From the NCBI GenBank assembly GCA_043741515.1, contig JAYUAE010000213.1, forward strand, positions 1-38,105: 38,105 nt of DNA, given 5' to 3'. Below are positions 1-38,105 of this stretch, piece after piece (the first letter of the stretch is position 1; each line of letters starts with the position of its first letter). This DNA is from Candidatus Eiseniibacteriota bacterium (GTDB lineage: Bacteria; Eisenbacteria; RBG-16-71-46; SZUA-252). The notes below the pieces were generated by a model. The model ran no database searches. It was not told the origin of the DNA and worked only from the letters and a program-made list of their open reading frames with translations. The position numbers and the translations under genes were made by a program.

Positions 1-201
1 GGGTTCCACCGGGCGGGCGCCTTTCTGGGCGAGATTTCGGATCTGAGCCGGTTGGTCAACGTTTCGCAGCTCAAGCTCAAGGGATTTGACAAGGGCGACC
101 TCGACGAAACCGTGCAGGCGGATTTCGTCGCGACCGCGTACACGCTGGCCGAGGGGACTCCCAATGAATCTGCCAAGCAGTCTGGCGCTGTCACAAAGTA
201 A
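1..201 (+). CDS. pilO: Type IV pilus assembly protein PilO, C-terminal fragment (5' truncated by window)
   Basis: Frame 1 reads GFHRAGAFLGEISDLSRLVNVSQLKL...FVATAYTL...TK*, matching the PilO G(Y/F)HxxGxFxxxIxxLxRxVNV pattern; lies upstream of pilP/pilQ. Confidence 0.8.
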   Translation, partial: GFHRAGAFLGEISDLSRLVNVSQLKLKGFDKGDLDETVQADFVATAYTLAEGTPNESAKQSGAVTK

Positions 202-1012
202 GTTCTTCCAGAGCCGTCTCGGGATTCTTCTCATCGCTCTGGTCGGGCTCGCGATCGCGGGCGGCATCATGCTGCTTCGGCGTCAGGAGCCTCCGGCCCC
301 CGTGCTGCCGACGCCGGCGAGCTCACCCGCGGCGCAGGCGCTGCCGAGCACGAGAGTCGTGACCTTCGGCCCCCCCGCGCCGAACTGGGCCCGGACCGAC
401 ATCCAGTACGGACCCGCGGCGCCCGCGGAGTTCATGACGAGCGCCACCGCTCCCGCTCCTGGAACCGCGGCCACGTCCCCGGCGCCCGTCACCCTGGCGC
501 CCGGCGAGATGCCGGCCCCGCCGGCGATCGCGCAGGCGCCCGCACCGTCGGCGATCGCGCAGACGCCGGCCTCGGCCGCCGCCGTTCCGGCGCAGACGCC
601 CGGCCCCGCGGCCGCGATCGGCGCCCTCACCGGCGAGACTCCCAAGTCGGTGGACGCCAGCGTGCTCTTCGCGCGCGAGCACTACGAGTACATCGGAGGC
701 GGCAGGCGCGATCCATTCCAGTCTCTGCTCGACGGCAAGTTCCAGACCCACTCGGCGGATGGCGCCCTGGTTGACGTGGGGGACATCCACCTCGTGGGCA
801 TCATGTGGGGATCGTCCGACAAGTTCGCGCTGGTGGAAGACAGCCGCGGACACGGGTTCGTGCTTCGCGTCGGAGATCCGGTTTTGAATGGGTACATCTC
901 GGGGATCAGCAAGAGCGAGCTCTCGGTCGTACAGAACGCTTTCGGCGAATCCCAAACGCTGTCGATCCGCCTGCAAACCAAAGAGGGTGACAAGAATGCG
1001 ACTCGAAACTAG
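164..1012 (+). CDS. pilP: PilP-like pilus alignment protein with N-terminal TM helix and long Pro/Ala linker
   Basis: ATG at 164 after GAGGGG; C-terminal RRDPF, LVGIMWG and ALVEDSRGHGFVLRVGD typical of PilP; position between pilO and pilQ. Confidence 0.7.
   Translation: MNLPSSLALSQSKFFQSRLGILLIALVGLAIAGGIMLLRRQEPPAPVLPTPASSPAAQALPSTRVVTFGPPAPNWARTDIQYGPAAPAEFMTSATAPAPGTAATSPAPVTLAPGEMPAPPAIAQAPAPSAIAQTPASAAAVPAQTPGPAAAIGALTGETPKSVDASVLFAREHYEYIGGGRRDPFQSLLDGKFQTHSADGALVDVGDIHLVGIMWGSSDKFALVEDSRGHGFVLRVGDPVLNGYISGISKSELSVVQNAFGESQTLSIRLQTKEGDKNATRN
522..604 (+). repeat. Imperfect in-frame tandem repeat (AIAQAP/AIAQTP/PAQTP) in the PilP linker
   Basis: cggcgatcgcgcag at 522-535 and 549-562 (27-nt period); partial third copy gcgcagacgcc near 590-600. 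Confidence 0.6.
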
Positions 1013-2648
1013 CTTCACGCGCATGGGCCGCTCGGGCGGCCGCGTCGCGGCGCTGACGGCGGCGCTCCTTCTGGCCGCGTCATCGGCGTTCGCGGCAACC
1101 GTCAAGAGCGTCTCGATGAAAGAAGCGGGTTCCGCGACGCAGGTTGTCATCGAAGGGGACGCGCCGCTCAACTATCACGACTTTACCCTCGAGTCCCCGG
1201 ACCGAATCGTAGTGGATTGCCCGGGAACGCAGCTCTCGTTCAGCGAGCGCAGCTGGTCCGGCCGTGAAGGCTCGGCCATCAAAGCGGTGCGCGCGACCGA
1301 GACGGGTTGGGGCAAGGAAGCCGGAACCCGGATCGTCGTGGACCTCACGCAACCCTCCTCCTATGCGCTGAGCAGCGTCGGGAACAACCTCGTGCTGGCG
1401 GTCGACACGCCGGCGGCGCCCGCGGCCAAGGACCAGGGCAACTCCGATTACGACCGGATGCAGCCGAGCGACGGTCGCCGGATGTCGCTCGATGTCCAGG
1501 GAGCCGACATCCAGACGGTGCTCCGGAGCCTGGCCGAATTCAGCGGCAAGAACATCGTGGCGAGCAAGGAGGTCAAGGGGCAGGTGACCTTGAGGCTTCG
1601 CAACGTCCCGTGGCGGCACGCGCTCGACATCGTGCTCAAGTCCCAGGGTCTGGGCATGGTCGAGACCGGGCAGACGATCGTCATCTCGAACCTGGACACG
1701 CTCCGCAAGGAAGAGCTGGAGCGCCGCTCCGCCGAGCGCAGCCAGGAGGAGCTGCTTCCGCTCGAGACGCGCATCCTCCCGATCAACTACGCGAACTCGA
1801 AGGAAATGGCCAAGTCGGTGGAGAAGACGCTGACCAAGCGCGGCCACATCGAGGTGGATGAGCGGTCCAACTCGCTCATCGTGACCGACATCCAGGACAG
1901 GCTGGACCAGGTGGACGCCATGGTGCGGAACCTCGACACCCGGACGCCGCAGGTGGAGATCGTGGCGCGTCTCGTGGACGTGGACGTGTCCTCGACGCGG
2001 GACCTGGGCATCGCCTGGGGCCTTCACAATCTCGACGTGTTCGACGCCGGCGTCTCGGAGAATGTCGACGTGGCGGCTCCCGGCCCGGCCAATTCGGCCG
2101 GAACGGTCAAGTTCGGGACCATCAAGTCCTTCGGAAGCATCGACGTGACGCTGCAGGCGCTCGAGAGCCAGAACAAGGCGAACATCATCTCGAATCCGCG
2201 CATCACGACGGTGAACAATCGCGAGGCTTCGGTCGTGGTCGGACAGCAGATCCCGCTCATCGTTCAGGACTTCGCCGGGAACGCCGTCACGCAGCTGACC
2301 ACGATCGGTATCAAGCTGAGCGTGACGCCGCACATCAACACCGGAAACCGGATCACCATGGACGTCCATCCCGAGGTCTCGGATCTTGCCGCCCAGGCGA
2401 CGGTGCAGGGAGGCATCATCATCAACACGACCATGGCCGACACGCGCGTGATGGTGAACGACGGCGAGACGGCGGTCATCGGCGGTCTGATCCGGAGCAA
2501 CGAGAGCACGACCCGGCGCGGCGTCCCGATCCTCATGGACATACCGCTCCTCGGAAATCTCTTCCGCTCCAATTCGACGACCAAGCAGAAGCGCGAGCTT
2601 CTGATCTTCGTGACGCCGAAGATCCTCGGCGAGACGGCGTCCCGGTAG
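996..2648 (+). CDS. pilQ: Type IV pilus secretin PilQ (signal peptide, AMIN-like domain, N domains, secretin domain)
   Basis: ATG at 996 after GAGGG; SLDVQGADIQTVLR, NVPWRHALD, DERSNSLIVTD, PQVEIVARLV, GVPILMDIPLLGNLFR, RELLIFVTPKI. Confidence 0.92.
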   Translation: MRLETSFTRMGRSGGRVAALTAALLLAASSAFAATVKSVSMKEAGSATQVVIEGDAPLNYHDFTLESPDRIVVDCPGTQLSFSERSWSGREGSAIKAVRATETGWGKEAGTRIVVDLTQPSSYALSSVGNNLVLAVDTPAAPAAKDQGNSDYDRMQPSDGRRMSLDVQGADIQTVLRSLAEFSGKNIVASKEVKGQVTLRLRNVPWRHALDIVLKSQGLGMVETGQTIVISNLDTLRKEELERRSAERSQEELLPLETRILPINYANSKEMAKSVEKTLTKRGHIEVDERSNSLIVTDIQDRLDQVDAMVRNLDTRTPQVEIVARLVDVDVSSTRDLGIAWGLHNLDVFDAGVSENVDVAAPGPANSAGTVKFGTIKSFGSIDVTLQALESQNKANIISNPRITTVNNREASVVVGQQIPLIVQDFAGNAVTQLTTIGIKLSVTPHINTGNRITMDVHPEVSDLAAQATVQGGIIINTTMADTRVMVNDGETAVIGGLIRSNESTTRRGVPILMDIPLLGNLFRSNSTTKQKRELLIFVTPKILGETASR

Positions 2649-2691
2649 CGCGGCCGCGCGCTTTCGCGCGCGACGAACAAAGGTTATACTG

Positions 2692-2720
2692 CGGGGTCCT
2701 TCGCGAAAGGACCCCGTTTT
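2692..2720 (+). terminator. Intrinsic terminator-like hairpin after pilQ
   Basis: cggggtcct-tcgcgaa-aggaccccg (9-bp stem) followed by TTTT. Confidence 0.65.
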
Positions 2721-2744
2721 CATTGGCCGTCGAGGAGAAGCCCC

Positions 2745-3290
2745 CTGGTCAAGCACTACGCCCTGATCGGACTCCCGGGCGCCGGAAAGAGCACCCTGGC
2801 GCCGCTCCTGGCGCGCAGGCTCGGATGCCCGAGCGTGGATCTGGACCGCGAGGTCGAGCGGCTCGCGGGCCGGAGCGTACGGGCGATCTTCGAGGACGAA
2901 GGGGAAGCGCGGTTCCGGGATCTGGAATCGCTCGCGCTGGCGCAGGTCCTGAGCGGCGTCGCGCCGGTCGTGGTGGCGTGCGGCGGAGGCGTCCTCGGAC
3001 GCGCGGCGAACCGCGAGCTCCTGGGATCCCGCGCGCGCGTCGTGTGGCTCCGGGTGGATCCGGCGAGCGCGGCGGCGCGTCTCGGCGAGTCGGGCGCAAG
3101 CGAGCGTCCGCTCCTGGGGGGGGCCCTGGAGGAGCGGCTCCGGTCCTTGCTCGAGCGCCGCGGGCCGGGTTACGCCGAGGCGGCGAACACCTCCGTGGAG
3201 ACGGCCGGGGATCCGCCCGAGGAAATCGCGGGACGGATCGCGGAGTTGCTCTCTCGTTCCGGGGACCGATGGGATCCGTCCGCATCGTAG
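2745..3290 (+). CDS. aroK: Shikimate kinase (probable CTG start)
   Basis: Walker A LIGLPGAGKST lies upstream of the first standard start (2835); DLD, GEARFR, CGGG, RP motifs; GAGGAG 7 nt before CTG at 2745; pilQ-aroK adjacency is a known arrangement. Confidence 0.88.
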   Translation: MVKHYALIGLPGAGKSTLAPLLARRLGCPSVDLDREVERLAGRSVRAIFEDEGEARFRDLESLALAQVLSGVAPVVVACGGGVLGRAANRELLGSRARVVWLRVDPASAAARLGESGASERPLLGGALEERLRSLLERRGPGYAEAANTSVETAGDPPEEIAGRIAELLSRSGDRWDPSAS

Positions 3291-3859
3291 GCGGGGCCCT
3301 TCGCGGGCGAAGGATCGAGGTGCCCGCGCGGGGAGTCCGCCCGACGTCGGATCGCGCCCGCGAGGCCGTGTTCGACATCCTGGGCCCGGGTCCGGTCGCG
3401 GACGCGCGGGTGCTCGATCTGTACGCGGGCACCGGCGCGCTCGGGATCGAGGCGCTGAGCCGCGGTGCCCGCGAGGCGCAATTCGTCGAGGGGAGCCGGA
3501 TGGTGGCGCGCGCGCTGCGCGAGAACTTGGCCCGGCTGGGTCTCGCGGAGCGCGGCACGGTGCACGAGGCGGACCTCTCCCTCGCCGATCTGCCCGCGGG
3601 CGTGGACGGACCGTTCGACCTGGTGTTCCTGGATCCGCCCTACGCGGGGGATGCGGGGGCGCGCTGGCTCGAGCGCCTGGGACGCATGGCCTGGTCGGCG
3701 ACCAGGCCAGGGCTCGTGATCCACGAGCGCCGGAAGGGGGCTCTTGCGATGGCCATGCCCGGATTCGAGATCGCAACCGAACGCACGTACTCCGAGACCA
3801 CGGTCACGTTCTACCGCGCTTCGAAGGATGCGAAGCGGGAGAGAAAAGGGGACGCATGA
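3269..3859 (+). CDS. rsmD: 16S rRNA m2G966 methyltransferase
   Basis: RIVGG..RGR, RPTSDRAREAVF, DLYAGTGALGIEALSRGA, FLDPPY; upstream of coaD. Confidence 0.92.
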   Translation: MGSVRIVGGALRGRRIEVPARGVRPTSDRAREAVFDILGPGPVADARVLDLYAGTGALGIEALSRGAREAQFVEGSRMVARALRENLARLGLAERGTVHEADLSLADLPAGVDGPFDLVFLDPPYAGDAGARWLERLGRMAWSATRPGLVIHERRKGALAMAMPGFEIATERTYSETTVTFYRASKDAKRERKGDA

Positions 3860-4341
3860 AACACGCGGTTTTTGCCGGTACGTTCGATCCGGTGACGAAT
3901 GGACATCTGGATCTGATGCAGCGGGCGCTCCGCATGTTCGACCACCTCACGGTTGCGGTGGCGGAGCGCATGGAGAAGGGCGTCGTCTTCAGCCAGGAGG
4001 AGCGGGTCGCGATGATCCGCGAGGCGGTCGTGAAGCTCGACCGGATCTCGGTGGAGCCCTTCGCGGGGCTTCTCGTCGATTTCGCGAAGACACGGAAGAT
4101 CCCGGTCCTCGTCCGTGGACTGCGCTTCATCTCCGACTTCGAGTACGAATTCCAGATGGCGCTCATGAACCGCCGGCTCGCCGGCGAGATCGAGACCGTG
4201 TTCCTCATGCCCAGCGAGACCTACACGTACGTGAACGCCTCCCTCGTGAAGGAGATCGCGCGCTACGGCGGGGCCATCGAGGGGCTCGTGCCTCCGAATG
4301 TCGAACCGCTCCTGCGCAAGCGCCTCGGGGTCCGGAAATGA
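3856..4341 (+). CDS. coaD: Phosphopantetheine adenylyltransferase
   Basis: GTFDPVTNGHLD, RGLR..SDFEYEFQMALMNR, SLVKEIA. Confidence 0.96.
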   Translation: MKHAVFAGTFDPVTNGHLDLMQRALRMFDHLTVAVAERMEKGVVFSQEERVAMIREAVVKLDRISVEPFAGLLVDFAKTRKIPVLVRGLRFISDFEYEFQMALMNRRLAGEIETVFLMPSETYTYVNASLVKEIARYGGAIEGLVPPNVEPLLRKRLGVRK

Positions 4342-5528
4342 AGGCCTCCCGGGTTTCGACGCGCGTTCAGGCTCTCAAGCCCTCCGAGACCCTGGCCCTC
4401 GGAGCGCGGGCGCGCGAGCTTCGGGCGCAGGGGCATTCGGTCATCTCCTTCGCGGCGGGGGAGCCGGACTTCGACACGCCGGAGGATGTCCGCGAGGCGG
4501 GCGTGGATGCGATCCGTGCCGGCCACACGCGCTACACGGCGGTGGGCGGCGTGCAGGAGCTGCGCGCCGCGATCGCCGAGAAGCTGAGGCGGGAAAACGG
4601 GCTCACCTACACGCCAGGGGAGATCGTGGTCTCCAACGGCGCGAAGCATTCGATCTGGAACGCATTTCTCACCCTCATCGAGCCTGGGGACGAGGTGCTC
4701 ATCCCCGTGCCCTACTGGGTCACGTTTCCCGAGCTGGTCCGGCTCGTCGGCGGGGATCCCGTCTTCGTGCGCCCGAAACCCGGGAGCATGAAGATCGGAG
4801 CGGAGGAGCTCGCGGGCGCCATCACGAAGCGCTCGAAGCTCCTCGTGCTGAACAGCCCCAACAATCCCTCCGGCGCCATGTACTCGCGCGAGGAGCTGGC
4901 CGCGATCGGAGAGGTGGTGCTCCGCCACGGGCTCTTCGTCCTCTCGGACGAGATCTACGAGCAGCTCGTCTTCGGCGGCGCCCGCCACGTGAGCATCGCG
5001 TCCCTTGGCCCGGAGCTTCGGGACCGGACGATCGTGGTCGGCGGCGTGTCGAAGACCTGGGCCATGACCGGCTGGCGGATCGGATTCGCGGCTTCCCCGG
5101 CGGACCTGGCCGAGGGGATGGAGCGGCTCCAGGGCCAATCCACCTCCAACCCCGCGGCCGTGTCGCAGCAGGCGGCGCTGCGGGCGTTCACGGGTCCGAG
5201 GGACTCCGTGGACGCGATGCGCGACCGCTTCGCGCGCCGCCGCGAATTCATCGTGCAGAGGCTGAGCGGCATGCGCGGGGTCAAGCTCGTGCCGCCCGAT
5301 GGAGCGTTCTATGCGTTTCCGGACATGAGCGAGCGGATCCGCGAGGCGCGAAACGGAGTGAGCGACTCCGCCGGCCTCAGCAATTTCCTGATCGACGAGG
5401 CCCGGATCGTTTGCGTTCCGGGATCCGCCTTCGGAATGGAAGGGCACCTTCGTCTTTCGTACGCCGTCAGCGACGAGGACATCGAAGAAGGCCTGAACCG
5501 GCTCGAGGCCGCGCTGGATCGAACGTAG
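4338..5528 (+). CDS. aspC: PLP-dependent aspartate aminotransferase family (class I)
   Basis: ATGA overlap with coaD; GEPDFDTP, GAKH, NSPNNPSG, SDEIYE, SKTWAMTGWRIG. Confidence 0.88.
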   Translation: MKASRVSTRVQALKPSETLALGARARELRAQGHSVISFAAGEPDFDTPEDVREAGVDAIRAGHTRYTAVGGVQELRAAIAEKLRRENGLTYTPGEIVVSNGAKHSIWNAFLTLIEPGDEVLIPVPYWVTFPELVRLVGGDPVFVRPKPGSMKIGAEELAGAITKRSKLLVLNSPNNPSGAMYSREELAAIGEVVLRHGLFVLSDEIYEQLVFGGARHVSIASLGPELRDRTIVVGGVSKTWAMTGWRIGFAASPADLAEGMERLQGQSTSNPAAVSQQAALRAFTGPRDSVDAMRDRFARRREFIVQRLSGMRGVKLVPPDGAFYAFPDMSERIREARNGVSDSAGLSNFLIDEARIVCVPGSAFGMEGHLRLSYAVSDEDIEEGLNRLEAALDRT

Positions 5529-5542
5529 GAGGAGGTCTCACC

Positions 5543-5827
5543 TTGCCGACGTACGAGTACGAATGCGACAAGTGCGGTCACCGGTTCGACGTCTTCCAGT
5601 CGATGACGGAGCCGCCGCGGAAACGGTGCCCGAAGTGCCGCGGCAAGGTCCGCCGGCTGGTCAGCGGAGGCGCCGGAATCGTCTTCAAGGGGACCGGCTT
5701 CTACGCCACCGATTACCGGTCCAATTCCTATAAGGAACAAAAGCGCAAGGAGTCCGGGGAGTCTGCTAAGCCAAAGAGTGAATCGAAGGATACGGGCAAG
5801 AAGAAGGAGAGCGACACGGGCTCCTAA
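5543..5827 (+). CDS. FmdB-family zinc ribbon protein
   Basis: TTG after AGGAGGAGG; MPTYEYECDKCGH...CPKC...FKGTGFYATDY. Confidence 0.9.
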   Translation: MPTYEYECDKCGHRFDVFQSMTEPPRKRCPKCRGKVRRLVSGGAGIVFKGTGFYATDYRSNSYKEQKRKESGESAKPKSESKDTGKKKESDTGS

Positions 5828-5837
5828 CGCTTTTTCT

Positions 5838-5867
5838 TTGACTCACTTCCTCCGCTTTTGTTAGCTT
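5838..5867 (+). promoter_or_regulatory. Putative sigma70 promoter upstream of icd-like gene
   Basis: TTGACT-18 nt-TAGCTT with extended TG, in an AT-richer intergenic stretch. Confidence 0.5.
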
Positions 5868-5997
5868 GCCGATGCGCGTCCGGCTCTTCCCGTCAAGCTC
5901 CAGGCTCCGGTCCACACCCTCCTCGATAGGAAGCGTGCATTTCACGTGAAGTCATTGAATTACAAGGAAAAGCTAAGCTGAAATCGAAAGGGGAGCG

Positions 5998-7077
5998 ATG
6001 TCGCATCAGGTGACGCTGATTCCGGGCGATGGGACCGGGCCCGAGATCACGAAAGCCACCCGCCGCGTGCTCGAAGCGACGGGCGTCTCCTTTGGATGGG
6101 ACGTGCAGGAAGCGGGCATCGGCGTGTTCCAGAAGGAAGGAACTCCGCTTCCCACGCGCGTCCTCGATTCGCTGCGCCGCACCAAGGTCGGTCTCAAGGG
6201 CCCCATCACGACCCCGGTCGGCACGGGATTCCGGAGCGTGAACGTCGCGCTCCGGAAGGAGCTGGATCTCTACGCGTGCGTCCGTCCCTGCAAGACCTAC
6301 CCCGGCGTTCGCGCGCGCTACGACAACATCGACCTCGTCATCGTTCGGGAAAACACCGAGGACCTCTACGCGGGCATCGAATTCGAGCGGGGCAGCTCGG
6401 GAGCCGCGGCCCTGCGCTCGCTGGTTCATACCGAAGCGAAGCGGGAGATTCCGGAGGACGCCGGGATCTCGATCAAGCCCATCAGCGTCTCCGCAACCGC
6501 GCGCATCGTGCGCTACGCATTCGGTTACGCGAAGAAGAACCGGCGCCGGAAGGTCACGGCCGTGCACAAGGCCAACATCATGAAATTCTCCGACGGGCTG
6601 TTCCTCGAGGTGGCGCGGAAGACCGCCAAGGAAACGTCCGAGATCGAATTCGAGGACCGCATCGTCGACAACATGTGCATGCAGCTGGTCCAGACACCGG
6701 AGAACTACGACGTGCTGGTGCTCCCCAATCTCTACGGGGACATCCTCTCGGATCTGGCCGCGGGACTCATCGGAGGGCTGGGGGTCGCGCCCGGAGCGAA
6801 CATCGGCGACGAGGCCGCGCTCTTCGAGCCGACGCACGGAAGCGCTCCGCGGTACGCCGGCAAGGACAAGGTGAACCCGTTTGGAATGATCCTGAGCGGA
6901 ATGCTCATGCTCCGGCACCTGGGTGAGCTCGAGGCGGCGGACCGCCTGGAGCGGGCGGTGGCGCGGGTGATCCGCGAGGGCAAGGCGGTGACCTACGACA
7001 TGAAGCCGGCGCGCGACGACCCGAGCGCCGTTGGGACCCAGGCCACCGCCGACGCGGTGATCGCAGCGCTGGCGTAG
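5998..7077 (+). CDS. Isocitrate/isopropylmalate dehydrogenase family protein (likely isocitrate dehydrogenase)
   Basis: [59 protein letters not shown]. Confidence 0.88.
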
Positions 7078-7091
7078 GGGCGGAAGGAACC

Positions 7092-8150
7092 ATGCTCGCC
7101 GATCGGGCGACGATCGACGTCCTGGCCGGAGACGGCGGCTCGGGCGTGGTGAGCTTCCGGCGCGAGAAATACGTGCCGAAGGGCGGACCCGACGGAGGAG
7201 ACGGCGGCGCGGGGGGGAGTGTGATCCTGGCGGTGAACGAGCATCTGCGGACGCTGCTCGACTTCCAGTTCCGCGCGCGGTTCGAAGCGCCATCGGGCGC
7301 GCACGGCTCGGGGAACCGGAAGAGCGGCCGCTCGGGGGAGGATCTCGTCATTGCGGTGCCTCCGGGGACGCTCGTCATGGACGTGGCCACGGGATCGGTT
7401 CTCGCCGACCTCGTGGATCCCGACGCGAAGTTCGTGGCGGCGCGCGGCGGCCGGGGCGGCCGCGGAAACGCGCACTTCGCCACACCGACGCGTCAAGCGC
7501 CGCGGAAGTTCGAGCCGGGACGAGACGGCGAGGAGCGGAAGCTCATGCTGGAGCTCCGGCTCATCGCGGACGTGGGCATCGTGGGGTTTCCGAACGTCGG
7601 AAAATCCACGCTGCTCTCGCGCGTGAGCGCGGCGCGGCCGAAGATCGCGGATTATCCGTTCACGACGCTCGAGCCGCACCTGGGGCTCGTGCGCGTGCGT
7701 GATGAGCAGAGCTTCGTCATGGCGGACCTGCCCGGACTGATCGAGGGCGCGCATGAAGGCAAGGGGCTGGGGCACGACTTTCTGCGGCATATCCAGCGGA
7801 CGCGGACGATCCTCATGCTCATCGACAGCGCGTCGGAGGACCCGGCCGGGGACCGGGACAAGCTGAATCGGGAACTTCGGGAGCACAGCGAGGATTTAAC
7901 GAGAAAGCCAACCGTCATCGCAATGAGCCGCTCGGATCTTCTGGGAGATGAGGCGCGGGGCGGATCGCCGTTTCCGCTCGAGGGCGCGCACTGGGGAGGC
8001 TGGATCTCGGGAGTCACGGGGGCGGGCATGGAGCACCTCCTGAGCGTTATCTGGGACGTGTTGATCGGGGCCGGTGCGGAACAGCCGGCGAAGAGGCGGG
8101 TCGGCGGCGACCGGGGGGTCGCCGGAACGAAGGAGCGAGAACCATGGTAG
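7092..8150 (+). CDS. obg: GTPase Obg/CgtA
   Basis: FRREKYVPKGGPDGGDGG, GFPNVGKST, DYPFTTLEP, DLPGLIEGA; atypical G4 (SRSD). Confidence 0.95.
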   Translation: MLADRATIDVLAGDGGSGVVSFRREKYVPKGGPDGGDGGAGGSVILAVNEHLRTLLDFQFRARFEAPSGAHGSGNRKSGRSGEDLVIAVPPGTLVMDVATGSVLADLVDPDAKFVAARGGRGGRGNAHFATPTRQAPRKFEPGRDGEERKLMLELRLIADVGIVGFPNVGKSTLLSRVSAARPKIADYPFTTLEPHLGLVRVRDEQSFVMADLPGLIEGAHEGKGLGHDFLRHIQRTRTILMLIDSASEDPAGDRDKLNRELREHSEDLTRKPTVIAMSRSDLLGDEARGGSPFPLEGAHWGGWISGVTGAGMEHLLSVIWDVLIGAGAEQPAKRRVGGDRGVAGTKEREPW

Positions 8151-8749
8151 CCAAGGACGTCGCGCGGCTCTGGGAAGAGCTGAGGCACAGGGATCCGGAA
8201 GAGAAGCTCGGTTGGATCACGCAAATTGCGCAGAATCCCACCGAAGAATCCGTCGAAGTGCTCCTGGATGTCTTGCAACAAGAGAGCTGGTTCTTGCGGG
8301 ACCAGGCGGCCCGCCTGCTCGCCTCGATGGGCGAGCCGGTGCTGGAGCCACTGGTGAAGTACCTGGGCTCCGGTCTCTGGTACACGAGGGCCGCCGCCGT
8401 TTCGGCCCTCGGCAGGATGGGGAACCCGCGCGCGGCGGCGCCGCTCGTCGGAATGCTGAACGATCCCAACCGCACGGTGCGCGATGCGGTCTGGGAGGCG
8501 CTCGTGCTGCTGTGCCGCAATGAGCTTGCCACGCAGGAGCTGGCGGCCGCCTTCGACGGACTGCCGGAGAAAGCGCGAAGGTTTGCGCTCGACGGCCTGG
8601 TGGAGCGTGACCCCGAAGCGGCGGGGCAGGTGATGCGCGCCATGCAGGATCCGGCGTCGGTCGCTGCCGCGCCGGCCGCCGGGGAGGCGGACCTCGCCTG
8701 GAACGACGTCGTCGGCGGAGAGGGCGAAGCGAAATCGGCGGCTCGCTGA
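8144..8749 (+). CDS. HEAT/PBS-lyase-like repeat protein
   Basis: Repeated units WFLRDQAARLL, WYTRAAAVSALG, LNDPNRTVRDAVWEAL; SD AAGGAG. Confidence 0.8.
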   Translation: MVAKDVARLWEELRHRDPEEKLGWITQIAQNPTEESVEVLLDVLQQESWFLRDQAARLLASMGEPVLEPLVKYLGSGLWYTRAAAVSALGRMGNPRAAAPLVGMLNDPNRTVRDAVWEALVLLCRNELATQELAAAFDGLPEKARRFALDGLVERDPEAAGQVMRAMQDPASVAAAPAAGEADLAWNDVVGGEGEAKSAAR

Positions 8750-8768
8750 GCGCGCATCGCATCGCGGA

Positions 8769-9698
8769 GTGGGTGTGGCGGGGAATAGAGAAGTCGATGC
8801 GGAGGCCGTCGTCCGGGAGCTCACGACCGAGGACGAGGGCTGCCCCCCGGGACTGCGCGATCTTCGTCCCCCGCCCAAGCTGCTGTACCTCGTCGGCCCC
8901 TGGGACCATCCCGGCCCGCACGTCGCGGTGGTCGGCGCCCGTGAGGCCACCGACGACGGGCTCGACGTGGCGCGCGATCTCGCCCGGTCCCTCTGCGAGC
9001 GCGGCGTCGCCGTGGTGAGCGGGCTGGCGCGAGGCATCGACGCCGCGGCCCACGAGGGCGCGCTCGACGGAGGCGGTCCGAGCGGGGCGGTCCTGGGCAC
9101 CCCGGTCCACGCGATCTACCCCCCGGAGCACGCTACGCTTCAGGCAGCGCTCTCCCGCTCGCTCGGGCTCATGAGCGAGATCGGCCCCGGCGCTGCCACC
9201 ACCCCCGGCATGTTCGCCACGCGCAACCGGCTCCTGGCCGCGATCGCGGACGTGGTCGTCGTCGTGCAGGGACGTGAAGGCAGCGGTTCGCTGATCACGG
9301 CAAAGCATGCGGCCCGTCTCGGGCGGCCGGTGGGCGCCATTCCGTGGGACTCGCGCGAGCCGTTCGGCGAGGCGCCCCATGGGCTGATCCGCTCCGGCGA
9401 GGCCACCCTCGTGCGGAATGCCGATGACGTGCTGGATCTGCTCGGGCGGGGGCGGGAATCGAAGGCCGTCGCGAGGAGCCTCCCGCGCGCCGTCCCCGTC
9501 AACCTCGACGACCTGGCGCCCGCCGAAGCCGCGCTCTACCGCGCGCTTCGCGAGCGCGCCCTCCCTCTGGATCGCCTCGCAGCCGCCGCGGGCCTCAGCG
9601 CGTCCCAGCTTTCGGTCGCGCTCGTCGCGCTCGAGCTGAGCGGCCTCGCGCGCCGGGATGCGGGCGGTCTCGCGCGCCGGACCCGCCGCGCGCCCTGA
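8769..9698 (+). CDS. dprA: DNA processing protein DprA (short form)
   Basis: PPKLLY, VAVVGAR, VVSGLARGIDAAAH, RNRLL, SGSLITA, C-terminal winged helix LVALELSG; exact start uncertain (8769 or 8775). Confidence 0.9.
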   Translation: MGVAGNREVDAEAVVRELTTEDEGCPPGLRDLRPPPKLLYLVGPWDHPGPHVAVVGAREATDDGLDVARDLARSLCERGVAVVSGLARGIDAAAHEGALDGGGPSGAVLGTPVHAIYPPEHATLQAALSRSLGLMSEIGPGAATTPGMFATRNRLLAAIADVVVVVQGREGSGSLITAKHAARLGRPVGAIPWDSREPFGEAPHGLIRSGEATLVRNADDVLDLLGRGRESKAVARSLPRAVPVNLDDLAPAEAALYRALRERALPLDRLAAAAGLSASQLSVALVALELSGLARRDAGGLARRTRRAP

Positions 9699-9699
9699 C

Positions 9700-10644
9700 G
9701 TGGGCCGCTCCCCGCTCCGTCCGCTCCGCCAGAAGCTCGAGGTCCTGTTACTCCGCTCTGCCGGGTTTGTCGCCCGCGCGCTGCCCTTCGCCTGGACGAG
9801 CGCGCTCGGCGCCGGCGTCGGTCTTCTGGCGTTCCATCTCATGGGCCGCCGCCGCCGCATCGCCGTCGAGAACATCACCCGAGCGCTGGGTCCCACGGTG
9901 GATGGCGTTTCCGCGCACGGGCTGGCGCGCCGCGCGTTCGCCCAGATCGGACGCTCCTTTCTGGAATTCCTGGCCCTGCCGCGGCTGGGCCACGAGGGAA
10001 TCCTGGCCCGCGTGGAGATGATCGGCTTCGAGCAGGTGCTGGAATGGGCGCGCGCCGGCAGAGGGGCGGTGGTGCTCACCGCGCATTACGGAAACTGGGA
10101 GATCCTGGGCGCGTCCATGCGGGCGGCGGGCGCGCCGATGCGCTACCTGCTCCCGCCGCAATCCAATGAGGGAAGCGACGCCTACTTCGACTCGATCCGC
10201 GAAAAGCTGGGCATCCCGTCGGTCAAGATCGGATACGGCATGCGCGGAGCGCTCAAGGCGCTCCGGGCCGGCGCCTTCCTCGGCATGCTGCCCGACCAGG
10301 ACGCGCGGCGCGTGGGGATCCACGTTCCTTTCTTCGGGCGCCCGGCGTCCACGCACACGGGACCCGCGCGTCTTGCCTACCGGGCGCGCTGTCCGATCGC
10401 GATCGGGCTGATCGAGCGCATGTCCGGGGGCCGCTTCCGCTCGCAGGTCCTCGCGGTGCTCGTGCCGGATCCCGAACGGGAAGAGGCGCGCGAGGTGGAA
10501 CGGATCACGCGCGCGATCAACGAGACGATCGAAGCGGGTGTGCGCCGCCGCCCCGATCACTGGTACTGGCTGCACCGCCGCTGGAAGACGCCGCCGCCTA
10601 CCCCGCCAACCCAGCCCGCAGCGCAGCCGCCGCCTACGTCGTGA
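9700..10644 (+). CDS. Lipid A late acyltransferase (LpxL/HtrB family)
   Basis: HYGNWE, LPDQD, VPFFGRPAST, PDHWYWLHRRWKT; GTG start just after the dprA stop is inferred. Confidence 0.88.
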   Translation: MGRSPLRPLRQKLEVLLLRSAGFVARALPFAWTSALGAGVGLLAFHLMGRRRRIAVENITRALGPTVDGVSAHGLARRAFAQIGRSFLEFLALPRLGHEGILARVEMIGFEQVLEWARAGRGAVVLTAHYGNWEILGASMRAAGAPMRYLLPPQSNEGSDAYFDSIREKLGIPSVKIGYGMRGALKALRAGAFLGMLPDQDARRVGIHVPFFGRPASTHTGPARLAYRARCPIAIGLIERMSGGRFRSQVLAVLVPDPEREEAREVERITRAINETIEAGVRRRPDHWYWLHRRWKTPPPTPPTQPAAQPPPTS

Positions 10645-10936
10645 ATCCGATGTCCTTGGCGGGCATGTCGAACGTCTTGATCTTCCCGAACTGATCCTCG
10701 TACTTCTTCACGTTCGTCTCGAGCGCCGCGAGCAGCGAGCGCACGTTGGGCGGCGTCATGACCACCCGCGCGAAGACCTTGCTCTTCGGGCTTCCAGGCA
10801 GGATCCGCGCGAAATCGAGCACGAACTCCGAAAGGGAATGGCTGATCACCACGAAATTCGAGTAGATCCCCTCCGCTTCCTTCTCGCCCAGCTCCATGTT
10901 GATGGACCCGGGCGGGTTCTGAGCTTTGGCCTCCAT
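10634..10936 (-). CDS. DUF3467-family protein
   Basis: AEGIYSNFVVISHSLSEFVLDF...RVVMTP...NVKKYEDQFGKI; ATG preceded by AAGGAGG. Confidence 0.85.
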   Translation of the reverse strand: MEAKAQNPPGSINMELGEKEAEGIYSNFVVISHSLSEFVLDFARILPGSPKSKVFARVVMTPPNVRSLLAALETNVKKYEDQFGKIKTFDMPAKDIGFTT

Positions 10937-10982
10937 CTGTAATCCTCCTTTTTCCAAAGGGTTGCCTCCACAAAGCGGTCTC

Positions 10983-11011
10983 AAGATATCGCCTAAGCTG
11001 CCGTAAATCAA
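10983..11011 (-). promoter_or_regulatory. Putative sigma70 promoter for DUF3467 gene
   Basis: On - strand TTGATT-17 nt-TATCTT. Confidence 0.55.
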
Positions 11012-11065
11012 TCTGATAGGGCGGCGTGCGGCAGGAAGGCCGGTATTGCTCTGGGAGGGTGCGCG

Positions 11066-13288
11066 ATGGGTACGAAGCGGGCGGGGTCAGCGCGGGTCGA
11101 GGAACAGATCGTCGTCGCCTGGAAGCGGTATGCGGATCGAAGGGCCCAGGGCCTGCACCGCATCGCCGACGGCGCATGCTACATGGAGCCGCGCCCGTGT
11201 CCGTTCGGGGCGAGGCCCGATTTCGAGACCCGGTTCGCGACCGACTGCGTCCACTGCTCGCGCGTCCAGGGAGCCGCCGAGAACGCCGGACTGGAGCTCG
11301 AGGGCGCGCCCGGCGTGGCCCCCACGCTGGCGCTCCTCCTCCACCTTCTCGACGAGGAGGCGAAGGCGGTCCGTGTCGAGCACGAGAACGGATTGGAGGA
11401 CGAGGCGGAGCGCTATCGCAGCGCCGGCTTCCTCTTCCGGGCCATACCGCTCATGCACGTTGCCCTGACGCACGATCGGATCGCGAGGATCCTGCTCGCG
11501 GCGATCGGAGGCGCGTTCGCGCAGGAAGTCGACACCATCCTCCTTTTCCGCATCGTGTCGGAAGGATCGGCGCTGGAGCTGGCGGATGCCTTCCGCCGGG
11601 CCGACAGAGGAAATCCGGAGGCGCCGGCGCGAACACCGCTCGACCTCGACACCTTCGAGTCCGAGGGAGGATTCGACGGCGACGTGTTTTCGCGCCTGCG
11701 TGAAGAGCGGCTTCTGCTCGAGCCGGACCACGATCTCCTGGCGGACGCGGTATTCGACGGCCGGGCGTCGATGATCGCGAGCCCGCGACGTGAGCTCCGG
11801 CTTCCGGAGCGCGTGGTCGAGTCGCTGCCCGACGGTCCCGTCGCCGTTCTCCCCGTCTTCGGCCGCGAGAAGGTGCTCGGCATTCTCGTGGTGTCGCAGG
11901 CCCCGGGCCATTCCGGCTGGACCGCCGACCAGATCGAGCTCCTGAACGCGATCGCGGCGCAGGGCGGGATCGCCTTCGAGGGGAACACGGTGCTCGACGT
12001 CGTGCGGCGGCGGGGCAACGCCGTGCGCTCGGCGATCGACTTCAGCCGCGCGGCCGCACAACCCTCGCGTCCCGACGTGCGCGCCGAACAGGCGCTGAAG
12101 ACGCTCCTGGCGTCCACCCAGGCAGCGGGGGGCGTCGCGTGGGTCCGCGCGGAGGACGGCTCCATCGAGCTGGCACACGTGCACGCGGTGGACCCGGGCT
12201 CGACGCAGGACCTCTCGAAGCTGGGGACGTGGTTCACGCAGTGGTTCGACGCGGATTCCAAGCCCATCCTGGCGGACGCCGTGAGCGGGGATCCTCGCTT
12301 CTCGGGCTCGCTGCCGGACGACTGGCGCTGCCTGCTCGCGGCTCCGACCCACGGGGGGGACCGGGTCACCGGCGTGCTCCTGGTCTTCAACAAAGCCGGC
12401 GGCACCCAGGACGATCCGCTCTGCTTCGATTCCGAGGACGCGCGAGTCGCGGAGCTGATCGCGGCCATCGCCTCGCTCTCGGATACACGCTTCTCCCAGG
12501 AGGAGACGCTTCGCCTCAAGGACCGCCGCCTCCACGAGGTGGAAGCGCAGCTCCGCCACGCTGAGAAGCTCGCCGTCGTGGGCGAGCGCGGAGTGCAGGT
12601 GGCGCAGGACGTTCGCAATCCCGTGGCGGCCATCATGGGATTCGCCAAGCGCGTGCTGAAATCGCTTCCGGCCAAGGATCCCAATCGCGAATACCTCGAG
12701 ATCATCCTCCGGGAGACCGAGCGTCTTGAGCGGGTGCTGAGCGAGCAGGTGGCGCTGGCCCAGATGACCAAGCCCCGGCTCAAGCTGGAGAACCTGAACG
12801 CGCTCGTCCAGGACGTGCTGCAAGCGCAGGCGGAAGACCTCGTGCGCCGGCGGGTGCGCCTCTTGAAAAGGCTTAGCCCCGAGGTGCCGTCGCTCCTCCT
12901 CGACAACGAGAAGATGCGCCAGGTGCTGGTGAACGTGCTGAGCTATGCGCTCCACTCGGTGCCCATGGGCGGGCGCGTGCGGGTCGAGACGCGCGCCGCG
13001 CAGGGAGCGGTGCAGGCCGAGATCGCCCACGATGGACCCAAGGTGGCGGGGGAGGCGCTCGACCGTCTCTTCGTCCCGTTCTCCACCACCCGGCGCTACG
13101 GCGCGGGGGTGGGGCTCGCGATGGCCTACCAGATCGTTCGCGAGCATGGCGGCGAGATTCGCGCCCGCAGCGAGGGGGACTGGAGCAGCATCGTCACCAT
13201 CTACCTGCCCACCCGCGAGAATGACGACCGGAGGAACCGGCCGGACAGACGCGACATACGTCCCGACCGCCGCCGCCGCCTCGCCTAG
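11066..13288 (+). CDS. Cytoplasmic GAF-GAF-HisKA-HATPase-like protein, probable pseudo-histidine kinase
   Basis: SD GGGAGG; GAF-like ends (LPVFGREKVLGILVV...WTADQIELLNAIA; VTGVLLVFNK...FDSEDARVA); AEKLAVVG..VAQDVRNP; LFVPFSTT; GAGVGLAMAYQIVREHGG; no TM helix seen. Confidence 0.85.
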   Translation: MGTKRAGSARVEEQIVVAWKRYADRRAQGLHRIADGACYMEPRPCPFGARPDFETRFATDCVHCSRVQGAAENAGLELEGAPGVAPTLALLLHLLDEEAKAVRVEHENGLEDEAERYRSAGFLFRAIPLMHVALTHDRIARILLAAIGGAFAQEVDTILLFRIVSEGSALELADAFRRADRGNPEAPARTPLDLDTFESEGGFDGDVFSRLREERLLLEPDHDLLADAVFDGRASMIASPRRELRLPERVVESLPDGPVAVLPVFGREKVLGILVVSQAPGHSGWTADQIELLNAIAAQGGIAFEGNTVLDVVRRRGNAVRSAIDFSRAAAQPSRPDVRAEQALKTLLASTQAAGGVAWVRAEDGSIELAHVHAVDPGSTQDLSKLGTWFTQWFDADSKPILADAVSGDPRFSGSLPDDWRCLLAAPTHGGDRVTGVLLVFNKAGGTQDDPLCFDSEDARVAELIAAIASLSDTRFSQEETLRLKDRRLHEVEAQLRHAEKLAVVGERGVQVAQDVRNPVAAIMGFAKRVLKSLPAKDPNREYLEIILRETERLERVLSEQVALAQMTKPRLKLENLNALVQDVLQAQAEDLVRRRVRLLKRLSPEVPSLLLDNEKMRQVLVNVLSYALHSVPMGGRVRVETRAAQGAVQAEIAHDGPKVAGEALDRLFVPFSTTRRYGAGVGLAMAYQIVREHGGEIRARSEGDWSSIVTIYLPTRENDDRRNRPDRRDIRPDRRRRLA

Positions 13289-13291
13289 GCG

Positions 13292-13321
13292 TTGACCCTA
13301 GGTGGCGCCCCATGCTAAAGT
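13292..13321 (+). promoter_or_regulatory. Putative sigma70 promoter for tRNA-Phe/Thr
   Basis: TTGACC-18 nt-TAAAGT with extended TG, just upstream of tRNA-Phe. Confidence 0.6.
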
Positions 13322-13332
13322 TCCCGTCCGGC

Positions 13333-13408
13333 GCGACCCTAGCTCAGTTGGTAGAGCACCACGCTGAAAACGTGGGTGTCCGCAGTTCGATTCTGCGGGG
13401 TCGCACCA
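13333..13408 (+). tRNA. tRNA-Phe (GAA)
   Basis: Acceptor GCGACCC/GGGTCGC, anticodon arm CCACG-CTGAAAA-CGTGG, TTCGA loop, encoded CCA. Confidence 0.96.
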
Positions 13409-13460
13409 TTCATTTTCGTGAGGCCCCCCACGGAAGAGCTTCGCGACTCTCGAATTCCAA

Positions 13461-13536
13461 GCTGGTGTAGCTCAGCTGGTAGAGCACGTCACTCGTAATG
13501 ACGGGGTCACCGGTTCGATTCCGGTCACCAGCTCCA
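13461..13536 (+). tRNA. tRNA-Thr (CGT)
   Basis: Acceptor GCTGGTG/CACCAGC, anticodon arm CGTCA-CTCGTAA-TGACG, encoded CCA. Confidence 0.96.
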
Positions 13537-13574
13537 TTCCCGGGTCGGCCGGCCCGAACCCTCGGCCAAAAACA

Positions 13575-15029
13575 ATGACCAAAGATCGCCACGCCGCGCA
13601 CCCGCTCCAGGGGGACGCGGCGGGAGCGCGGGGCGAGGAGCCCCGGGGCTCCGATCCCTTGCAGGGCCTCATGATAAGCGCTTCCGGAGTTCGCGGGATC
13701 GTCGGGCAGACGCTCACGCCCGAGGTCGTGCTCCGGGTCGCGGGCGCGCACGCTTCCTTTCTCGATCCGGGGCCGGTCGTCGTCGGGCGGGACACCCGGC
13801 CGAGCGGCGCCTGGGTCTCGCGCCTGACGCACGCCGCGCTCCTTGCGTCCGGACACGACGTGATCGAGGTCGGCGTCGCGCCGACCCCCACCATCCTCTT
13901 CGCGATCCGCCACCATTCCGCGTCGGGCGGGATCGCCATCACCGCCAGCCACAATCCCGCGCCATGGAACGCGCTCAAGCTCTTCGGACCGGGCGGCACC
14001 TTTCTCGCGCCCGCGCAGTCGGAAGAAGTGGCTCGGCGCGCCAGGCAGGGCCGCGCGTCGTGGGTCACGAACGACAGGGTCGGAGCGTTCCGCGAGGACA
14101 AGGGTGCCATCCAGCGCCACCGCGACGCGATTCTCGCGCTCCCGGGGCTCGATCTCGACCGGATCCGCAGACGCCGCTTCCGGGTGGTGATGGATGCGAC
14201 CAATGGTGCGGGCTCGATCGCGACTCCGGCGCTCCTCGAGGCGCTGGGCTGCGAGGTGGAGCGGCTCTACTGCGAGCCCGACGGGCGCTTCCCGCGCGTC
14301 GCCGAGCCCTTGCCCGAGAATCTCGGGGCGCTCGGCGATTGCGTGCGCGCGACGGGAGCGGCGATCGGATTCGCGAACGATCCCGACGCCGACCGGCTCG
14401 CGATCGTGGACGAGCGCGGGCAGCCGATCGGGGAGGAGCGAACGCTCCAGATCGCGGTTGACTGGGCGCTGTCCCAGAATCCGGGACCGGTGGCGGTCAA
14501 CGCGTCGACCTCGATCGGGGTCGAGCTGATCGCGAGGCGGTACGGCGCGCCGGTGCACCGGACCAAGATCGGCGAGGCGCACGTCGCGCAGAAGCTGATC
14601 GAGATCGGAGGCGTGATCGGCGGGGAGGGAAACGGCGGGGTGATCTATCCCGCGCTCCATGTCACCCGCGATGGTCTTCTCGCGGCGGCGATCGCCATGG
14701 ACTGGCTCGCGCGCGACACGCGGCCCCTGAGCGCGCGCGTGGCGGAGCTTCCCCCGGTGACGATGGTCAAGCGCAAGCTCGACCTGAAACTGGAGGACGC
14801 GGACTCCCTCCGGGAAGCGTTGACCCGGGCCTTCCCGGACGGGCAACGCAATGTTCTGGACGGGGAAAAGTACCTCTGGGAAGATTGCTGGGTCCAGGTG
14901 CGCGCCTCGGGGACCGAGCCCATCGTGCGGATCCTGGCGGAAGCCCCGACCCAGGAGAAAGCGGAGTCGCTGGCCCACCGGGCGACCGAAGCGGTCGAGC
15001 GTTCGCAAACGCACGCCCGGGCACGCTAA
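13575..15029 (+). CDS. glmM: Phosphohexomutase (phosphoglucosamine mutase / phosphomannomutase family)
   Basis: SGVRG, GRDTR, ITASHNP, DPDADR, GGEGNGG, RASGTEP; directly upstream of glmS; substrate specificity inferred from context. Confidence 0.75.
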   Translation: MTKDRHAAHPLQGDAAGARGEEPRGSDPLQGLMISASGVRGIVGQTLTPEVVLRVAGAHASFLDPGPVVVGRDTRPSGAWVSRLTHAALLASGHDVIEVGVAPTPTILFAIRHHSASGGIAITASHNPAPWNALKLFGPGGTFLAPAQSEEVARRARQGRASWVTNDRVGAFREDKGAIQRHRDAILALPGLDLDRIRRRRFRVVMDATNGAGSIATPALLEALGCEVERLYCEPDGRFPRVAEPLPENLGALGDCVRATGAAIGFANDPDADRLAIVDERGQPIGEERTLQIAVDWALSQNPGPVAVNASTSIGVELIARRYGAPVHRTKIGEAHVAQKLIEIGGVIGGEGNGGVIYPALHVTRDGLLAAAIAMDWLARDTRPLSARVAELPPVTMVKRKLDLKLEDADSLREALTRAFPDGQRNVLDGEKYLWEDCWVQVRASGTEPIVRILAEAPTQEKAESLAHRATEAVERSQTHARAR

Positions 15030-15046
15030 AGAGGAGCGAAGCGAAC

Positions 15047-16873
15047 ATGTGCGGCATCGTCGGATATGTCGGATCGCAGGAATCGCTGCCCATCCTCCTC
15101 GAAGGGCTGAGGAGACTCGAATACCGGGGCTATGACTCCGCGGGCGTGGCGATCCTGAACGGCCAGGGGCTGTCGGTCCGGAAGGCCGCCGGCAAGATCG
15201 CCATCCTCGAAGGGATCCTCGACGGCGCGAGACCCGAGGGATCGCTGGGCATCGCGCACACGCGCTGGGCCACCCACGGCGAGCCGAACACCGTCAACGC
15301 GCATCCCCACGTGGACTGCAGGCAGAACATCGCCGTGGTCCACAACGGCATCATCGAGAACTACGTCACAGTCAAGAAGAAGCTCTTGCAAGAGGGTCAT
15401 CGCTTCACCACCGACACCGACACGGAAGTGATCGCCCATCTGATCGAGAAGTACTTCGAGGGAAACCTCGAGCGCGCCGTCGCGGCCGCGCTCCAGCACG
15501 TCACCGGAACCTACGGCATCGCGGTCATCGCGCGGGACGATCCCGGCAAGATCGTCGGGGCGCGCCACGGAAGCCCGCTGGTCGTGGGGATCTGCGACTC
15601 CGAATACATCCTCGCCTCCGACGTCTCGGCCATCATTCGCCACACGAATCAGGTGGTCTACCTGGACGACGGCGAGATGGTGGTGCTCACGCCGGCGGGA
15701 ATCTCCACGACCACGATCCGCGAGGAGATCGTCAACAAGCGCGTGGAGACCGTGGACTGGGATCTCGACATGATCGAGAAGGCGGGCTTCCCGCACTTCA
15801 TGCTGAAGGAGATCTTCGAGCAGCCCAATTCGCTTCGCGACACGCTCCGCGGCCGTCTCATCGCCGATGAAGGGGCCGCGCGCCTGGGCGGGCTCAACAT
15901 GTCACCCGCCGAGCTGCGCGCGATCACGCGCGTCGTGATCACCGCGTGCGGCACGTCCTGGCACGCCGGCATGATCGGCGAGTACATGATCGAGGAGCTG
16001 GCGCGCATCCCGGTGGAGGTGGAGTACGCCTCCGAGTTCCGCTACCGGAACCCCATACTGGAGCCCGGGACGCTCGTGATCGCCATCAGCCAGTCGGGAG
16101 AGACCGCGGATACGCTCGCCGCCATGCGCGAGGCGAGGCGCCGCGGCGCGCGGGTGCTCGGATTCTGCAACGTGGTCGGAAGCACCATCGCGCGCGAGTC
16201 GGACGGCGGCGTCTACATCCATGCGGGCCCCGAGATCGGGGTCGCCTCCACGAAAGCGTTCACCTCGCAGGTCGCGGCCCTGGTGCTGTTCACGCTCTAC
16301 GTGGGCCGGCTCGGCGAGCTTTCCTCCGAGCTGGGAGCCGAGCTGACGCGCGAGCTGGGCCAGATCCCGGAAAAGATCGAGCGCATCCTCGCGGGCGCCG
16401 ACAAGGTGGAGGCGATCGCCAAGGCCTACGCGCACCACAACAACTTCCTCTACCTGGGGCGCGGGTACAACTTCCCGGTCGCGCTCGAGGGCGCGCTGAA
16501 ACTGAAGGAGATTTCCTACATCCACGCCGAGGGCTATCCGGCGGCCGAGATGAAACACGGCCCGATCGCGCTCATCGACCAGAACATGCCGGTCGTGTTC
16601 ATCTGCACCCAGGATTCCGCCTACGAAAAGGTGTTGAGCAACATGGAGGAAGTCCGCGCGCGGCGCGGCAACATCATCGCGATCGCCTCCGAGGGTGACG
16701 AGCACGTGGCGACCAAGGCCGATCAGGTGATCTACATCCCGCGCACCCTGGGACCGCTGACGCCGCTCCTCTCGGTCGTGCCGCTGCAGCTCCTGTCGTA
16801 CTACATCGCGGTCGAGCGGGGGTGCGACGTGGACCAGCCGCGCAATCTCGCGAAGAGCGTCACCGTCGAGTGA
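15047..16873 (+). CDS. glmS: Glutamine--fructose-6-phosphate aminotransferase
   Basis: MCGIVGY start after GAGGAG, LEYRGYDSAG, HTRWATHG, SQSGETADT, QPRNLAKSVTVE. Confidence 0.97.
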   Translation: MCGIVGYVGSQESLPILLEGLRRLEYRGYDSAGVAILNGQGLSVRKAAGKIAILEGILDGARPEGSLGIAHTRWATHGEPNTVNAHPHVDCRQNIAVVHNGIIENYVTVKKKLLQEGHRFTTDTDTEVIAHLIEKYFEGNLERAVAAALQHVTGTYGIAVIARDDPGKIVGARHGSPLVVGICDSEYILASDVSAIIRHTNQVVYLDDGEMVVLTPAGISTTTIREEIVNKRVETVDWDLDMIEKAGFPHFMLKEIFEQPNSLRDTLRGRLIADEGAARLGGLNMSPAELRAITRVVITACGTSWHAGMIGEYMIEELARIPVEVEYASEFRYRNPILEPGTLVIAISQSGETADTLAAMREARRRGARVLGFCNVVGSTIARESDGGVYIHAGPEIGVASTKAFTSQVAALVLFTLYVGRLGELSSELGAELTRELGQIPEKIERILAGADKVEAIAKAYAHHNNFLYLGRGYNFPVALEGALKLKEISYIHAEGYPAAEMKHGPIALIDQNMPVVFICTQDSAYEKVLSNMEEVRARRGNIIAIASEGDEHVATKADQVIYIPRTLGPLTPLLSVVPLQLLSYYIAVERGCDVDQPRNLAKSVTVE

Positions 16874-17271
16874 GCCGCGACCTCCGAACCACTATCCACA
16901 CCCCGGACGCCCCGGCCGCCATCGGGCCCTACGCCCAGGGAAGGACGGGACCTCTTTCGGGACGCTGGCTCGTATCTTCCGGGCAGGTGGGGCTCTTGCC
17001 CGCGACCGGCGCGCTGGTTCCAGGCGGCGTCGGAGCCGAGACCGAGCGCGCGCTCCGGAATCTCGAGGCGGTATTGAAGGCAGGAGACGCGGGCTTCGGG
17101 GACGTCGTCAAGACCACGGTATTTCTCGCCGACATGGCGGATTTCGCGGCGATGAACGAAGTGTATGCCCGCTTCTTCCCGGACCCGAAGCCCGCGCGAA
17201 GCACCGTCGCGGTCCGTGGCCTCCCCAAGGACGCGCGGGTCGAGATCGAGGTCTGGGCGTTCCTCCCGTGA
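16870..17271 (+). CDS. ridA: RidA/YjgF enamine-imine deaminase
   Basis: GTGA overlap with glmS; APAAIGPY, SGQ, VKTTVFL, MNEVY, PARS, LPK..RVEIE. Confidence 0.9.
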   Translation: MSRDLRTTIHTPDAPAAIGPYAQGRTGPLSGRWLVSSGQVGLLPATGALVPGGVGAETERALRNLEAVLKAGDAGFGDVVKTTVFLADMADFAAMNEVYARFFPDPKPARSTVAVRGLPKDARVEIEVWAFLP

Positions 17272-18323
17272 GCCACGCGCCGCACGATCCGGTCCGACTG
17301 ACCGAGCAGGTTTCCTGCGCCGGCTGCGCCGCGAAGCTGAGCCCGGTGGACCTGAAGGACGTCCTGTCCGTCCTGTCGGGCTCGCCGCGGTTGAAGGGCG
17401 TTCTCGTGGGGCCGGACACCTGGGACGACGCCGGGGTCTTCCGCATCTCGGCCACGCGGGCGCTGGTGCAGACCGTCGATTTCTTCACGCCCATGGTGAA
17501 CGACCCGTTCGAGTTCGGACGGATCGCCGCGACGAACGCGCTGAGCGACGTCTATGCGATGGGCGGTACGCCGCTGACCGCGCTCTCCATCGTCTGCTAC
17601 CCCGAGTCGGGCGACATGCAGATCCTCCGCGAGATCCTTCGCGGGGGCGCCGAGACCCTGAAGCGGGCGCGCGTCGCTCTCATGGGCGGGCATTCCGTGC
17701 GCGACAAGGAGATGAAGTTCGGCTTCGCGGTCACCGGTGAGGTCCACCCCAAGCGCATCGTTTCCAACGCGGGCGCCAGGAGCGGCGACGTCCTCGTGCT
17801 CACGAAGCCGCTCGGGGTCGGCATCCTCGCGACCGCGCTCAAGCAGCGGCTGCTCCCGGAGGACTCGATCCGATTGATGACCGAGCAGATGGCCACCCTG
17901 AACCGCGCCGCCGGGGATGCCATGCAGGCCGTGGGCGTGAGCGCGGCGACCGATGTGACCGGCTTCGGCCTCCTGGGCCATGCGCTGAACGTGGCGCGGG
18001 CGAGCAAGAAGACGATCCGCATCTGGAGCGCCGCGGTTCCGGTCCTTCCGGGCGTGCTCCGCCTCGCGGATCGCGATATCGTCCCGGGGGGGCTCCACAC
18101 CAACGCGGCCTACGTCGCGCCGTTCGTGACGTTCGAGGAGAACGTGCCCGAGGCTCTTCGCAAGGTGTTCGTCGACCCGCAGACTTCGGGCGGGCTCCTG
18201 ATCGCGGTCCGGCCGTCGCGCGCGAACGCGCTCATGTCCCGCCTCGCGCGCGCCAAGGTCGCCGGGGCGATCATCGGCGAGGTCCGGCCGCGGCGCGCGC
18301 GGCCCCTCGAAGTTGACGCGTGA
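17268..18323 (+). CDS. selD: Selenide, water dikinase (selenophosphate synthetase), Cys form
   Basis: CAGCAAKL (TGC codons), DDAGV, TVDFFTP, NALSDVYAMGG, TKPLGVG, TDVTGFGLLGH, DPQTSGGLL. Confidence 0.96.
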   Translation: MSHAPHDPVRLTEQVSCAGCAAKLSPVDLKDVLSVLSGSPRLKGVLVGPDTWDDAGVFRISATRALVQTVDFFTPMVNDPFEFGRIAATNALSDVYAMGGTPLTALSIVCYPESGDMQILREILRGGAETLKRARVALMGGHSVRDKEMKFGFAVTGEVHPKRIVSNAGARSGDVLVLTKPLGVGILATALKQRLLPEDSIRLMTEQMATLNRAAGDAMQAVGVSAATDVTGFGLLGHALNVARASKKTIRIWSAAVPVLPGVLRLADRDIVPGGLHTNAAYVAPFVTFEENVPEALRKVFVDPQTSGGLLIAVRPSRANALMSRLARAKVAGAIIGEVRPRRARPLEVDA

Positions 18324-18328
18324 GTTCC

Positions 18329-18426
18329 GGGGACGGATGGGTTCTGGTGGACTCCGAGGACTTCAAATCCTTACGTCGGGCGCTAAAACCGTCCGAGGTG
18401 GGTTCGATTCCCACACGTTCCCGCCA
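18329..18426 (+). tRNA. selC: tRNA-Sec (TCA)
   Basis: Anticodon arm GAGGA-CTTCAAA-TCCTT, 6-bp D stem with TGGT loop, long variable arm TCGGGCG/CGTCCGA, T arm GTGGG-TTCGATT-CCCAC, G discriminator + CCA; 5 nt after selD. Confidence 0.93.
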
Positions 18427-18446
18427 CCACGCTGAGGGAGGGAAGC

Positions 18447-18722
18447 ATGCACGGATTCATCCATTCGCTCGTCGGGCTCGACTGGAACGATCCGCGCGTC
18501 ATTGGGTTTCTGATCGCCGTCGCGATCGTCGCGCTGGCGCGAAAGTGGGCGTTCGTGATCCTCGTGGTGCTGATCGTGACCCTCGCGGAGGGGCTGCAGT
18601 ACCTCCTGGCGAATTCCTCGCTGGGGCATGATTTCGTACACGGAGTCGTGATCGGAGTCTATGGATTCGGTGGATTGCTCCTTCTCTTCCTTGCCATCGC
18701 GCACGCGTTCACGAAGGAATAG
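18447..18722 (+). CDS. Small hypothetical membrane protein (about 3 hydrophobic helices)
   Basis: SD GAGGGAGG; hydrophobic segments; plausible codon usage. Confidence 0.7.
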   Translation: MHGFIHSLVGLDWNDPRVIGFLIAVAIVALARKWAFVILVVLIVTLAEGLQYLLANSSLGHDFVHGVVIGVYGFGGLLLLFLAIAHAFTKE

Positions 18723-19284
18723 CGCCGCGCTCCCGCTCCCGCCGGCTTTTCTCCTCGCGGCCGCCATCGTGGCGTCCGCCGCCGCGCTCGCGGCCGCCGC
18801 GGTCCCTGCGGCGGCTCAGCCGGTTCTCGCGGCGAAGCCCGCGCGAAGCGACTCGGTCTCGCATCGCTCCAGCCCGTTCCATGTGATGCTGCGCTCGGCG
18901 GCCGTGCCGGGATGGGGACAGCTCTACAACCACAAGGTCCTCAAGGCCGGTCTCGTGGTCGCGGGTGAGGGCTTCATCGTGTTCGAGGCATTGCACGAAT
19001 TCTCCCTCGAAAACCGGGCGGTGGACCGCCAGGTCGCCATCCTCGAGGCGGGGGGCGACCTTTCCGACCCCGCGTACATCCTCGCGGGGCAGGACAAGGA
19101 GACGCATCGCAACCTCAAGATCACCTGGATCTGGTGGGGCCTCGCCGCGCACCTGCTCTCCATGGCAGACGCCTACGTGGACGCCCACCTCGCCAACTTC
19201 GACGCCGATTTCGGCCCGCCCGAAACTGCGGCGGACATCGGGGAGAAGCCCCGCCTGACCCTCGCATTCAGGACCCGGTTCTAG
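18661..19284 (+). CDS. Hypothetical exported/membrane protein, DUF5683-like
   Basis: [22 protein letters not shown] and [10 protein letters not shown] motifs; C-terminal Phe; start uncertain (18661, 18691 or 18769). Confidence 0.65.
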
Positions 19285-19291
19285 CCCCGCC

Positions 19292-21094
19292 ATGTTCCCC
19301 CGCTCGCTCGTCCGGAACTTCTGCATCATCGCGCACATCGACCACGGGAAGTCGACGCTGGCCGACCGGCTGCTGGAGATCACGAACACGATCCCGCGCG
19401 GCAAGATGAAGGAGCAGGTTCTGGACAACATGGACCTGGAGCGCGAGAAGGGGATCACCATCAAGTCGCACGCGATCGCGATGGAGTACCGCGCTCGGGA
19501 CGGGGAGACCTACCAGCTCAACCTCATCGACACGCCCGGGCACGTGGACTTCACGTACGAGGTCTCGAGAAGCCTCGCCGCGTGCGAGGGGGCGATTCTG
19601 GTCGTGGACGCCTCGCAGGGCATCGAGGCCCAGACGCTCTCGAATCTCTTCCTGGCGCTGGACCAGAAGCTCACGATCGTACCCGTGCTGAACAAGATCG
19701 ATCTACCGGCGGCTCACCCCGACGACGTCTCGCTGGAAATGGCGCACCTCCTCCACATGGAGCCCGAGGACGTGATCCGGGTCTCCGCGAAGGAGGGGCG
19801 GAACGTCGAGGCCCTTCTGGAGGCGGTCATCCACCACGTGCCGCCGCCCCCGGACGAAAGCGCGGGATCCCTCCAGGCGCTGATCTTCGATTCCGTGTTC
19901 GACCAGTTCCGCGGGGTCATCGTGTATGCGCGGATCGTGCGCGGCACCATTCGCGCGGGCTCGTCGATCCGGTTCCACGCGACGGGAAAGACCCACGAGG
20001 TCCTGGAGGTCGGCGTGCTCCGCCTGGGGCTGGAACCCCGGTCCGAGCTTGCCGCCGGGGACGTGGGGTACGTGATCGCGAACGTGAAGGTCGTGTCCGA
20101 CGCCAAGGTGGGAGACACGATCACGGAAGCCGCCGATCCGAACGCCGAGGCACTGCCGGGATACCGTCCCGTGAAGCCGATGGTCTTCTCGGGGCTGTAC
20201 CCGATCGACGCCGAGAGCTACGAAAGTCTGAAGGAATCGCTTTCCAAGCTCCAGCTGAACGACGCCTCGCTGACCTTCGAGCCGGAAACCTCGCTCGCCC
20301 TGGGATTCGGCTTCCGCTGCGGGTTCCTGGGCCTCCTCCACATGGAGATCATCCAGGAGCGGCTGACCCGCGAGTACAACGTGAACCTGATCGCCACGGT
20401 GCCCAGCGTGGAGTACCGCGTCACGAAGACGAACGCCGAGGTGGTGCTCGTGGAGAACCCGGCGCTCCTCCCGCCCGCCAACCAGATCGAGCAGATCGAG
20501 GAGCCGTTCGTGCGGGCACAGGTCGTGGTGCCCGCCGACTACGTGGGGAACATCATGAAGCTGGCGCAGGACCGGCGCGGCATCTTCATCGGGATGGAAT
20601 TTCCGGACGAGGCCCGCGCGCACATCACCTACGAGCTGCCGCTCGCGGAGATCGTGCTCGACTTCTACGACAAGCTGAAATCCATCAGCCGCGGGTATGC
20701 CTCCCTGGACTACGAGTTCACGGCCATGAAGCCGGCCGATCTGGTGCGCATGGACCTCCTCCTGAACAGCGAGCCGGTGGACGCGCTCTCGGTGATCGTG
20801 CACCGCGAGAAGGCGTACGAGTGGGGGCGCGACGTCGCGGCCAAGCTCAAGGAGCTCATCCCGCGTCAGATGTTTCCGATCGCGGTGCAGGCGACGATCG
20901 GAAACCACGTCATCGCGCGCGAGACCATCTCCGCCTTGCGCAAGAACGTCATCGCGAAGTGCTATGGCGGGGACATCACGCGCAAGCGGAAGCTTCTCGA
21001 GAAACAGAAAGAAGGCAAGAAACGTATGAAACAGGTGGGGACCGTCCGCATTCCGCAAGAAGCGTTTCTCGCGGTCCTGCGCGTGGAGCGTTAG
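19292..21094 (+). CDS. lepA: Elongation factor 4
   Basis: [63 protein letters not shown]. Confidence 0.98.
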
Positions 21095-21116
21095 GGCTGC
21101 TTTGGGAGGGGATCGA

Positions 21117-21791
21117 ATGGAAAGCGCGAGAGTAGCTTCCAAGACGGGAACCCGGCGCTCGGCCCGGACCAAGTCCACCATGCGGGAGTACGTCGAGGCG
21201 ATCGTCCTCGCGATCCTGCTCACCGTGGTGATCCGGGGCCTGGTGGTGCAGGCGTTCCGCATCCCGACCGGATCCATGGAGAACACGCTCCTGGTCGGAG
21301 ACTTCCTCTTCGTGAACAAACTCGTCTACGGCTCGGAGATCGACATCGGGGCCGCGGGGCACCGCATGGTCTATTGCCGCTTTCCGGCGATCCGCCCGCC
21401 GCACCGCGGCGATGTCATCGTCTTCCGATACCCGGACGACCCGAGCCGCGACTTCATCAAGCGCTGCGTCGCGGTGGAAGGGCAGACCGTCGAGATCCGA
21501 GACAAGGTCCTCTACGTGAACGATCAGGCGCAGGTGGAGCCCTACATCATCCACTCTGACGACCGGGTCCTGCCCAAGGAGATCAGCGCCCGCGACAACT
21601 TCGGACCCACCGTGGTTCCCAAGGGGCATCTCTTCATGATGGGGGACAATCGCGACAATAGTCACGACAGCCGCTTCTGGGGTCCGCTTCCTGTCAATCT
21701 CATCAAGGGGAAGGCGATGATCATCTACTGGTCCTGGGACGCCGAGAAGAACATGCCGCGTTTCAACCGTCTCTTCCATCCGGTGCGCTGA
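21117..21791 (+). CDS. lepB: Signal peptidase I
   Basis: IPTGSMENTLLVGD, FIKRCV, MGDNRDNSHDSRFWG; SD GGGAGG. Confidence 0.95.
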   Translation: MESARVASKTGTRRSARTKSTMREYVEAIVLAILLTVVIRGLVVQAFRIPTGSMENTLLVGDFLFVNKLVYGSEIDIGAAGHRMVYCRFPAIRPPHRGDVIVFRYPDDPSRDFIKRCVAVEGQTVEIRDKVLYVNDQAQVEPYIIHSDDRVLPKEISARDNFGPTVVPKGHLFMMGDNRDNSHDSRFWGPLPVNLIKGKAMIIYWSWDAEKNMPRFNRLFHPVR

Positions 21792-21794
21792 AGC

Positions 21795-22982
21795 GTGGAA
21801 TACGGTCTCTATATCCACCTGCCGTACTGCCGGAGCATCTGCCCGTACTGCGATTTCGTGAAGTCGCCACTCCACCGGGCCGAGCCCGCTCGCCTGCTCG
21901 CGGCGCTCGCGCGCGAGTGGGAGCTGGCGCGGGCGAGTGACGGCGCGACGTGGGCCCGCCCTCGGACGATCTACGCGGGCGGCGGGACGCCCACCGCCCT
22001 CGACGCCGCTTCCCTCCGGCAACTCCTGGCGTGGATCGCGGCCTCATGGGACCTGGGCCGCGTGCGCGAGTTCACGGTGGAGGCGAATCCGGAGGGGCTG
22101 GACGATGAGAAGCTCTCGATCCTCCTCGCGGGCGGAGTGAACCGCCTGAGCCTCGGCGTCCAGTCGCTCGAGCCGGCCTCGCTTCGCGCGCTCGGCCGCA
22201 TCCACACCGCGGAAGATGCGCTCGCGAAGCTCCTGCTCGCCCGCCGGACCGGTTTCGGGAACGTCTCCGTGGATCTCATGTACGGCGTCCCCGGGGAAAC
22301 CGCCGCGGGCTTCCGCGATGCGCTCGCGAGGCTCGTGGATCTCGGGGTGCCGCATCTCTCCGCGTATCCACTGCAAGTGGAGGAAGGCACGCCGCTCCAT
22401 GCCAAGGCGGCGCGCGGCGCGATCGCCATCCCAGGCGAGGAGGAGGTGCTCGCGCGGTACGAGGATCTGGTTTCAATCCTCGGGCGCGCGGGATATCGCC
22501 ACTACGAGGTCTCCAACTTCGCGCTTCCCGGGTTCCACTCGCGGCACAACGAGGGTTACTGGACCCGGCGCCCGTATCTGGGCCTGGGCCCCGGCGCGCA
22601 CTCCTTCGACGGCCGCGCCCGCTGGGGCAACGACGAGTCGATCGCGCGCTGGTTCACGCGCGTCGAAACGGGAGAGCTGCCGCGGGAGGGGCTCCGCGAG
22701 GTTGCCGCGAAGGAGGCGGCGGAAGAAGGGGTCTTCCTGGGATTGCGCCGGGCACGCGGCCTCAGGCGCACGAAGCACCTCGCTTCATTCGCGGCCGGCG
22801 AGATCGATTCATGGACCCGGTGGGCCGAGGCCGGAAGCGCGCTCGAGAGGTCGCCCGGGGGACGGGTCCGCCCGAATGACCGGGGGCTCTTCCTCGCGCA
22901 CGACCTCGCCAGCGAGCTGTTCGCGCGGACCGATCACGCGGCCTCGAACCCCGCCCGCTTGACATCCGCCGCGCCAGGCTGA
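21795..22982 (+). CDS. hemW: Radical SAM heme chaperone HemW
   Basis: YIHLPYCRSICPYCDF, GGGTPT, EANP, HYEVSNFA, HNEGYW; lepA-hemW-hrcA context. Confidence 0.9.
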   Translation: MEYGLYIHLPYCRSICPYCDFVKSPLHRAEPARLLAALAREWELARASDGATWARPRTIYAGGGTPTALDAASLRQLLAWIAASWDLGRVREFTVEANPEGLDDEKLSILLAGGVNRLSLGVQSLEPASLRALGRIHTAEDALAKLLLARRTGFGNVSVDLMYGVPGETAAGFRDALARLVDLGVPHLSAYPLQVEEGTPLHAKAARGAIAIPGEEEVLARYEDLVSILGRAGYRHYEVSNFALPGFHSRHNEGYWTRRPYLGLGPGAHSFDGRARWGNDESIARWFTRVETGELPREGLREVAAKEAAEEGVFLGLRRARGLRRTKHLASFAAGEIDSWTRWAEAGSALERSPGGRVRPNDRGLFLAHDLASELFARTDHAASNPARLTSAAPG

Positions 22983-22988
22983 TAGCGT
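22959..22988 (+). promoter_or_regulatory. Putative sigma70 promoter of the hrcA operon
   Basis: TTGACA-18 nt-TAGCGT with extended TG, immediately upstream of CIRCE. Confidence 0.65.
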
Positions 22989-22997
22989 TCGCCAGGG

Positions 22998-23024
22998 CTG
23001 GCACTTGCCTCGGGCGAGTGCCAA
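22998..23024 (+). promoter_or_regulatory. CIRCE element (HrcA operator)
   Basis: CTGGCACTT-N9-GAGTGCCAA versus consensus TTAGCACTC-N9-GAGTGCTAA, directly before hrcA. Confidence 0.88.
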
Positions 23025-23035
23025 CCCCCGAACCC

Positions 23036-24061
23036 ATGCTCCGAACCAATCTCAACGAGCGGCATTGCCGGATCCTCAAGTTCGTGGTGGAAAGCCACGT
23101 CATGAGGGCGGAACCGGTCGGCTCCCAGTACGTCCGGATGGCCTACCATCTGAGCATCTCGCCTGCCACCATTCGCGGAGCCATGAAGCGGCTGGAGGAG
23201 GAGGGTCTTCTCGACCATCCACACACTTCGGCCGGCCGGATTCCCACCGAGGCAGGTTACCGCTACTACGTCGACGCCCTGATGGAGCCCGAGCCGATCG
23301 CCCCGGCGACCCGGCGCGCGCTCAACAAGGCGCTCGAGCAGAACGCCGGTGTCGCGGAGGACCTCCAAGGCCTTGCGGCGCGCGTACTGGCGAAGAGCTC
23401 CGGGCAGCTGGCCATGGTCGGGGTCCGGCCTCGGGGCGCGGCCCCGATCGGCCGCTTCGATCTGGTCGCGCTCGACGGCGGCGAAGTTCTCCTGGCGCTC
23501 GGAGCGCGCGGCGACATCGGAATTACCGCCACCTGGCGGCCGCCCGGCTCGGCGGATCCCGCCACCGTCCGGCTCGCGGAGCGGTGGATCGCGGCGCGTC
23601 TTCCGCTCGGCGGTCCGTCCGCATGCGCGGTGCTGGCGCTCGCCGCGCGGGAAATCGCCCCCGCGCCCGCGCGCACCCTGATCGAGGAGGCGCTCCGTCG
23701 CGCGGCGAGAATGCTCGCGGCGCTCGAGCGCACCGAGGTTCGCATCGGGGGCGCGGGAAACATCGCGGCCCAGCCTGAATTCCAGACGGCCGACCGGCTC
23801 CGCGCCCTCGTGTCGCTTCTGGCGGAGCCCGAGCCGCTGACGCGCGCGCTGGATGCCTTCATGGATTCCGGAGGAGCCCGGGTCACGATCGGCCGCGAGC
23901 TGGGGGAGGACGCGATGAGCGCCTGCTCCCTGGTCGGTACGGGAATCGCATCGAGCAGCTTCCGCGGTTCTCTCGCCGTGCTCGGTCCGGTCCGCATGCC
24001 GTATCCCAGACTACTTTCGCTCGTCTCCTATGTCGGAGAGCGACTCACGGAGTTTTCATGA
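23036..24061 (+). CDS. hrcA: Heat-inducible transcription repressor
   Basis: EPVGS, SPATIR..M..LEEEG, HPHTSAGRIPTEAGYRYYVD, LGPVRMPY; ATG 23036 preferred over GTG 23018, which lies inside CIRCE. Confidence 0.94.
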   Translation: MLRTNLNERHCRILKFVVESHVMRAEPVGSQYVRMAYHLSISPATIRGAMKRLEEEGLLDHPHTSAGRIPTEAGYRYYVDALMEPEPIAPATRRALNKALEQNAGVAEDLQGLAARVLAKSSGQLAMVGVRPRGAAPIGRFDLVALDGGEVLLALGARGDIGITATWRPPGSADPATVRLAERWIAARLPLGGPSACAVLALAAREIAPAPARTLIEEALRRAARMLAALERTEVRIGGAGNIAAQPEFQTADRLRALVSLLAEPEPLTRALDAFMDSGGARVTIGRELGEDAMSACSLVGTGIASSSFRGSLAVLGPVRMPYPRLLSLVSYVGERLTEFS

Positions 24062-24618
24062 CACGCAAGAAAGAGATTCACGAGGAGAATCCCGAAACCG
24101 GCGCGGAGGCCGCAGGCGCGCCGCAGCCCGCGACCCACGTCGAGGATCCCGCCAGGCTGGCGGAGGAGCTTAAGCGCGCGCGCATCCGCGAGGACGAGCT
24201 TCTCCGCGCCGTGGCCGAGCTGACCAATGTGAACCGGCGCCGGAAGCAGGACATGGAGACCATCGTCCTCTCCGCGCAGGAATCGCTGGTCCGGAGCCTT
24301 CTCCCTGTCCTCGACGACATCGACCGGGCGATCGCGCATTCGAAGGATCGCGAGAGCGATCCGTTCCGTTCCGGGCTCCTCATGATCCGCGAGCGGCTCT
24401 GGCAAATCCTGGCAAGGGAAGGGCTGGAGCCGATCGAGGCGCTGGGAGCGCCCTTCGATCCCGAGGTGCACGAGGCGGTCGCGCAGCGGCCGAGCGCGGA
24501 GCAAGAGCCCGGCACGGTCCTCGAGGTGATCGCCACCGGATATCGCTTCCGGGGACGCGTGCTGCGGCATGCGCAGGTCCTCGTCGCGGCGAAGAACGCC
24601 GAGGAGAAGGGCTCCTGA
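24058..24618 (+). CDS. grpE: Nucleotide exchange factor GrpE
   Basis: [36 protein letters not shown]. Confidence 0.92.
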
Positions 24619-25757
24619 CCGCCACGCGAGATTACTACGAGATCCTGGGCGTCCCGAAGACTGCGTCGAACGAGGAGATCAAGAAGGCCTACCGCCAGCT
24701 GGCGATGAAGTATCACCCCGACAAGAATCCGGGGGACAAGAAGGCAGAGGAGTCCTTCAAGGAAGTGGCCGAGGCCTACGAAGTCCTCCACGATCCGGAC
24801 AAGCGCGCACACTACGACCGGGTCGGCCGTGCCGGACCGGCCCCGTTCCCCGGCGGCTCGGGCGGGGGCGGGTTCGCCGGGGCCGAGGGGTTCGATCTTG
24901 CCGACGCCCTGCGCGCCTTCATGCGCGACTTCGGCGGCATGGGAGGCGAAGGGTTCGAGGGCGGCCGTCGCGCGGGAAGGAACGAGCGCCGCGGACGGAA
25001 TCTCGAGATTCGCCTGCCGCTCTCGCTCGAGGAGATCGCGAACGGAGCGGAGAAGGTGATCAAGATCCGGCGCATGATTCCCTGCGCCGACTGCAGCGGC
25101 TCGGGCGCCAAGCCCGGCAGCAAGACCAAGACCTGCACGGCGTGCGGCGGCTCGGGGCAGGTTCGTTCGGTGCAACGGTCGGTCTTCGGTCAGCTCATCA
25201 GCGTGACCACCTGCGAGCGGTGTCATGGCGAAGGAACGATCATCGAGTCGCCGTGTCCCAAGTGCTCGGGCGAGGGGCGCGTGCGCGCCCAGGAGGAGAT
25301 CACGATCCGCGTGCCGCCCGGTGTGATGGAGGGGAACTACATTCCACTGCGCGGAATGGGGGACGCGGGGATCCGCGGCGGGCCTGCCGGCGACCTGATC
25401 GCCCACATCGAGGAGGTTCCGCATCCTCTCTTCGCGCGGGAAGGGGATGACCTCATTCTCGAGCTCCCCATCAGCTTCGCGCGCGCGGCGCTGGGCGGGA
25501 AGGTCGAGGTGCCCACGCTCGGCGGGCGCGCCAAGGTCACAATTCCGGCGGGCATCCAGTCCGGACAGGTGCTGCGTCTTCGAGGAAAGGGGCTCAGGGG
25601 CCTCCAGCGCTCCGCAACCGGGGATCAGCTCGTGCGCGTCACCGTGCACACGCCGCCCAAGGTGACCGATCGCGGAAAGAAGCTCTTCACGGAGCTGGAA
25701 GAGCTTTCGGATTCCGGCGTGCCGCCTCCGCACCGCCCGGACCGGAGCGCCGGCTGA
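24615..25757 (+). CDS. dnaJ: Chaperone DnaJ (probable CTG start)
   Basis: J-domain RDYYEILGV...[15 protein letters not shown] starts upstream of the first ATG (24705); four CxxCxGxG motifs; CTGA overlap with grpE stop; SD GAGGAG. Confidence 0.93.
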
Positions 25758-25758
25758 G

Positions 25759-26490
25759 TTGGAGAAGCTCAGGCTCCCCGACACCCCTTTCTGGGTCGAG
25801 CCTCTTTCCGTCGGTCCCGACCACCTCGAGCTGAGCCGCGAGGAATCGCACCATCTCCTCCATGTCCACCGCGCGAAGCCGGGCGCTCCGTTTCAGGCCA
25901 CGGACGGGCAGGGCGCTTTCTACGAGTGCGTGCTCGAGTCGGTGAAGCGCCACGCGGCGGTGGGTCGTATCGTGAGCCGCCGCGCGGACCAGGGTGAGCT
26001 CTCGCGTCCGATCGTGGTGCTCGTGGGAATGCCGGACCGGCGGGGCATCGAGCAGGTGGTCGAGCACGCGGTACCGCTCGGCGTGAGCGCGTTCAACTTC
26101 GTCGCGTGCGAGCGCAGCGCCCCCGGTGTTCTGGGGCCCCAGCGGCTCGCGAGGCTGGACCGGATCGTGCGCGCCTCGCTCAAGCAGTCGCGTCGGAGCC
26201 GCCTGCCCCGGATGGGCTCGGCGCCCACCCTCGACGCCGCCGTTGGCGGGCTCGCAGGTGGAGCGGCGCGATATGTGGCCGATCCGGGCGGCGAATTATT
26301 TGTACTTGCCAAGGCCGAAAGTACGCAAGCTGCTGTGCAATTGGCGATTGGGCCTCCAGGCGGATTTTCCGAGCGGGAGAGCCGGCTTCTGCTTGACGCC
26401 GGATTTTCGCCTATCTCACTGGGCCCCAGTAGATTAACTACCGAGACCGCCGCGCTGGCCCTGATCAGCCTCGCCCGAAATTCTTTGTAG
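25759..26490 (+). CDS. rsmE: RsmE-family SPOUT methyltransferase (divergent)
   Basis: dnaJ-rsmE context; ESHHLLHVHR, DGQG, LGV, KQSRR, IGPPGGFS..E, SLGPSRLTTETA. Confidence 0.82.
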   Translation: MEKLRLPDTPFWVEPLSVGPDHLELSREESHHLLHVHRAKPGAPFQATDGQGAFYECVLESVKRHAAVGRIVSRRADQGELSRPIVVLVGMPDRRGIEQVVEHAVPLGVSAFNFVACERSAPGVLGPQRLARLDRIVRASLKQSRRSRLPRMGSAPTLDAAVGGLAGGAARYVADPGGELFVLAKAESTQAAVQLAIGPPGGFSERESRLLLDAGFSPISLGPSRLTTETAALALISLARNSL

Positions 26491-26510
26491 GGCCGTAAGT
26501 TACAGGCCAA

Positions 26511-26539
26511 TTGACAGATCCGCCCCTTCGGAGTATCTT
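26511..26539 (+). promoter_or_regulatory. sigma70 promoter for rpsU operon
   Basis: TTGACA-17 nt-TATCTT. Confidence 0.7.
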
Positions 26540-26628
26540 GATTAGTGTTAGGCGTATGCTGCCCTCGAGGCGGTAGACGGAGGACTTTCTAGCGAACCTC
26601 AAACCATGGTTAGGAGGCGATTCATAGG

Positions 26629-26820
26629 ATGCCCGGCATCAGGGTGAAGGAAGGTGAATCCTTCGAGAGTGCCCTTCGCCGGTTCAAGAAGAAGTGTGAG
26701 AAGGCAGGAGTTCTCGCGGATTTGCGACGTCATCAGCACTTCGAAAAACCGAGCGAGCGGCGCAAGCGTAAGCTAAACGCCGCGAAGAGGAAGATGATGG
26801 CCCGGATGAAGGCGGAGTAA
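26629..26820 (+). CDS. rpsU: 30S ribosomal protein S21
   Basis: [39 protein letters not shown]; SD AGGAGG. Confidence 0.97.
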
Positions 26821-26850
26821 AGAGGAGCATCTCCGGACATCGGTTACCAA

Positions 26851-26883
26851 AGCGGGAAATCGGCTGACCGCCGGTTTCCCGCT
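26851..26883 (+). terminator. Strong hairpin downstream of rpsU (terminator or processing/stability element; no + strand U tract)
   Basis: agcgggaaatcggc-tgacc-gccggtttcccgct, 14-bp stem with one G-U pair. Confidence 0.5.
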
Positions 26884-27002
26884 CGCCCGCTTGGGCCGAC
26901 GCGACAACATCATCGTCCGTAGCAACGACACCCACACCTCCGGAAGCGAAAATCATTTCAAGCACACGAACGCGCGAGCCGCAGGGGTGGTCCGCTTCTC
27001 CT

Positions 27003-29393
27003 GAAGTTTCTTCAGGCCCTCCGAGCCACGCGCACCAGGTACTCGAATTCCCCGCCGTCATCGCGACGATCGCGGGCCGGACCCGTTCCGCGCCCGGACG
27101 GGATCGTGTGCTCGCCATCCAGTGTCATTCCCGGCTCGAGGACGCGCGCGCGGCGCAGGAGATCTACCGCGACGTGGTCGCCCTCGCGGGCACGGCCGAC
27201 GAGCCGCCGCCCGCGGCTCCCCCCGACGTCCGCGCTCTGCTCGAGCAGCTCAAGACCGAGGGCGCGGCGCTGTCCGGTGAAGAGCTCTGGGAGATCCGCC
27301 GCCTTCTCGACCAGGCCGTGCTCGCGCACGCGTGGACCCGCAAGGACCGTAGCGAGACTCCGGGGCTCACGCGGCTTCTCGCGGACGTGGAGCCTCTGCC
27401 CGCGCTCCATCGCGAACTGGGCCGCTCCCTCGAGCCTTCGGGCGAGGTGAAGGACGACGCGAGCCCGGATCTCGGCCGCATCCGCCGCTCCATCCAGACC
27501 CTCCGCGAGCGGCTGGCGCAGAAGCTCGAATCGATCGCGCGCGGGCTGGGGATCGCGGAGACCTTCGTCACGCTGCGCGAAGGGCGGTATGCGATCGCGG
27601 TGCCCGCCTCGCACAGGCGCCAGGTGCCCGGCATGGCGCTCGGCTATTCCGGCAGCGGCGCCACCGTGTTCCTGGAGCCGCGCGAGGCCGCCGAGGCGAA
27701 CAGCCAGCTCGCGGATCTATTCGTAGATGAGATTCGCGAGGTAACCCGGATCCTCCGCGAGCTGAGCGCGCTCGCCCGGCGTGACCGCGAGCCTCTCGCG
27801 CGGAACCTCGAGGCGCTGGCGAGGCTCGATGCCGCGCAGGCGGTCGGAAGCTGGACCAAGGCGGTCGGCGGGTCCTTGCCCGCGCTCACTGAGGAGCGCT
27901 CGCTCCTCTTGCGCGGCGCGCGTCATCCCATCCTGGTCGAGCGCCACACGCGCGGCGAGATGACGGCGGCGCCCGTGCCGCTCGATCTTTCGCTCGATCG
28001 CCATGCGCCGCTCCTCCTCGTGACCGGCCCCAACATGGGCGGGAAGACGGTCGCGATCAAGACGGCCGGTCTTGTCGCGCTCCTCGCGATGGCGGGGCTT
28101 CCCGTGCCCGCCGCGGAAGGAACGAGGATCCCCTGGTTCGACCACGTGGTGTGCGACATCGGCGACGAGCAGTCGCTCATGGAGGACGTGAGCACCTTTC
28201 TCTCGCATCTTCGCAGGGTCTCGGAAGCCGTCTCGGTCGCCACGCCCGATTCGCTGGTGCTCCTGGACGAGCTGGGCTCGGGGACCGATCCCACGGAGGG
28301 CGCGGCGCTGGGGCAGGCCATCCTCGAGCGGCTCATCGGGCGGCGGACCCTCTGCGTGGCGACCACGCACCATGGCGCGCTGAAGTCCTTCGCGTCGGAG
28401 GCCCCCGGAGCGCGGAACGCTTCGATGGCGTTCGACGAGGAGACCCTGCGCCCCCGGTTCACGCTGCTCATCGGCGTTCCGGGCAGGAGCCGCGCGATCC
28501 AGGTGGCGGAACGCTTCGGCATGGACCGCGAGGTTCTGGACCGGGCCAAGGAGCTTCTGCCGCGCGGCGAACGCGATCTCGGCGCTCTGATCGAGGAGCT
28601 GGGGCAGCTCAAGGGCCAGGTCGCGCGGGAGCGCGAGGAATTGACGTCGACGCGGATGCGGCTCGCGGAGCGCGAAGGGGAGCTGAAGCAGGCGCTCTCG
28701 CGCCTGGAGTCGGAGAAGCGCGAGCGGAAGCAGGCCGAGCTCAAGGCGCGCCGGGACCTCCTGCGCACGCTCGAGAACCAGATCGACGAGTACCGGAAGA
28801 AGCTCCGCGCCGACAAGAAGGCTTCCGCCGAGACGCTGGAGGAGGCGCGGGGGCTCGCCCGCCGGGTCTCCGAATCGATCGACTCCGAGACCGAGTGGAC
28901 GCCCGTGCCCGACCGGGGCGCGCCGGTGGAGCGGGTCTGCGAGGGGGACAGGGTGTACGTGCCCGCCCTCCAGGCCGACGGGACCGTGCTCTCGGCGCCC
29001 GATCACGACGGGCGCGTGCGTCTGAAGATCGGGGCCGCGACCACGATGCTCCCGCTCACGGCCCTGCGCCGCGATGCGGGAGAAACGAAATCGCGCGCGG
29101 ACCGGTCCAAGGGTGAAACGCCGCTCAAGCGCGAGGTGGAGATTCCCGAGGTCTCGCACGAGATCGACGTGCGCGGCTACGAGCCGGACGACGCCATCCG
29201 CGCGGTCGAGACCTTCCTCGAGAACGCGGTGATGGGAGGCGTGGATCGAGCCCGGATCATCCACGGCAAGGGGAAGGGGATCCTGCGCGAGCGGCTGAAG
29301 CGCTGGCTCCAGGGGCAGCCGGCGGTGAAGGAATTCCAGCTGGGAGAGCTTCGCGAGGGAGGGACCGGCGTCACGATCGTGACGCTGGAATAG
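27003..29393 (+). CDS. mutS2: Endonuclease MutS2 (true start unresolved; first standard start 27108)
   Basis: N-terminal HQVLEFPAV at 27033-27059, SGSGATVFLEP, ARHP, TGPNMGGKT, DIGDEQS, LLDELGSGTDP, TTH, GVPGRS, Smr domain IIHGKGKGIL...GGTGVT. Confidence 0.93.
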   Translation, partial: EVSSGPPSHAHQVLEFPAVIATIAGRTRSAPGRDRVLAIQCHSRLEDARAAQEIYRDVVALAGTADEPPPAAPPDVRALLEQLKTEGAALSGEELWEIRRLLDQAVLAHAWTRKDRSETPGLTRLLADVEPLPALHRELGRSLEPSGEVKDDASPDLGRIRRSIQTLRERLAQKLESIARGLGIAETFVTLREGRYAIAVPASHRRQVPGMALGYSGSGATVFLEPREAAEANSQLADLFVDEIREVTRILRELSALARRDREPLARNLEALARLDAAQAVGSWTKAVGGSLPALTEERSLLLRGARHPILVERHTRGEMTAAPVPLDLSLDRHAPLLLVTGPNMGGKTVAIKTAGLVALLAMAGLPVPAAEGTRIPWFDHVVCDIGDEQSLMEDVSTFLSHLRRVSEAVSVATPDSLVLLDELGSGTDPTEGAALGQAILERLIGRRTLCVATTHHGALKSFASEAPGARNASMAFDEETLRPRFTLLIGVPGRSRAIQVAERFGMDREVLDRAKELLPRGERDLGALIEELGQLKGQVAREREELTSTRMRLAEREGELKQALSRLESEKRERKQAELKARRDLLRTLENQIDEYRKKLRADKKASAETLEEARGLARRVSESIDSETEWTPVPDRGAPVERVCEGDRVYVPALQADGTVLSAPDHDGRVRLKIGAATTMLPLTALRRDAGETKSRADRSKGETPLKREVEIPEVSHEIDVRGYEPDDAIRAVETFLENAVMGGVDRARIIHGKGKGILRERLKRWLQGQPAVKEFQLGELREGGTGVTIVTLE

Positions 29394-29395
29394 GG

Positions 29396-31294
29396 GTGAA
29401 CGCGAACGTGCGAATGAGCGGGGAAGAGGCGCGCGAGCGGGTCCGGGACGCGACCGACATCGTGCAGCTCATCGGAGAGCGGGTGCAGCTCCGGCGGGCC
29501 GGCCGGTCGTTCAAGGGGCTGTGCCCGTTCCACACCGAGAAGACGCCCTCCTTCACCGTCACGCCCGACCGCCAGATCTGGCACTGCTTCGGGTGCAGCA
29601 AGGGAGGCGACGTCTTCGCGTTCGTGATGGAGCTGGACAAGGTGACGTTTCCCGAGGCGATCCGCGTGCTCGCGGACCGCGCCGGAATCGAGCTGCCCAA
29701 GCAGGAGCGCGGAACGGGAGACGAGAAGTTCGACAAGCTCTACCAGGCCAACGCGCTCGCGCGCGATTTCTTCCGAGCGAGCCTGGCGTCGGGCGAGGCG
29801 GCGAAGAAGGCGCGCGCGTACATCGCGGCGCGTGGGTTCGAGGAGCCGTGGCTCACGCGCTTCGAGGTGGGCTGGGCGCCGGAGGGCTGGGACGGCCTGC
29901 TCACCGCGCTCGCGAAGCTCCTCCCGGCAGACGTCTTGGAGCAGGCGGGGCTGATCGTGCGGCGCGGGGACGGCAGCGGACACTACGACCGTTTCCGCAA
30001 CCGCGTGATCTTCCCGGTCGCCACCGCGGCTGGAAAGATCGCGGGGTTCGGCGCGCGGGCGATCGCCGAGGGGGACGAGCCCAAGTACCTGAACTCGCCC
30101 GAGACGCCGGTCTTTCGCAAGGGGCGGCTCCTCTACGGGCTTCCCATCGCGCGGGCGGGCATGCGGGAGAGCGGCGAGGCGATCGTGTCGGAGGGATATC
30201 TCGACGTGATGCGGCTCCACGCGTGCGGTTTCACGAACGCGGTCTCGACGTGCGGCACGGCGCTCACGCCCGAGCAGGCGCGGCTCCTGGCCCGGCTCCA
30301 GATCAAGGTCCTCCTTCTCTACGACGGCGATGACGCCGGCGTGCGGGCGGCCGACCGTGGCCTGGATCCTTTGCTCGAGGCGGGCGTGGACCTGAGGGTG
30401 CTGCTGTTGCCCGGCGGCGAGGACCCCGATTCTTTCCTGCGCAAGGAGGGGGCGGGGGCGCTGCGCGAGCGCATGGAGTCGGCGCTCGACGTGCCGAGCT
30501 TCCTCGCTGCCGCCGGGACGGCCGGGGCGGGCGCCGCGAACCCCACGATCGAAGCGAGGCTGAGGCGGCTCGTGGGTCTCCTGGGCCATGTCGAGGACCC
30601 CATTCGCCGCAGGCTCCTCATCCGACGGGGAGCGGACGTGTTCGGGCTGGAGGAGTCGGTTCTTCTGGAGGCTGCGCAGAGCGGGGGCCGGTCGAGGAGG
30701 GTCCTGAAGCCCAGGGCGGGGACCGGCGCGGGCGCTGTGGCCGGAGCCGAGACGGGCGCGGGCGTCCCAGCCGGGGCCGCCGCGGCGGCCGCCGCCGGCA
30801 CGCCGGCAGAAGCCACGGCTCAAGGCACCGCATCGGAGAACGAACCGGCGCCCACGGATCCCGTGGAGCGGGAGCTGGCCGGGCGGGTATTGACTGAAGA
30901 GGGCGCGGTCCTGGAAGTGGCCGCCCAGGGCGGAGCTAACTACTTCCGGGGCGAGACACTACGGAGGCTTCTCAATCCATGGCTTGCGCAGGGCCGGCCG
31001 CCGCGCGAGGACGAGCTGAGGTCGCTCATGGCCGAAAGCCCCCTGACCCGGGCGCTTCTGGCCGAGCTTCCGCCCGAGCCGGGCAGGACCATCGAGGCCT
31101 CCCGCCGGGAGGCCCGGGACCTGATCCAGCGCCTGGAAGAGCGCCTGCTCAAGGCCAGGAAGCAGGAGATCCGGGACGCGATCAAGAAGGCTGAGCAGAG
31201 CGGGGATATGGAATTACAGGAAAGCCTCAACGCCGAGTGGCGTGATGTCGCATCCAAGCTTCATACCAAGAGCACGCATCCAGCGATCCACTAG
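29396..31294 (+). CDS. dnaG: DNA primase
   Basis: [50 protein letters not shown]; start may be 29408 or 29414. Confidence 0.96.
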
Positions 31295-31346
31295 GGCCAG
31301 GGCGGCCCTGGGGCCAGGGCAGACCGGAAAAAGGAGAGTAGAACGA

Positions 31347-33092
<1,746 letters not shown>

Positions 33093-33101
33093 TACTCTTA
33101 C

Positions 33102-33175
33102 GGGCCCATAGCTCAGCTGGTGAGAGCGCCCGGCTCATAACCGGGTGGTCCTTGGTTCAAGTCCAAGTGGGCCCA
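33102..33175 (+). tRNA. tRNA with CAT anticodon, probably tRNA-Ile2 (CCA not encoded)
   Basis: Acceptor GGGCCCA/TGGGCCC, anticodon arm CCCGG-CTCATAA-CCGGG; Ile2 rather than Met inferred from acceptor stem and post-rpoD position. Confidence 0.88.
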
Positions 33176-33236
33176 TTCGCCTTTTGTTTGGCGCTTCACG
33201 CAAGAAAGGAACGTACGAGTTTGATTTCGATCGCGC

Positions 33237-33312
33237 GGGCGGTTAGCTCAGCCGGGAGAGCGCTGGTATCACAAGCCAGAGGTCACAGGTTCAATCCCTG
33301 TACCGCCCACCA
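33237..33312 (+). tRNA. tRNA-Val (CAC)
   Basis: Acceptor GGGCGGT/ACCGCCC, anticodon arm CTGGT-ATCACAA-GCCAG, T arm ACAGG-TTCAATC-CCTGT, encoded CCA. Confidence 0.92.
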
Positions 33313-33397
33313 TCATGACGCGGAGGCGCGCGGCGCAATTCTTTGGAAGGGCAGCGGCGAGGGCCGGGTCAACGGCCGCCGAGCCCCGGGTCAACCC

Positions 33398-33432
33398 ACG
33401 GGGAGTGCGCTCCGGCGCGCTCCCCGTTTTTT
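33398..33432 (+). terminator. Intrinsic terminator after the tRNA pair
   Basis: acggggagtgcgc-tccg-gcgcgctccccgt followed by TTTTT. Confidence 0.8.
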
Positions 33433-33482
33433 ATTGGATGCCGCGGGTCCCCGAGGGCATCTGATTCAGGAGGAGGCCGCGA

Positions 33483-34199
33483 ATGCTTCCTGAGCTCGAA
33501 GCGCTCCTCCAGCTCCAGCGCTACGACGCGAAGCTCATGGAGACGCAGAAGAAGCGGGACGAAATCCCGAGGCGGCGTGAGGCGTTGAAGACCTCGCTGG
33601 ACCAGGCCAAGGCCGCGCACGAGCATGCGAAGAAGGATCTGGAGAAGGTCCGCCTCGAGCGGCGCGCGCAGGAGAAGGAGATCGAGGTCATCCAGGCGGA
33701 AGGGGTGAGGCTCGAACGCCAGCTCCTGGACGTGAAGACCAACAAGGAATACCAGGCCATGCTGACCGAGATCCAGGCGCTGAAGACCAAGCGCTCGGAT
33801 CGCGAGACCGTAATTCTGGAGCAGTTCGAGCGCGAGGAAGTGCTCGTGGCGCAGGCGAAGCAGGCGGAGCAGCGGATCGCCGAGGAAGAGCGCAAGCTAA
33901 AGGTGGGGGAAGCCGAGATGGAGCGCGAGATCGCGACGCTCGATCAGTCCATCCACTCCATCAAGGTGGACCGGGACCAGGTGCGGCCGGGCGTCTCCAA
34001 GACGCTGCTGGCGCGCTACGACCGCCTGGCCGGCACCCGGGACGGCATCGCCGTCGCCGAGGTGCGCAAGGGCGCGTGCGCCGCGTGCTTCAAGTCGCTC
34101 ACCCCGCAGGCCATGCAGGAGGCGCGCCGGAACGACGCGGTGCTCCACTGCGAGTCGTGCGGGCGGATGCTGATCTGGACCGAGGGGAGCGTGGCCTAG
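33483..34199 (+). CDS. Coiled-coil protein with C-terminal C4-type zinc ribbon (zf-RING_7 family)
   Basis: LLQLQRYD, VKTNKEYQAML.EI, long coiled coil, CAAC...CESCGRML; SD AGGAGGAGG. Confidence 0.88.
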   Translation: MLPELEALLQLQRYDAKLMETQKKRDEIPRRREALKTSLDQAKAAHEHAKKDLEKVRLERRAQEKEIEVIQAEGVRLERQLLDVKTNKEYQAMLTEIQALKTKRSDRETVILEQFEREEVLVAQAKQAEQRIAEEERKLKVGEAEMEREIATLDQSIHSIKVDRDQVRPGVSKTLLARYDRLAGTRDGIAVAEVRKGACAACFKSLTPQAMQEARRNDAVLHCESCGRMLIWTEGSVA

Positions 34200-34206
34200 C
34201 GGAGAG

Positions 34207-35970
34207 ATGAAGATCGTGACGTTTGGATCCCTTCGGCACCTTGGTCCCTACCTCAAGCGACACCGCCTCTCGCTCCTCCTGGGAGGCATCGCGGTCCTCT
34301 GCACGAATGTGTTCCAGGTGTGGTCTCCCTGGATCGTCCGCCAAGCGGTCAACCATCTCCAGGACGGCACCACCCGCGACATCCTCGCGCGCGACGCGGC
34401 GCTGATCCTCCTCGCGGTCGCGCTGCAGGGGCTCTTCCTCTTCCTCATGCGCATGACCCTGATCCGCTCCTCGCGGCAGATGGAGTACGAGCTCCGAAAC
34501 GATCTCTACGACCACATGCAGCGGCTCCACGCCTCGTTCTACCGGCGCACCAAGGTCGGGGATCTTCTCTCGCGCACCACGAACGACCTGGACGCGGTGC
34601 GGAACTTCCTGGGACCCGGCATCATGTACTTCGCGAACACGATCGTGACTTTCGCCTTCGCGGTGACGCTGATGCTGCGGATCGACGTGAAGCTCACGCT
34701 CCTGGCTCTCATCCCGCTGCCGATCCTCTCCTTCGCCGTGGCGCGCATGGGGGGCAAGATCCATCACTACTACGAGGCGATCCAGGACCGCTTCGGGCGA
34801 TTGACCGCCAAGGCGCAGGAGACGCTGGCGGGCATCCGCGTCGTGAAGGCCTACGTCGAGGAGGAAGGGGAGTACCGGGCGTTCAAGGCGATCCACGAGG
34901 ACTACACCGAGCAAAACCGAAAGATGAACCAGCTCTGGTCCGCAATGGGGCCCCTGATGGGATTGCTGGGCGGGATCGCGAACGCGGTCGTGCTGTGGGT
35001 CGGAGGCACCGCGGTCGTCCAGGGGCGGATCAATTTGGGCGATTTCGTGGCGTTCCAGATCTACCTCATGATGCTCCTCTGGCCGATGATCTCCCTGGGC
35101 TGGGTCTCGAACCTGTTTCAGCGCGGCGAGGCCTCCATGAAGCGGATCCGCGCGATCATGGACGAGCCGATCGAGGCGGACCTGGACGCGCCGAGGCTGA
35201 GGCCGCAGGCAGCCCGCCAGGTCGCGATCGAGTTCCGGAACGTCGGGTTCCAGTACCCGGTCTCGGACCGCTGGGTGCTCCACGGCCTGAATCTCACCAT
35301 TCCGACCGGGGAGCGCGTGGCGATCGTGGGACGCACCGGCGCGGGCAAGTCCACCATGCTGGCACTGCTGGCGCGGCTGTTCGAGCCGACGGATGGGGCG
35401 GTTCTGGTAGGGGGTCGCGACGCGCGCGAGTGGACGCGGGCCGACCTGCGCCGCGTGTTCGGCATCGTGCCGCAGGAGAGCTTCCTGTTTTCGGACTCCA
35501 TCCGCGCGAATGTGGCCTTCGGCTTCGAGGATCCCGATGCGGCGCCCGATCCCGACGGCCCGGTGGCGCGTGCGGGGCTGGCGAGCGATCTGGACTCGTT
35601 CAATCGCGGGCTGGACACCATGATCGGCGAGCGAGGGATCACCCTGTCGGGCGGCCAGAAACAGCGGGTCGCCCTGGCGCGTGCGCTTGCGCTCGAGCGC
35701 CCCGTCTTGTTGCTGGACGACGCCTTCGCGAGCGTGGATCCCGGCACAGAGGAAGTCATCTTGCGCTCGCTCTTCGACCATCCTTCGCGGCCCACGCTCT
35801 TGCTGGCCACCCATCGGCGCTCGGCGCTTCTGCGCGTGGACCGGATCGTGGTTCTGGACGAGGGCAAGATCGCGGACACCGGGACCCATTCGGAGCTGAT
35901 CCATCGCGGCGGCCTCTACGCCGATCTCTACCATCGCGAGGAGATGGTGGAAGAGCTGGAAGCGCTATGA
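34207..35970 (+). CDS. Heterodimeric ABC exporter subunit (TMD-NBD), degenerate Walker B
   Basis: Six-helix TMD; GRTGAGKST, LSGGQKQR, LLLDDA, ATHR. Confidence 0.92.
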   Translation: MKIVTFGSLRHLGPYLKRHRLSLLLGGIAVLCTNVFQVWSPWIVRQAVNHLQDGTTRDILARDAALILLAVALQGLFLFLMRMTLIRSSRQMEYELRNDLYDHMQRLHASFYRRTKVGDLLSRTTNDLDAVRNFLGPGIMYFANTIVTFAFAVTLMLRIDVKLTLLALIPLPILSFAVARMGGKIHHYYEAIQDRFGRLTAKAQETLAGIRVVKAYVEEEGEYRAFKAIHEDYTEQNRKMNQLWSAMGPLMGLLGGIANAVVLWVGGTAVVQGRINLGDFVAFQIYLMMLLWPMISLGWVSNLFQRGEASMKRIRAIMDEPIEADLDAPRLRPQAARQVAIEFRNVGFQYPVSDRWVLHGLNLTIPTGERVAIVGRTGAGKSTMLALLARLFEPTDGAVLVGGRDAREWTRADLRRVFGIVPQESFLFSDSIRANVAFGFEDPDAAPDPDGPVARAGLASDLDSFNRGLDTMIGERGITLSGGQKQRVALARALALERPVLLLDDAFASVDPGTEEVILRSLFDHPSRPTLLLATHRRSALLRVDRIVVLDEGKIADTGTHSELIHRGGLYADLYHREEMVEELEAL

Positions 35971-37808
35971 GTCCTCCCTGGGGATCTCCGGGACACGACG
36001 AGGAAGCGGTCGGCGCGGTCTACGACCACGGGCTGGCGAAGAGGCTCGTCCGCTATCTCAAGCCGTATTCGCGCGACATCTTCCTCTCGGTGGGGCTTTT
36101 GCTCGCGATCTCGCTGCTCGAGGTCGCCGGGCCCTACATCACCAAGATCGCGATCGACACCTACGTGAAGCCGATCCGCGGCGTGGGGCCCGTGCCGGCG
36201 ATCGCGATCCAGGGGCTCATCACGCTCTCCCTGGCGTACGTCTTCGTGCTGATCGTGGCGTTCGCGCTGCGCTACTGGCAGACCTACACGATGTCCATGG
36301 TCGGGCAGAAGGCCATGCAGGACTTGAGGCTCGAGATCTTCCGCCACGTCGAGACCCTGACGCCGACCTACTTCGACACGCATCCCGTGGGGCGCATCCT
36401 GACGCGCGTCACGCAGGACGTCTCGGTCCTGAACGAGCTCTTCGCGCAGGGCGTGGTGGCGGTGATCGGCGACATCTTCTTGCTGGCCGGAATCGTGGGC
36501 GCGATGCTCTTCATGAACTGGAAGCTGGCGCTGGTCACGTTCACCACCGTGCCGCTGCTCGTGATCGCGACCGCGATCTTCCGGGCGAAGGTGCGCGTGA
36601 GCTACCGCAAGGTGAGGACGCGCCTGGCACGGATCAACGCCTACTTGCAGGAGCATCTCCAGGGCGTGGAGGTGGTGAAGCTCTTCAACGTCGAGGCCAA
36701 GGAGTTCCGCGGCTTCGATCGCGCCAACAAGGATCATCTCCAGGCGCACATCCAGAACATGTTCTACTACGCGGTCTTCTTCCCGACCGTGGAGTTCATC
36801 GGCGCGATCGCGCTGGCGCTGATCTTGTGGTACGGCGGGCTGGGCATCATCGGCGGAACCGTCACGTTCGGCGTCGTCGTGGCCTTCTTGCAGTACTCCG
36901 AGCGCTTCTACCAGCCCATCCGCGACCTGAGCGACAAGTACAACGTGTTCCAGGCCGCGATGGTCTCGTCGGAGCGCATCTTCGACCTGCTGGACACGAA
37001 GCCCGCGGTCCCCGAGCCGGCGGGGCCGGCGGAGAAGCCCGCGCGCCTGCAGGGCGCGATCGAGTTCGATCATGTCTGGTTCGCGTACAAGGACGAGGAC
37101 TTCGTGCTCCGCGACATCTCCTTCAAGATCGCGCCGGGGGAGAAGGTCGCGCTGGTGGGAGCCACCGGCGCGGGGAAGAGCTCGATCGCCAACCTCCTGA
37201 GCCGCTCCTACGAGTTCCAGCGCGGCACGATCCGGATCGACGGCCGCGACATCCGCGAGATCAACGGACGCGCGCTGCGACGCCAGATCGGGCTCGTGCT
37301 ACAAGACGTGTTCCTGTTCAGCGGCAGCGTGCGGGAGAACTTGCGTTTCGGCGCGCGGGAGCGGCCGCCCGAGGAGGCCGAGCGGGCGCTGGAGGAGGTG
37401 GGCGGCGGGCGGATGCTGGGCCGCCTCCCGAACGGGCTGGAAGAAGAGGTGGGCGAGCGCGGAGTCTTCTTCTCGATGGGGGAGCGGCAATTGCTGGCCT
37501 TTGCCCGCGCCCTCCACTACGACCCCAGCATCCTGGTCCTGGACGAGGCCACCTCGAGCGTGGACGTGGAGACGGAGCGCGTGATTCAGGCCGCTTTGAG
37601 GCGGCTTTTGGAGGGGCGCACTTCCCTGGTGATCGCGCACAGGCTGAGCACGATCCTGGATGCCGACCGCATCCTGGTCATGCACCGCGGCAAGCTGCGC
37701 GAACAGGGCACGCACGAGGAGCTGCTCACGCTGGGCGGAATCTACGCGCGCCTGTACGAGCTGCAGTACCAGGGGCAGCGGGCCGCCGCCACGACCTCCA
37801 CAGAATGA
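35967..37808 (+). CDS. Heterodimeric ABC exporter partner subunit (TMD-NBD)
   Basis: ATGA overlap with the preceding gene; GATGAGKSS, FSMGERQ, LVLDEATSSVD, IAHRLST. Confidence 0.92.
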   Translation: MSPPWGSPGHDEEAVGAVYDHGLAKRLVRYLKPYSRDIFLSVGLLLAISLLEVAGPYITKIAIDTYVKPIRGVGPVPAIAIQGLITLSLAYVFVLIVAFALRYWQTYTMSMVGQKAMQDLRLEIFRHVETLTPTYFDTHPVGRILTRVTQDVSVLNELFAQGVVAVIGDIFLLAGIVGAMLFMNWKLALVTFTTVPLLVIATAIFRAKVRVSYRKVRTRLARINAYLQEHLQGVEVVKLFNVEAKEFRGFDRANKDHLQAHIQNMFYYAVFFPTVEFIGAIALALILWYGGLGIIGGTVTFGVVVAFLQYSERFYQPIRDLSDKYNVFQAAMVSSERIFDLLDTKPAVPEPAGPAEKPARLQGAIEFDHVWFAYKDEDFVLRDISFKIAPGEKVALVGATGAGKSSIANLLSRSYEFQRGTIRIDGRDIREINGRALRRQIGLVLQDVFLFSGSVRENLRFGARERPPEEAERALEEVGGGRMLGRLPNGLEEEVGERGVFFSMGERQLLAFARALHYDPSILVLDEATSSVDVETERVIQAALRRLLEGRTSLVIAHRLSTILDADRILVMHRGKLREQGTHEELLTLGGIYARLYELQYQGQRAAATTSTE

Positions 37809-38105
37809 CCGACACCCTCGAGCGCGAGCTGGTCCAGGCCACGCGGATCGCGCGCGAAGCCGGCGCCCTTCTGAAAGAGAATTTCGGCAAGTCCCAGGAC
37901 GTGCAGTACAAGGGGCGCATCGATCTCGTCACCGAGATGGACCGCCGTTCCGAGGAGCTGATCCTGGGGCGCCTGCGCGCTTCGTTCCCCGGCGACTGCT
38001 TCTGGGCCGAGGAGTGCGGCCGCGACAGCTCCGGATCCGAGCGCGTCTGGATCGTGGACCCCCTCGACGGCACCGTGAACTACGCGCACGAGTATCCCGT
38101 GTTTT
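37805..38105 (+). CDS. suhB: Inositol monophosphatase family protein (3' truncated by window)
   Basis: KGRIDLVTEMDRRSEELI, AEE, WIVDPLDGTVNYAH. Confidence 0.9.
   Translation, partial: MTDTLERELVQATRIAREAGALLKENFGKSQDVQYKGRIDLVTEMDRRSEELILGRLRASFPGDCFWAEECGRDSSGSERVWIVDPLDGTVNYAHEYPVF

Follow-up and report, generated by a model that had tools for sequence, protein, structure and literature searches.

A conserved pseudo-histidine kinase from a phylum-wide orthogroup of Candidatus Eisenbacteria, probably derived from a ThkA/TrrA-like pair

The window (i.e., the whole stretch of 38,105 nucleotides that was analysed) carries a gene for a protein of 740 amino acids that keeps the fold of a histidine kinase, has its phospho-accepting histidine replaced and evolves under purifying selection, which are the defining features of a pseudo-histidine kinase. 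Its catalytic residues and its partner have been lost, yet its sequence is kept nearly unchanged by selection, so that the protein very probably signals without phosphorylation. The explanation that we favour from sequence comparisons, and hold to be reasonably probable, is that of a pseudokinase which descends from a ThkA/TrrA-like pair and is maintained by selection; it would sense through a Cys4 module and two GAF domains and would deliver its output by binding instead of phosphotransfer. The comparisons show which residues were replaced, how well the replacements are conserved, that selection is purifying, where the protein comes from and that the receiver was lost. From the residues replaced, we infer a loss of both ATP binding and autophosphorylation, and the output would pass through binding. 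Only a handful of pseudo-histidine kinases, such as DivL and PsmA, have been described so far.

The architecture given by the original prediction (a Cys4 module, two GAF domains, a dead kinase core and an Arg-rich tail) agrees with the Pfam domains and with the conservation of the cysteines. The features of the gene, whose GC3 is 0.88, are as follows:

11066 to 13288, forward strand: pseudo-histidine-kinase gene, stop codon included (open reading frame translated into 740 amino acids; Pfam domains)
11171 to 11263, forward strand: N-terminal Cys4 module, residues 36-66, C38-x6-C45-x15-C61-x2-C64 (cysteine pattern)
11471 to 11980, forward strand: GAF domain 1, about residues 136-305 (Pfam GAF, GAF_2 and GAF_3; model pLDDT 80-93)
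12071 to 12400, forward strand: GAF domain 2, about residues 336-445 (second Pfam GAF stretch; modelled secondary structure and its pLDDT)
12506 to 12760, forward strand: DHp (HisKA) helical hairpin, residues 481-565 (Pfam; modelled helices 481-533 and 540-565, pLDDT 89)
12782 to 13213, forward strand: CA (HATPase_c-like) domain, residues 573-716 (Pfam HATPase_c; model; best structural match ZraS 9jfj)
13214 to 13285, forward strand: Arg-rich C-terminal tail, residues 717-740, N-x-DRR..PDRR..PDRRRR (motif)

Pfam recognises HisKA at residues 512-565 (37.4 bits for a cut-off of 26.9), HATPase_c at residues 613-717 (59.5 bits for a cut-off of 26.4) and GAF in two stretches of the protein, while Foldseek matches the tandem-GAF region to the tandem-GAF folds of PDE5/PDE6 and to the GAF-PHY of phytochromes. 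The four cysteines of the N-terminal module are all invariant in the 30 aligned family members (30/30). Residues 1-115, where this module lies, have no Pfam or NCBIfam match at E<=10; in particular, they do not match the two-CW domain model (NF045718) and thus do not reach the cut-off of that family. The f13 orthologue of locus L078 gives a sub-threshold two-CW match (E 0.021, 15.2 bits for a cut-off of 35), and the Cys4 spacing corresponds to the second half of its Cys-rich N-terminus. As for the kinase core, a full-length model built from a 30-row family alignment was poor over the CA domain (pLDDT 40-50), and the DHp-CA region was modelled instead from a 143-row alignment (pLDDT 89.2). The best structural match of this second model is ZraS (9jfj, TMq 0.77), to which the protein is also similar in sequence (E 5.8e-35). 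In NCBIfam, AtoS (E 1.8e-50) and ZraS (E 5.4e-45) are matched with 172 and 154 bits, respectively; since these scores fall far below the cut-offs of 646 and 479, the window protein is an orthologue of neither.

Codons and a HMMER alignment to ZraS (9jfj) bear out the two replacements that had been read in the H and N boxes, just as the open reading frame and the invariant alignment columns bear out the retention of the F box, the G2 box and the full 740-residue frame:

12605 to 12607, forward strand: Gln514 (CAG), on the phospho-acceptor His, in VAQDVRNP
12944 to 12946, forward strand: Tyr627 (TAT), on the Mg-binding Asn of the N box, in NVLSYAL
13028 to 13042, forward strand: G1 remnant H655-D-G-P-K659, in IAHDGPKV (codons; HMMER alignment to ZraS)
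13067 to 13117, forward strand: retained ATP-lid region, from the F box LFVPF (residues 668-672) to the G2 box GAGVGL (residues 679-684) (invariant columns)

Gln514 also aligns with the phospho-accepting His of ThkA and KinB. Set against a competent HisKA kinase, the protein has the DHp and GHKL-type CA folds along with the F and G2 boxes, and lacks the phospho-His, the N-box Asn, a G1 box of either the DxGxG or the ThkA-type NxGxP form and, when searched with the ancestral receiver, a cognate response regulator. The proposed degeneracy of G1 must be qualified. His655 (CAC, 13028-13030), on the G1 Asp of ZraS, and Lys659 (AAG, 13040-13042), on the second G1 Gly, are real, but in the His-bearing orthologues, taken as active ancestors, the place of DxGxG is already occupied by N-[DE]-G-x-P, a type shared with Thermotoga ThkA, so that only the changes from N to H and from P to K are new in the window's family. 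Moreover, the N-box Lys of these orthologues is replaced at position 630 by His, Gln, Thr, Ser or Ala. Of the C-terminal 261 positions, just 13 have become fixed for a residue other than that of the His-bearing orthologues; these are clustered at the H-box helix and in the nucleotide pocket, and the receiver-docking helix has changed little.

The window's family (f1) has 50 members in the protein database, and site states were sampled in its 39 distinct sequences, which come from independent assemblies, as well as in 41 loci outside of it (the phylum is uncultured, all sequences being metagenome assemblies). Q514, H655 and K659 are each found in 39/39 of the family sequences, position 627 being Y in 36 and H in three, and according to our codon comparison a single nucleotide separates each of the four residues from its ancestral state. 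As the same changes recur in 39 distinct sequences from independent assemblies, chance and sequencing error are excluded. Nor are the family relatives copies of a single sequence, their identity ranging from 50 to 87%. The ATP lid, the F box and the G2 box are among the most conserved stretches of the family alignment, with invariant lid columns at F669, V670, P671, F672, G681, G683 and L684.

Selection was estimated by the NG86 method on 12 sequences within the genus (66 pairs). Owing to a high dS (0.7-0.9) and a GC3 of about 0.88, the resulting dN/dS values are approximate: 0.149 over the gene as a whole, 0.18-0.22 for the GAF domains, 0.049 for DHp (residues 481-605) and 0.023 for CA (residues 606-716), the most constrained region. 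With GlmS at 0.084 and Obg at 0.151, the “dead” core is constrained more strongly within the genus than the housekeeping GlmS. Close orthologues thus keep Q, Y and H and not H, N and D, and the core stands at 0.02-0.05 and not near 1, which supports the original view of a selected non-catalytic protein; the roles suggested along with it, as a hub, a phosphatase or a heterodimer partner, are hypothetical. The opposite view, that of an ex-kinase heading towards a pseudogene after the loss of its partner, could invoke the missing cognate receiver and the sister families f16 and f18, in which many different residues occupy the same catalytic sites and terminal branches are long. It is extremely improbable in light of the invariance of the substituted residues, of the low dN/dS both overall and in the core, of an intact frame (full-length family matches of 732-750 amino acids, and no stops inside genome matches) and of the presence of the gene in 40/40 family genomes.

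The orthogroup of the gene is single-copy and occupies a fixed chromosomal position throughout the phylum. At E<=1e-40, the orthogroup is matched in 176 of the 206 genomes of Candidatus Eisenbacteria, and the window's genome has one copy. The surroundings of the gene are as follows:

10634 to 10936, reverse strand: DUF3467 gene, divergent neighbour (Pfam PF11950, E 1.7e-25)
13289 to 13332, forward strand: gap of 44 nucleotides between the stop codon and tRNA-Phe, where His-bearing orthologues have their receiver gene (locus comparison)
13333 to 13536, forward strand: tRNA-Phe (13333-13408) and tRNA-Thr (13461-13536) (ARAGORN, Rfam)

The locus continues downstream in the order tRNA-Phe/tRNA-Thr/glmM/glmS, and the tRNA pair separates the kinase (or the receiver) from glmM in all 18 loci scanned (18/18). 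Across the whole window, Rfam finds five tRNAs only, hence no riboswitch and no glmS ribozyme. Upstream, the DUF3467 gene, the start of which (10936) can be placed from the stops that relatives have in its upstream extension, adjoins the kinase gene in 30/30 of the f1 loci reaching that far and in most loci of the other families. It has no NCBIfam match, and the protein atlas returned DUF3467 clusters only; a complex prediction with residues 116-740 of the kinase scored 0.00, an outcome that speaks neither for nor against binding. Regarding expression, no RNA run from the source organism was found among the sequencing data searched. Four soil metatranscriptome runs share 5-7% of the words with the window, and their contigs at >=85% likeness lie mainly over the two tRNAs, together with short diverged pieces of DUF3467; the kinase gene is touched by a single piece of 149 nucleotides (12878-13026, 15 differences). 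All these pieces are contigs that stem from relatives, and they are uninformative on the transcription of the kinase gene.

A scan of 33 candidate ORFs in the window revealed no receiver domain, which upholds the orphan status of the protein. Seven other families have the His, the N-box Asn and a ThkA-type G1 (NxGxP), along with a stand-alone receiver gene just downstream. Overall, His and N-box Asn are kept in 20 of the 41 loci of the other families, 19 of these 20 being directly followed by such a receiver. The window's family groups with f12, f16 and f18 (28 rows) with an SH-aLRT support of 98%, in a tree computed with a “quick” method and in which one outgroup row (P0143) falls inside the ingroup. 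Wherever the DNA extends far enough to tell, members of this clade have no adjacent receiver, and those sampled are devoid of the His, with L085 as the sole exception. Using the ancestral receiver as a query, no orthologue was found in the window's genome (85.6% complete; best match 36% identical) nor in five relatives (90-99% complete; best match <=40% identical), while syntenic receiver orthologues are 37-80% identical to the same query. The window's genome has about 19 other receiver-like matches. In f5, the His was lost independently of the above clade, and the receiver of one f5 locus (L098) lacks its phospho-Asp, which may be counted as a sign of phospho-independence elsewhere in the orthogroup. 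Altogether, the three losses noticed at the outset in an intact gene are confirmed but are not private to it: judging from the sequences compared, they are part of a phylum-wide shift within one orthogroup, with deletion of the cognate receiver, and the His was lost at least two times.

These distributions fit the following scenario. The ancestor was a cytoplasmic tandem-GAF sensor kinase with a stand-alone receiver, both part of a phylum-wide, single-copy gene set at a fixed position. In the clade containing f1, the receiver gene was deleted, the phospho-His changed to Gln, the Mg-binding Asn to Tyr and the adenine-contacting G1 residue to His, and from then on no part of the protein was under stronger constraint than the DHp-CA core. 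A signal, either metal/redox or a small molecule, would still be sensed by the Cys4 module and the two GAF domains, which would shift the DHp-CA core, the output being a signal-dependent binding through conserved DHp/CA surfaces (including the ATP lid) and/or through the Arg-rich tail. The retained lid, F box and G2 box would be equally compatible with a nucleotide or ligand site and with a binding surface. Living relatives keep the stages of the transition, from an active-looking kinase with its receiver, through a His-less kinase with a receiver, to an orphan His-less protein, and thereby offer a defined natural set of variants with which to find out what surfaces of the core serve again after a kinase has lost its catalysis.

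The strong constraint on DHp and the little-changed docking helix would also suit a dedicated phosphatase, in which D515-x-x-N518 would dephosphorylate the response regulator of another kinase under the control of the GAF domains and the Cys4 module. His-less mutants of NtrB and EnvZ retain phosphatase activity, and the Deinococcus bacteriophytochrome acts as a phosphatase. The latter is described as devoid of kinase activity (PMC8292422), and the D/E-x-x-T/N motif is cited as crucial for HisKA phosphatase activity in PMC12963549. In the window's family, this motif lies by the former His site in 39/39 sequences (D515 or E515 with N518), and its retention makes a phosphatase role possible. However, the locus no longer has the cognate receiver, an orthologue of which was not found in the six family genomes searched either, so that a phosphatase would need a new substrate. 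Furthermore, the f5 loci that keep a receiver have Gly or Ser at position +4, and not Thr/Asn (3/3), and one of these receivers is the one without Asp, which argues against phosphatase activity as the conserved role of the His-less forms. DivL, finally, keeps its boxes and yet is described as not being a phosphatase (PMC4211667). We regard this role as unlikely.

The specificity of the replacements, invariant in f1 and variable in f16 and f18, raises another question, namely whether the remodelled pocket (Y627, H655, K659 and an intact G2 lid) could bind another nucleotide or ligand, either as a ligand-binding switch or as an unconventional enzyme phosphorylating a partner or a different residue, e.g., His498. 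The CA domain, including its lid and G2 box, is indeed the most constrained region, and His498 is invariant in 30/30 family members. Nevertheless, both the Mg-binding Asn and the N-box Lys have been lost, the distance from His498 to the canonical site is 16 residues, or more than four helical turns, and the literature on pseudo or degenerate histidine kinases yielded no precedent. Taken together, such an enzyme or switch appears quite improbable, less so than decay of the gene but more so than a phosphatase.

The tail is a further candidate for the output. Its motif, N-x-DRR..DRR..DRR, is uncharacterised; it is present in the 42 orthologues examined across the phylum (42/42) and absent from 11/11 related kinases of other phyla. 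It is not a genome-wide tag, the only match in a high-GC3 frame of the window's genome being the kinase gene itself, and it is not a by-product of a tRNA promoter sequence either, as it is conserved even where the receiver gene intervenes before the tRNAs. Orthologues keep it whether they retain His, ATP site and receiver or not, and it may provide a direct output. Pushing this further, one may tentatively speculate, with rather low expectation, that the conserved job of the module was never phosphotransfer alone and that the Arg-rich tail is a phosphorylation-independent output, which may bind an acidic target (nucleic acid, polyphosphate or an acidic protein surface). If so, the protein would be a one-component sensor with kinase chemistry as an accessory layer shed at least two times, f1 would have re-fixed the remodelled pocket (Y627/H655/K659 and the intact lid) as a new site for a ligand or partner, and the orthogroup would present three states of one gene as a natural series: kinase, pseudokinase accompanied by a pseudo-receiver, and orphan pseudokinase.

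Our searches of the literature on histidine kinases of Eisenbacteria and on pseudo or degenerate histidine kinases recovered no description of this family (the search with the term GAF was unspecific), but several known systems can be compared with it. ZraS and AtoS, the best DHp-CA matches in sequence and structure, are, unlike the window protein, membrane kinases that have NtrC-type partners and whose H, N and G1 residues are canonical. The histidine-kinase-related domain (HKRD) of plant phytochromes and the subfamily-2 ethylene receptors combine a GAF sensor with a His-less kinase-related domain and act through protein interaction. These are eukaryotic proteins with bilin or ethylene as ligands and no close homology with the window protein, for which no evidence of a chromophore was seen. 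ThkA of Thermotoga maritima is paired with the stand-alone receiver TrrA. This pair (PDB 3a0r, 3a0t) is the closest model of the ancestral state: ThkA is cytoplasmic, belongs to the same HisKA subtype and has N-x-G-P-P as its G1 in a CA domain solved with ADP and Mg. The His-bearing orthologues of the seven families share these traits. ThkA keeps the His and the N-box Asn and senses through a PAS domain, whereas the window protein has lost both residues and the receiver, and has tandem GAF domains, a Cys4 module and the tail.

Closest in kind are the two bacterial pseudokinases. DivL of Caulobacter crescentus (PDB 4q20) likewise joins sensor domains to an intact DHp-CA fold without phospho-His, is maintained by selection, and is described as acting through binding, without kinase or phosphatase activity (PMC4211667). 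According to the same source, DivL differs from a kinase by a His to Tyr change alone, its N, G1, F and G2 boxes being kept, while the window protein has changes at the His, at the N-box Asn and in G1 alike. Moreover, DivL has PAS sensors and DivK~P as a partner, in contrast to the Cys4 module, tandem GAF domains, Arg-rich tail and deleted ancestral receiver described here. With Gln instead of Tyr, lost N and G1 boxes, GAF sensors and no single-domain receiver orthologue found, the window protein is not a DivL orthologue; although the DHp-CA model matches 4q20 (Foldseek E 4.7e-15), the identity is merely 22-24%, which points to an independent origin. PsmA of Streptomyces, reported in 2026, is described as a pseudokinase that is conserved throughout its family, lacks the His, has degenerate ATP motifs and acts by binding DivIVA (PMC12963549). 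As described there, D, Q, V or Y occupies its His position depending on the species, there is no D/ExxT/N motif and the lid appears incompatible with ATP. PsmA is a hybrid protein in which PAS domains are combined with a long disordered linker and a REC domain. The window's family differs in its architecture, in the invariance of its replacement residues and in the retention of D-x-x-N, the F box and G2, and the orphan pseudokinase is a variant within the known class of pseudo-histidine kinases represented by DivL and PsmA.

The open reading frame at 11066..13288 of the forward strand, for which an orphan pseudo-histidine kinase had been predicted, is real and keeps its full frame of 740 aa, with a GC3 of 0.88 that is usual for the genes of the window. 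The closest named kinases are AtoS and ZraS, and the protein scores far under both orthologue cut-offs. Its Pfam domains and substituted codons are the following:

Two stretches of the protein: GAF (Pfam)
Residues 512-565: HisKA (Pfam)
Residues 613-717: HATPase_c (Pfam)
12605-12607 (+): CAG, Gln514, H box
12944-12946 (+): TAT, Tyr627, N box
13028-13030 (+): CAC, His655, G1 box
13040-13042 (+): AAG, Lys659, G1 box

The H-box and N-box codons lie where the original prediction had placed them, its G1 reading is likewise confirmed, and when the protein is aligned with HMMER to the ZraS core of known structure (9jfj), Gln514 falls on the phospho-His, Tyr627 on the N-box Asn, His655 on the G1 Asp and Lys659 on the second G1 Gly; the F box (LFVPF) and the G2 box (GAGVGL), announced as retained, are both intact. 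The protein is very probably a pseudokinase; the canonical His is unusable and the Mg-binding Asn is gone.

In the protein database, the gene belongs to one sharply bounded family of 50 proteins (E-values down to 1e-150, next match at 5e-22). When 30 of these are aligned, near-duplicates and fragments being left out, conservation is highest in the C-terminal half, Q514, the stretch A654-H-D-G-P-K659 and Cys38/45/61/64 are invariant, and position 627 is Tyr in 27 proteins and His in three. A codon count over 39 distinct C-terminal sequences, drawn from 65 family loci, finds Q514 (CAG 38, CAA 1), D/E515, N518, H655 and K659 in 39/39 and Y627 in 36, with His in the remaining three. Because one base change would turn Q514, Y627 or H655 back into the ancestral His, Asn or Asn, reversion would be easy, yet none is seen among these 39 sequences. 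The whole-gene dN/dS is 0.149 (pairwise Nei-Gojobori, within the genus), and the regional values rank as follows.

Within-genus dN/dS (window and 11 loci, 66 pairs); values are rough because dS is 0.7-0.9 and GC3 extreme, but their ranking is clear
N-terminus of the pseudokinase: 0.187
GAF1: 0.180
GAF2: 0.224
DHp: 0.049
CA: 0.023
Arg-rich tail: 0.146
GlmS: 0.084
GlmM: 0.148
Obg: 0.151
DUF3467: 0.265

Purifying selection on the pseudokinase is strong, and strongest on the DHp-CA core. Decay of the gene is contradicted by the family-wide conservation of residues and the low dN/dS; the original prediction is a real finding and its reading as a selected pseudokinase is supported, with a function that we infer. 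Separately, His498 (12557-12559), which precedes the lost phospho-His site by 16 residues in the same helix, is conserved in 30/30 family members; by hand count, the matching position is Arg in one His-bearing orthologue (L036).

The genome of the window (2.06 Mb, 85.6% complete) holds a single match at E<=1e-40, besides some 20 weaker kinase-core matches. At this threshold, the gene is found in 176/206 genomes of the GTDB phylum (a tally that takes in the unpublished genome G073, on which no other claim depends), including 40/40 of f1, the family of the window. Outside f1, we compared 41 loci (40 from 14 other families, plus L036). The His is present in 20, all with the N-box Asn and with Asn (16), Thr (3) or Ser (1) at the G1 Asp position, and a stand-alone CheY-like receiver gene lies directly downstream in 19 of them, the exception being L085. 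The 21 others have Q, E, R, N, A or V instead of His; a receiver is present in three, all from family f5, there is none between the kinase and the tRNAs/GlmM in 13, and the contig ends too early in five. L085 itself (genome G156, family f18), a member of the clade without receivers, has both the H-box His and the N-box Asn, with Ser at the G1 position and about 1.9 kb of DNA separating it from GlmM; its kinase may have been retained or have reverted, or a different gene may follow it.

These orthologues also bear on the claim that G1 is degenerate. The box reads N-[DE]-G-x-P, not DxGxG, even in His-bearing, receiver-paired orthologues, and in Thermotoga the corresponding segment of ThkA (3a0r) is N-S-G-P-P. 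Since the ThkA CA domain was solved together with ADP and Mg (3a0t), the ancestral box is a functional subtype and not a degenerate one. Only the changes from Asn to His and from Pro to Lys are new in the window's family.

In a maximum-likelihood tree of 57 rows (quick method), in which one of six outgroup rows (P0143) falls inside the ingroup and the L103 branch is very long, families f1, f12, f16 and f18 form one clade (98% SH-aLRT), while the His-less f5 loci group elsewhere, with f2 and f4 (99%), so that at least two separate losses of the His took place. The f1 stem is long (0.5) and its inner branches are short, a pattern that fits rapid initial change and later constraint. One f18 genome (G103) has two matches on separate contigs (L110 and L111); GlmM follows one of them, which sits at a contig end, and DUF3467 lies upstream of the other. 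This may reflect two paralogues, or a duplication made in assembly or binning. A wider census by exhaustive search covered 149 representatives of 50%-identity clusters, of which six with a gap at one of the three sites were dropped. The Arg-rich tail occurs in 102 representatives; only 26 of these have the His, so that most of the orthogroup is His-less by cluster count, and His, Asn and G1-Asn occur together in 20. Among the 41 without a tail, 39 have the His, and the other two seem to be tail-group proteins that are truncated.

The receiver gene is cleanly gone in f1; in the window, the stop codon (13286-13288) is followed by 44 nt and then by tRNA-Phe. Searched with the ancestral receiver (P0121, from L036), the window's genome yields at best 36% identity and five f1 genomes (90-99% complete) no more than 40%, the latter always in long multi-domain frames; syntenic receiver orthologues reach 37-80%. 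The cognate receiver has been lost and, as the predicted orphan status implied, no receiver domain appears in any of the 33 window ORFs scanned.

The window is a housekeeping block, running from a PilQ-like secretin through RsmD, CoaD, an aminotransferase, an IDH-like gene, Obg, HEAT, DprA, a lipid A acyltransferase, DUF3467, the pseudokinase, tRNA-Phe, tRNA-Thr, GlmM, GlmS, RidA, SelD, tRNA-Sec and LepA to further genes. The order DUF3467(-), kinase, [receiver], tRNA-Phe, tRNA-Thr, GlmM, GlmS recurs among the 41 loci outside f1, with the tRNA pair in 18/18 loci scanned. Within f1, a divergent DUF3467 lies upstream in all 30 loci reaching that far, and GlmM downstream in 33/35, the remaining two stopping at a contig edge. 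The DUF3467 ORF listed at 10634-11011 (-), which opens with a TTG at 11011 and gives 125 aa, is probably overextended; since relatives show stop codons in the upstream extension, it most likely starts at the ATG at 10936 (100 aa), which would leave a divergent intergenic region of 129 nt before the pseudokinase gene. GlmS, listed at 14885-16873 (+) with a TTG start, has about 54 surplus N-terminal residues and probably begins at the usual 'MCGIVG' at about 15047, just past the GlmM stop at 15029. SelD is directly followed by tRNA-Sec (18329-18426; together 17268-18426), as in the three f1 loci checked (L001, L013, L027). Eight of 35 close family loci (L004, L010, L014, L018, L021, L025, L028, L035) sit in bins labelled Binatia, Latescibacterota, Limnocylindrales, Bacteroidota, Hyphomicrobiales, Omnitrophota, Acidobacteriota and Dormiibacterota; their full Eisenbacteria synteny suggests mis-binned contigs or outdated labels.

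Past the last strand, the tail reads N-x-[DE][RK]R and then further [DE][RK]R triplets (at least three in all in 39/42 orthologues, at least two in 42/42). It is kept whatever the state of the His, pocket or receiver, was found in 0/11 related kinases of other phyla, and has the pseudokinase gene as its sole match in a high-GC3 frame of the window's genome. The Cys4 module (C-x6-C-x15-C-x2-C) gave no family match. Its spacing is matched by the second half (C-x6-C-x14-C-x2-C) of the Cys-rich N-terminus of a His-bearing f13 orthologue (L078), itself a sub-threshold two-CW match; the module is therefore older than the catalytic loss, or was exchanged between lineages.

The DHp-CA core is modelled confidently (143-row alignment, pLDDT 89.2) as a standard hairpin and GHKL domain, with ZraS 9jfj (TMq 0.77, 30% identity), DivL 4q20 and the CA domain of ThkA as the best matches. 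The full-length model is good for the GAF domains only, a pair whose fold is similar to phytochrome GAF-PHY and to the tandem GAFs of PDE5/PDE6. Fixed differences between the family and 19 His-bearing orthologues are confined to 13 of 261 C-terminal positions; six fall at the His site or shortly ahead of it (504, 505, 508, 509, 511, 514), and two (627, 655) belong to the pocket. We propose that the Cys4 and GAF-GAF domains would act as sensor and that output would be by binding, by analogy with DivL, described in PMC4211667 as without kinase and phosphatase activity, with a docking face that binds DivK~P and a restricted ATP lid. A dedicated phosphatase is the main rival because D-x-x-N, a type of motif whose role is stated in PMC12963549, is invariant in the family; against it speak the loss of the receiver gene and the state of f5, where the three loci keeping a receiver have Gly or Ser at position +4 of the H box and the L098 receiver (genome G024) has Gly at the phospho-Asp position ('VILGINL' versus 'VILDIKM' in others). 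In the L117 receiver, 'EG' replaces the acidic 'DD' pair. The L098 pair looks like a pseudokinase with a pseudo-receiver, and f5 shows a second, independent move towards a pair free of phosphorylation. The pocket of the window's pseudokinase may also be a remodelled ligand site, since conservation is among the highest in the lid and the G2 box.

Pseudo-histidine kinases are already known (DivL; PsmA, 2026), and the literature searches made found no published description of the window's family. Its origin is independent of both. It differs from DivL and PsmA in having fixed replacement residues at all three catalytic sites, in uniting tandem GAFs, a Cys4 module and the tail, and in belonging to a phylum-wide single-copy gene of which intermediate stages are extant.
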